NCBI GenBank assembly: GCA_002269645.1
Contig: NIVC01002271.1
Coordinates: 1 to 64,000 of the forward strand
Length of the DNA: 64,000 nucleotides
Source: Macrostomum lignano
Taxonomy: Eukaryota
Direction: 5' to 3'
Shown here: one piece after another, positions 1 through 64,000 of the stretch
Position numbering within the stretch: position 1 is the first letter of the stretch
How the letters are laid out: every line of letters starts with the position of its first letter
Translations under genes and position numbers: made by a program
The notes under the pieces: generated by a model
Database searches by the model: none
What the model saw: only the letters and a program-made list of their open reading frames with translations
What the model was told of the DNA's origin: nothing

Positions 1-363
1 CTTGTATGGATACATAAAACTACCACCTTCAACTACAGTATCGCCAATAGTAAATTGAACGTCCTCAAACAATGTTCCAATAACCAAATTATTCAAACAA
101 ACAAAATTTTTCGTTGCATCTATAGGTTCACCTTCACTATCACTAACGCTGAAGCATACCGTGAGCACAGTTTCTTGTAGATCCAAATACAAATCGCCTG
201 CAGGCACAACTTCAAATTCGATAGGTGATCCTTTTGTAATACCATGTTGCGGTTGAATGTTAGTATATCGATTATCCAAAACACTAAACTGAACAGGACT
301 TTGATCAAATAGCGACAATTCACTTTTAAGAGCAGCAATATCAGGTCCAAGCAAATGGTTCAT
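1..363 (-). CDS. Polinton major capsid protein (double jelly-roll, PY/hexon-like), N-terminal 121 aa; truncated by window edge
   Basis: Manual translation from ATG at 363: MNHLLGPDIAALKSELSLFDQSPVQFSVLDNRYTNIQPQHGITKGSPIEFEVVPAGDLYLDLQETVLTV...VCLNNLVIGTLFEDVQFTIGDTVVEGGSFMYPYK. This matches the Polinton MCP N-terminal pattern (KSELxLF, PIEF, Y-x-DL, NN...LF, YPY). Not in the ORF track because it is open at the edge. Confidence 0.88.
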   Translation of the reverse strand, partial: MNHLLGPDIAALKSELSLFDQSPVQFSVLDNRYTNIQPQHGITKGSPIEFEVVPAGDLYLDLQETVLTVCFSVSDSEGEPIDATKNFVCLNNLVIGTLFEDVQFTIGDTVVEGGSFMYPYK

Positions 364-364
364 G

Positions 365-856
365 CTACTTTTCAAACAGACTAAAAAGTTTCTTGCTTGC
401 AGTAGCAGTTCGACGTTTTCCTATACCACCGGTCTTCTTGCGTTTTCTTTTGTTCACGCGTCCCTTTCCACACTGTCTTGTTCGTCGTTTCTTTTGCCGT
501 TTCTTCTTTCCTAAGCTTATAGCCACTCCACTGGTTCTTTTCCTTCGCTTTGGTCTCGAAACTGCAGTTGTATTAAACATCTCTTCGCTCGATTCTGTGT
601 CCAAGTGACGCTTCCGACCCATACCAATTTTTGCTGTCGCACTTTTCAAATACTCCAGACCACGATCCAAGAAATCTTTCTTTGCGTTGCGTAGTACAGG
701 ATACACCAATCTGTCCGCCAAATTTGACAAAAAACCGTAACCTTCGTAAACAGGAATGCCATATCCACCTCCACCTTCAGCAGATCTATTCGGACCAGAA
801 TAAAAAGCAAAAATAGGATCCATTTCAACAGTCTTCTCTTCGTCATGCAATCCCAA
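365..856 (-). CDS. Basic Polinton core protein (adenovirus pVII-like), 163 aa
   Basis: N-terminal PVYEGYGFLSNL (GxG cleavage-type motif plus amphipathic helix) and a very Arg/Lys-rich C-terminal half; located immediately upstream of MCP. Confidence 0.7.
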   Translation of the reverse strand: MGLHDEEKTVEMDPIFAFYSGPNRSAEGGGGYGIPVYEGYGFLSNLADRLVYPVLRNAKKDFLDRGLEYLKSATAKIGMGRKRHLDTESSEEMFNTTAVSRPKRRKRTSGVAISLGKKKRQKKRRTRQCGKGRVNKRKRKKTGGIGKRRTATASKKLFSLFEK

Positions 857-864
857 TTCATGTG

Positions 865-2024
865 TTACTTATACACTTTAGAAAATAGTTTAGCAGTCTT
901 TGCGTCAAGATCATTTTCGTTTAACCACTGACTTCTTGAGATTGGCATACCTTTCCATTTTACTAGATACAGACGACTTCCATTTTTCGCTCGATCAGTT
1001 TCAATAACTTTTTCAATTTCATTAGGTGTTTCATCTGTCTCGTTTACCAACATTAGTTCCGCTTGGTTAAACCTTCCTTTCAGCACTTCAAATCCATCTT
1101 CAGGGTCCACTAATTCGTACATTGGCGGGTCTGTCAAGTGTACACGATGAATGCGATATTTTGAATTACTCCAAGTCGTAGTGTATCCTTTTTCAAATGT
1201 TCCTCGACGTCGTGTAATTCTAACCAATCACCAACTTTAAATTTATTCTCATTCTTTTTAGTGTACGACTTCGCAAACATTTTGTCCCACAAAATTCCTT
1301 GTAAATGCGGGTCTGTCTCTACCCGTTTTGGTGTTTCTCCACTCAAGGATCGATGAGGACTAGAGTTGAAATTATCTTCCAATTGCGGTAAAATGTCAAA
1401 CCATCGAGGTAAATTTTTTGCTCGAAAGTATCGTAATAGACGTTCCTTTAACGAGCGGATAAATCGTTCAGCCATGCTTGCCTTGTAATTGCTTTGGCTA
1501 ACAAAAAATCGAACTCCTTCCTGTTTCAGCATTTGACGTGTAGCTCTTCCGAGAAACTCCATACCAGCATCACCTTGTAAATAAACAGGCTTAAAACCAC
1601 TTCGAAAAATCTCTAGTAATACTTGACTAACTTCTGAAGGCTTCTTTGTACGCAATGGTCTTAGTCGTACAACTCTAGTAAAACAGTCGATAAGAACAAG
1701 TATGTAACGATAACCTCGATTTTCCGTCTTGTATTGAGGTAAATCTGCCAAATCGATTTGAAACTGAAACTTTGCAACTGGTGGCACACTAATTTTTGGA
1801 GTTGGAAAGTTTCGTCGTGTTTTTCGAAATAAATGATGCTCATTTGTTGATCGCACCCAATTATCAACTTCGCGCTTTGCAACTTTGTTCGTAATCTGTG
1901 GAAACTTTTTACGTACTTCACGAACAAGTATAGTCTTGTTACCACTAAATGAAGTAGGCCTGTTCAAGTTAAAAAAAGCATCCGTCAAAAATTCTTCAAT
2001 TTCCTTACGCACTCGCTTCATCAT
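865..2024 (-). CDS. Retroviral-type (RVE/c-INT) integrase with C-terminal chromodomain; one -1 frameshift at ~1228
   Basis: DDE triad in QIDLADL / LQGDAGMEF / SMAERFIRSLKE. KFKVGD-(L)VRITRRRGTFEKGYTTTW is restored by adding one T (GAT TG GTT to GAT TTG GTT). Chromodomain LYLVKWKGMP...QWL. Confidence 0.93.
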
Positions 2025-2193
2025 CAGTTAGATTGATGCTAGTCGTTTGACAGTTGCAACAAAAGAACGAAGCCTCGATCGAATCTCCGTCAGTATCCTC
2101 GTTGTGCTCCTTTCCCAGAAACGGCACACATTCAGATTTTATGCAAAAAAACTCACAGAGACGAATCAAAAGTTTTTGGAAGATAGATGACAT
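2005..2193 (-). CDS. 62-aa small Cys-containing ORF overlapping the integrase start
   Basis: ATG-initiated, fits the gene-dense array, TATAAGC 58 nt upstream; N-terminal amphipathic segment and CCNC. Confidence 0.55.
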   Translation of the reverse strand: MSSIFQKLLIRLCEFFCIKSECVPFLGKEHNEDTDGDSIEASFFCCNCQTTSINLTDDEASA

Positions 2194-2305
2194 GGTTTGT
2201 CTTATTAAACTATATATTTTTCATAAACAAAAAATTAACCTTTTTAAAAAGCTTATAGTGCTCGAATCAATTTTGTTAAAACGTAATCTGTAATTTTAAA
2301 ACAAC

Positions 2306-2995
2306 TTAATTCAGTGTTTGATAATTTTCAAACAGACTAAGATCCTCCTTTGCAACAGTTTTTGGAGCAGACATTAGCTCGTTTCGTACATGACGCCCGA
2401 TTTGGTTTGCTGCGATTCCACGTTTTCGAAGAAAGTCTAAAAATGTTTTTAGTCCACTAGGCGGTTGAGTCTCGTGTCGCTTAAGCGGTCTGTCTCGAAC
2501 AACATATTCCATGAGATCTTGTATCTCGGCATCAGTCAAATTAGCCAGCATTGGTTCTGCATTCTTGTCCATGTCCGAAAATAGGTTTTGAGCGAGAGCT
2601 TCGAAACGTGGTAAAAAAACTTTAGGAATTTCCCTTGATTCGCTGGCATATGAACTTCTTACAGTAGTCCCTTTGCGAACAAGTGACAGATTGTCCTCGT
2701 CTCCAGTGCGATAGACTTTGCGCAATTTTAAAAGTTTGTCTTCCAATCTGCTTCGTTTCAATTGAGCTGTGTAATTTGGCTCCTTTTCCATTTCCTTGTC
2801 CAAGTTATCCATTTGGTCTCTCATTTCCACCATATTTTTTGCCAGAGCATCTTGCGGTGCGTCTAAAACTTCAGTTTTTCGAGGTGTCTCAGCAGTTGGT
2901 GACGATCCTTGCTCTGCACCTTGACATGCAGATTGATACACAGATTCAGGTACTAGATACATTCGTTGAAAACTACTACTCTCGTTAGTTCGCAT
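2306..2995 (-). CDS. Conserved-type Polinton hypothetical protein, 229 aa
   Basis: N-terminal RMYLVPE motif and predicted helical body resemble the uncharacterised ORF usually found next to the QxGGFL core gene in Mavericks. Confidence 0.65.
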   Translation of the reverse strand: MRTNESSSFQRMYLVPESVYQSACQGAEQGSSPTAETPRKTEVLDAPQDALAKNMVEMRDQMDNLDKEMEKEPNYTAQLKRSRLEDKLLKLRKVYRTGDEDNLSLVRKGTTVRSSYASESREIPKVFLPRFEALAQNLFSDMDKNAEPMLANLTDAEIQDLMEYVVRDRPLKRHETQPPSGLKTFLDFLRKRGIAANQIGRHVRNELMSAPKTVAKEDLSLFENYQTLN

Positions 2996-3005
2996 TATAT
3001 TCCTA

Positions 3006-3434
3006 CTACTTTCGTTGAATTGATCGTATTAAATTCGCTGCTCCCGCGGCGGTACCAACTACTCCAGACGTTATCCCAAGCGCAGTGCTTATAGCAGGTA
3101 GAGCGGCAATAATTGGAGCCAAAAAAGGTAAAAATCCTCCGTGTTGGACAAGTATTTTCCTTTTTGCAGTAATTGGAGTCTTCTGTTCCAAAAGCTGGCG
3201 TATATATCTGCGATGCTTCTCAAGTCGTCTTTTGTTACAGTTACTAATTTTAATACGTCCACTAATAATATTAAACAGAAAGTCTACTAGACATCGTATC
3301 TCCGACTCTGAAAGTGTTTGTAAAAAACTTTTTCTCTGCTTTGGATGCTTTAGCCGATAAACAATTTGTAGTAAAAAAGCACACTGACACAATGAGCGAG
3401 CATTTTGTTTTCCTTTTTCTGTTAGTTCGCTCAT
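3006..3434 (-). CDS. Conserved Polinton core/membrane-active virion protein, 142 aa
   Basis: Pattern R...L...EIRCLVDFLFNIISGRIKI...KRRLEKHRRYIRQL...KRKILVQHGGFLPFLAPIIAAL typical of Maverick small virion ORFs; hydrophobic/amphipathic tail after QxGG. Confidence 0.75.
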   Translation of the reverse strand: MSELTEKGKQNARSLCQCAFLLQIVYRLKHPKQRKSFLQTLSESEIRCLVDFLFNIISGRIKISNCNKRRLEKHRRYIRQLLEQKTPITAKRKILVQHGGFLPFLAPIIAALPAISTALGITSGVVGTAAGAANLIRSIQRK

Positions 3435-3490
3435 TCTTACAAAACAAATTCACAAAATTTTCTATTACACAATTAATCTTTGCTTATAAA

Positions 3491-4495
3491 TTAGTCCGAC
3501 CTATGTTTAAAATGCAGTACGACAACAACGTGTGCTCCCGGATCAAAATTAAACGGTTTTCCGCGCTGGTCCGATAGTCGAATCGAAATCTCGTGAATTT
3601 GTTGTCGATTTGTTTTCAAGTAGTAGGGTGTTTGCAATGCACTGCTATCGCGTATAAGTTCTCCGTTTTTCTTTTGTTGGAGTTCCACAACTCGAAGCAA
3701 CGGTACTGATGTACTTCCCACTGCTTGATACTCGATTATATCTGTGTAACAGTACATGTAAACCGTTTTACTAGGCATCGGAGAAGGTAGCACAGCATCC
3801 AAGTAGGTTTTGTTAATGCGCCAAACACGATTTCTCAACCAATATTGGTGTACTTTGATGTACACTTCTCCTTCCGTTTTTCGAAGATAGTCTCCATGCG
3901 AAACAAGTCGTATAGCTTCACCAGGCGATAGAACACAATAAAAAACATAATAGTTCTCAGGTACTAGCGCTAGAGTATTGTCGAGACTTTTTATCAAATC
4001 CAAGTATGAACCATCCGGTGGTTGTACACTACCAGCGGCAGGTTTTGATAATTTTTCCGAGACAAGTCCAGAAAGTTTCTTCCAAGAGTCAAATTTGAAA
4101 GCGTCCATAAATGTAACTGGTAGTTCTAATCCAATAGTTTTTTCGCCTGAATTTCGTAAAAGCCAGGCAAATTTTTCATCTGTACCAGACGGTTGCCAGG
4201 AAACGTAAGCATCCAAGTCTGCCTCTGCCCAAACACGACCCCAATAGTTTTTCTTTAATCGTATTATTGAGTCAATGTCCGCAAAATATGGAACTTCAAA
4301 TCGACGCTCACGATGAGCATTTGGCGTCGTAATTGCTCCATGGCACAGTAATTCAACTAGTGCAACCTCGAAGAATCCGTTCAATAAATTTATTGGTTCA
4401 GTTAGTCGCACTCGAAATTCATTAGGCGAGTTGGTTTCGTAACTGATATCGTTTGACGGCAAAAAAACGTAAAAACTCATTTTGAAATAAAACAC
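3491..4495 (-). CDS. Minor capsid protein (penton/PX, single jelly-roll), 334 aa
   Basis: N-terminal FYVFLPSN...N...FRVRL...L...FEVALVEL; C-terminal YCYTDIIE..AVG..VPLLRVV...PYY...I.I.LSDQ.G..F...VVLHF. Confidence 0.9.
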   Translation of the reverse strand: MFYFKMSFYVFLPSNDISYETNSPNEFRVRLTEPINLLNGFFEVALVELLCHGAITTPNAHRERRFEVPYFADIDSIIRLKKNYWGRVWAEADLDAYVSWQPSGTDEKFAWLLRNSGEKTIGLELPVTFMDAFKFDSWKKLSGLVSEKLSKPAAGSVQPPDGSYLDLIKSLDNTLALVPENYYVFYCVLSPGEAIRLVSHGDYLRKTEGEVYIKVHQYWLRNRVWRINKTYLDAVLPSPMPSKTVYMYCYTDIIEYQAVGSTSVPLLRVVELQQKKNGELIRDSSALQTPYYLKTNRQQIHEISIRLSDQRGKPFNFDPGAHVVVVLHFKHRSD

Positions 4496-4537
4496 AAACT
4501 AATATTGACAACAGTTTATAATTTGCTTATAATAATA

Positions 4538-5233
4538 TTACACAAACTTTGCATCACATTCACGAGTATAGACAACTTGTTCATCACCAGAAAATATTCC
4601 TGTTCTCAATCGTAAAAAATCTGGTGTCACTTGCCGCAGGTCAATGAATAAATATGAAAAAGGTTTGTTATTTGTTGCGTCTTCATACACATTCACTAGA
4701 AACCTACTATTACGCGGATACATTTGTCGACCGAGATGTTCAACTGTGGTTCGATCGCGCACACTACGAGTTAGACAAATATAACTAGCTGATAAACTTC
4801 GCATGCGTGCTTCTGGATCAGACTTGTTAAAAAGACCTTGACAAAGGTACAGACAAGTCAAAGGGATATGATGCGCATGCTTTGTAAACATACTAGTAAA
4901 TTCTGGCAACTTAGCAATCTCGCTTTGCAAGTCGTCAACAACAACCAAATCGTGTGGTAAAAAACGATTAATCATCTGTGGTGTGAATTCGGGTACAAAA
5001 ACAATAGGGTCAAGACCGCTTTTTTGCCAGCATGTTCTAATTCGTTGTTGATCGTCTGGTTTCAAACTTGATCCATGGCACCAAACAAGACGGCACGGTT
5101 TTTTATCAAATAATTCTTTTCGTTCAGTCAACAAACGCAACGTCCATTCAGTTTTACCCGAGTTTGAAGGTCCAGCAATAATAAATGTAGAATCGTGAGC
5201 TAGTTGCATATTGTATGGCTGCTGCATTTTCAA
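4538..5233 (-). CDS. Genome-packaging ATPase (FtsK-HerA/A32 family), 231 aa
   Basis: Walker A IIAGPSNSGKT, Walker B VVVDDLQ, FTKHAHH motif, YLFIDL. Confidence 0.95.
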   Translation of the reverse strand: MKMQQPYNMQLAHDSTFIIAGPSNSGKTEWTLRLLTERKELFDKKPCRLVWCHGSSLKPDDQQRIRTCWQKSGLDPIVFVPEFTPQMINRFLPHDLVVVDDLQSEIAKLPEFTSMFTKHAHHIPLTCLYLCQGLFNKSDPEARMRSLSASYICLTRSVRDRTTVEHLGRQMYPRNSRFLVNVYEDATNNKPFSYLFIDLRQVTPDFLRLRTGIFSGDEQVVYTRECDAKFV

Positions 5234-5673
5234 GCACCAAAGCGTTGCTTAACTTGCATAACCTTGGTAACCAACTTCGCAGCTAGTTTTTCTTTCCAAC
5301 CAGTAGACGGATCGTGGGCAATCTCTCGTGCACCAGATTCTAATAGCTTATCAGCTTTTAACCTCTCTTGCACGTCAGAATTTTTATCATAGGCCACGTC
5401 GTGAAGCATGCACAAATTGTCAAGCCGATTAATTCCTCGTTGTCCTTTTGCTAGCCTAGCTTGCAGTTGCGTACCTGGACCACAAAACTGATATCCGCCG
5501 GGTAAATGTGCTTCAAATGGTAAATGATTAATTAACCAATTTACGACACCATAACCTTGTTGCTTTTTATTAATCTTTCTAATAGATTTCTTCTTTTTAC
5601 GAATGCTCTTCTTTTTCTTTTTAAAACCTCGATCTTTCGCTGGAGACATTTTTACAACATATATTTTAGGCAT
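5230..5673 (-). CDS. Parvovirus VP1-type phospholipase A2 (PLA2X) with Lys-rich leader, 147 aa (possible start at 5649)
   Basis: HLPGGYQFCGPGT Ca-loop-like motif, NRLDNLCMLHDVAY (catalytic HD), downstream AD. Confidence 0.9.
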   Translation of the reverse strand: MPKIYVVKMSPAKDRGFKKKKKSIRKKKKSIRKINKKQQGYGVVNWLINHLPFEAHLPGGYQFCGPGTQLQARLAKGQRGINRLDNLCMLHDVAYDKNSDVQERLKADKLLESGAREIAHDPSTGWKEKLAAKLVTKVMQVKQRFGA

Positions 5674-5764
5674 AAATTTTTAAAATTGCTTATAGTATTT
5701 ACAAAGCTCTCGCATAGTGCACCAATCACCAAAGAAAAAAATCAGTTTATTATTATTATTATAC

Positions 5765-6247
5765 TTATTGGCCAGTGCTGCCAAAGCCGCCAAAGCCGCG
5801 CCGCTTGGTCGGCGGCTCAATCATCCGAATCGAATTGTCTGCTTCAGTCACATAGACTGAAGCAAGCACGGCCTGCTCCAGAACCAGTTGTGCAATACTG
5901 AGCCCGGCATAGTACTCAAAGTCTTCCGGACTGTAATTAAACAAGACTATACAGATTTCACCAGTATAGTCGGGGTCGATTACGCCACCGCCAACAAATA
6001 AGCTGTGCAGAGCCATGCTGGAACGTCCCGCTATCCTGCCATAGGTACCAGGCGGTAAGCGAATTTTGAGTCCGGTTCGCACACTCCGGGACTCGTAGGC
6101 CGGAATGGTACCATCGACGCCAGCGCAAAGATCATACCCGATCGACCCGACAGTTTTTCGGGTCGGAATCGTTGCCGAATCGTATAGACGTTCAACTAAA
6201 AGCTTACGATCAGTTAGTTGTTGTTGCTGCTGCTGCTCGGGATTCAT
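5765..6247 (-). CDS. dut: Trimeric dUTPase, ~160 aa
   Basis: All five motifs present: GYDL, GRIAGRSS, GVIDPDYTGEI, IAQLV, RGFGGFGSTG. Start taken at MNPEQQQ (6247); the ORF track extends to 6334. Confidence 0.95.
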   Translation of the reverse strand: MNPEQQQQQQLTDRKLLVERLYDSATIPTRKTVGSIGYDLCAGVDGTIPAYESRSVRTGLKIRLPPGTYGRIAGRSSMALHSLFVGGGVIDPDYTGEICIVLFNYSPEDFEYYAGLSIAQLVLEQAVLASVYVTEADNSIRMIEPPTKRRGFGGFGSTGQ

Positions 6248-6539
6248 GTCGATTCTTGTAGCTGAAAGTTTAAAAAAAAGTTTTTTTTCTTGAAACATGA
6301 ACGATAGCACTACATTTACGTCTACTACAAACACAAGCTTAGTCTTGAGAATCTAACTATAAAAAATATACTTTTTCAAATAATTAAACACAAAAAAGTG
6401 CTAAAATTATAATTTAAACGAATGCCGGTATCATTTATTTATTGTAAATAATGATCAATGAAAAAATTAATGATGGGTTACAGTCTTCTATAGCATGCTA
6501 TTACTTTGTACAACAAAAGAGATCAGAGCATATTGTTAA

Positions 6540-6870
6540 TTAATTAGCCAAGTGCCAGTGTCCAAAGGGTAGCGAATTAATTGAACTTGTCCAGGATCGC
6601 TTCGTATCGAAGAAGCTTAGTGCAAGTTTTCTTTGTTGCATCAAAAAAAACTTTCTGTTTTCGAGAACGAATGGACTGTATGCGCGAAAACACAAGTTGT
6701 CGCTTGTGTAAGACTCTTAAATAGTCTTGATGCTTTAAACTGCTCTGTGCGGCTTTAGAAGCAGTACTGCTCCAGCTTTGCGACCGATTGAGACTGGAAC
6801 TTTAAACGATTGCTGCTTAACCAGACCGGACCGGACTGGACCGGACCGGACTGGACCGGACTCCCCGCGC

Positions 6871-6902
<32 letters not shown>

Positions 6903-7625
6903 ACCACCACCACCGCCGCCACCACCACCACTGCCGCCGCCCGCCCCCACACCACCGTGGGACGTATTTGTTGACAGTGTGCTTGCATGGCTTTTGCGAT
7001 AAACGCAGAGCATCAAGTCTAGCTGCTCGATTGCTCTATATTGCCAATTACTACCTCGAGATTGAAAATTGTCAATTTTTATTAACAACTGATTAATAAC
7101 GCGTGCGAACCAGTCATTGTAGGCCTCGGGAGATAACAGCATGTCACTGTTTGCAATCGTCTCATCAAATGATATTGTCGCAATGTTGGTATTAAAATAG
7201 ACCGAAATGATCTCTTCGCTGCTCGAGCCATCGTTGTCGTCTGCTGCTGTTTTCGGTCGAAATAGTGTCACTTTCAAGTGAAAGCAGACTCTTATTAATA
7301 AACTGGGTGAGCCAATTTTTTCCAATATTTTAAATATTGGTTCTCTTAAAGACGCAATCAACTCGCCAGGAAGTAACTCGCCAGAGCTGTTGCCTTGTTG
7401 TTCAAGAGTGGGAGTAAATTCGACAAAATTTACCCGACCACGATGAGCTGACTCGCGCAAAGCGATGGACCACCCATCTGGTGGGTTTTCGATCAGGTTT
7501 TGCAGCGATCCGGTCAGTAATCGTTGCGGTGAAAAACAAGCACCATGCGAGTGAGCATGCAGCTCGGCTTGATTACTGAACTTTTTTCTGCAGATTTGGC
7601 ATTGTGCACGCGGCATTGTGTGCAC
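6540..7625 (-). pseudogene. Protein-primed DNA polymerase B remnant: N-terminal region fused out of frame to extreme C-terminus; catalytic core absent
   Basis: ORF 6735-7625 carries a C2H2-like finger, ESAHRGR, YFNT, and IDNFQSRGSNW..IE.LDL (the GSGW motif region of Polinton PolB N-termini). Bases 6540-6770 encode SKAAQSSLKHQDYLRVL..SIRSRKQKVF-(frameshift in a T8 run)-MQQRKLALSFFDTKRSWTSSINSLPFGHWHLAN*, the PolB C-terminal SIRS...DxKR...LPxGH pattern. No exonuclease or polymerase motifs lie between them. Confidence 0.8.
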
Positions 7626-7839
7626 CTAGCTCGACAACGAGCGTATCGAGCATAATATTAATAGATGATCCGGTTTGTCATTTGCGGCTGTAAGAAAAAT
7701 GATGATTTGGTTAGTTATAGGTATAGCTGACACGTTTACTATTAGAGAAAACAATTGGTAAATAAATAAAAAAAGACAAAATGTTTGTAAAAGAATGCAT
7801 CGCAACTGCGATTTGACAGCAATTGTTTACTTGTTAAGT

Positions 7840-8396
7840 TTAGTTATTAACAGAGATTAAAAAATCCTTGACATGGTTAAGAATATTATTCAATTCATGA
7901 GTGTTTTGAACGCCCATAATAACAAACTTTTTCGAAAAAAATATGTTACAAAAAAGCCTTGGTTTTGATGCTGATCTAACAGAAACTGCTTGTGGGAAAT
8001 TTTCTGCATCGTATCCAACCAGATAATTCGAATAGTAGCCTGCATATCTTTTTAGACTAGAGAAACCGAATTTTGGCCAAAGATGACCAATAAAGCCGAC
8101 ATAGGTACTGCTCTGAATTTTTACTGAATCAAAATCTACACAATTAATAGTGTCGTTGATAAATCGTAAAACTGAGACTATCTGAGAATTTGATTTACAG
8201 CCATATATAGTTAGTTTTCCTGCTGGATAAAGTTGGATTTTAGCATTTGAATAAATTGTCTTTAGCATTGTTGGTCGGCTTAGGAATAGTTTGCAAAACC
8301 GGTTTCTGGTCTGTAGCTTCTGTTTGGTCTGCTTTAAATCAATTTTTCAAACGGGTGCAGCTTCAGACTCGCAGTAACTATTAATAGGACAAGTCG
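7840..8396 (-). CDS. Divergent TATA-binding protein (TBP)-like protein, ~185-aa saddle; frameshift at A5 run 8343-8347; 5' exon unresolved
   Basis: Collinear with both TBP repeats: KIDLKQT~KLDLKTI; IQLYPAGKLTIYGCKSNSQ~ALIFSSGKMVCTGAKSEEQ; VKIQS~FKIQN; YDAENFPQ~YEPELFPG; KPRLFCNIFFSKKFVIMG~KPRIVLLIFVSGKVVLTG; ELNNILNHVKDFL~EIYEAFENIYPIL. Confidence 0.85.
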
Positions 8397-8606
8397 CTAA
8401 AACGGAAAATAAATAATAAGAAAAGTTAAACATGACTATACTATCGTAAATTCTAATATTAAATTACAAAACCTGGTTAGCGTACAAGGAGTAGCAAAAA
8501 ATGTTTTGAGCTTTTCCCTAAAAAATAATATTTCCCTAGCCAAAAATTTGATAAATATAGTGGAATAAGTTAGTTAAAACTTGGATAAAATTAGTCAAAA
8601 ATTTTG

Positions 8607-9437
8607 TTACTCATCATCAGAGCTGCTGTACGAGTCGTCCGATGAAGACACGCTAGCTGTAGTAGCGTCCGCAGCAGCACGCTTTAAAAATGCTGTCTCC
8701 TTGGACGCTACCCTGGTTCCAGAGGCAGGTGTACTCACCAAGATCTTTGCTGGTGGAGCCTCCACCCAGTCTGTGCCATCTGCACCAGCTTCGGCAGAAT
8801 TGTTTTGCTGTTTTGCACCGCTGCGTTTTCGAACTTGCTTTTTAGGCGGCGGTTCAATAGAGGCTGGCGCTGCATTCGATGTAGTCGACTTCTTCGATAC
8901 GGTGGTGGTAGACCGACGCTTTGCAGGTGACTTGGCAGGTGTCACCTGGCTTGAATTCTGCAGGCTTTGTTCATTTGCTTCTTCTTGCTCACAGGTAGAT
9001 GTTGGGGACGGACTCCTGCTTCTAATTGCTGACTTGGTCGCGGGTAGGTGTGCAAGCACTCCCTTGAACATGTCGAGGCGCTGCAACATGTTGTCGGAAG
9101 ATTCTATGAGTGTCAGAGAGCGCACAGCGAATGTAATGCGCCAGACGAGGCAGCCTTTTGGACAATACAAGCTCGTTGCTTGCACTGTCATTTGGTAGGT
9201 ACCGCTGACACCTTTGAAATCGGAAATGGACACCTCCTTCCCGTGTGGATGATCGTTGCTGATCCTGATTGTGGCACAAGGGTAAGCAGGCTTTATAGCC
9301 AGCCATTGTTGAGGCACAAACTCGAGGACGTCGTTAGCATGCTGATGAGCTGGTTTTGTTAGTCGTGCCAAGGGTCGAGCATCTTGAATCTCGTTCAACT
9401 TGACCGATAGACCTTTTTCGACTTGACTGCAAAACAT
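8607..9437 (-). CDS. Hypothetical element protein, 276 aa (beta-rich N-domain, disordered basic middle, acidic tail); candidate OB-fold ssDNA-binding protein
   Basis: Long ATG ORF in the array; NLS-like PPPKKQVRKRS; ends SDDSYSSSDDE. The functional assignment is inference only. Confidence 0.6.
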   Translation of the reverse strand: MFCSQVEKGLSVKLNEIQDARPLARLTKPAHQHANDVLEFVPQQWLAIKPAYPCATIRISNDHPHGKEVSISDFKGVSGTYQMTVQATSLYCPKGCLVWRITFAVRSLTLIESSDNMLQRLDMFKGVLAHLPATKSAIRSRSPSPTSTCEQEEANEQSLQNSSQVTPAKSPAKRRSTTTVSKKSTTSNAAPASIEPPPKKQVRKRSGAKQQNNSAEAGADGTDWVEAPPAKILVSTPASGTRVASKETAFLKRAAADATTASVSSSDDSYSSSDDE

Positions 9438-9493
9438 TATATAAATTATGAATATAGTTTCCTAAAATTCATTGTATAAATTTAATATGGTGC

Positions 9494-9978
9494 TCACCGG
9501 AGAGAGTGGAAGAGTTCCTTATCGCAGCTGTCTGGATGAAATTGGACACTTACTGCGTCGCGAGAGTCGTGTCTGCAAGACGGATGATCGAGCTCTGGCC
9601 TTTCTGCGATTCCACGAAAAAGCTCCATTGGAGCCTTGGTTTGCAATATAATTGGGTACCATTTTGTACACTCGATTGATGGTTTCCACGCAATAGATCG
9701 AAACTGGCAGGACGAACCAGTCGTGGTTGTAGACTGCTCTCCAACGTAAAAAATCGGACTCGAGTCGGAGCGTACAATTGACTCCGTCTTGATGCAAGCT
9801 GCCATGTCTTACAAGCAATTGAATATAGTATTTCTTTTGCTGTAATGATTGAGCTCATGAAAAATTGACCATTTCGGGTCTTGTATTTATAGCAAGCTTT
9901 GCATGCTGTTTGTGAACTAGTAAACAAATTTAATTGTTGCGTGCTGATTAAGACATTGTTGCGTGCCAAAGGTGGCAT
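9494..9978 (-). CDS. Hypothetical element protein, ~161 aa if one A is restored at ~9810
   Basis: ORF 9550-9978 (...EILYSIACK) joins ORF 9494-9805 (MAACIKTES...) by TGT AA[A] GAC ATG; no recognised domain. Confidence 0.4.
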
Positions 9979-10494
9979 AAGTTTCTAGGGTGGGTTGCAT
10001 GATTAGGTCTAATTTTACGCAAATGTAGGTTGATATTTTATACAATAAAATTAATGAATCTTAGGCACACTAGTTATAAATTTGCAAGAGTAACACGATG
10101 GCAAGCGTTTAATAAGAAGACTGCTGGTTGCTGCTTCATTAGATTGGTTTTGTTCTCAAGTAGAATGTAATTAAAATATTTTGCGACTTGAAAAATTAGC
10201 AATCTTGGATTTTAGAGTAAAAATAAGCTGCACGCGGTGCTATGAAATTAATTTATTGAAAGTTTTGCTTGCATGTTGGAATTTTTTAGCTCGCACGGTG
10301 ACAAGAGATTGCTTGAGTAACCTATATATAGAGTGTTACTTTTCAAACAGAAAAAGGTATAGTTGTAACTCAGCTTTTGCAGTCCTATATTGAGCAGAAG
10401 CTATATAGAGTTACACTATCATGCTGCGACGCGCAGCTTGTTGGGACTATAATGACTGCCGCTGCTATAACCGCATGCAGTCAGTGCAGTTGAC

Positions 10495-11205
10495 ACACAA
10501 ATGCTGTTTGGACTAAGCTAAATTACTGTGTTGAGACAGTTAAGCTGGACCACGGCTAAATCACTATTGATACGGTTAATTGCTACTAGACCCATGGCTA
10601 AATCACTGTACGTTGAGACGGTTAAGCTGGACCACGACTAAATCGCTGTACGTTGAGACGGTGGTTAAGCTGGACCATGGTTATAAAACTGGACGGGTGG
10701 TTAAGCTGGACGACTACAGCTAAAATTACTGTTGAGTCAGTTATGCTAGACCACAGCAGCCAAATCACAGTTGAGGTAAAGCTGACCATAGCTAATTCTC
10801 ACTGTTGAGACGGGTGCTGCTGCTTGGCTCACAGCTAAATAACTGGACAGTTAAGCTAATCGGACTACAGCTAAATCCCTGTTGAGACAGTTGCCTGGAC
10901 CACAGCTAAAATCACTGTTGAGGCAGTTAAGTCTGGACAACAGCTAAAATTACTGTTGAGACAGTTAAGCCTTGACTATAGCTAAATCATCGTTGAGGTA
11001 GTTAAGCCTGGACTATAGCTAAATCACTGTTGATGCAGTTTTAAGCTAGACCACAGCTAAATCATACTGCTGAGGCAAAAAAGCCGGACCACGGCTAAAA
11101 ACTGTTGAGGCAAAAGCTGGACCACAGCTAAATCATACTGTTGAGGCAAAAGCTGGACCACAGCTAAATCATACTGTTGAGGCAAAAGCCAGACCATGGC
11201 TAAAG
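10495..11205. repeat. Imperfect ~36-40 bp tandem array inside the Maverick
   Basis: Recurrent unit approximating gttaagctggaccacagctaaatcactgttgagaca. Confidence 0.85.
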
Positions 11206-11454
11206 AAACGTATGAAAAAAAAATTATTTGCATGGATTAATAATTTTTGTTTAATGATGACTGTACAAGATATTGACTTTATATTGAATTAAATAATTTC
11301 AATAAATGGCGAATAAAATTGAAAGAATTTTTTAGAATAATGAATTTATAGAGATTATATTATTGATTACAGACTTGTTTGATATATACTAAAAGAGCAA
11401 TTACTTGGACACATTGCTGGCAAAATTTTATGAAGAGTTAGAAAAAATGTCTTT

Positions 11455-12006
11455 TTAAGATAGGTCCCAATATTCAAATACTTGAGTTGTATTACAGGTC
11501 TTTGGTAATTCTACTTGGTAGAAGCCTGTGCTCATTTGAGAGACTTTTACAGACTTGATGTCCTTCTGTACAATAATTGGCGAGTTTAGCAGCGGTTGAA
11601 CTTGGGTAGAAATAGCAATTGATGATGATGGTGTTTCAGTTGCTGTCGTTGGTTTGGTACTTGTAGGCTTACTGCAAGTTTGCTTTGTTGGGTCATTGTA
11701 GCTGGTTGGTGATGGTGGTGGTGGTGCATACTGCAGTTGGTCAGTTGGTCGTGGGTTCGATTGCTGCCTAATTGACTGAATAACATCAGTTCTTGTGTAA
11801 ATGCGATCTAGCTCAGTTGTCTGTCTCTCGACATGAATCGAGGTTACTCTGGCGAGAGATGTAGAATATGATGCTCTTGCAGCAGAATTGGATGTGGTGG
11901 TGTCGTGGCAAATGCGTTTGCACTGATCTGGAGGTGGCCGCGTGAAGAAACCATTCTTGAATGCTATAATAATGGATAAGATGAGGGAAATTTGGTATAG
12001 GTGCAT
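11455..12006 (-). CDS. Putative secreted Ser/Thr/Pro-rich (mucin-like) protein, 183 aa, inside the element
   Basis: Hydrophobic N-terminus MHLYQISLILSIIIA, CxxxC, Thr/Ser/Pro-rich middle, NTT sequon; TATATA about 16 nt upstream. Confidence 0.45.
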   Translation of the reverse strand: MHLYQISLILSIIIAFKNGFFTRPPPDQCKRICHDTTTSNSAARASYSTSLARVTSIHVERQTTELDRIYTRTDVIQSIRQQSNPRPTDQLQYAPPPPSPTSYNDPTKQTCSKPTSTKPTTATETPSSSIAISTQVQPLLNSPIIVQKDIKSVKVSQMSTGFYQVELPKTCNTTQVFEYWDLS

Positions 12007-12029
12007 GTATACAATGTATATAGAAACTG

Positions 12030-12250
12030 AACTAGCAGAGAATCAGTCTAAACAGAAACCGAACTAGCAGACAATCAATCTAGAAATTCTGAACTAGCAG
12101 AGTATTAGTCTAAACAGAAACCGAGCTAGCAGACAATCAATCTAGAGACTGAACAAACAGAGGATCGGTCTAAACAGAAACCGAACTAACAATCAATCTA
12201 GAAACTAAACTATAGCGAACAGTCAATCTAAAAAAGAAAACTGAACTAGA
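12030..12250. repeat. Subterminal ~30/60-bp degenerate tandem repeat
   Basis: Alternating gaactagcagagaatcagtctaaacagaaacc / gaactagcagacaatcaatctagaa units. Confidence 0.75.
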
Positions 12251-12875
12251 GTAGGTGATTATCTTACCTTGTTTAACATAGCGCTCGGCCAATTCCTGCT
12301 GACGTGATCGCTTCATTTCACTTAAGATGTAAGTATAGTTGAACAAGTAGTATAATGTAAACTTGGTTTAAGTTATTTAATATTTTCTGTGTCAGTGTGT
12401 TCGTATATATATATAGTATAAAGAAGAAGCATGTTGACGCAGTTGTTGACATAGTATCTGTAAACCATCTGCTCAAGTTGGTGCAAAAATTCTATAGGCA
12501 CTCAAGAATAGATCATTTACTATCTTTCTTCAAAAGGGTGATAATATTCACAAGTTTTCAATATTTCAAAAACACTTGAAATGTGTGAATAGCTTTGGAG
12601 TAAATTTGTCTTGAATGGAATCCTTTGAAGTGTGTTTGTGTCACCATTGCTAGAATCGGTTACTTGTATTTTGGACAGGTGGATATGCAATTCGTCTGAA
12701 TAATCACGTTGCGTAAAAGATATTTAGCGTGCACTTGGAATTTCAGACTGCGTGCACATGGAATTTCAGACTGCGTGCACATGAAATTTCGGACTCTGCC
12801 ATTTTTTTGGGCCTGTACTTACTATGTATTTCGCCATAAGGAAATCGGCTTTGTGTCAAAAAAACGTATACTACT

Positions 12876-13580
12876 TGAGGGGAGACTGAGATTGAGAGGG
12901 AGACTGAGATTGAGAGGGAGACAGAGACTGGGAATGAGGGGAGACTGAGATTGAGAGGGAGACTGAGATTGAGAGGGAGACAGATTGAGAGGGAGACAGA
13001 CTGAGATTGAGAGGAAGACAGATTGAGAGGGAGACAGACTGAGATTGAGAGGAAGACAGATTGAGAGGGAGGCAGACTGAGATTGAGAGGAAGACAGATT
13101 GAGAGGGAGACAGACTGAGATTGAGAGGGAGACTGAGATTGAGAGGAAGACAGATTGAGATTGAGAGGAAGACAGATTGAGAGGAAGACAGATTGAGAGG
13201 AAGACAGATTGAGAGGGAGACAGATTGAGAGGGAGACAGATTGAGAGGAAGACAGATTGAGAGGGAGACAGACTGAGATTGAGAGGGAGACTGAGATTGA
13301 GAGGGAGACAGACTGAGATTGAGAGGGAGACTGAGATTGAGAGGGAGACAGACTGAGATTGAGAGGGAGACTGAGATTGAGAGGGAGACAGACTGAGATT
13401 GAGAGGGAGACTGAGATTGAGAGGGAGACAGACTGAGATTGAGAGGGAGACTGAGATTGAGAGGAAGACAGACTGAGATTGAGAGGGAGACTGAGATTGA
13501 GAGGAAGACAGATTGAGAGGGAGACAGACTGAGATTGAGAGGGAGACAGAGATTCAGAGGGAGACAGAGACTGGGAGAGG
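12876..13580. repeat. GA-rich minisatellite (gagggagacagactgagatt variants)
   Basis: Visible directly; source of the spurious SLSICLPLNL ORFs. Confidence 0.95.
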
Positions 13581-14185
13581 GACAGAAGATATACTCGTAG
13601 GCTGAGAAAGACCAAGTCAGCATCTCAGCAGAGAAGATGCGCACTGAAGGGTGGAGACGCAGCTCAGAAGTGCAAATCAAACAAAGAGCTGAAAGCAAAA
13701 TCTCCATCACAAAAAGCAAGACAAGCATGGGGAATGGACTTAGGAAACCAGTATTTTATAGCCCTTCGGAATACAATGTACAATTCTAAGGCGCTTTTTT
13801 ACTGCCTTCGCCTGAATGAAGCTTAATTAAAGATCACGTGATACTGCTAGCTCGCGAGGTGAGGAGTCCAATCGAGAGGGCACTGGGTGGAATTATATCT
13901 CTCTGACCACTCAAAGGGAATCAAGGATAGCAGCAAGCCTAACGCTCACGCAGCTGCCTCTGACACTTCCACTAAGCCGCGTAGATCTTATCTTTCCTGT
14001 TCTTGACAATTCTCCCAGGGGGTTGAAATGGAATTCTCTATTTTTAGTTCTGCTTCCCCGCGATGTTGGTCCCAAGATTCTGTTGCTTCTTATTTGCCTG
14101 GCCTTTCTTCTTTCGGCAATTCACTGGTGTACTTTTACAGAATAGATATTGTTTGCTAACAGGAACTGTACAGAACGACAGATTA

Positions 14186-14735
<550 letters not shown>

Positions 14736-15557
14736 AAATAGATTGAATATAGCAATATTATATTTATTACAGCATGGATATTATACTGTTATTGTCTCAT
14801 AGACATTTTTGGCTCAGCAAGGCTGCGAGAGAAAGAATGACCAATCTAACCAATCTAAATGTACACTTTACGATGAGATTTCGTCAATCCAGATATCTAT
14901 TGCCTCAATAACAATCCTTGGATATTTGAACTCCATGGAGAATTTCAATCTCCCCTGAATGGACGGACTTAGAGCAGTGCCAGTTGACCAAATGCAACGT
15001 AGGAAACTGCAAACTGGGTTGGTGGCCCCGAGGGTAGAGGAGGGGAAAAATGGACGGCGCGATTGAGAACCGCATTTTATACGGTTGCTTGGGGAGACGC
15101 TATCGGCACTGCTGGGGTTGGAATTAAAAGCGACTGTTGGGCGGGGGAGGAAGATGGAGGCTGAACAGGGGGACTCAGAATTGAGAGAAATGAATGGCCT
15201 TAGCTCGTGTGGGGATTCAGTTTCCTAACCTAAATCTGGTAGATTAGCTGCAACTTTTGGAAAGAGCCAGCCTAGAAATAGAAAATGTCTTTATAGTGAA
15301 CTCTGAGGCATGCAGCAGTATGGCTGTGTACTCGACTATGGGATGAGATGCGCTAAAAATATTGATTTAACATTACTCATCATGGCAAACTGGATGCCTG
15401 CCTGCTATAGCTCTCTGTGGGTTCAGAGTTATAAACTTCTTTCTCATCCCAATTTCGCTTTTGAGCTTTGAACTCCCATCGGGCCTACAAACAATGAATC
15501 CGATCGTTAATCATGTTTTGCGTTGCGAGCTTCTTGTCTACCGCATCTCTGTGGCTC

Positions 15558-16094
<537 letters not shown>

Positions 16095-16918
16095 ATTCCT
16101 GGCTAAACTACGAGTAACTCGCTGTTTTTGTGAATGCCAAGCAGCAATACAGGTGGGAAGTACTTGTTTAGGCTTTGAATTGTTCCCTATTCAAGCTTTC
16201 AGTACCTGCGCAACGCTCGTCAATGGGCCTCCTGTCACTTCCCGTTCCCTGTATCCCAGTTTTTTTCTCCCTTTCCCCATTGGGGCGCGTTAACGTCGTA
16301 TTAAAGTCGCCCCAACCCCCGGTAGGAAGCGAGAGGGAGAGAAAAGGAATGGAGGACGGGAGAAAACCCTGCCCCATGCATTTGTGTACGCGAGAATAAA
16401 AGGAAAGGATAGAGAGGAGAGGAGAGACTTAGTGGGGTAAAGCTGTGAGTCACACTCTCAGCTGAATACGCCAACTTGTCCGCATTGTACAGTACAGACG
16501 CAACCCACCCTTAGGATAGATCGATTCCTAAACCAAGTCCTAGAAACTCCCCTTCAACCCCTGAACCCAAGGCTCACAGTTCCATTTGGTAGACATCCAA
16601 TCCTGTCCAGGGCAGCGTGTTGGGGTGTGCTCTGGGTTGGGGTTTAGTCTATTTCCAGCTCCTAGGGGGAGGGGTATAGGGTAAGGGATTCTTGTTTACC
16701 AAGTCCCCCGCTCCTCACACACACTACAAATCTCCTTTGCCTCTGGGGTTTTTCTCCAGGCCGAGGCCCTTCCATTCCTGACTGGTTTAAGTCTCCACTG
16801 TTATAATCCACGGCTGGGCAGCCTCAGGAAGCAAGCTCAAACTTCTAACCTAAATCTCTGAAGCCCGAGAAAAACCAAACAGAGAGAAAATTCGCCCGGT
16901 CAAGAAAGCCGCTGCACA

Positions 16919-17275
16919 ATGCGAACCGGTCAAGTTTGGGTATTCCTAGAAATCGGCCTAGGCGTCGTGTTCATCATCACGCTGTTCTGCCTGTGCCGCT
17001 TCTTCGACATGCGCAAATCTCGGCGAAGGAAGAACAAAGCTAAAGCCGCTGATGAGGATTGCTACCAGAGGCAGCTGGCCCAGCAGCGCGAACGGGCCCT
17101 GTCAATCAGGCGGGAGAGTCTGATGAACGAGACGGCTAGCAATCCGGAGAACGCGGCCGCCAAAGAGCCGCTGACCTCTGTGCAGGAGAAGCCAACTGAG
17201 GAGGGCGGCGGCGGCGGAGAATCCGCGGAAAAACCGGCTGGCGACACTGGGAAAGGCGACGCTAAGAAGGAATAA
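16919..17275 (+). CDS. Small single-pass membrane protein, 118 aa (host)
   Basis: One N-terminal TM helix (VWVFLEIGLGVVFIITLFCLC) followed by basic stop-transfer RKSRRRKNK; GC-rich coding style; AATAAA immediately after the stop. Confidence 0.6.
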   Translation: MRTGQVWVFLEIGLGVVFIITLFCLCRFFDMRKSRRRKNKAKAADEDCYQRQLAQQRERALSIRRESLMNETASNPENAAAKEPLTSVQEKPTEEGGGGGESAEKPAGDTGKGDAKKE

Positions 17276-17585
17276 ATAAACAATTTATAACAAATAATTT
17301 CTTTTTAAATAACAATATTTATTATTAGACGAAAACAAAAAAATACTAGTCGCACTAAAACAACAAATAATTAACAAATAAAATAATGGCATTCATCGAC
17401 ATTATTTGCAAGTTGTGTAAGAGATTCTGCAGATTGAAGAACCAGACGTGACCAATTGACTGATAGAGGTAAGACGTCTGTTAAAACTGAATTTTCACCT
17501 CATTCAGTTACTTCATTTTTCATTTTGCCAAATCCGTATAGGCTTGACTCTTTGTGTCTCCGTTCCGACTAAATGTGTCTCATGC

Positions 17586-19447
17586 TTATCAGATGTGTCT
17601 CTTGTCCTGTCCGATCCCATGTGTCTCTTGTCCTGTCCGATCCCATGTGTCTCTTGTCCTGTCCGATCCCGTGTGTCTCTTGTCCTGTCCGATCCCATGT
17701 GTCTCTTGTCCTGTCCGATCCCATGTGTCTCTTGTCCTGTCCGATCCCGTGTGTCTCTTGTCCTGTCCGATCCCATGTGTCTCTTGTCCTGTCCGATCCC
17801 GTGTGTCTCTTGTCCTTTCCGATCCCATGTGTCTCTTGTCCTGTCCGATCCCATGTGTCTCTTGTCCTGTCCGATCCCATGTGTCTCTTGTCCTGTCCGA
17901 TCCCATGTGTCTCTTGTCCTGTCCGATCCCGTGTGTCTCTTGTCCTTTCCGATCCCGTGTGTCTCTTGTCCTGTCCGATCCCATGTGTCTCTTGTCCTGT
18001 CCGATCCCATGTGTCTCTTGTCCTGTCCGATCCCATGTGTCTCTTGTCCTGTCCGATCCCATGTGTCTCTTGTCCTGTCCGATCCCGTGTGTCTCTTGTC
18101 CTTTCCGATCCCGTGTGTCTCTTGTCCTGTCCGATCCCATGTGTCTCTTGTCCTGTCCGATCCCATGTGTTTCTTGTCCTGTCCGATCCCATGTGTCTCT
18201 TGTCCTGTCCGATCCCATGTGTCTCTTGTCCTGTCCGATCCCGTGTGTCTCTTGTCCTGTCCGATCCCATGTGTCTCTTGTCCTGTCCGATCCCATGTGT
18301 CTCTTGTCCTGTCCGATCCCGTGTGTCTCTTGTCCTGTCCGATCCCATGTGTCTCTTGTCCTGTCCGATCCCGTGTGTCTCTTGTCCTTTCCGATCCCAT
18401 GTGTCTCTTGTCCTGTCCGATCCCATGTGTCTCTTGTCCTGTCCGATCCCATGTGTCTCTTGTCCTGTCCGATCCCATGTGTCTCTTGTCCTGTCCGATC
18501 CCGTGTGTCTCTTGTCCTTTCCGATCCCGTGTGTCTCTTGTCCTGTCCGATCCCATGTGTCTCTTGTCCTGTCCGATCCCATGTGTCTCTTGTCCTGTCC
18601 GATCCCATGTGTCTCTTGTCCTGTCCGATCCCATGTGTCTCTTGTCCTGTCCGATCCCGTGTGTCTCTTGTCCTTTCCGATCCCGTGTGTCTCTTGTCCT
18701 GTCCGATCCCATGTGTCTCTTGTCCTGTCCGATCCCATGTGTCTCTTGTCCTGTCCGATCCCATGTGTCTCTTGTCCTGTCCGATCCCATGTGTCTCTTG
18801 TCCTGTCCGATCTCATGTGTCTCTTGTCCTGTCCGATCCCATGTGTCTCTTGTCCTGTCCGATCTCATGTGTCTCTTGTCCTGTCCGATCCCATGTGTCT
18901 CTTGTCCTTTCCGATCCCATGTGTCTCTTGTCCTGTCCGATCCCATGTGTCTCTTGTCCTTTCCGATCCCATGTGTCTCTTGTCCTGTCCGATCCCATGT
19001 GTCTCTTGTCCTGTCCGATCCCATGTGTCTCTTGTCCTGTCCGATCCCATGTGTCTCTTGTCCTGTCCGATCCCATGTGTCTCTTGTCCTGTCCGATCCC
19101 ATGTGTCTCTTGTCCTGTCCGATCCCATGTGTCTCTTGTCCTGTCCGATCCCATGTGTCTCTTGTCCTGTCCGATCCCATGTGTCTCTTGTCCTGTCCGA
19201 TCCCATGTGTCTCTTGTCCTGTCCGATCCCATGTGTCTCTTGTCCTGTCCGATCCCATGTGTCTCTTGTCCTGTCCGATCCCATGCGTCTCTTGTCCTGT
19301 CCGATCCCATGTGTCTCTTGTCCTGTCCGATCCCATGTGTCTCTTGTCCTTTCCGATCCCATGTGTCTCTTGTCCTGTCCGATCTCATGTGTCTCTTGTC
19401 CTGTCCGATCCCATGTGTCTCTTGTCCTTTCCGATCCCGTGTGTCTC
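17586..19447. repeat. 26-bp satellite (gtgtctcttgtcctgtccgatcccat), ~71 copies
   Basis: Near-perfect tandem array; explains the multiple long repetitive ORFs. Confidence 0.98.
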
Positions 19448-20388
19448 ATCATGTGACTCCTATGCGATCAAGTATGCCCCGTTTCTAAATGTGTCTCATT
19501 TTCAAATTCAACTTAAAACTTTATCATTCGAATTTCTAATTTTCGAGTATTGGTGGCATGGCATCATTCCGATAATTATGTAATTTCAGCTTAATCAAGA
19601 CTGCAGCAGCTGGACACTCGAGTAGTGAACAATCTCAAACTATGAACAGTTAAACTACAACACTTTTTGTATCAATATTTCGTCTTACGCATGTCTATTA
19701 TCATCATTGTCTGCATCTATAAACCCGGAAAAATGCGCTCACTATAACAAACTAGGCAATAATGACCCATTGTTTTAATGAATTAACGTATCTCTAAATT
19801 GATGCGTGCGTGTGTGTGATTACCCTGTAATATAGGCATATTTTGCTTCGTACATTACCATAAATTCTTTTCTCTGTAGAGCAACAACTTTAGACAATTA
19901 GATCTTCTAGGCTCAGCAGCTTATCAAGTAGTTTTACTTCGAATTCAACAATTTAACCATAGAAATTCATTTTTGGTCTGTGTAATAAATTTTCATGTTT
20001 GGCAAATTCTTTTAAAATCAATTTTTTTATTCCATCAAGTTTAGTTTGTAGCCGTCTTCGAATAAATATTTGAACATGATTGCCTACTTAACCACTTTTA
20101 TTATTTGCCTTAAGCTTCTAAACAACTGACAACTGAGGTTTTTGTTCGTGATTTCTGTAAAATATTTTTTTGATTGCAGGAACTGGCTTGCAATGCTGTG
20201 GTAGTAGTGGGTCAGAGAGCATTTTGAGTTCCGCCGGAGCTACTCACATAATGATACTCTGAACTCATGGGCAATAACTTTTATGCCATAATGTATGGCT
20301 TCGTTTGATGATGGGCTGTTTTTTCTGCTTTTGAAGCCACAGCGTTAATTTCTCTCTTGCTGCCGTAGTGCCTCTAGTCGTCTGTCTG

Positions 20389-20440
20389 TCTGTGTGTCTT
20401 AGTGTCTGTCTGTCTGTCTATCTGTCTGTCTGTCTGTCTA

Positions 20441-20489
<49 letters not shown>

Positions 20490-20490
20490 G

Positions 20491-20543
<53 letters not shown>

Positions 20544-20562
20544 TAGTGTATATCTGTCTGTC
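20389..20562. repeat. (TCTG)n microsatellite
   Basis: Visible directly. Confidence 0.95.
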
Positions 20563-21059
20563 TATATGAATAAGACAGTAATGTACCCTGAAATCGTACA
20601 CTACTTACAGAGGGATAAGCGCACATATTATTGTATAAATGTACATATATTTCCACGTATTCTACATCGATCCAATATTGCTATACAAAACATTATCCAC
20701 GATACATAAAGCATAAATAATGTCCTTCGATATATATTCGACATCTGTTATGCGATTGAATTTGCGGGCTTGTTTTGCACTTGTTTATTCGTATTGGGGC
20801 AGGTACGGCAATGTACTTTTAATTAAAGTTTCACAGCTGTTTCTATCGATATCAGGCCTTCTGCATGCAGTGGGGAGGGCAGTTCAGCACAAACATAAGA
20901 AACCAGCGCGGCCAACTGCAGGCGTTGGTCATCGACAGAAAAGTCAGAGAGAGAGACAGGAATTGCATCTGTGTTTAAAAGCACTGGATACCGGTGTGGC
21001 AGAAAGGAAGGTAGAAAAACTATTAAATTGATTGCTTAGATACGGACAGGACAGAAGGA

Positions 21060-22047
<988 letters not shown>

Positions 22048-22436
22048 TGAAGCCATTGATTTCCTGTCAGATGAAATCATGATGCATTGACCCCTGTCAT
22101 CATCGTGCGAGAGGTTGATCGAGCTTTTCTGCTTCAGATACATGTACATTGATATAGTGCAGAACAGCATAGGAAGCACAGTACTGCAGGCGTAATTAGT
22201 TAGAGCCAATCCCTCCTTTGCAAACAGATGTCTACGTGTATGTTCAAAACTGGGTGGATAAAGCGTAAAAAAGGCTTCTCCAGTCCAAACATTAGCTAGA
22301 GAAGTCCATGGCCCATTCTAAATACCCCATAGACAACGTGAAGATGTTGCATGACAACGAAGTTAAAATTCCAATGCAGTAAATTACTTGTCAAGTGTAT
22401 GCTTGACAATTAACCTGCATCTTCAATAAAGCAGAA

Positions 22437-25400
22437 ATGTCCTCGACGAACGCAGCCTCAGTCGGTGACTGCAACAACAAAAGCAGAGTCAAAAGCAGAC
22501 CAATTGAATCTTCTGCAACAATTCTATCGAAAAATGGTTACGATTTAGAGGGCAGAAGCGCTGAGTTCCTTCGCCGCTACACAGGCCTCCGAGGGCAGTA
22601 CAACCTCGACCTGATCGGCTGCACCCAGCAACTCGTTGCTGACGAAAGATCGGCTGTTGAATCCGACTATGCAGCAGTGTTCAAAGCTCTGAAATGGACT
22701 CACGTTGACTTCACCAGCCGACTGGAGAAATTGGTCCCGGATTCGAGGACGCCGTTTAAGGACTGTTGCACTTTCTGCTGGTACGCCTACTGTCCCTACA
22801 GCCGGCGCGGCTCAAGGATGAGGGCATTGTACCAGAATGTCCTGTACAAGGACTCATCGACCTGGTACATGACAAATAAACAGGTAATTAGTGCGACTTG
22901 TTACTTCCAAAACACCTGACTCCCGTTTCCGACATAGTTAGTCCCGTTCCGACATAGTTAGTCCCGTTCCGACATAGTTAGTCCCGTTCCGACATAGTTA
23001 GTCCTGTTTCCGACATAATTAGTCCTGTTTCCGACATTCTACATGCTACACCCTAGGCCATGCTACGTCGACTGCTGTTAGCGGAAGCGACCACCCAGGT
23101 GGCCATGGACGCTGGTCTGGTTCTGCCTCCGCCGCCGGTTGCAGCGGGGTCCGCAGACTCGATGTCCGCACTGCCGTGCGTCACCAGCCGGTGCTTTATC
23201 CCGCCCAGCCAGGTGTACAGTCTTGGCAGAGAGGCGGCGCTGGTCGCCTCGTGGGGCATCCTGACGCCTGGCACGTCGACAGGTGCGAATTTTCCATAAA
23301 ACTCTTTCAGATTATTCATGTACATGTAGATCTTAGGTTTGTTAATTGATTTGGAAGAACGCCCCGGTGTTTTTGTTGACGTTTGTCTGTGTCTAAATAG
23401 ATGCAGAGTAGACACACTGGAGTGTTTGAGTAGACACACTGGAGTGTTTGAGTAGACACACTGGAGTGTTTGAGTAGACACACTGGAGTGTTTGAGTAGA
23501 CACACTGGAGTGTTTGAGTAGACACACTGGAGTGTTTGAGTAGACACACTGGAGTGTTTGAGTAGACACACTGGAGTGTTTGAGTAGACACACTGGAGTG
23601 TTTGAGTAGACACACTGGAGTGTTTGAGTAGACACACTGGAGTGTTTGAGTAGACACACTGGAGTGTTTGAGTAGACACACTGGAGTGTTTGAGTAGACA
23701 CACTGGAGTGTTTGAGTAGACACACTGGAGTGTTTGAGTAGACACACTGGAGTGTTTGAGTAGACACACTGGAGTGTTTGAGTAGACACACTGGAGTGTT
23801 TGAGTAGACACACTGGAGTGTTTGAGTAGACACACACTGCACCGCCATCCCGCAGCCTGCTACATTGTAAAGCCAACCAACGGTCTGAAAGGTCGCGGAA
23901 TCCGGCTCTACCGACCTCCCAAGTCTCATCAAGTTGATGAAGCTGCAAAACGTTTGACAGCTAACGACTTCTCCAACTTCATGCTAGCCGAATATGGCGA
24001 GTCTCAGCTCCGTTCGAGTTTCTACATAGTTCAACGGTACATCGAACGGCCTCTGCTTATCGACGGCAGAAAGTTTGACCTTCGAGTGTACCTTCTACTC
24101 GTACCGAATATGGCTTGCAGCATCGGCTGCGACAGCAATCCCGGGCGGCGGGGATTCTACGCGTTCTATCATCCGGGATTTGTTAGACTATCCGGCAGGC
24201 AATACAACCGCGTTAGCGTCGACATGAGCGTCCACCTCACTAACAGTTGCGTGCAGCAGCAGGAGCAGACTGTACTGGGGCAGTCGCGTCGAAAAGTGGA
24301 GCCGAAACTCGGTGATAACAGCTGGACGCCCGATCGGGTTAATCAATATTTTAATCAACGATTTTTAGACGGATTAGACGGAATTCCGTGTCACGATTGG
24401 TTTCGGGTGAGAATTCTGTACCAGTGTTAATCAGAAAGTGCATCGACTTTGACATGAAAGTTCCTTCAACAACTTGGAACAACGCACTATTTACAGTTTA
24501 AACAAATGACATCCTTGGGTTAAGCAACACATCGTTAATCGGGTTAAAAAGTCGTGTGGATAGCGCACCACGATGCACACCATCATTAGGTACTTGTAGT
24601 TAAACACCCAGTAGTTGAACACAAAGCATCATGCTCAGGTTAAACAACACAACACATCGTCCTCAGGCTTATCAATGCAACGCATCGTTCTTAGGTTGCC
24701 CAACACAACGCATAGGTGAAAAAACACAACACATCATCCTTATCATGCACAACAAAACGGACCGTCCTCAGGTTAATCAATACAACTCATCGTCCTCAGG
24801 TTACGCAACACAACCCATCGTCCTCGAGTTAAGCAATACAACCCATCGTCCTCGAGTTAAGCAATACAACCCATCGTCCTCCAGTTACACAATACAACCC
24901 ATCGTCCTCCAGTTACACAATACAACCCATCGTCCTCCAGTTACACAATACAACCCATCGTCCTCCAGTTACACAATACAACCCATCGTCCTCCAGTTAC
25001 ACAATACAACCCATCGTCCTAGAGTTAAACAATACAACCCATCGTCTTAAAGTTAAACAATACAACCCATCGTCCTAGAGTTAAACAATACAACCCATCG
25101 TCTTAAAGTTAAACAATACAACCCATCGTCCTAGAGTTAAACAATACAACCCATCGTCTTAAAGTTAAACAATACAACCCATCGTCCTAGAGTTAAACAA
25201 TACAACCCATCGTCCTAGAGTTAAACAATACAACCCATCGTCCTAGAGTTAAACAATACAACCCATCGTCTTAAAGTTAAACAATACAACCCATCGTCCT
25301 AGAGTTAAACGATACAACCCATCGTCTTAAAGTTAAACAATACAACCCATCGTCCTAGAGTTAAACAATACAACCCATCGTCTTAAAGTTAAACAATACA

Positions 25401-26494
25401 ACCCATCGTCCTAGAGTTAAACAATACAACCCATCGTCCTAGAGTTAAACAATACAACCCATCGTCTTAAAGTTAAACAATACAACCCATCGTCCTAGAG
25501 TTAAACAATACAACCCATCGTCTTCGAGTTAAGCAATACAACCCATCGTCCTCCAGTTACACAATACAACCCATCGTCCTAGAGTTAAACAATACAACCC
25601 ATCGTCCTAGAGTTAAACAATACAACCCATCCTCCTCGAAGTAAACAATACAACCCATCGTCCTAGAGTTAAACAATACAACCCATCGTCCTAGAGTTAA
25701 ACAATACAACCCATCCTCCTCGAAGTAAACAATACAACCCATCGTCCTAGAGTTAAACAACGCAACCCATCGTCCTCGAGTTAAACAACGCAACCCATCG
25801 TCTTAAAGTTTAACAATACAACCCATCGTCCTAGAGTTAAACAGCCCAATCAATCATCCTTAGGTTAAACAACACAACCCATCGTCCTCAGGTATAAAAA
25901 ACACTCCTAAACATACGAAAACAATTCTTAAGTTAAACAAAAAGCAGAAACAGCAATGCTCTCAAAGTTCTCAAACGCCAAATGCAAAGTGAGCAAACCT
26001 ACCACCTTAAACAGCTGACTGCACAAGCGGACATGCAGGGAATCCTAGCCTACATAGTCGCAAGATTCTCCCATCAGCTGACTAACAGTCAGCAGAGATC
26101 CTACAACGCTTTCAAACTACTTGGCTGTGATTTTCTAATCGACGCCAATCTCCGAGTATGGCTGCTAGAGCTGAACTCGTTGCCGTCGCTACGTCTAGTC
26201 AACACCTGTCATCGGGCGGTGAAATCGCCAATGCAACGGGAAGCTCTGGCCCTGTCAATCGAGGTGGTCCATAGGAGCGCCAACGGACTTCCCGTGACGT
26301 CGCATTCGCTGGCTATGCGACAAAATTTTCGACTAATAAGCAGCGCCTCGGGCAGCGGTCGGATACAGTCGCGACTGGTCCGAGGGTACGGGCAGAGGCT
26401 GCTGGCCGCTGGTGTTACCGGCGGAGGCTGTGGCGTCCTGGAGAACACCACGCCTGGAGCTGGTGGCACAACACTTACCTCTTTAGACGAGTGA
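22437..26494 (+). CDS. TTLL10: Tubulin-tyrosine-ligase-like protein, TTLL10-like (glycylase), ~567 aa; exons 22437-22883, 23057-23282, 23856-24406, 26015-26494
   Basis: GT-AG junctions keep frame. Motifs TNKQAML, YIVKP..G.KGRGI, VQRYIERPLLIDGRKFDLRVY, HLTN, FKLLGCDFLID..VWLLELNS.P. The GCDFLID motif and the W..D.VNQY..DW segment resemble TTLL10; the subfamily call is less certain than the family. Confidence 0.85.
22921..23035. repeat. ~20-bp minisatellite in TTLL intron 1
   Basis: tcccgttccgacatagttag repeats. Confidence 0.9.
23406..23835. repeat. 22-bp minisatellite in TTLL intron 2
   Basis: gagtagacacactggagtgttt perfect repeats. Confidence 0.97.
24760..25850. repeat. 27-bp minisatellite in TTLL intron 3
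   Basis: aacaatacaacccatcgtcctagagtta variants. Confidence 0.95.
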
Positions 26495-26896
26495 CAGAGT
26501 GTAGCAGTGTATTGTGTCGAGCGTCAGACGGTTGACAGCGACAAGAGTGACAAATGGGTGACATAAGAAGATTGACAGCTTGGAGAGCGACAGCTATTAC
26601 TGGTCATTCGCATAGGATGTCATGAAAGGATGCTTAATTTAATCTGACTATTGACCGTAATTTATTATTACCGTATATACGAGTATTACAGTTGATTTTT
26701 TAAAGTAAAAAAACTTCCGATAAAGTGCATAAAGTTAAGTTGGTACGCTTTTTAATTGCTTATCTAAACAAAATTCTTTAACGTATTTTAACTCTATTTT
26801 CTACAGAAGCAGATATTCATAAAATCAAGTCACGGAAAATAACTTCAGTTATCCGGATATTAAATTAGTGGCAAAAGTTTTGTAGATGTTTCGTGA

Positions 26897-28695
26897 TCAC
26901 GGCACCCGATGGTGCGGCAGAGTGGGCGGCCAGCCCGCATGGATGCTGTAGTCCCCCCGCTGACGCGTCGGCTGAAACACCAGCCCGTCCGGGTGACGGT
27001 CGCAGCTCGGACTGGTGCCGTCGTTCGCACCAGTCGATGACGCGCGATTGACGATGCCAATCGGGTTGCCGCGCTGTTTGAAGCGTCGGGAAAATCTGCT
27101 ACCATTTGTGCCGATTGCGCCGATCTGTGACTGCATTGGAGGGATAGTGGGCTCCATGTCTATCGCTCTGACCTTCCTTGGATCAACCGATCTGACATCC
27201 CTGGGGTAAAATCTGTCCGACGCCCAAGGGGTCGATCGGTCTCGCGTCCTTTAGGTGTTCTTTGTCAACCTATCTAGCATTCCTTGTGTATCAATCGGTC
27301 AATCGGTCTTCTGAAATCCCTGAGGTCAATCGGTCTGACGTCCCTGAGGTCAATCGGTCTGACATCCCTGAGTATCAATCGGTATGACATCCTTGAGTAT
27401 CAATCGGTCTGACATCCCTGTGTATCAATCGGTCTGACATCCCTGAATATCAATCGGTCTGAAATCCCTGTGTATCAATCGGTCTGACATCCCTGAGTGT
27501 CAATCGGTCTGACATCCCTGAGTATCAATCGGTCTGACATCCCTGAGTATCAATCGGTCTGACATTCCTGAGGTTAATCGGTCTGACGTCCCTGAGGTCA
27601 ATCGGTCTGACATTCCTGAGGTTAATCGGTCTGACATCCCTGACGTCAATCGGTCTGACATCCCTGACGTCAATCGGTCTGACATCCCTGACGTCAATCG
27701 GTCTGACATCCCTGACGTCAATCGGTCTGACATCCCTGACGTCAATCGGTCTGACATCCCTGCGAAGAACCCGCGTAACCTCTCGCTATCTAACTAGTGA
27801 TCACTTACCCTATCTTTGTCAGTTTCTTCCCTGAATGAATTTTCTGGCTCGCTTGTTTGAACTGAAAATTGATCAGAAAATTGCAATCAATTTTGAATTT
27901 GTAGCTCGTAATTGCAATTTAGACTAAAAAAGACCATGCGGTAATTATTACCTTCTTTGTCTGCCTGACAAGTTGAACAGTTATAATCCGGAACAAAGTG
28001 TAACCGACAGGTCATAAACAATCTAAAAAACCATTTGGGTGCAAAGACCCAAGTTATGAGTTATTTCGAAAGGGGTGGCTTTAGACACCTACATGTAAGT
28101 CACGCGCTCACAAAGGGGTACAGAGCGGCCCTGACTTTCAGGCGGTTTATCTCGTACACACTGTTCCTTGACGGATTGATCCAAACACGGATGTGAATCG
28201 CATGAAAAGTGACGTGTTGTTATAATGTGGCAATTCTTAATCAACGAGGGCGTGACAGAAAATAGAACCAAGAGCTAAGAACCAAGAGCCAGGACCGCTG
28301 TACACCCAGTGTGCAGTATCGTACAGTAGCTTATGTGTGCTCAGAAGTCAGAAGTCAGGTTTGTGGGACGAAGTCGCGCCGAAGGCGTTGTTGCGCTATA
28401 GGGTCTTATATTATCTCAAATCAGCTCACTGCGATGGATGCGGTCTGTTACGCCTTGGCGATGGATCTCGCGATCTTCTCTTCAGCTTCGGTATCATCTG
28501 AGCCTGACTGCAGTGTTCATTGTCGTTAGAATTTGTCCGTCCTGGTCGGCCAAAGTAACCACGATATGTAGTGCTGCTGCTGCTGCCCTCATTGTCCTGA
28601 AGGGACTGGTGCTTCTGCCACAGCTGGCGAGCTTGCAGCCGAATTGAGGCCAGCTCTGCTGCCGATGCGGCTGCCTGATTCGAGTTGGTTGCCAT
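26897..28695 (-). CDS. Tentative two-exon gene of unknown function, ~181 aa (exons 28430-28695 and 26897-27176)
   Basis: ORF 28426-28695 ends at a GTGAGC donor (phase 2); a phase-compatible AG at 27177 joins ORF 26897-27157 in frame. GC-rich, low-complexity product. Confidence 0.4.
27300..27762. repeat. 24-bp minisatellite (caatcggtctgacatccctgacgt)
   Basis: Visible directly. Confidence 0.93.
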
Positions 28696-29098
28696 GCTAG
28701 GACTACTAGTGTTGAGTTATTACTGTGTTCTCTAGCGGGTCCGCTGGTCTTATCATCTCTTTTGCGTTAACGAGTGTATAAAAGATAGCCAGCTATTATA
28801 CTTGGATACTTCGCTGGCTATAAGATGGGGCTTCCGTTAGAATTGAATGACCTTCTAGAGTAGTCCTTAGACAGGACTCAGACTAGACGCCGCCAGTTAT
28901 TTGAGCGCAGCATACTATCGCGCATGACAGCTCACAGGAAGAGTAAAAAACTCTTGGGAGGCATAAATAAACCCCTCAACGCATTGAGATTGGGCGGATT
29001 GTAAAGTGCAAGGACTGCAAGTCGCCTTGTTGTGGCGTAAAACACAGTGCCCGCTCTTCAATTCTTCTTGCTGAAAAGCAAAATTGTGATGCTTCATA

Positions 29099-29652
29099 GG
29101 AGAGGAGAGGAGAGGAGAGGAGAGGAGAGGAGAGGAGAGGAGAGGAGAGGAGAGGAGAGGAGAGGAGAGGAGAGGAGAGGAGAGGAGAGGAGAGGAGAGG
29201 AGAGGAAAGGAGAGGAGAAGAGAGGAGAGGAGAGGAGAAGAGAGGAGAGGAGAGGAGAGGAGAGGAGAGGAGAGGAGAGGAGAGGAGAGGAGAGGAGAGG
29301 AGAGGAGAGGAGAGGAGAGGAGAGGAGAGGAGAGGAGAGGAGAGGAGAGGAGAGGAGAGGAGAGGAGAGGAGAGGAGAGGAGAGGAGAGGAGAGGAGAGG
29401 AGAGGAGAGGAGAGGAAAGGAGAGGAGAGGAGAGGAGAGGAGAGGAGAAGAGAGGAGAGGAGAGGAGAAGAGAGGAGAGGAGAGGAGAGGAGAGGAGAGG
29501 AGAGGAGAGGAGAGGAGAGGAGAGGAGAGGAGAGGAGAGGAGAGGAGAGGAGAGGAGAGGAGAGGAGAGGAGAGGAGAGGAGAGGAGAGGAGAGGAGAGG
29601 AGAGGAGAGGAGAGGAGAGGAAAGGAGAGGAGAGGAGAGGAGAGGAGAGGAG
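29099..29652. repeat. (AGGAG)n microsatellite
   Basis: Visible directly. Confidence 0.98.
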
Positions 29653-30289
29653 AAGATGAGGGTTACGGCTACTGCATCGTGTCCGTAGGGAGAACCGTCT
29701 CAATCTTCTCAATAAAACGAGTGGGATTGTAGCAGTTACTAATAGCTACCGTGGTAGTTACTAATCTCATAGCTACCATGCATGATAGTCGCTAAGTTTG
29801 CTACGCACTTTCGAATATACGAGGTAATTAACATATTGTGGAGATTGTTCTATAAAGTTATATAAGAGATCCAGATCAAGAATTCGTTGCCAATCCAGAT
29901 TTTTGTTAAATTGAAGCGTCCCTGCCAGTAATTCTTGGTTGCTGTTTACTCGACCTTCCAGTGTCACCACCGCGTCTGCCAATGTAGTTTCTTAACAGAT
30001 TTTCTATTTTCAGTCCGTGCGTTCACTCTCTTCCCTTCAAATAAAATGTACAGCTCCACCCACCTCAAGCTGGTTCTGGACTAAGGAAATGTACATTCAG
30101 TTTAAAGTGTACAGCTAGAGCGAAGAGAAAACACTGTTTTGAAGTAAAAAACGGCGAAAAATGTTGGAGTGGATTAAAAATATTTGATACATATAAACAA
30201 TTGCTCTGCATCTAAACAAATTTTAACCACGAGTTTTACTGTTTCTAATAGCTTAACAACACAGAAAGCTAACCAAACAGCCCTATACG

Positions 30290-31827
30290 ATGCACTTTGT
30301 CGGTTACAACGTATCTAACTACTTGATCGGCTGCGTAGCCTTTTTAACAGCTGCTTATGTCTATGGTACCTGGCCGTACAGCTACTGGCGCAAGCGCGGC
30401 ATAAAGGGACCACAGATGTACCCGTTCGTTGGCGACCTGCTGTCCATTGTTAGACACGGCTTCATGAAGCAAACTATCGATGACATTAACAAGTACGGCC
30501 GAGTGCACGGCACTTTTCTGACGCGAATTCCAACCCTGGTCGTTGCCGATATTGAGATGGTTCGCCAGGTTTGCATAAAACAGGCTGACAAGTTCACGGA
30601 TAGAACTAAGCTGGGCAATCAGCCAAGTCCTTTAGATCGCGGCATCACTGTACTTCGAGGCCAAGAATGGCGTCGAGTGCGCAACCTGATGACGCCCTGC
30701 TTCACGTCGGGACGTCTCCGAGCCATGTTCCCGTTGATTGAAGACTCGGCCAGGGACTTGGTTGCTCAGTTGAGCCGCTACATAGAGCAGGGCAATCATG
30801 ACGGTGCCGTGTTCCAGCCAAAGAAAGACTTTTCAAACTACACAATGGACGCGATCGCCAGAACGCTGTTCGCAATTCAGATCAACACTCACGCCGATCC
30901 GAACAATCCGTTCAAAGTGAACGCTGAGATGGTCTTCAACGTCTCCCTCCGTAGTCCAAAGCTAATCCTACTGCTGATGATGCCTAAGATTGTCGGACCA
31001 ATCTACAAATTCTTTAACGTCAACCTGCTGCCGCAAAGTTGCATGGACTTCTTCATCAACAGCATTCGCGAGAACCTGAAGATCAGACGGCAGAGCCCAG
31101 ACTCCAGTAAGTTCAACGACTTCCTCGCCTCGTGCATCACGGCCGTTGATCAAACCGAAACTATTCACGATAAACAGGTGAAAGGACTCAGCGAAGACGA
31201 GGTTGTAGCCCAATGCTTCACTTTCTTTCTTGCCGGCTTCGAGACAACGGCCAACGCCATGACCTTTGTAGCTTATCTGTTGGCCTTGCACCCGGAGAGT
31301 CAGACTCGCTGCTTCAAGGAGGCCCAAGCCGCCGCCTCGTCCGGTAAGCTGGACTACGAAGGCGTCCAAGAGTTAAAGTACATCGGTCAGTGCATCGACG
31401 AGGCACTGAGGCTGTACCCGCCAGTAGTGTTTGTCGATCGCATGTGCAACACTACCACAACTATCAACGGCTACGAGATTGAGGCCGGCACAAGCGTTCG
31501 AATTCCCACGCACTTTCTTGGCACAGACCCCGAAGTTTGGGGAGACGACGCTGCCCAGTTCAATCCCGACCGATTCAGCCCGGAAGTCGCGTGGGTCGCG
31601 ATCCTCTCAACTTTGTACCTTTCGGTATTGGCCAGCGCAACTGCATTGGTATGCGGCTGGCGCAGCTAGAGTTGCGCAAGGGCCTGGCCGAGGTGCTGCT
31701 CAACTTTGAGCTGCTGCCAAACGACGATACGCCAGCGTTGGGCAAGTTAGAACTCAAGACCACGGGGCTCACCGCGACAAAGACACCGATTAATCTGAGA
31801 CTGAAGCGCCGCTCTGCTGAGAAGTAA
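30290..31827 (+). CDS. Cytochrome P450, CYP3 clan (CYP3A/thromboxane-synthase-like), intronless; one frameshift at ~31585
   Basis: N-terminal TM anchor, I-helix FFLAGFETTA, K-helix EALRLYPP, PDRF. The heme motif FGIGQRNCIG lies in the next frame and is restored by adding one A (CCG GAA [A]GT CGC). Confidence 0.92.
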
Positions 31828-32508
31828 GGGGCAGGTGTCGTTTCCATGAAAAGTGCTGATCGAGTAGAAATTCAATCATTTTTATTAACTGAATCTACAC
31901 TATACGTGTTTCTTCAAAAATCAAACTGGAATCATGTTTTTAAGAAACTTTTAACACATTGCGATAAATATTTTTATGGATCTGATGAACGCCTATTCTG
32001 AGAGGTCAAAACTAAAACCGAAAAATATATAATTAACTATGGCAAGTTGTGCTTGATTTCAATCTTTTGTATACTAAAAAAGTTTTACTACGAGCGTATA
32101 TTGACATCCATGCAAGGATTTAACATGTAGTTGATTTGTTTGAATCGCATCTAATTGTTGCAGAAGCTGAGACATTTGCTTACTTCGCGCATTGTATAGA
32201 GCTGAGTTGACTGAGACATTTCCCTGAGGCAGCGCTACCTCTGCCCGGTCATAGGGCTCAGTTGTGCAAGTTGTGCGTGTCGCGCGCTCTCGCGTACGTT
32301 GGTTGCCATGGTCTCGGGTGTGCTCACTATACAGTGGGGCAGAGATTCAGAGACCAGAAACTGAAATGTAAAGGCCTCTTAGTTAAACTGCCAGCTCGCT
32401 CGCTGTGTGCAAATACGCTTCAAAGCGATAGAGAAAGCGCCAGAAACGGTCTCTCTGTTCTACTGCGGCAGTTGGCATAGGAGAGTCTCCAACACTTTCC
32501 TTTGGAAT

Positions 32509-35500
32509 ATGTCGAAGGCTGCTGGCAGAAAGCGAGGCTCTGCAGCAGCAGCGGCCACGACTGAGCAGGAGAAGCCACCAGCACCGCCGCCGCTACTTCC
32601 AAACCAAGCGGATGGCAACATTGACGCTGAGCGGCGTCTGTTTGAACGAATCTACGGCATCGTGGCGCTAGACCCGATCCCAAGGCCGCCCAGAGATCAT
32701 CACCTGGGCGAGACGATCAACGAGTTCCAGAAGTACCTCAATGAGACTAGGATTGAGAAGACGTTCTTAGGTCTATTGAGAATTCTGCTGAAAAAAAAGA
32801 TGCTACCATACAATCCATATCCTCTGTTTCTCACTAATTTGTACCGATTCTCCGAGGGTCGGTACTTGCTTAGTACGCCAGCTTCAGAGATACTGCCGTC
32901 ATTTCGCATGGAAACAGAAGACACTAGGATAGACTACGTGTACAAGTCCCGTCATTCGAGTCACATCTGGGGCCTGCCCTATCTAGTGCAGTGCTGCAGC
33001 CCGAACGATATGAAGCTATACGAGTGGCTCGGCAGGGACGTTGTGCCGCCCCCATCAACCACTCGAAGCGCCGACACTAACTATGTCATACAGCCCTGTG
33101 TAGCCATGATCGGACCGGCCGTCTTCCAAGGCTCATTTTATCAGTACGTGCCGATCATTCAGTTTCGAGTTGAATACCGAATCATGGGACCAGACATGAC
33201 GCATGCCATTGAGGTCTTCATTAACATTGTCATCAAGGATTTGAACCACACTGAGAAAGAATCGGACCACATCCTTTTGGGCGTGAGTCTCCCAGTTGAT
33301 CCTGAGACCGAACCTATGCGCTACTCGTCCAAGTTCTGGCAAGTTGACGAGATCAACACCCGCGGAGACGCCTTCTGGGATTCCATGGTTGAAGCGGTGA
33401 CTAACAAAAAATACGTAGTGGCCGAATTAGTGTTTCGAGTCGATCCTAAAATGGGAGTTTACAAGAGAGGCCGGAAGCAGTATAGCTTTAATTTTGTCCA
33501 GCGCTCGTATCGGAATCAGGATGCAGAGCAGCTGACTCCGTTCTCAGAGATGATGGAGGCCTGCCTGTTCGAGGGCATCTTTATGGATCACATGCACGCG
33601 GATTCATATATTTCAACCTTCTGCCCGAGGGAGGAACTGGTTGACCGGGACAAAAACTACCGGCAAGAACCGCCGGCGCCATTCATTAGAAAGTCTTTGC
33701 TACGTCGAGGCGTCAAGGTTGAGAAGGACACGCACACTGATGACAGAATCCGGATTGACGGCTTTCTAATTAAAGGACCGATCGATTTCTCTCCAGACTC
33801 AAGAAAGGTCATAGACCCCGTGAGAATAGCCTGGGAGAGGCATATTGCCAGAAGTCATTTCGTCCCAGAGGCTTTCGATGTAGTTCACCACATGATCCTG
33901 CTGATGCTACTGGATCGAAAGTCTGTCAGCGACGAGCACTTTATTCAAGTCCACAGATTTCTGCGCTCGTCAGCCGCTCGAATGCACAGCCTCATGATGC
34001 AAAATCAGTTCATTCGGGAGATTATTGAGAATTTCGATCGCGCCGAGGAGTCGCAGATTGTTCAGCGTCAGTTTATGGAGTACCGGCACGGCATTAAAGA
34101 CCTGCTGGATAGTGTGTACCGCGAGTGCAGCAGCGAAATGATCACATGTGGCCGAGCTATTGAGACGCGCTTGTACGACATGAGTCACAGCGTCGAAGGC
34201 AAGGGATCCAACATTATCCTTTCGCCAAAAAGTGTCCTCGATTTGCGATTCATTAACCACTACTGCTACCCAATATTTCTTCGACTCGTCGAGGTCATGC
34301 TACCGCAGGTGCCGCTGATCACTGCATTCGTTGATAAGCTGCGAAAAGCCTACCCGGAAGAGGTTCTCAGATTTGAGGATGCTATGCCGAATCCAAATGT
34401 CGAGTACGGTTATGAAGAGCCGCTGATCAGCAAGCAGCATCACCAGTTCATCGACACGGAACTTGCCGAGGCCGAATGCAACGAGTCAAAAGAAATCGTC
34501 AAAGAAACAGTTCTCATGCAATACCTGCTAGATACTCGAGTTGATGAGGTTTGGGAAGGCTTCATGATGGACATATTGAGCAGCAACACGTTTCCGCAGA
34601 ATCCTTATCCGCGTCTCATCACTGATTTTCGTCGTGCAGCTCTCAAGATGAGCCTGTGCTACGATACAGACGAAAAGATAGTCAAGGACCTTTACCATTC
34701 TGAGCCCCAGCTGCTTGATTCAACTACATTTGTCTATCAGATGCCGGGCTCAGACGCCTACGGGTACAAGAGCTCACTGTATGCTATCGACACGGCGGCG
34801 TATTTCGCACTAAGCTCCTTCCTATTCCCGCTAGTGCACGAGAACTTTACGGAAAAGCGCGGCGTCTATCGCGCCTCAGTGTGCACCTGCACAGTTGGCG
34901 AAGTGTCCACGTACGGCAGATTGGATCCGTATCTGCGGCAGGTGCAAATGGCCGACCATGTGTACATCAAGGGACCTGTTCGATGTAGCAGAGAGGGTAT
35001 GGAACTGTTTACGCACATCCTAACCGAATACGCTATGCAGCTTGATCGAGAGCAAGACTTCGTTGTCATGGGAATCTTTCTCGGATCCCTTTCAAAGCGA
35101 TGGTCTGTTAAGGAGATAAATGAGCGCAAGGCCACGTTTATTACTGAAATAGAACGAGTTCTAATTCTGAAAGAGAACATTTTTCTGAAGCTCTACGCTC
35201 AGTACGATTGGCGCTACATCTGCGTCACAAAGTACTTCCGGTATCGCTACGTGAGCTTCGACAAGACCGAATACGTCAAATTCTTCGACGAGATTCCAAC
35301 GGAACCGTATCAGAGCATCTTCTTCGATCAAGAAAAGGCGGCATTTCACTTCAAGCGAGGCGGCGCTCATGAGTGCTGCGATCCATTCATTGGCCCGGCC
35401 ATCCGGCAGAGCATGCTGTACGCCGACGCTCAAATTGCCGACTGCCACCGACGCCAGGACTTCTTCGGCGTGCACCGCTGGCTGTTATTGAAATCGTTGG

Positions 35501-36099
35501 CTAGCAAAGGTGAGAATAACGTAGCAGAAGGCTGGCGCATGATGCACTCAACTGCTTCGGAATTGAATTTTCTCAATTGCATCAACAAGGCTCTGCAAGA
35601 TCTGATACTCTACGTACTCTCGGACATGACATTCGCTCAGACTAAAGACGATGAAGAACCAGTGGATCTATACCAATATGGCATTGACGAAGCCCTGTTC
35701 GCCTCTACTTATGCTGGCTACTATCACAAGCTGATGGAGGTTCTTAGCAACCCGCTATCCTTTGCTCCTAGCAGTATGTCGGATTTTTTGCGTCGCAAAC
35801 TCAACTTCATCAGTGTTCAGTCTTATCGAGGCAACTGCGTATTGAAGATTGAGTCGCAAAGTATCCGCGTATTGGAGGAGGTCCGCCAAGCCACGATGTC
35901 AGTGGAGAACGCGGTGGCTGCGGATATGCACCAGTGCTGTCCGGAGGCGCGCGAAAGCGTAGCCAAAATTCTGGCGCAGACGGCGCAGAAGCGACCGAGC
36001 GCCGAGGAGAGAAGCGACGCCACTGTAGCTGTCCAAGTGCCGAAAGCCACCGCGGCTGATCACCAAAACGAGTGGCATCAAGATTTGTACAATTTTTGA
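32509..36099 (+). CDS. Uncharacterised ~1196-aa intronless protein with two ~600-aa repeats, each beginning with an RIIa/Dpy-30-like dimerisation/docking motif
   Basis: Uninterrupted 3.6-kb ORF (track start 32407; first ATG 32509). YLNETRIEKTFLGLLRILL..MLPYNPYP versus YLLDTRVDEVWEGFMMDIL..TFPQNPYP, offset 597 aa. Confidence 0.85.
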   Translation: MSKAAGRKRGSAAAAATTEQEKPPAPPPLLPNQADGNIDAERRLFERIYGIVALDPIPRPPRDHHLGETINEFQKYLNETRIEKTFLGLLRILLKKKMLPYNPYPLFLTNLYRFSEGRYLLSTPASEILPSFRMETEDTRIDYVYKSRHSSHIWGLPYLVQCCSPNDMKLYEWLGRDVVPPPSTTRSADTNYVIQPCVAMIGPAVFQGSFYQYVPIIQFRVEYRIMGPDMTHAIEVFINIVIKDLNHTEKESDHILLGVSLPVDPETEPMRYSSKFWQVDEINTRGDAFWDSMVEAVTNKKYVVAELVFRVDPKMGVYKRGRKQYSFNFVQRSYRNQDAEQLTPFSEMMEACLFEGIFMDHMHADSYISTFCPREELVDRDKNYRQEPPAPFIRKSLLRRGVKVEKDTHTDDRIRIDGFLIKGPIDFSPDSRKVIDPVRIAWERHIARSHFVPEAFDVVHHMILLMLLDRKSVSDEHFIQVHRFLRSSAARMHSLMMQNQFIREIIENFDRAEESQIVQRQFMEYRHGIKDLLDSVYRECSSEMITCGRAIETRLYDMSHSVEGKGSNIILSPKSVLDLRFINHYCYPIFLRLVEVMLPQVPLITAFVDKLRKAYPEEVLRFEDAMPNPNVEYGYEEPLISKQHHQFIDTELAEAECNESKEIVKETVLMQYLLDTRVDEVWEGFMMDILSSNTFPQNPYPRLITDFRRAALKMSLCYDTDEKIVKDLYHSEPQLLDSTTFVYQMPGSDAYGYKSSLYAIDTAAYFALSSFLFPLVHENFTEKRGVYRASVCTCTVGEVSTYGRLDPYLRQVQMADHVYIKGPVRCSREGMELFTHILTEYAMQLDREQDFVVMGIFLGSLSKRWSVKEINERKATFITEIERVLILKENIFLKLYAQYDWRYICVTKYFRYRYVSFDKTEYVKFFDEIPTEPYQSIFFDQEKAAFHFKRGGAHECCDPFIGPAIRQSMLYADAQIADCHRRQDFFGVHRWLLLKSLASKGENNVAEGWRMMHSTASELNFLNCINKALQDLILYVLSDMTFAQTKDDEEPVDLYQYGIDEALFASTYAGYYHKLMEVLSNPLSFAPSSMSDFLRRKLNFISVQSYRGNCVLKIESQSIRVLEEVRQATMSVENAVAADMHQCCPEARESVAKILAQTAQKRPSAEERSDATVAVQVPKATAADHQNEWHQDLYNF

Positions 36100-38289
36100 G
36101 TAACTTTTTGCCTTATTTTCCTTTTAGTTGCTACGTACTAACGCTTACTGCTAATAGTAGAAGGTTGCGATTGCACTTACTTACTAGAGAATAATTATTT
36201 TAGATCGACATTTGCTCGAAATCTGCGTAACAACGAAAAAAAAGTTTAATTAAAAAATAATTTGACGCGTGACAATACCTGAGAAGAGAAATCTCTTAGT
36301 GCAACACTTCTTTTCGTAGTGTCTTGTGTCTCGTAAATATTTTTGTTATAATCAAATTTTGGCTAATTAAAAATCCATATAGACCAGCGGGTAATGTCGT
36401 TTTTTAATCACTATTATATAAATAAACTGTATACCGGAATATAGCTCGCATATGTAAGCATATTAGCTCGTAGATCTCCTGCTTATTGCTTGCTTACATT
36501 TTTCTTGGATACAGACAGCTGAAAGTGTCCTTATTCTTAAAATACTACGATACAATTGGTAAAATGATACACTCTAATTAGCTGTGCAGCTGTAGCAGAA
36601 GTACTTTCCCAGAATGCTGTAGAGTTATCTTTCCAAGTCTGCCTTTCCGAAAGCTCCAAGCATCTGAATCGAGTGACTATGGATGACCGCACGTGACCCC
36701 AGGAAATCTATTTATGGCAATGTTCAGTTCAGTGCTGAATCTCTTGCAGTCTTTCAGCATTGCTTTGTTTAAAATTAATTATGTGTCACCTGCGTCAATA
36801 TGTGAGCGTCATACCGGCATGTACATTATATTAGCATACAAAAAGATGGAAAAATGTTTGCACTAACTGATAAACAGGGCCGCATCCAGGGAGAAAGGTG
36901 GGACCCTATACTATGGCGCCTGGCGCTAGCGCCCACGAAGGCGCCCACGATAGCGCTAGCTACCGGTAGGTGTACTCCTCCTAGTTCTAATAAAACTTCC
37001 GCAAATACGCCCCTGCGAAGAAAAAATTGAAATTTAGGCATTTTTATAGGTATCCCAGTCTCAGAATTCCATCGATTATTTGCAAACGTATAGATTAAAT
37101 ATTCTAAACGCTTGGCTTGACTTTTTACTTTGAAAATGATGATGATCGAGGAAAGTCTATCCGAAGATTAAGCCATGCGTTAGAATTAGCCAAGGCTTAA
37201 GCCTTTAGTCATAGTCAGTCAGCTGATTGAATAGAGTCTGGGGTGGGGATGGGCTGGATGTCGGGTGACGGTCCGCTTGCGTTAAGCTGAACTGCGGGAG
37301 CGCACAAACAAGCAGCTTCCTGCCAGCCTGCCCGCGCCCGCCTTGGGGTGGGGCCTGGGCGGACGGGGGGTTGGGCCCGGGAGTGAGGATAGAGAGGTTT
37401 GGTTTTGAAGGGCGACCCCGGCGAGAACAGTCTAAAAAGAAAAGGGGGAGTGGAGACTCCCTCGACTATGTACATACGAACCTCCCCCCGGGGGTTCAAT
37501 GTACACACCGGCGCCCAGGCCAGAAAAGAGGGAGTGAATGGGTTAACTTGAACAGCTGAAATTGGATGGGGTGAATGTACACGCTCAACGGGCGTGATAA
37601 TATATATTACGCTGCAATGGGCCAAAGCCAACGTTATAAAGGCGCTCAAATCGGGGGTGGGGGTTGGGGGCCTTGAGGCAAAGGTTGTGGGTGGGCGGAC
37701 GTCGGACGCACACGGAGAAGATTAAAGCAAAATGGGGAGGCGAGGAGGAGAGAAACAGGGAAGAAAGGAAAGCAGGGCTTGACAGGAGAGCTTGAATAGC
37801 AGAAACTTTTGAGTAGCTGTAGGTGCAGTAGAGAACAGCTGTACATAGCAGAACTCTTTTCAAGCCCTGCTTCTGGTTAGGCCAACAATAGTTCTCGATT
37901 CACCCCTTTAATTATATTGCACACGCTATTGTACTCGACTAACGACCAATTGTTGTAATTCTATATTTTCCTTGCACAAGCAGGGCTGTCCTGACATTAT
38001 TACTTTGCTTTGCTTTTGCGCTATAAACGCTTGGTTTCAATGCATGTATAAAACGTGAACTACCCCCTAGTCTGCACTGAAGACAACTTTAATTAAAGTA
38101 TCCAGTGCTATAATTAGGACTATGGCTGATTTCAATAGCCGATTGGGCAAATTCGTCAGTAGACTTCATTGTAAACTAAACTTTAAAAAACTGTTTTAAA
38201 TTAACTTTGCGGACTAAGACAGTCGCGTCAGGATGTACGGTAAGTTATATTTATTAAAATTGCTTATGAACGAATGCTGTATGGCTTTA

Positions 38290-38790
38290 GAAATGGGTTA
38301 TTAGGTAACCACAAATTGTTTATTAGGCGCAAAAATGGTTTTTGAGGTGCCGAGCAAAGGTTATTAGGTACTCAAATTGTTTATTAGGCGCTAAAGTGGT
38401 TTATTAGGCGCTAAAATGGTTTATTAGGCGCCAAAGTGGTTTATTAGGCGCTAAAATTGTTTAAGGCGCTGAAATGGTTTTTAAGGAACCGGAAAAGGTT
38501 ATTAGGTGCTAAAATTGTTTTAGGCGCTAAAATTGTTTTTAGGTGCTAAACTGTTTTATTAGGCGCTAGAATGGTTTACTAAGCGCTAAAATAGTTTATT
38601 TTGCGTTTAAATAGCTTATTAGGCAACAAAGAGTGTTTATTAGGCGCCGGAAAAAGTTTATTAGGCGCTAAAGAGGTTTATTAGGCGCTAAACTGGTTTG
38701 TTAGGCGCTAAGTGATTTATTAAGCGCTAAATTGGTTTATTAGGCGCTAGAATGATTTATTAGGCGCTAAAAACTGTTTTTTAGGCGCCA
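38290..38790. repeat. Degenerate ~21-bp minisatellite (ggtttattaggcgctaaa)
   Basis: Visible directly. Confidence 0.88.
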
Positions 38791-39654
38791 CAGCCAGGGA
38801 TTATGCATAAACAACACAGTATTAGTTTGTTTTTTAAAATTTTTTTGTGAGCGATAAAATTTTCGGTGTGTGTTTTTATAACAAAGTTCTGCATTTTGTT
38901 AATACGCTTTTCAATTTATTTTATTCGAATGGTTAAAAAGTTATAATGACGAATTATCAAACAATTTTCAAGTATGCCTCAGTCATGCTAAAAATAGAAT
39001 CAAAGCACCTTGAATTAACTTAGACGCACATGAAGTTTCTATTGCAGCAAGAAATTTAAGAAAAAGTCACTAAGAAAGACAGAAGGCAAAAATATCGATC
39101 TCTCAAGTCCTGTCCTCTACGATCGATTCGCGCGGAGTGAGACGATCACAGGATTAGCAACAGGCCACGTGTCTATCATGCAGGCTATTCTGCGTTTGTC
39201 AATTGCTTCTAGAAGCAATGCCAGAATTTTAGCTTCGTTAATAAGGGGGTAGAGCGATTGAGTGTTTCAATAGTCTGCAGTCAGTCAGTTGGTCTACTGA
39301 ACGTATAATCGTATTATATATATATAAATTATATCATAGCATACAGTTCCATATTCAGCGGAAATCAACCAACTGAAACGTTTACTGCATTAGGCAAACT
39401 TTAATACAACTACGAGCCACACGTAAAATTGTAAGCCTTATCCGGTGCGTTGTTTGAATTTGCATTTGAGCTATAACGTTATCTATATATTGATATTAAT
39501 AATATTGGAACCAGAAAATCAGAAACGGTTGAGTCATAAGCAAACTTGCCTGTGAAAGCAAACAGTGCGACCGTAAATGCGGAGCCCTTTTGCTGACCTT
39601 TGTTCATCACTCCTGATTGTCTACGTTGCTTCCAGTGTCTCTTTTATTCTTCTG

Positions 39655-40850
39655 CCAGAATCTCTTCTTGAATCTCTTCATGAATCTGCCTGAATCTCTT
39701 CTTGAATCTCTTCATGAATCTGCCTGAATCTCTTGACTCTTCATGAATCTTTGCCTGAGTCTCTTCATGAATCTCTGCCTGAATCTCTTCATGAATCTCT
39801 TCTTGAATCTCTTCATGAATCTGCCTGAATCGCTTGACTCTTCATGAATCTTTGCCTGAGTCTCTTCATGAATCTCTGCCTGAATCTCTTCATGAATCTC
39901 TGCCTGAATCTCTTCATGAATCTCTGCCTGAATCTCTGCCTGAATGTCTGCATGAATCTCTGCCTGAATCTCTGCCTGAATCTCTTCATGAATCTTTGCC
40001 TGAGTCTCTTCATGAATCTCTTTATGAATCTCTGCCTGAATCTCTTCATGAATCTCTGCCTGAATCTCTTCATGAATCTCTGCCTGAATCTCTGCTTGAA
40101 TCTCTTCATGAATCTCTGCCTGAATCTCTTCATGAATCTCTGCCTGAATCTCTTCATGAATCTCTGCCTGAATCTCTGCCTGAATCTCTTTATGAATCTC
40201 TGCCTGAATCTCTTTATGAATCTCTGCCTGAATCTCTTCATGAATCTCTGCCTGAATCTCTTCATGAATCTTTGCCTGAGTCTCTTCATGAATCTCTTCA
40301 TGAATCTCTGCCTGAAACTCTTCATGAATCTCTGCCTGAATCTCTGCCTGAATGTCTGCCTGAATCTCTGTCTGAATCTCTGCCTGAATCTCTTCATGAA
40401 TCTCTGCCTGAATCTCTGCCTGAATGTCTGCAAGAATCTCTGCCTGAATGTCTGCAAGAATCTCTGCCTGAATCTCTGCCTGAATCTCTTCATGAATCTT
40501 TGCCTGAATCTCTTCATGAATCTCTGCCTGAATCTCTGCCTGAATGTCTGCATGAATCTCTGCCTGAATCTCTGCCTGAATCTCTTCATGAATCTCTGCC
40601 TGAATCTCTTCATGAATCTTTGCCTGAGTCTCTTCATGAATCTCTTCATGAATCTCTGCCTGAATCTCTGTCTGAATCCCTGCCTGAATCTCTGTCTGAA
40701 TCCCTGCCTGAACCTCTGTCTGAATCTATGCCTGAACCTCTGTCTGAATCTATGCCTGAATCTCTTCTTGAATCTCTGCATAAATCTCTGTATAAATCTC
40801 TGCCTGAATCTCTGCCTGAATATCTTCATGAACTCTACCTGAATCTCGGC
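39655..40850. repeat. 12-bp unit satellite (gaatctctgcct / gaatctcttcat)
   Basis: Visible directly; gives spurious ESLP/RFRQ ORFs. Confidence 0.96.
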
Positions 40851-41037
40851 TTTAGTTTATTTAAAATTTCTAAAGTAAGAACCAGCCAGAGCTGAGCATG
40901 AACCCAATGACAACTTAGTGATTAAGTTGTCCTTGGCATGAACCATAAATAAGATTAGTCTATGGCCAAAATCCCTGCATGCTGGAAAGGAAAGCTGCAA
41001 TGCACCCACGCATGTCAACTATATATTAGAGTAAAAA

Positions 41038-44000
41038 ATGACAGCCAATGATGACTCAAACATTTTAAACCCTCAATTTACAAACTCAGTACGCATGGAA
41101 GAGCCACCGGAAGGTGACAGCTCAGAGGAGGACGAGGTGCGTCAGCAGTCTTCCCAAACGCAGTCGTTTCCTTCTGCAAGCCAGCAGCAACAGCAGCAGC
41201 AGGAGGAGGTTACTGCACCAGAAGAAGCAGAACGAGACAGTTCGAACAAATCCGGCGAAAGAAGCAAGAAAGTGAACGGCGGAAACATGCAGCAGATCCG
41301 AACCCTGATGTGGAAGCACTGTTTAGAAGAGATTCGGCAGCCAGTGGGTCTATTTTTTTTCTTTATTGTTGGATTTTAATCAATGGAAAATGAGATCCTA
41401 GAATTCGGGATCAGGATCTTCAAGGGGCTCAGGTTTTGGATTGGGATATTGGGATTCAGGTTTGGGTTTCGAGGCGACCCTTGAGATTCGGGCCTTAAGC
41501 CTTAGCCTTGGCTTTAGTATCCGGGATTTGACTCTTGGGATTAGGGAACTGGGGTCTTGGGATTCGGGACTGCTGGGATCTTGGGATTCGGGACTGCTGG
41601 GATCTTGGGATTCGGGACTGGGATTTTGGGATTCGGAGACTGGGGATCTAGGGAATCGGGGACTGGGGATCTAGGGATTCGGGGACTGGGGATCTAGGGA
41701 TTCGGGACTGGGATCATGGGATTCTGGGACTGGGATTTGGGGATTCGGGACTGGGATATTGTGATTTGGATTTGGGTCTATGGATATACTCAATGATAAC
41801 TAGTTCGTTTTTTTCAAACCCCTCATATCTATGATAATAAAACATCCCAGGTGAAGCTGCTGGCCCAGTGCTGCATCCCGGTTGTCGTCATCTGCGTTCT
41901 GGTACTCGCACACGCGGTTACTAACCAACAGAGAAGCTACTCGCACTGTGAGTTCATTAGTCAAATAGACTCCTCAGACACCCCAATCAAGCTTAGCTAT
42001 AACATTAAACACAAAAAATAACGTTGCTTTTTGCAGGCTTCTTTCAACCAAAGGCGCTGCCAACATCCGGCGTGCTGAGCTTCTTCCAGACTAAACTGTG
42101 CGACTGGAACAGCACCTGCCTGGACCGGGACCACCCGGTGCGCGGGTCCGACCTGCGCGGCTTCAGGTCGCCCGAGAGGTGGCTGACCTTCTTTGTTCTT
42201 TTATTAGTCTTCTGTCTGTTCTGGCTTTGTTCTAATCTTCCTGTCTCTTAATGACATTCCTGTCTTAATCTACCTGTCTTTCAATGACATACCTGTATTA
42301 ATCTTCCTGTCTCTCAATGACATACCTGTCCTAATCTATCTGTCTCTTAATGACATTCCTGTCTTAATCTTCCTGTCTCTTAATGACATTCCTGTCTTAA
42401 TCTAGCTGTCTCTTAATGACATTCCTGTCTTAATCTTCCTGTCTCTTAATGACATTCCTGTCTTAATCTTCCTGTCTCTTAATTACATTCCTGTCTTAAT
42501 CTACCTGTCTCTTAATGACATACCTGTCTTAATCTAGCTGTCTCTTAATGACATTCCTGTCTTAATCTTCCTGTCTCTTAATGACATTCCTGTCTTAATC
42601 TTCCTGTCTCTTAATTACATTCCTGTCTTAATCTACCTGTCTCTTAATGACATACCTGTCTTAATCTACCTGTCTCTCAATGACATACCTGTCTTAATCT
42701 TCCTGTCTCTTAATGACATTCCTGTCTTAATCTACCTGTCTCTTAATGACATACCTGTCTTAATCTACCTGTCTCTTAATTACATTCCTGTCTTAATCTT
42801 CCTGTCTCTCAATGACACACCTGGGGGCCGTAGCCCAGTGGTAGCGCAGCTGCTCTGGTGTGCCAGCGACCCAGGCTCGATTCCAAGTGCAGTCACATTA
42901 ATTTGGGGCTGAATTAGAATCTCGGCTTGGCTCTGCTCGTGCAATTAACGGCCTTGAGAGCCAACCCCCCAAGGCGCAGTGAAGTGTACATGCCTAACGA
43001 TAATATAAAGTTAGGGCCGCTGTACACTCCTGTGTGAGTCTGTGCCTGCGTACGTATCCGCGCGCTTGTATGCCTGCTCAGGGGAGTCGGCGGAATGGGC
43101 AGTAATGCCTCTCGCCGGTTGTGTGCCAATGTCGCTTAAAGTGCGCCAGGGTGCACACAACCCCCCTGCCTCTAATAAAAAAATGACACACCTGTCTTAA
43201 TCTTCCTGCCTCTCAATGACATACCTGTCCTAATCTATCTGTCTCTCAATTACATACCTGTCCTAATCTATCTGTCTCTCAATTACATACCTGTCTTAAT
43301 CTAATTGTCTTTTAATGACATACCTGTCTTAATCTACCCGTCTCTCAATGACATACCTGTCTTAATCTACCTGTACCATAATAAGTCCTGAATATTGACT
43401 GTCATTTAATCCTTTGTTAAATATTATTAATATTTAACCTGTGATATACTAATCTCAATCTGATTGCAGACTAATCCAACTGATAGAGTACGCCAACGAC
43501 AATGCCCAGTTCAACAATTTGCTGTTAGATTTCTTATCGAAAGTCCAGTCCAGGGCACCGTACAGTCTGAACGATTTGCTCGAGATCGCCAGTCACTACT
43601 CGGGCTTGTTTAGCGAGGTAATTTATCAATACTCAGAATGTATAATTGTATAATTAGTTAGCCACATGGATCCTTTTGATATGAAAACATTGAGTATCTT
43701 GGGAAATTGATTCTGACTTCGCGTGTCCTTAGAGACTGTCAATGACCTTGAGTGTTATTAGACTGTTTCGGTGACTTCGTATGTCCTTAGAGATTGACGG
43801 TGACCTCACGTGTCCTTAGAGACTGTCAATGACCTTGAGTGTTATTGGACTCTTATGGTGACTTCGTATGCCCTTAAAAATTGACGGTGACCTCACGTGT
43901 CCTTAGAAATTGGCAATGACCTTGAGTGTTATTGGACTCTTACGGTGACTTCGTATGCCCTTAGAGATTGATGGTGACCTCACGCGTCCTTAGAGACTGA

Positions 44001-47000
44001 CGGTGACCTCACGTATCCTTAGAGATTGGCAATGACATTCTGTGTTATTGGACTCTTACGGTGACCTTGTATGCCCTTAGAGATTGACGGTGACCTCACG
44101 CGTCCTTAGAGATTGGCAATGACCTTGAATGTCCTTAGAGATTGACGGTGACCTTCAGTGGTCCTAAGAATGCAATGCCACTGACCAGTAATGCAATGGA
44201 CCCAACTACAGCCCGAGTTCCAAGGCCGTCTGTTCAACGTGACCAGCGCCATATCGTCCGACTATCGCGATCTGACCAACAACAACATATTCGCCGTCGA
44301 AGCGGACTCCGGCGGCATCAGCAAGGTGCACATCGCTTTGTACAATCTGTCAGCCGGCGTTTGCGGCGTCGAATCCACCGAGGGCAACTTCGCCCAGTTC
44401 ATGTCCTACGCTGGCATCGACAGGGACGAGTTTCTGCGCGACAGGCGCGACGTTGTAACGCTGGACTTTTCGGCTACTCGGTCCGGCTCGGCGGCGGCTT
44501 CGCGGCGACGACGAAAGCGGCGCAGCGTGGCTTCAGCCGATGGCGACGAGATTTTTGCGGCGTTTCGACGCTACTGTAAGTAGCTGGCTGGGGCATGGGG
44601 CGAATTTATCTACCTGTCTACCTATCTGTCTACTGGTCTACCAATCTATCTACTGGTCTACCAATCTATCTACTGTTCTACCAATCTGTCTACTGTTCTA
44701 CCAATCTATCTACTGTTCTACCAATCTATCTACTGGTCCTACCAATCTATCTACTGTTCAACCAATCTATCTACTGTTCTACCAATCTATCTACTGTTCT
44801 ACCAGTCTATCTACTGTTCTATCAATCTACCTTCTGGTCTACCAATCTACCTACTAGTCTATCAATCTACCTTCTGGTCTACCAATCTATCTACCAGTTT
44901 GTCAATCATCCAATCAACTGATCTGCCAATAATCTTCTATCAAACCAATATAAATATGAATCCAACCAATTGCATTGCAGATGATTGCCATCGGTACAAA
45001 GACTTCACCCTGTGGAACACACCACTGTACAGTTTCTGGCGAATGTACACCAACCACTACTACGGAAATGTACTTTACGCGCCAAACACTCCAACCGTTA
45101 ATAAAATAATTGAAAAGGTGAGGTGACTCGACATTTCAATAAAGGCCTGAACTTATTTAACCTCGTTTTTTTAAAAAGTTGACTACAAACTTTTGATTTT
45201 GTTGTTTTTTATCAGGCCAGAACAGTGTTCCACTCTGTGCAAGAGGCCCAGGATTTTATAAGCAACTGGAACAGCACTTACAGGGGACGGCTCAACCATT
45301 TCCTGAGTATGTTTCTGTCGCATGAAGAGGTGAGCTTACTTTAATATGCTCTTATTCGTATTTATATTGTATTAGATAGTTATGATTGATGAGATCTGGT
45401 TAAGCTGAAAGCTCATTGAGATTTTTCCTTTACTGCCTATCAAATCTCATTGAGATCTTATCTCTACTCACTATCAAATCTCATTGAGATCTCACCTCTA
45501 CTGACTATCAAATCTCATTGAGATCTCACCTCTACTGATCAAATCTCATTGAGATCTCACCTCTACTGACTATCAAATCTCATTACAAATCTCTCCAAAT
45601 CTCTTACGACTCTAGTTTCCGACCAGCCGTCAATAGTTTAATGTCGAACTTAAAATAACCTGCTTAAAATTCATTAAATTCCTAACGCAAGATTTGCTGT
45701 AATGAATCATAAGCGTCAATTTAAACAAATTGTATCAAATCAGATATTTCACTGCCTACCAAAAATATTCCCTGGGCACTTCGTTTTGACCTTAATAGCA
45801 AACTGCAATTAAAACTCGCACAGCTGTCAGTTTTAGGTAAAGATAAGAATATACGCCCCCTGTGTGTCTTCAGAAATTCAAGCCATTGTTATAGCTAAGC
45901 ATACAGCTATTTTGAGTCTATACTCGTATAATAATTAGAATATTGACCTCAGTAGTAGTAAATAGCCTCTATCCGGCCCTAGGGGTCCTTTGAAACTTCA
46001 AAATAGCAATTCAGTCCGCTCAGGGTTTGGTTTGTTCCTGTCTTTTCTCAGTTCTCTTCTCTCTTCCCATATTTCATATCGCTTCGCATTCTCTCTTCTC
46101 CTCTATTCCGTTTCCTTTCCTCTCTAATCTGGCCCGCAGCCATGAGCTGGATTCTGTATTTTTCATTTTTCTAGTCCTCCAAGTAAAAAAGTTTTCCGAC
46201 GCCTCGTCTATGGTCAAAGCCTCTATTCAACTTTCTAAGGCTTTCTAAGAAAGATCAAGAAAGTCAATTAGGATCACGCGGTCACCTCGTGGGCATTCTA
46301 CGAATTCTAGAAAATTCTATTAGAATTCAAACAGACGTTTGTTATCAAACCATCCGCAATATAGAGAGCAACACTTTTTGACTACTGATAGCTGTGTCAG
46401 TAGTAGTATATATAAAACATATTTTTCTTCTAAAACACAGTTTAAATTGCTTGCTGCTCTTGAAATTGCAATTCCAGTCTGCCAGGCACCTGTGCAATCT
46501 GCTGATTAAACAGAACAACGGCCTGTGCGACACGATCAGTTTGGATCACTGGCGGCAGGCTGTGAAAATTGTGGATCTGCTGTTGCCTGAGGTGGACACC
46601 TTCCTGTCTGTGAGGCTCGCTTATATTCTCGCTTGGAATGGATATTCTAGACACAGATATTTTTAATATATAGGACAGATTTTGGGAGAAGATTAGACAT
46701 AGTGTGGGAAACTACGTAGATAGGAAAGGGATTGGAGTGGAGACGGGAGAGATTAGAGTAGAGATAGGAAAGATAGGTGAGATTAGAGATGGGATGGGTG
46801 AGATTATAGGTGAGATGGGTGAGATTATAGGAGATAAGTGAGATTAGGGTAGAGAAATGAGATTAGAGTAGAGATAGGTGAGATGGGTGAGATTAGGAAA
46901 GGGATTGTTGAGATTATAGGTGAGATGGGTGAGATCATATACAGCGGGAGATTAAAAGACAAAAAAGAGGCTGTGAGATGAAGAAAGAGATTAAACTAGT

Positions 47001-47383
47001 GCCTGAGATCCGACCCCCCCCACTCGCAACTTCAGTGCTTCTTCAACAAGCTGAAGGATCCATTCGTTGGCTTCTCAAACATGTCGGAGCTGTGGCGCAA
47101 TCTGCCAAACTTCACCAGCAACAGCCAGCTGAAATCAGTGCTGGAGTTTCACGTGTCTCCTGATGAGCAGGAGCTGCGGGACAAGCCCGGTTTTATAAAG
47201 TACACCTTGCACCCTAAGGCCTGGTTCACTGACCATCCGGACGACCTCAGAGAGTTGAAAGAGTGAGTTAATCGCTCTTTTTAGAATCAGATTCACCTTC
47301 AGTTTTAAGATTTATTGGAGAGTGAAATGAAGGTATAACTGCTGATAGATCTGAGAGTAGAGTAGAATAGAGAACTGCAGATA

Positions 47384-47431
<48 letters not shown>

Positions 47432-47543
47432 AATCTAGAAGTGCAGATAGACACACACCAACCTAGAACTGCAGATAGACACACACCAATCTAGAAGTGC
47501 AGATAGACACACACACACACACACCAACCTAGAACTGCATATA

Positions 47544-47585
<42 letters not shown>

Positions 47586-50500
47586 AATCTAGAACTGCAG
47601 ATAGACACACACCAATCTAGAAGTGCAGATAGACACACACCAATCTAGAAGTGCAGATAGACACACACCAATCTAGAAGTGCAGATAGACACACACCAAT
47701 CTAGAAGTGCAGATAGACACACACCAATCTAGAAGTGCAGATAGACACACACCAATCTAGAACTGCAGATAGACACACACCAATCTAGAAGTGCAGATAG
47801 ACACACACCAATCTAGAAGTGCAGATAGACACACACCAATCTAGAAGTGCAGATAGACACACACCAATCTAGAAGTGCAGATAGACACACACCAATCTAG
47901 AAGTGCAGATAGACACACACCAATCTAGAACTGCAGATAGACACACACACACCAATCTAGAACTGCAGATAGACACACACCAATCTAGAAGTGCAGACAG
48001 ACACACACCAATCTAGAACTGCAGATAGACACACACACACACACACACACACCAATCTAGAACTGCAGATGGACACACACACACCAATCTAGAACTGCAG
48101 ATGGACACACACCAATCTTGCACCCGCACATTCCCCAGACCGAACAACCCAGGCCCGAGAAGACACTGGACAGACGTGAAGTTCCTCGTATACAGTTACG
48201 TTGACACTCAGGATATTGTTGAATGGGCCATCGCCGAGGTGCTGTCCGGGAGTCGAGTCCGCGACGGCATCTACATGCAAATGCAGCCCTACATGTGCTG
48301 GCTGCATGACGAGTGAGTGGTTCTTGGGATCTACCTCTGCCTGCCTGCCTCTCTCATCCTTCCGCTCCCTCCCTCTCTCATCCTTCCGCTCCCTCCCTCT
48401 CTCATCCTTCCGCTCCCTCCCTCTCTCTCATCCTTCCGCTCCCTCCCTCTCTCTCATCCTTCCGCTCCCTCCCTCTCTCATCCTTCCGCCCGCTCCCTCC
48501 CTCTCTCATCCTTCCGCTCCCTCCCTCTCTCTCATCCTTCCGCTCCCTCCCTCTCTCTCATCCTTCCGCTCCCTCCCTCTCTCATCCTTCCGCCCGCTCC
48601 CTCCCTCTCTCTCATCCTTCCGCTCCCTCCCTCTCTCTCATCCTTCCGCTCCCTCCCTCTCTCATCCTTCCGCTCCCTCCCTCTCTCATCCTTCCGCTCC
48701 CTCCCTCTCTCATCCTTCCACTCCCTCTCTCATCTTTCCGCTCCCTCCCTCTCTCATCTTTCCGCTCCCTCCCTCTCTCATCTATCCGCTCTCTCCCTCT
48801 CTCATCCTTCCGCTCCCTCCCTCTCTCATCTACCCGCTCTCTCCCTCTCTCATCCTTCCGCTCCCTCAATCCCTCATCCTTCCGCTCCCTCTCCATTCTT
48901 CCACTCCCTCCCTCTCACTCTTCTGCAACCTCTTACACTCCACCCACTCACTCACTCACTCTCTCACTCCCTCGCTCTCGCTCACTCTCTCACTCACTCA
49001 CTCACTCTCTCACTCACACACTCACTCGCCTGCTAAATACCGCAAAGCACAATGGTAATTTCAATTCACCATTTCAGATTCCTGAACACATTCCGGAACT
49101 TTCTGCACTTCTTCCTCATCATCTCCTGGGTGGTGCTGGTCGGTGTTATTGTGCAGAAAATCGTCTACGAAAAAGAGTCGCGATTAAAAGAGATGATCCT
49201 AGTGATGGGGGTCAGCCGGGAGATCATGTGGCTGACCTGGTTCTTATCTAGCCTGGGCATCTTTCTGGTGCCAACTCTGATCTGCAGTATCGTATTAAAG
49301 GTGACGATATGCAAGCTGGTGAGCTTCAGTGTGGTGTTCTTCACCTTGTTCACCTACTCGATGCTGTCAATCCTGTCAGCATTCTTCCTGAGCACACTAT
49401 TCTCCAAGGCCAACGTTGGCGCCACACTGTCCAGCTTCCTGTACTTGATGACGTACATTCCCTATGCGGTTTGCAAGCTGGTATTGAACTTGGAATTTCA
49501 CCCAGCCGGCCATTTCATCCTGTCGCTATTGCCAAATGTGGCATTCGCCTATACATTCGATGGCATATTGAAGTTTGAGCACTTCTCAGTGCCAGTGTAC
49601 TGGTCAACTCTGCAACAGTCGCCTTATGTGCTGCGCAATTTCACAGTGGCTGGAGCTCTGGCTATGATGTGGCTGGATGCAGCTCTGCTCCTGCTGGCCA
49701 CCGCCTACGTGGAGCAGGTGCACTCTGGCACTCGCGGCGCCTCCAAGTCCTGGTATTTCCTGTGCTCCACTCGGTTTTGGAAATACATTTTGAGACGATA
49801 TTTTACTGCTAGGCCCGGGTCTGGCGCTAGCACTACTAATTGTAGGTCTAGAGATTATCAGGGCGACAGTCGGACCGGCAGGAGCGCTGATGCACAGCAG
49901 GTGCCAATCTCTATACAGAGACTGTGCAAAGCCTATGGCCGGCACCGGGTGTTGAAAGACTTTAACCTGAGCCTGTACCGCAACCACCTGACTTCTCTGG
50001 TTGGCAAGAACGGCTGCGGCAAGTCCACCCTGATGTCCATTCTGTGCGGCCTTGACTCGGCCAGCTCAGGTCACGTGACCATGTTCGGGCATTCGCACCC
50101 CGAGGAGCTGGGCGTCATCCGGCAGTGGATCGGAGTCTGTCCTCAGTTTGACACCGTGTTTGGATTGTGAGCAGTTCAGCAAATTGCTAGTGTTGTGACT
50201 TTTCGTGCAAATAAAGTAGAGAACGCTTAATAGAAGTTTGTAGTTAACGAGAGAGCGGTTTTGAGCTAGAGAGCCCGCGCGCGAGCCTAAATAACTTATT
50301 AGCCGATTTTATTGATTCGCGTAGATAACAGAACCACAGAAGAGGGGGGGTTGAACGTACATTTATCGAGAAAGATAAGCGATGGTCGAAGGGGGCCGAG
50401 GCGCTGATCAATAAGGTGGATGGTTAGGCAGAGAGGGGAGCAAGTGCAGGCGCACTCATATTAAAATAACAATTTAGCGACAGCTAGTGCGATATTTGAG

Positions 50501-53500
50501 TGCGGGCAGACATTGGTTTGGTGCTTGTGTGCATGAAAATTGGCCCTGTGTGAGCGTGTGTGCCGGCGTACAGCATTGGCACTCTTGTATGTGGTCTGGA
50601 GTTGTTGGTTTTTTTTATAGATTTTTTGGGTGAGATTTTGTATTGGGTGACATTTTGTATCGGGTGAGATTTTGCATTAGGTGAGATTTTGTATCGGGTA
50701 AGACTTTGTATCGGTGAGATTTTGTATCGAGTGAGATTTGGGGTGAGATTTTGTATCGGGTGAGATTTGTATCAGGTAAGATTTGTATCGGGTGAGATTT
50801 GTATCGCGTAAGATTTGTATCGGGTAAGATTTTGGGTGAGATTTTGTATCGGGTGAGATTTTGTATCGGGTGAGATTTTGTTTTGGGTGAGATTTTGTAT
50901 CGGGTGACATTTCGGGTGAGATTTTTGTATCGGATGAGATTTTTTGCGAGATTTTGTCTGATAAGATTTGATGAGTTATGAAAAAAAATGATGAGAATGT
51001 CAAACTCGCCATCTCCAGCCTGACCGTGAAGGAGCACGTGGATTTCTACGGCTCTTTGAAAGGCCTCTCAAAAGCGGAGCGTTGCGGCGAAGTTGACGAG
51101 ATTGTACACCTGCTGAGCCTGCCAGAAGACACGCGGGTCTACCAGCTGTCCGGCGGCCAGCGCAGGAAGCTCAGCCTGCTGTTGGCCTTTCTCGGCCAAG
51201 TGAAATTTGTCATCCTTGACGAGCCGACAGCCGGTGTGGATCCGATCTCCCGGCACGCCATCTGGGAGCTGATCCAGCGGCTGAAGGCCGGGAAGACCAT
51301 CCTGATGACGTCACATCATCTGGACGAAGCCGAAGCTCTGGCTGATCGAATCGCCGTGCTGGGCACCGGCGGCAAAATTCACTTTCACGACACGCCCGGC
51401 AAACTGAAGAGGCTGTTCAGCGATTCGCAGATGCTGACTGTCTCGTTTGTGCAGGTTGGCGACTTATTTAAATCCCAAATTCGAGATTCTATTCCCAGAT
51501 CCCCAGTGTCTGATTTCTAGCATGCATGTAAGCACCAATTTCTTAGTGCCTCTTATTCCAGCTCTGTAAGTCTGGACTAATAATTCTAAATCCGAACTCC
51601 CAGAGACCGAATCTCACATTCCAGATCCCAAATCTAAAATCCAAAATCCCAGCTCCCAGATCACAGATCCCGTATCGCAGATCCCAGATTGCAGATTGCA
51701 GATTTCAGATTGCAGATCGCAGATCCCAGGTCGCAGATCCCAAATCCCGGATCCCAAATCCCGGATCCCAAATCCCGGATCCCAAATCTTGGATTCCCAA
51801 ATCCCAGATCCCAAATTCCAGTTCCAGAATTCCAGATTCCAGATCCCAGATTCCAAATCCTAGATCATAAATCGCAATCCCATGTCCAGGATCCCAAATT
51901 CCAGATCCCAAACCCCGTTTCCAAATCCCAGATCTCACATCCCAGATCCCAAATCCCAGATCCCACATCCCAAATCCCAGATCCCAGATCCCAATTCCTA
52001 GATTCCAAATCCCAGATCTCAAAGCCCAGATCTCTAATCCCAGATCCCAAATCCCAGATATCAAATCCCAGATCCCAAATCCCAGATCCCAAATCCCAGA
52101 TCCCAAATCCCAGATGTCAAATTCCAGATCCCAAATCCCGGATCCCAAATCTTTGATTCCCAAATCCCAGATCCCAAATTCCAGTTCCAGAATTCCGGAT
52201 TCCAGATCCCAGATTCCAAATCCCAGATCATAAATCGCATCCCATGTCCAGGATCCCAAATTCCAGATCCCAAACCCCGTTTCCAAATCCCATATCTCAC
52301 ATCCCAGATCCCAGATCCCAGATCCCAGATCCCAAATCCCAGATCCCACATCCCAAATCCCAGATCCCACATCCCAAATCCCAGATCCCACATCCCAAAT
52401 CCCAGATTCCAAATCCCAGATATCAAAGCCCAGATCTCAAATCCTAGATCTCAAATCCCAGATCTCAAATCCCAGATCCCAAATCTCAGATCCCAAATCC
52501 CAGATCCCAAATCCCAGATCCCCATTTTCAAACATGAAATCCTAATTGAAATCCCAGGGTGCGGACTGTCAAAGCCACGCCAGTCAGCTGTTCGAGTTGA
52601 TCAGCGCTTGCGCGGCCCAGGGCGCTCGGTCGTCGCCCTCGTCGACTCCAGCGGCGTCTCCGTCGTCAGAAGTCGAGGCGGCGCCGACCGCCCAGCTGGA
52701 CTGGCAGAAGCGGGGCAACGATCTGTACTTTCGCATTCCAAACAGCGTCGCTCGACTGTGCATGACGGAGTTATTAAAGTGCATCGAGACCGAGAAATCG
52801 CGCTATCAAATCCTTCGCTTTCAAATCTCCCAGCCGACCATGGAGGACATTTTCTTCCTGATCACCGGCGGCGAAGGCGGCGAAGAGGCCGAAGCCGAGG
52901 CTTCTGCGGCGGCTGCCGGCTCGTCGAGGCGGACAGCGGCGCGGAGGCAGCGACATCGGTCTGAAAGCGGCGCCGGCGGCAGCTTCGGCGACCTGTCGTT
53001 TATCCGGACCGACTTCTCCTCGGACGGTTTGACTTTGCCGAATTTGCCGACCGCTGCGGATCAAGGCGGATTCGAGTTGTCCGACGCGGCCGCCGGGTTC
53101 AACGATAGCGGCGTCGGTGACGGCGTTGTGGTCGGCGGGGAAAGCAGCGTTCGGAGCAGCCGGGTGAGCCTGGTGCCGACTGAGACCGGCGACGATCGAC
53201 GGCCCAGGATCTCGAGGGCGGCGCAGCTCGCCTGTCAGGTAAGATTGGCTTGTTATAAATCCCAGATCCCAAATCCCAGATCCCAAATCCCAGATTCAGA
53301 ATTTCAGATCCCAAATCCCAGATTCTAAATATCAAATCCCAAATCCCAGATCCCTGATCTCAAGTCTCAGATCCCAAATCCTAGATCCCAAATCCTAGAT
53401 CCCAAATCCTAGATCTCAAATTCCAAATCCCAAATCCCAGATTCTAAATCTCAGATTCTAAATCCCAGATCCCAAATCCAAGATCCCAAATTCCAAATCC

Positions 53501-56500
53501 CAAATCCCAGATTCTAAATCTCAGATTCCAAATCCCAGATCCCAGATCCCAAATCCCAGGTTCCGAATCCCAGATCCCTAATCCCATATCCCAGATCCCA
53601 GTTCTTAAATTTCTGGGATCATAAATCCCAGATCCCGAATTCCTGATTCCAGAAAGTGAGTATTAAAACGTGATAATTAAAAGTGAGTATTTTTTTCATT
53701 CTTCCTCAATCCAGGTCGAAGCCATCCTGCTCAAACGACTCCGCTACATGATTCGAACTCCCAGCTGTTTGCTCACCAACATCTTCTTGCCAATTCTGTT
53801 CCTGGCCGTTGCCATTGCCATGATCCAGCTGAGGCCTGGCTGGCGCAGTTCACCTCCCGTGGAGATTCATCCCTGGCACTTGAAAGTAGGCTACCCCAAC
53901 CAAGCCAACTCTCTGCATTATTTCTACGACTATCCGGACCCGTTTGATAGCGAGGGAGTTCAACCGCCTGCGGCTGCCCTGTACGCTGAGCAGCTCAATA
54001 TGGGATTTCAGGTGAGCTGGGTCTGTTTATAAGATTGCCGAGTCTGTTTATAAGATCAGCACCAAGGGGCTTTAGCACCAAGGGGCTTTAGCACCAAGGG
54101 GCTTTAGCACCAAGGGGCTTTAGCACCAAGGGGCGCCAGCACCTAGGGGCGCCAGCACCTAGGGGCGCCAGCACCAAGGGGCGCCAGCACCAAGGGGCGC
54201 CAGCACCAAGGGGCGCCAGCACCAAGGGGCGCCAGCACCAAGGGGCGCCAGCACCAAGGGGCGCCAGCACCAAGGGGCGCCAGCACCATACATTGCACCG
54301 ATAAGAAAATACTGAAACCCCCAACTTGCAGGGCTGCCGCTGCATGAACTCCTCAGTGTACAGCATACCCGGCTATCCCTGCTACCAGTCCGTCAGCGAG
54401 TTGAACGACACAGACCATCTCGACCAGTCCTGCAACGCCTGCAGCTTCTACTGCCAACCGGTGGACTTTCCGCATCAGACGCGCCGTCTGGCTGTGCGCG
54501 ACATCGCACACAAACTGCCGAGAAACGGGAGCGACAAGCTCTTCAACATCTCCAACTGGCTCATCCAGACTAGCAACGACTATTTGTTGAACAGGTTCGG
54601 CGGCGCATCGTTTAGCGAAGTCAACCCGTTGACTGACGCGGTGGCGCGCGGCAGTGAAGCCTTCGAGACAGCCATCAACCGGCTGCACAATGCCACTCTG
54701 CGCCACGCGCTAGCCTCGATGTTGAACTTCAGCGAAGCTATCAGATTCATCGACGCCTTCTACGGCCGGCGATGGAGCTCGAAGGTTTGGTTTGACAACA
54801 TGGGATACGTGGCCGGGCCGGCTTATTTGAATGTGTTCAACAATGCTCGCCTGCGGGCTCTGCTGGCCGACCAGCAGCAGCTGCCAACCAGCGGCATCGC
54901 CGCCTTCTTGGACTCGCTGCCGCCCGATGGCCAGGGACTGCGGCTGGACTTTGAGTGAGTCTACTTTGTCTACTCTCATGTCTACTTCGTCTACTCTCAT
55001 GTCTACTTTGTCTACTCTTATGTCTACTTTGTCTACTCTCATGTCTACTTTGTCTACTCTCATGTCTACTTTGTCTACTCTCATGTCTACTGTGTCTACT
55101 CTCATGTCTACTTTGTCTACTCTCATGTCTACTTTGTCTACTCCCATATCTAGTTTATCTACTCTCGTCTACTTTTCTACCTTATCATCTTGTCGATCTT
55201 TTATTAAAAGCAGGGGGCTGTGAGCACCCTGGTGCACTTTAACCGACATTGTCACACAACCGGCGAGAGGCATTTCTGCCCATTCAGCCGACTCCCCTGA
55301 GCAGGCACACAAGCGCGCGGATGCGTACGCAGTCATAGGCACAGGCACACCCTCACACAGGAGTGTACAACAGCCTTAACTTTATTTATCGTTAGGCATG
55401 TACACTTCACTTCAAGGCCGTTAATTGCACGAGCAGAGCCAAGCCGAGATTCCAATTTAGACCCAACTAGCAATCTAGTGCCCCCCTTCGGGGGGCCGAA
55501 TAAGTAAGGAGCAAAAATTATTCGTGCAAATCCATTAAAGAAGCACATTTTCTTGAGAACCGACTCCTTATTCAGTTTATAGATCACCTTATTCGAGTAA
55601 AATTGTCATGGACAAAGATGTTTGCTATGAATCTCTTTTGTCTAAAAGTAACAAAAGTAAACAACAAAATAAAGCCTTCACAAAGATAATAGGCGTTCCC
55701 TCTAAGTCGAAGGTATCCCATAGACAGCAAGCATCCTCCAGATAGCAAGCATCCCCCAGATAGCAAGCATCCCCCAGATAGCAAGCATCCCCCAGATAGC
55801 AAGCAACCCCCAGATAGCAAGCATCCCCCAGATAGCAAGCAACCCCCAGATAGCAAGCATCCCCCAGATAGCAAGCAACCCCCCAGATAGCAAGCATCCC
55901 CCAGATAGCAAGCATCCCCCAGATAGCAAGCATCCCCCAGATAGCAAGCATCCCCCAGATAGCAAGCATCCCCCAGATAGCAAGCATCCCCCAGATGGCA
56001 AGCAACCCCCAGATAGCAAGCATCCCCCAGATAGCAAGCATCCTCCAGATAGCAAGCATCCCCCAGATGGCAAGCAACCCCCAGATAGCAAGCATCCCCC
56101 AGATAGCAAGCATCCTCCAGATAGCAAGCATCCCCCAGATGGCAAGCAACCCCCAGATAGCAAGCATCCCCCAGATAGCAAGCATCCTCCAGATAGCAAG
56201 CATCCCCCAGATGGCAAGCAACCCCCAGATAGCAAGCATCCTCCAGATAGCAAGCATCCCCCAGATAGCAAGCATCCTCCAGATAGCAAGCATCCCCCAG
56301 ATGGCAAGCAACCCCCAGATTACTGCACTTGGAATCGAGCCTGGGCTGCTGGCACATCAGAGCGCCGCGCTAGACCTCTGGGCTACGGCGGAGTCACCTC
56401 ACAAGCACGAAAAGTCACATCGTCGAAAACTGATTTAGCAACCACCATCACAAGCTCGAAAAGGGTTAGGGTTAGAGATTGTGCCTTTTCGAGCTTGTGA

Positions 56501-59500
56501 TGGCGATCCGCTACGGCCCCCTACCGTCTTGTCTACAGTTACCTGCCTAATTATCTGTCCACTTCAGTGTCCAGTAGTGCCATATTAAATGCTCCCTAAC
56601 TTCAGCCACTACGGTTACATGATGGCCCTGGTGGGGATCTTCATCGCCCTGTCCTTGTCGGCCTTCCCGTGCTCGGCGGTCTGCCTGTTAGTCGAAGAGC
56701 GCTCATCCGGTGCCCTACACCTGCAGAAACTGTTCACCATCCCGCTGTGGCTCTACTGGCTGGTGAATTTCATGTTCGATCTGGTGAGTGCGATGAAATC
56801 GTTGACGCTAAAAGAGAAGGCTATTGTTGGGTCTATTAATATTACATTACCGTTACCCGCGACAATAATCGCTAAAGAGTCATTGCAAACAGCTAACTAT
56901 ATAGTGACTCTAGGATTCAAACGACTGCAATGCGACGGAGAGGTGACTGTTGAGTCACGAGGGCATCACGTGAGTTGCAGAATCGTAAAAAAGTCGTCCA
57001 AGAGTAGTTGTGCTGGCGCTTAACTTCCTACTAATTCAAGTAGACTAAACAGAGAGTTGTAATAAATTCGAATTGAGATTCAAATTCATTAAGTGACGCA
57101 GATGCGCTTAAGACGCAAGTCGGTGATTCTGCAGCGACTCTGGCGCGCCCCAGATAGGACTCTGCGGCTCCAGACTCTGGCGCGTCCCAGATAGGACTCT
57201 GCGGCTCCAGACTCTGGCGCGTCCCAGATAGGACTCTGCGGCTCCAGACTCTGGCGCGTCCCAGATAGGACTCTGCGGCTCCAGACTCTGGCGCGTCCCA
57301 GATCTGACTCTCCAGAGTCACCTCAAAAACGCCTCAAATTGACTCTTAGGCGACTCTTTGACGACTTCTAGGCGACTTGTACCGTGACATCTCGTTGTCG
57401 TTTTAGAGTCGCCTTAGAGTCATTTATTTCCTATATTACACTCGTACCTGTGTCACCTGAAACGACTCTGAAAAGAATCTGAGGCGACGCAAAGTGACTT
57501 TAATTTGGGACGCTTCTCAGTCTAGGTTCCATTTTCATCGTCGATATCCTTTTTGCATTCAAGTTTATGATGGGTTGGAATTATCCCTAATTTAGGACCA
57601 TTGCTTCATACTTGGTTCTGTGTTTCTTTAACTATTTGATCTGCTCTTTTGAACTTTTTCCAGGCAATCTACACCTGCATAGCTGGCGTGGTGACCGTGA
57701 CTCTGCATCTTCTTGGCGGCGAAGCATTTCACCATTCTCAGGATGCCCTGTCTGCTGGCATTCTGTGCTGGAGCTACGGGTGAGCAGACGAGCACCTTCT
57801 CTAATCAATCCTGAGACTCCTAATACCCCTTAACGTTGGGGATTTAAAATTCCTCAAGTACACCCCAAAACACTGGGATTTATAACTCCTTAAGTACACC
57901 CCAAAACACTGGGATTTATAATTCCTTAAGTACACCCCAAAACACTGGGATTTACAATTCCTCAAGTACACCCCAAAACACTGGGATTTATAATTCCTCA
58001 AGTACACCCCAAAACACTGGGATTTATAATTCCTTAAGTACACCCCAAAACACTGGGATTTACAATTCCCCAAATTCCCCAAAACACTGGGATTTATAAT
58101 TCCCAGAATACCCCCAAAACAGTGGGATTTACAATTCCCCAAATTCCCCAAAACACTGGGATTTATAATTCCCCGAATACCCCTAAAACAGTGGGATTTA
58201 CAATTCCCCAAATTCCCCAAAACACTGGGATTTATAATTCCCCGAATACCCCCAAAACAGTGGGATTTATAATTCCCCAAATTCCCCAAAACACTGGGAT
58301 TTATAATTCCCCGAATACCCCTAAAACAGTGGGATTTACAATTCCCCAAATTCCCCAAAACACTGGGATTTATAATTCCCCGAATACCCCAAAACAGTGG
58401 GATTTACAATTCCCCAAATTCCCCAAAACACTGGGATTTATAATTCCCCGAATACCCCTAAAACAGTGGGATTTACAATTCCCCAAATTCCCCAAAACAC
58501 TGGGATTTATAATTCCCCGAATACCCCTAAAACAGTGGGATTTACAATTCCCCAAATTCCCCAAAACACTGGGATTTATAATTTCCATCCCGAATTCTAG
58601 GATCTCTAATTCCCCATAACTCTAATAGCAGGCTATTTAATTCCCTAAATGTAATGCTTTAATATTACTATATCACTAAAAAACTACCAATTTGTCTCAG
58701 GCTAGCCGCACTGCCACTGAACTACCTGCTCTCGCTATTTTTCTCTGAGCAAAGCCGGGCCTACATCAGCCTATTCGCCGTGAACCTGCTGCTGAGCATT
58801 CTAACCTGCCTGCTATACTCAATAATCTACGTACTTCAGCAGTACAATCTGCCACTAAGAGATCTGATGCCTAAACTCAAACGTATTCTATTGATCGCAT
58901 GCCCTCAGTTCGGCATAGCCGAAGGCATCTACACAGTGCAGACAAATTACTTTCTAGGCAAAGTGCTGGAGGAATGGTACGGCAAAACTGGGGTGTACAA
59001 AAACCTGCTTAGCTACCAGGATGGCCTGTTGAAGAATGCCTCTTGTTTTGTTGGTCACTGCCTGCTATTCTGGCTGGCTATTGTGCTAATTGAGAACCTG
59101 GTCTACGGTGTTGGTAAAGTGAGCAAGAAATCGCTTTCTGCTCAAACTGAGACGCAGAGTTCTCGACCAAATATCGAAGTTAGAAATGTTTGCAAACGAT
59201 ACGGCGGCAAGAGTTCGTGTCGATCGCGCGGCGGAGGCGCTTCAAGTCGTCCAGCTGTTGATGACGTGTCATTCAGCGTAGCCTCCGGCGAGGTGCTCGG
59301 GTTGCTAGGCAGCAACGGAGCTGGGAAGAGCAGCATATTCCGGATGCTCACCAGGGGAGAATCGATCACATCGGGCAGTATTCGAGTTGGCGGACGGCTC
59401 AATAATAGCTTCGATTGCTTCTCAGATGCCGGATATTGTTCGCAAAGTAACGTGCTGTGGAAGACTATGAGCCCAGTGGATCATTTGGCGTTCTACGCCA

Positions 59501-62104
59501 GGTGCAAAGGATTCAGGGGGCAGGCGCTTCAGAAGGAGGTGAGAGCAATGTTGCGCTTGCATTGTCGATAGCAGCTCCAACTAATCCCATCCCTTATAGC
59601 GTCCCTAGCAACCCAAATCCCTTAGCACCCTAGCAACCATAGTCCCTAGCAACCCTAATCCCTTAGCACCCCTAGCAACCATAGTCTCTAGCAACCCTAA
59701 TCCCTAGCAACCGTAATCCCTAGCAACCGTAGTCCCTAGCAACCCTAATCCCTAGCAACCCTAATCCCTAGCAACCATAATCCCAGCAACCATAATCTCT
59801 AGCAACCCTAATCCCTAGCAACCCTAATCCCTAGCAACCCTAATCCCTAGCAACCCTAATCCCTAGCAACCCTAATCCCTAGCAACCCTAATCCCTAGCA
59901 ACCCTAATCCCCCGGCATCCCTATAACAACCCTAATTCCTTAGCGTCCCTAGCAACGCCCATTTCTATCTTACGGTTTCTAACGACCTCTATTTTTCTAT
60001 TCTCTAGCGTCCCTAGCAACCTAAACCTCTTTTTATCTAACCAAATATGTCGCAATGTATTACCAAAAAGTAGACAGTATGAAAGCTGCTTACAAATCCC
60101 AACAGGTGGACTCCCTCGTCCATCGGCTCGGCCTGTCCGAAAATTCGGCCAAACCCAGCGGCCATCTGTCTGGCGGCAATCGTCGCCGACTGTGCGTGGC
60201 CATCGCTTTCATCGGCTCGCCAGACGTGGTGCTGCTCGACGAGCCGACCGCGGGCGTCGACGTCGTGGCCCGTCGACGAATCTGGAAGTGCATCCAGCGG
60301 GCTCGACGAATGCAGCAGAGCATCCTGCTGACCTCGCACTCTATGGAGGAATGCGAGCTGCTGTGCAATCGGATCCTCATCATGAAGTCTGGCCGCCTGT
60401 TGGCTCAGGGCAGCGTGGACGATCTGGTGAAGCAGTTCTGCCAGGGCTTCGTGCTGCGCCTGCTGCTGCGGGTGAGCGTCTGGTGGGATTCCCCTTGGCA
60501 GGGAATCTCCCTAGTGGAAAATCCCTTTGGTGGAATTTTCCCTGACGGATAATTTTTCTAATGGAAAATCTCTCTGATGGGAATTGCCCTGGTGGGGAAT
60601 CTTTCTGGTGGGATTCCCCCTGGCGGGGAATCTCCCTAGTTGAAAATCCCTCTGGCGGGAATCTGTCTGGTGGGATTTCCTCCAGCGGGGAATCTCCCTA
60701 GTGAGGAATCTCCCTGGCGGGTAATCTGTCTGGTGAAATTCCCCGTGGCCGGAAACCTCCCTAGTGGGGAATCTCTCTGGTGGGATTCCCCCTTGCCGGG
60801 AATCTCGGGGAATCAGTCTGGTGGGATTCCCTTCGGCGGGGGAATCTTCCTAGTGTAATCTGTCTGGTGGGATTCCCTCCGACGGGGAATCTCCCTAGTA
60901 GCGAATTTTCATGGTGGGATTCCCCCTGGCGAGGAATCTCCCTAGTTGAAAATCCCTCTGGCGGGAATCTGTCTGGTGGGATTCCTCCCGGTGGGGAATC
61001 TCCCTAGTGGGGAATCTCTCTGGTGGGATTCCCCCTGGCCGGGAATCTCCCTAGTGGGGAATCTCCCTGGCGGGTAATCTGTCTGGTGAGATTCCCTCCG
61101 GCGGGGAATCTCCCTAGTGAGGAATCTCCCTGGCGGGTAATCTGTCTTGTGAAATTCCCCGTGGCCGGAAATCTCCCTAGTGGGAAATCTCTCTGGTGGG
61201 ATTCCCCCTGGCCGGGAATCTCCCTAGTGGGGAATCTCCCTGGCGGGTAATCTGTCTGGTGAGATTCCCTCCGGCGGGGAATCTCCCTAGTGAGGAATCT
61301 CCCTGGCGGGTAATCTGTCTTGTGAAATTCCCCGTGGCCGGAAATCTCCCTAGTGGGGAATCTCTCTGGTGGGATTCCCCCTGGCCGGGAATCTTTCTGG
61401 TGGGATTCCCTCCGGCGGGGAATCTTCCTAATGGGGAATGTCTTTGTTGGGGAATCTCTCTGGCTGGGAATCTCTCTTATAGGAAATTTCTCTATTTGGA
61501 GAAGTTCCTGATTAAAGAAAGCACCCTCGGTAGGGAAACTCATTTAGTGGGAACTTCTTTATGTTGAATACCATTTTTACAGTTTCTCGTATTCCTTCTT
61601 GTTGGAGAATTTCTTTTTACGGGCATTTGACTGGGAGAAATTCTGAATGGGAATTTCTTTAGCTGGAATGGTCCCTTGAACTTACCTCCACCCCAGGCTG
61701 ACGCCGCCGCTGAGCTGTCCGAGACCATCGTGGGGAGCCTCGCCGAAGAGCTCGGCCTCGACGGTAGCTGCGAATTTAAAACAGACGAACGCGACGAGAC
61801 CAAAGAGGTGCACATCCTGCTGAAGCCTTCCGCTGGACTTGTCGGCGAGGCTGCCGCCGCCGCTGCCGCCGGCATTAGCGCGCCGTTCGTCCAAGTCTAC
61901 GAAGCTCTCCGCCAGCTGCAGTGTCGCCATGTCGACGAAGGCTTCATCAGCTTCGCTCTGGTTCACCCCAGCGTTGAGGAAGTTTTCCACCGGGTGATGA
62001 GCCTGTCCGACAAGGAGTCTTCGGAGACATCAGCGGCTGCTGAATCTCTTCGTCGGCCGACAGTGTCGGTTGCTGGAGCCGTGTCGAACAATGTTTCTGT
62101 TTGA
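41038..62104 (+). CDS. ABCA: ABCA-subfamily full transporter (ABCA1/ABCA4-like), 2290 aa, 20 exons: 41038-41343, 41851-41947, 42037-42178, 43470-43617, 44212-44575, 44981-45117, 45216-45329, 46478-46609, 47036-47262, 48139-48312, 49078-50166, 51019-51454, 52558-53238, 53715-54011, 54332-54954, 56606-56783, 57664-57779, 58701-59538, 60106-60471, 61697-62104
   Basis: All junctions are GT-AG and phase-consistent (total 6873 nt). CFFQPKALPTSG...C (ABCA1-like ECD1), VYEKESRLKE, NBD1 GKNGCGKST / LSGGQRRK / ILDEPTAGVD, NBD2 GSNGAGKSS / LSGGNRRR / LLDEPTAGVD / LTSHSMEECE. The exon 5 acceptor is the least certain. Confidence 0.93.
41520..41790. repeat. ABCA intron 1 minisatellite (ctgggattcggga variants)
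   Basis: Visible directly. Confidence 0.85.
42240..43380. repeat. ABCA intron 3 ~29-bp minisatellite, interrupted by a SINE
   Basis: tcttcctgtctcttaatgacattcctgtcttaa variants on both sides of the insertion. Confidence 0.93.
42824..43181 (+). mobile_element. tRNA-derived SINE (~360 bp) with 13-bp target-site duplication
   Basis: Head ggggccgTAGCCCAGTGGTAGcgc (A box) ... GGCTCGATTCC (B box); 3' aataaaaaaa tail; TSD AATGACACACCTG at 42811-42823 and 43182-43194; second copy at 55199-56389. Confidence 0.88.
43720..44160. repeat. ABCA intron 4 composite minisatellite (ccttagagattgacggtgacctcacg variants)
   Basis: Visible directly. Confidence 0.88.
44605..44900. repeat. ABCA intron 5 20-bp minisatellite (ctactgttctaccaatctat)
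   Basis: Visible directly. Confidence 0.9.
45410..45590. repeat. ABCA intron 7 ~33-bp repeat (atcaaatctcattgagatctcacctctactgact)
   Basis: Visible directly. Confidence 0.85.
47380..48112. repeat. ABCA intron 9 ~28-bp minisatellite with (CA)n expansions
   Basis: gcagatagacacacaccaatctagaa variants. Confidence 0.93.
48345..48900. repeat. ABCA intron 10 pyrimidine-rich minisatellite (ctctcatccttccgctccctccct)
   Basis: Visible directly. Confidence 0.93.
50620..50980. repeat. ABCA intron 11 ~18-bp minisatellite (gtgagattttgtatcgg)
   Basis: Visible directly. Confidence 0.9.
51610..52557. repeat. ABCA intron 12 7/14-bp satellite (cagatcccaaatcc)
   Basis: Visible directly; same family at 53255-53640. 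Confidence 0.93.
53255..53640. repeat. ABCA intron 13 7/14-bp satellite (same family as intron 12)
   Basis: Visible directly. Confidence 0.9.
54058..54288. repeat. ABCA intron 14 16-bp minisatellite (agcaccaaggggcgcc)
   Basis: Visible directly. Confidence 0.95.
54959..55140. repeat. ABCA intron 15 21-bp minisatellite (tctactttgtctactctcatg)
   Basis: Visible directly. Confidence 0.93.
55199..56389 (-). mobile_element. Second copy of the tRNA-derived SINE, split: head 56321-56389, body/tail 55199-55455
   Basis: Reverse complement matches copy 1 (gccgtagcccagaggtctagcgc...ggctcgattccaagtgcagt; aatctcggcttggctctgctcgtgcaattaacggccttg...gtgaagtgtacatgcctaacgataa...aataaaaa). Confidence 0.85.
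55716..56320. repeat. 18-bp minisatellite (cagatagcaagcatcccc) inside SINE copy 2
   Basis: Visible directly. Confidence 0.95.
57135..57300. repeat. ABCA intron 16 ~39-bp repeat (ctctggcgcgtcccagataggactctgcggctccagact)
   Basis: About four near-identical copies. Confidence 0.93.
57850..58580. repeat. ABCA intron 17 minisatellite (cccaaaacactgggatttataattcc variants, dimeric higher-order structure)
   Basis: Visible directly. Confidence 0.93.
59600..60020. repeat. ABCA intron 18 16-bp minisatellite (ccctagcaaccctaat)
   Basis: Visible directly. Confidence 0.92.
60480..61440. repeat. ABCA intron 19 composite G/C-run satellite (ggtgggattcccc / ggggaatctccc)
   Basis: Visible directly; includes a higher-order duplication. 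Confidence 0.9.
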
Positions 62105-62109
62105 TGTTT

Positions 62110-62660
62110 TGCCTTATAGCTTTGAATGAGTTGAGGGAATCCCCTTTTGAGGGAATCCCATTTGAAGGAGTTAAGGGATTCCCCTTTGAGCGAATCCAGT
62201 CTGAGGGAATCCCCTTTGAATGATTTAAGGGAATTCTCATTTGAGGGAATCCCTTTGAATTAGTTGAGGGAATCCCCCTTTGAGGGAATCCCATTTGAAG
62301 GAGTTAAGGGATTCCCCTTTGAGCGAATCCAGTCTGAGGGAATCCCCTTTGAATGATTTAAGGGAATTCTCATTTGAGGGAATCCCTTTGAATTAGTTGA
62401 GGGAATCCCATTTGAAGGAGTTAGAGGATTCCCCCTTTGAGCGAATCCAGTCTGAGGGAATCCTTTTTAAATGAGTTAAGGGAATTCTAATTTGAGGGAA
62501 TCCCCTTTGAATTAGTTGAGGGAATCCTCATTTGAGAGAATCCCCTTTTTGAGGGAATCCCTTTGGATGGGTTTAGAGAATCTCCCTTTGAGGGAATCTA
62601 ATATTTTTTATGAATTGAGGGAATTCGCCCTTGAAGGAATCTGCCTTTGAGGGAATTCCC
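62110..62660. repeat. Degenerate gagggaatcccc satellite downstream of the ABCA stop
   Basis: Visible directly. Confidence 0.85.
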
Positions 62661-63154
62661 TTTTGAGGAAGACGCTTTAAGAAAACAAATTGAAAAAAAA
62701 ATCCATTTAAAGTGAGACTTTCCCTGTTTAGAAACCCTTTGTGCATTCTCCCAAAATGATTCAAGCTCCCTATTTGGAAATTACCCTAATTATGATTTTT
62801 AGTGTAATTTCTGTGTTGTGAGATTTGATTTTGCAAAAATCAAAATAAAATCTTCATGTACAGAAGTAACGCATTCAGTTTTTTTGCAATAATTTTGCTA
62901 ATTAATTAAATTACGTGTATAATTATATTTCTTTGGCTCCAGGTTGGTATATTGGGATCTTGTGGTCTTCCTTAAAGCTTTACTATTGTTCTTATTGTTG
63001 TTAACTTTGCTCTCGAGACACTTTTTAATCAGAATCCGATTAGTGAGTTGCATGCACTCCATACCAACTCTGTGTCAAGATATTATTCCATGTGCACTCT
63101 CATTTATCATTCAAGTCGCCATCAATTCTCTGTTCTCAAATTCTTAGTCTTTGG

Positions 63155-63680
63155 TGTACCCTGCTCACCTGTCTTTAGGGTACCCTGCTCACCTGTCTTT
63201 AGGGTACCCTGCTCACCTGTCTTTAGGGTACCCTGCTCACCTGTCTTTAGGGTACCCTGCTCACCTGTCTTTAGGGTACCCTGCTCACCTGTCTTTAGGG
63301 TACCCTGCTCACCTGTCTTTAGGGTACCCTGCTCACCTGTCTTTAGGGTACCCTGCTCACCTGTCTTTAGGGTACCCTGCTCACCTGTCTTTAGGGTACC
63401 CTGCTCACCTGTCTTTAGGGTACCCTGCTCACCTGTCTTTAGGGTACCCTGCTCACCTGTCTTTAGGGTACCCTGCTCACCTGTCTTTAGGGTACCCTGC
63501 TCACCTGTCTTTAGGGTACCCTGCTCACCTGTCTTTAGGGTACCCTGCTCACCTGTCTTTAGGGTACCCTGCTCACCTGTCTTTAGGGTACCCTGCTCAC
63601 CTGTCTTTAGGGTACCCTGCTCACCTGTCTTTAGGGTACCCTGCTCACCTGTCTTTAGGGTACCCTGCTCACCTGTCTTT
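63155..63680. repeat. Perfect 24-bp tandem repeat (gggtaccctgctcacctgtcttta), ~22 copies
   Basis: Visible directly. Confidence 0.97.
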
Positions 63681-64000
63681 GGGTATCTTGCTATCCCATT
63701 TTTTTATTTTCTTTCTCGCTATTTTACATGAAAAAGGGCATTGTTTCTGTCAGCTTGCCGAAATCAACAAATTTCATGTCGTAAATAATCAGTGCGTTTC
63801 ACTGCGTCTCATATCATTCGTTCGCTCGGTTATTTATTTCATAGATAATTATGTTTGCTACATATTCTACTCTTACATTACTGCATAGAAAGTTTGCTCA
63901 CCTCTTCTATCGATGACTTCTTTTTTGAAAAAAAAAATACGTTAAATACGCGCTCTCAATTAATTTAACAGATTTTAACAAAATAAGCTTGTTTTTCGGA

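Follow-up and report, generated by a model that had tools for sequence, protein, structure and literature searches.

A TATAAGC box marks Polinton structural genes and suggests a private promoter code with a divergent element-encoded TBP

Beta- and gammaherpesviruses encode a viral TBP (BcRF1 of EBV, ORF24 of KSHV, and UL87 of HCMV) that is paired with a TATT late promoter (PMC4893493, PMC12529657). PgVV-14T, mavirus, and Sputnik, small integrating double-stranded DNA viruses, carry a common short motif upstream of their genes, and there the reader is helper machinery (10.1101/2022.07.28.501842). For Polintons, the available part of the text of Starrett et al. (10.1101/697771) mentions TBP just as a label, in the legends of two figures, and never uses the word promoter, and the available part of the vertebrate survey of Barreat and Katzourakis holds no match to TATA (PMC8097293). 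Neither a late promoter nor a pairing of TBP and box is reported in those portions. Our analysis suggests that a Polinton uses a private promoter code to switch on its capsid genes, as some herpesviruses do.

The window, a 64-kb stretch of Macrostomum lignano DNA taken as a whole, opens inside the capsid gene of an element that resembles Polintons, Mavericks, and adintoviruses in its PolB, rve integrase, ATPase, double jelly-roll capsid, protease, PLA2, pX, and probable terminal inverted repeats (Table 1). A full protein-primed PolB ORF, homologous to the window copy, is present in sister subfamily D (DNA_pol_B_2, E 8e-21). The integrase is of the retroviral type; a frameshift interrupts it near 1.2 kb in the window copy, and it is a single ORF in copy L032. 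The capsid ORF of another natural copy matched double jelly-roll-like clusters (score, 0.98) in which PF21738 is found on a minority, 14 to 30%, of the members. The protease was recognized as Peptidase_C5 in lineage 2, and the lineage-1 ORF gave only a weak 22% match. Neither the 152-amino-acid (aa) ORF nor the putative penton had a Pfam match, and the latter had only unnamed eukaryotic and viral look-alikes. The gene annotated as PolB in the window is indeed PolB derived, but it is only a remnant with an internal deletion. The window family is a high-copy deletion derivative without PolB.

Table 1. Element features and motif copies in the window
Feature	Position	Strand	Remark
Major capsid protein, 5' part	1..363	-	Window starts inside gene; full ORF from another natural copy
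152-aa basic ORF	365..823	-	Homologs 53-59% identical
TATAAGC	515..521	-	Within 152-aa ORF; 158 nt before capsid start, no intervening ATG
rve integrase + chromodomain	865..2024	-	rve E 3e-8
TATAAGT box	867..873	-	Overlaps integrase-chromodomain stop; 50 nt before 152-aa ORF
62-aa ORF	2005..2193	-	28-29% homologs in C and D
TATAAGC box	2251..2257	-	64 nt before 62-aa ORF, which overlaps integrase start
229-aa ORF	2306..2995	-	From ORF listing; relatives in sister elements
pX/mu-like core protein	3006..3434	-	Adeno_PX (Pfam) E 2e-6
TATAAGC	3087..3093	-	Within pX ORF; 98 nt before 229-aa ORF; not conserved
TATAAGC box	3482..3488	-	54 nt before pX/mu-like gene
Putative penton	3491..4480	-	Label from initial annotation and gene order
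TATAAGC box	4525..4531	-	51 nt before putative penton start
Packaging ATPase	4538..5227	-	Walker A/B discernible; named by its gene context
PLA2-domain protein	5230..5673	-	PF08398 E 3e-9; opens motif-bearing block
TATAAGC box	5688..5694	-	Before PLA2-domain gene; first T to first ATG 21 nt, to second in-frame ATG 45 nt
dUTPase	5765..6261	-	PF00692; spliced-leader acceptor ends at 6262
PolB N-terminal remnant	6735..7687	-	Spliced-leader acceptor ends at 7688; deletion junction 6741
Element TBP	7840..8396	-	Full two-repeat core directly behind splice acceptor (end, 8397)
First upstream gene, two exons	8607..9805	-	GT-AG intron 9427-9497
Canonical TATAAATA	9884..9891	-	86 nt before first upstream gene
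Probable terminal inverted repeat, left element end	12772..12877	.	106 nt; 96% inverted match to another copy's far end

The TATAAGC set marks the structural genes, as initially annotated, with corrections. All six minus-strand copies lie where they were reported, and the seventh site, TATAAGT, spans 867 to 873, as the 868 to 873 first given covers only its first six bases. The six copies on the minus strand of positions 1 to 5764 compare with 0.28 to 0.30 expected under Markov orders 1 to 3, a local enrichment. TATAAGC is the top-ranked 7-mer of that strand, and a 7-mer as extreme arose in 1, 1, and 0 of 200 simulations for the three orders. There is no copy on the antisense strand of 1 to 5764, nor on either strand of 5765 to 10150. 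Four of the six copies fall within 370 intergenic nt (binomial P of 2e-4), a number never reached when the gaps were shuffled 100,000 times; a post hoc control was weaker, as some 7-mer was common to at least four of the six gaps in 304 of 20,000 shuffles. Over the whole window, TATAAGC is not enriched (8 copies versus 5.6 expected, with 8 reached in 23 of 100 shuffles). The claim that it marks virion genes only, and that dUTPase, PolB, TBP, and the 5' ORFs lack it, holds for the upstream genes of the window. It is too strict, however, because dUTPase has a copy in sister subfamilies B, F, and H and no separate copy precedes the ATPase in the window.

Comparison among lineage-1 subfamilies indicates that the motif is a conserved, strand-specific, and positioned element of the structural block. 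The penton box is kept in all eight elements having a penton start, at 43 to 55 nt, and the pX box in all seven with a pX ORF. The 2251 box is kept in seven of eight elements (absent in B), and the 867 box in five of seven, E and J having no exact copy. At 5688, six of nine elements read TATAAG[C/T] and the other three read TATATGC; that box may also serve the ATPase behind the PLA2 gene. The 515 site is kept in seven of seven elements, 124 to 166 nt before the capsid gene, and in the five examined its codon phase is constant and its first amino acid variable. Only the 3087 copy is confined to the window's own subfamily (one of eight elements with the 229-aa ORF) and could have arisen by chance or been gained recently. 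In sister subfamilies, the motif recurs at orthologous places, 43 to 65 nt before the penton, pX, and other starts, and silent sites are saturated (0.22 to 0.37 of four-fold sites identical among subfamilies A, B, D, E, and F). Moreover, an A immediately 5' of the box, which could make a canonical TATATAAG, occurs at 3 of 37 sites versus 0.31 expected per site (P of 0.001). The sequence comparisons thus support TATAAGC as a candidate core promoter.

The element TBP, which is longer than the 142-aa ORF, has a genuine and full, if divergent, two-repeat TBP fold. The window copy is frameshifted near 8340, and most copies are open for 185 codons. A lineage-1 profile covers residues 16 to 177 of 185 against solved TBPs, the AlphaFold model has a pLDDT of 92 and a TM score of 0.77 to 2z8u, and models of lineage-1 and lineage-4 TBPs match solved TBPs, the nearest folds being cellular, archaeal, and giant-virus TBPs. 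PF00352 was at or over its cutoff for representatives of all four lineages, with one of the two lineage-4 proteins giving no match. By its modeled structure, the lineage-1 protein is a divergent TBP-family member with a two-repeat saddle fold. We compared 16 TBP DNA-contact positions (Table 1 of PMC12529657), at 15 of which the host TBP is tabulated, and the host TBP is canonical at all 15. Lineage 1 carries N69L/Q, F99P, L114Q, F116Y, V122T, T124Y/F, N159S/T, V161T, and L205N; it keeps F190, F207, and the acidic residues at 186/188. With F99P, F116Y, N69L/Q, and N159S/T, the lineage-1 protein is not a canonical TBP, which has four intercalating phenylalanines and a central Asn pair. Lineages 2 to 4 show different sets of changes. 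None of the four lineages retains F99, one of the four phenylalanines, and DNA binding could be weak as a result.

A divergent TBP is present in every one of the four Polinton lineages sampled, and each has its own box: TATAAGC in lineage 1, YTTAAGAA in lineage 2, a looser WTAAGAA in lineage 3, and TATAAATA in lineage 4. Structural blocks hold 4 to 6 copies of TATAAGC versus 0.2 to 0.4 expected in five of five lineage-1 subfamilies (none antisense and none in upstream blocks), 7 copies of YTTAAGAA versus 0.2 to 0.4 expected in three of three cases for lineage 2, and 6 copies of TATAAATA versus 0.1 to 0.2 expected in three of three for lineage 4. Each of these words has 0 to 1 copies in the structural blocks of lineages other than its own, and TATAAA[AT] occurs 0 to 1 times in lineage-1 structural blocks. 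Lineage 3 is loose, with three copies of TATAAGAA plus variants in element V and nothing clear as a box in R and Z. Lineage 4 has a canonical box despite the most divergent TBP, and its upstream block holds two copies of TATAAGC. By the structural-block counts, the TATA variants are confined to structural genes, except for dUTPase and the TBP gene of lineages 2 and 3. There, the TBP gene closes the structural block with a box upstream (at 64 to 79 nt in lineage 2 and reading TATAAAAG in lineage 3), and TBP is therefore not an early gene. The two-stage program of the initial annotation, an early TBP and then late genes, is thus partly supported: lineage-1 TBP does lie in the motif-free upstream block, but lineages 2 and 3 do not fit. 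The link of motif and TBP is stronger than could be seen from the window because both change together across four lineages, although all four come from a single genome, where shared descent would by itself produce such co-variation. No TBP-less Polinton family was found among the loci fetched.

We think it probable that these are lineage-specific TBP-promoter pairs like herpesvirus vTBP/TATT, with the element TBP reading TATAAGC(A) and the upstream genes expressed first. TATAAGC(A) would be a noncanonical TATA box about 30 nt upstream of start sites and would drive short-leader mRNAs of structural and integration genes. The element's own TBP, with its remodeled DNA-binding face, would read the box and recruit host RNA polymerase II. 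TBP, PolB, and dUTPase would be made beforehand from an upstream transcript driven by a canonical TATA box, for which TATAAATA at 9884 is a candidate host-read early promoter, and the host would resolve that transcript by spliced-leader trans-splicing. Every Polinton lineage in the genome would have its own TBP-box pair.

By analogy, the Polinton pair would work like herpesvirus vTBP/TATT without being a member of it. Both combine an encoded TBP-fold protein with a minimal TATA variant before structural genes, and both have a DNA-binding face that is more polar at L114, V122, V161, and L205. The herpesvirus protein is large and multidomain, however, whereas the Polinton protein is a bare TBP core of 160 to 190 aa. 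Homology to BcRF1, ORF24, and UL87 with their six-protein complex was rejected given this compact core and its nearest folds, and no homologs of the other five herpesvirus activators were found among the annotated ORFs. In the available portions of the herpesvirus accounts, ORF24 lacks acidic TFIIB-binding residues and needs F99, whereas the Polinton TBP retains acidic 186/188 and has lost F99. Finally, the Polinton box varies by lineage, unlike TATT. If true, Polintons would have evolved, independently, a one-protein counterpart to the late preinitiation complex of herpesviruses, and their TBPs would be a natural altered-specificity set. Because the DNA-binding face of TBP is among the most conserved eukaryotic surfaces, four natural variants, paired with four boxes, would offer ready material for working out how TATA specificity is encoded. 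In yeast TBPm3, a laboratory mutant of widened specificity, substitutions at 194, 203, and 205 alter recognition of the base at TATA position 2 (PMC1636458); lineage-1 TBP likewise differs at 203 and 205, but element TBPs differ naturally at many positions in both repeats. The pairing bears on the control of Polinton capsid genes and on a possible virus-like early-to-late program, and now that the boxes and a candidate reader are named and other lineages serve as controls, the question can be put to purified protein and reporter assays. Derivatives that have lost PolB by deletion, like the window family, might in this way retain control of their own structural genes.

Alternatively, the boxes could be core promoters read by host TBP/TFIID, a host TBP paralog, or another factor, with the element TBP a modulator or decoy and the co-variation due to common descent. 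We consider this unlikely, even though the host has both a canonical TBP and a TRF2-like paralog and the element TBPs have lost F99. A G at position 6 is tolerated by wild-type TBP (PMC1636458; title of PDB 1qn5), but CTTAAGAA of lineage 2 departs at positions 1 and 2, and an A-to-G change at position 2 abolishes wild-type binding (PMC1636458). The lineage-4 box is canonical and could suit a host factor; such a factor, however, should tolerate the usual TATA degeneracy, whereas each lineage keeps one exact word at 4 to 7 sites, TATAAA[AT] is nearly absent from lineage-1 structural blocks, and the 5' A is avoided.

The baculovirus late promoter is (A/G/T)TAAG, and a TAAG core is common to lineages 1 to 3. 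The initial annotation had compared the motif with that promoter, and a helper virus RNA polymerase might start inside TAAG, as virophages use giant-virus promoters. PgVV, mavirus, and Sputnik are described as depending on helpers (10.1101/2022.07.28.501842), but unlike in those virophages and PLVs, the candidate reader here is element encoded and the genes show nuclear splicing. Across 53 hand-picked and partly orthologous sites, with starts chosen by us (four by a rule excluding short distances), ATGs behind the box were at background density from +7 to +35 (28 of 1537), often out of frame, and fell to 9 of 2172 beyond. This thinning, which sets in only near +36, fits a TATA box near -30 rather than initiation inside TAAG and indirectly leaves the comparison with baculovirus unsupported; in the same set, there was no initiator peak at +22 to +39. 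Moreover, lineage 4 has no TAAG at matching places, the 5' side of the motif is fixed as TATA, and a TBP is present in all lineages. A search of G000 for the viral RNA polymerase LEF-8 gave no match, but its controls were silent too. We regard helper-driven initiation as improbable.

TATAAA-like words can serve as poly(A) signals, and sites 3482, 4525, and 867 overlap or closely follow a stop codon. As a polyadenylation or termination signal of the upstream gene, however, the motif should not be conserved about 150 nt within an ORF at 515 or occur as TATAAGG about 140 nt within the capsid gene. The distances to the next start are clustered, and upstream genes also need 3' ends yet have no motif, so we give this reading very little weight. 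Chance AT-rich words passively inherited in short gaps are a negligible prospect: despite the lack of whole-window enrichment, the post hoc gap control, and the unconserved 3087 site, chance is contradicted at five of six sites by the structural-block counts, strict strand bias, and out-of-sample conservation across saturated subfamilies, and by the sharply defined and distinct words that three lineages carry at equivalent places.

In the proposed scheme, lineage-1 TBP would be made from the upstream transcript, and the spliced leader's terminal AUG probably supplies its start codon. In all eight TBPs of lineages 1 and 4, the reading frame starts in phase 0 behind an acceptor, and the AUG would be in frame in all eight. 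Use of a flatworm spliced-leader AUG as a start codon is described in PMC9851317, citing Cheng et al. 2006; the AUG-ending leader at acceptors is shared with that case, but here a virus-like element would use it for its own transcription factor. We lean slightly toward a fuller version of the code, in which a minimal TBP per lineage co-evolved with its own TATA variant, co-resident families address only their own capsid genes, and the TBP of lineages 1 and 4 needs the host leader to start. Leader joins were seen at the PolB and dUTPase acceptors in contigs of one of four runs (X7), and none was seen at the TBP acceptor in contigs of the four, the RNA status of the runs being a guess. With the same guess, contigs of X5, X6, and X7 contain the joint of intron 9427-9497, and the exon phases agree. 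The loose end of 22 to 23 nt at the PolB and dUTPase acceptors matches genomic loci, and in five of the six checked the sequence runs on into a GT donor followed by an Sm-like site.

The structural block of the window Polinton, its minus-strand virion and integration genes, carries a conserved, strand-specific box ahead of most of its genes. All six TATAAGC copies reported in the initial annotation were recovered where it had placed them, and the accompanying TATAAGT occupies 867-873. On the minus strand of bases 1-5764, TATAAGC was the most over-represented 7-mer, with six copies observed versus about 0.3 expected, in agreement with the earlier estimate of under one copy, and any 7-mer as extreme arose in 1, 1 and 0 of 200 simulations. 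Antisense copies were absent from the same interval, and the claim that the motif is missing upstream of the block was borne out by zero copies in 5765-10150. Because TATAAGC was not enriched across the full 64-kb window and a post hoc gap control gave 304 of 20,000, the window alone is only suggestive, and the sister elements decide.

Twenty elements were first fetched from the 764-Mb genome assembly, and more were added afterwards. Lineage 1 comprises ten elements (A-J, the window copy being in A) with ATPases 62-100% identical to the window ATPase and, as C/D and E/J are close pairs, represents about five independent subfamilies. Among A, B, D, E, and F, identity at four-fold capsid-gene sites is 0.22-0.37; thus, silent sites are near saturation. 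Despite this, the check in sister Mavericks proposed at the outset found the box retained at orthologous places. It was kept ahead of penton in 8/8 elements that have this start (43-55 nt, counted from its first T), pX in 7/7, capsid in 7/7 (124-166 nt ahead of the start), and the 62-aa/integrase genes in 7/8. The PLA2 box was exact in six of nine lineage-1 elements and TATATGC in three. TATAAGT precedes the 152-aa ORF in five of seven elements, and TATAAGG lies about 135 nt ahead of the protease-position ORF in five of seven. Within the 152-aa ORF, the motif is always in phase xxT-ATA-AGC with a variable first amino acid (5/5), and the TATAAGC at 3087 is private to A (1/8). The proposal that the motif marks virion-module genes only holds for most structural genes but fails at dUTPase, where B, F, and H carry a box and A does not.

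We conclude that the box is very likely a promoter. A baculovirus-type start inside TAAG had been considered, but the pattern of ATGs fits a scanned leader from near +30 instead. At 53 hand-picked, partly orthologous sites from eight subfamilies, with gene starts chosen by the analyst, ATG density from +7 to +35 behind the box equaled background (28 of 1537 positions; upstream control, 85 of 5194) and dropped to 9 of 2172 further downstream. When the positions were divided at +28, as planned, the counts were 19 of 1166 versus 18 of 2543 (Fisher p 0.012). This evidence is indirect, as sites were partly orthologous, starts were analyst-chosen, and no initiator peak was found downstream of the 53 sites. 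The base directly 5' of TATAAG was A at 3/37 lineage-1 sites versus a local frequency of 0.31 (p 0.001), and TA directly preceded it at 1/37, at the dUTPase of B. Wild-type TBP prefers TATATAAG in a selection cited in the accessible part of PMC1636458, and the structural boxes thus seem to avoid that sequence.

A TBP-fold protein with a remodeled face is encoded in every lineage sampled. The 142-aa ORF initially annotated as TBP is incomplete; the open frame extends to a polypyrimidine-AG acceptor in seven lineage-1 elements, and a six-sequence lineage-1 profile spans both repeats of solved TBPs. The lineage-1 model (pLDDT 92) matched 2z8u with a TM of 0.77, and the lineage-4 model likewise matched TBP. 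A blastp reading of ten distant elements as TBP negative was reversed by profile searches, which found divergent TBPs in nine and then in the Q group too. Loci L093-L096, candidates for host TBP, proved to be degraded element TBPs; the host genome encodes a TRF2-like paralogue alongside its canonical TBP. The TBP tree splits the four lineages; 2 groups with 3 (97/92), and 1 groups less firmly with 4 (91/92, long branch). The same pairs are seen in gene order: the TBP gene lies upstream of the structural block in lineages 1 and 4, whereas it closes the block in lineages 2 and 3. With DNA-contact positions assigned from the available parts of PMC12529657 and PMC1636458, lineage-1 TBP is polar at hydrophobic contacts (L114Q, V122T, V161T, L205N) and both central asparagines are changed. 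Lineages 2-4 carry other sets of contact substitutions, F99 is replaced in all four lineages, and acidic residues 186/188 are retained. KSHV ORF24 has a polar face at the same L114, V122, V161, and L205 (PMC12529657, in part). The Polinton pair would work like the beta/gamma-herpesvirus vTBP-TATT system, as described in the part of PMC4893493 consulted, yet it is not a member.

The box differs from lineage to lineage. By unbiased word counts, TTAAGAA was the top 7-mer in six of seven lineage-2 blocks and ranked below only CTTAAGA in the remaining block, and ATAAATA was the top word in Q. These words lie about 40-60 nt ahead of integrase, penton-position, ATPase, and other starts, and some lie at about 110-160 nt. 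A motif count table of 13 subfamilies was diagonal for lineages 1, 2, and 4. It holds 13 of 30-odd fetched elements, leaving out G, H, and I (rearranged or truncated) and C, J, M, N, O, S, P, U, W, X, Y, Z, and AA, most of which are near-duplicates of tabulated subfamilies. The candidate boxes of lineages 1, 2, and 4 are TATAAGC, CTTAAGAA, and TATAAATA. Lineage 3 is looser: V has TATAAGAA three times, accompanied by similar words, and neither R nor Z yielded a clear word. TAATAAT in family P was rejected as a simple repeat. The box is probably read by the element TBP. The main alternative is that the host reads the promoter and the element TBP is accessory, which we consider unlikely; the lineage-4 box is canonical TATA. 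That canonical box, with two TATAAGC copies in the lineage-4 upstream block, does count against a simple cascade. So does a box of lineage 2 that sits 64-79 nt ahead of the TBP gene and would place this gene under positive feedback rather than make it early.

The genes upstream of the structural block are spliced. Contigs from four runs (four studies; RNA status guessed) were placed on window 1-11500. Three of the four runs showed a 71-nt GT-AG intron, with the exons of the first gene joined in phase. In run X7, an identical 22-23-nt loose end occurred at both the dUTPase acceptor (6262) and the PolB acceptor (7688). Its sequence occurs 58 times in the assembly; the first six loci resemble processed copies, and five of six array loci run on into an ATG, a GT donor, and an Sm-like site. 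Judged by its sequence, the loose end is from a spliced-leader gene with AUG as the last codon-like triplet of the exon. A flatworm spliced-leader AUG can act as a start codon (PMC9851317, in the part seen). In 8/8 lineage-1 and lineage-4 TBPs, the reading frame is open in phase 0 from behind the acceptor, at the fold's first strand; 16-147 codons separate this point from the next in-frame Met, and the donor upstream of TBP is phase 2 and would not fit. The element TBP may lack its own start codon and use the leader AUG, which is in frame in all eight copies. Contigs of the four runs contained no leader join at the TBP acceptor (8397), and its absence at structural genes in the same contigs carries no evidential weight. 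The host spliced leader appears to resolve the upstream Polinton genes (6262, 7688, and 8397, minus strand). In the window, the first upstream gene has a canonical TATAAATA 86 nt ahead of it, and TATAAAA- or TATATAAG-type boxes occur in the 5' regions of sister elements. On balance, we favor a scheme in which host machinery would transcribe the upstream block and trans-splice the transcript, the element TBP would then bind its cognate boxes, and separate short-leader mRNAs would start from the boxes with host polymerase II. Loci L081-L086 and L091 are genomic copies headed by the spliced-leader exon, without a donor and some with a variant 5' part, and are probably retroposed mRNAs or leader-headed retroelements.

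Viral TBPs are already known from giant viruses, and two figure legends label a TBP in the part of Starrett et al. (10.1101/697771) available. A Polinton late promoter or TBP-box pairing was not found in the accessible main-text portions of the Polinton/PLV literature, nor was the string TATAAG in the 20 papers listed by one literature search; Polinton TBPs or motifs could still be recorded in bioRxiv supplements or in the annotations of figures. IMG/VR scans returned 79 stretches with the TBP alignment and 27 with the ATPase alignment, none confirmed, and a scan with library protein P0012 returned one giant-virus contig (L117) and no relative with context. The one contig from a metagenome scan, L126, was PLV-like but unrelated, and inspection of its ORFs by eye recognized no TBP; phage records gave no match. 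A motif-plus-penton-start pattern hit 120 IMG/VR stretches, none matching element proteins or TBP/ATPase profiles, and was attributed to chance. The divergent TBPs P0005-P0024 (50% library) have an F99P signature but are not assignable as Polinton genes, because the 10 looked up carry no usable names or context. Among them, P0005, P0006, P0008, P0012, P0016, P0017, P0019, and P0022-P0024, from public metagenomes, combine F99P with N159/V161 or L114/L205 changes, as element TBPs do. By sequence, F99P metagenome TBPs may point to a broader family of TBPs from mobile elements.

The window lies at the beginning of its contig and cuts the capsid gene of the Polinton/Maverick, whose probable left end is indicated by a 106-nt inverted match. 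Pfam matches in the element were rve integrase, chromodomain, Adeno_PX, PLA2, dUTPase, and TBP. The family is young, with 24 ATPase matches at 100% identity. Compared with copies L134 and L135, the window copy is without about 3.2 kb of PolB at 6741, and it has frameshifts in integrase near 1.2 kb and in TBP near 8340. Mostly, the high-copy family is this internal PolB deletion derivative, the deletion adjoining a GGC/GGT-rich tract; the assembly also holds the longer L134 and L135, and loose ends at 6741 appear in three of four runs.

Coordinates of the window element and of features in related elements
Feature	Location	Strand	Remarks
Polinton/Maverick	window 1 to about 12,877	minus	
Element TBP	window 7840-8396	minus	
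First-gene intron	window 9427-9497		
Degenerate tandem repeat	window 10500-11210		36-43-nt unit; within element, upstream of first gene
183-aa ORF	window 11455-12006	minus	left arm of element; hydrophobic N-terminus, Ser/Thr/Pro-rich body; no Pfam match
Second repeat	window 11995-12200		30-62-nt unit
Tandem duplication, subfamily B	L033:8267-8445	plus	four boxes ahead of PLA2-position gene
TBP frame, subfamily E/J	L049:7241-8647; L039:7066-8484	minus	continues into deoxynucleoside-kinase domain (dNK E 7e-24)
PC4 (transcriptional coactivator p15) domain protein, lineage 2	L051:3867-4628	plus	just ahead of structural block
Endonuclease VII domain (E 6e-10)	L037:3501-6977	plus	within subfamily D PolB

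The two tandem repeats are possibly an enhancer or origin array. The E/J frame is either a TBP-kinase fusion or read-through. The lineage-2 PC4-domain protein is a possible second transcription factor, and TATAAG[C/G]-type words lie near its gene in several copies.
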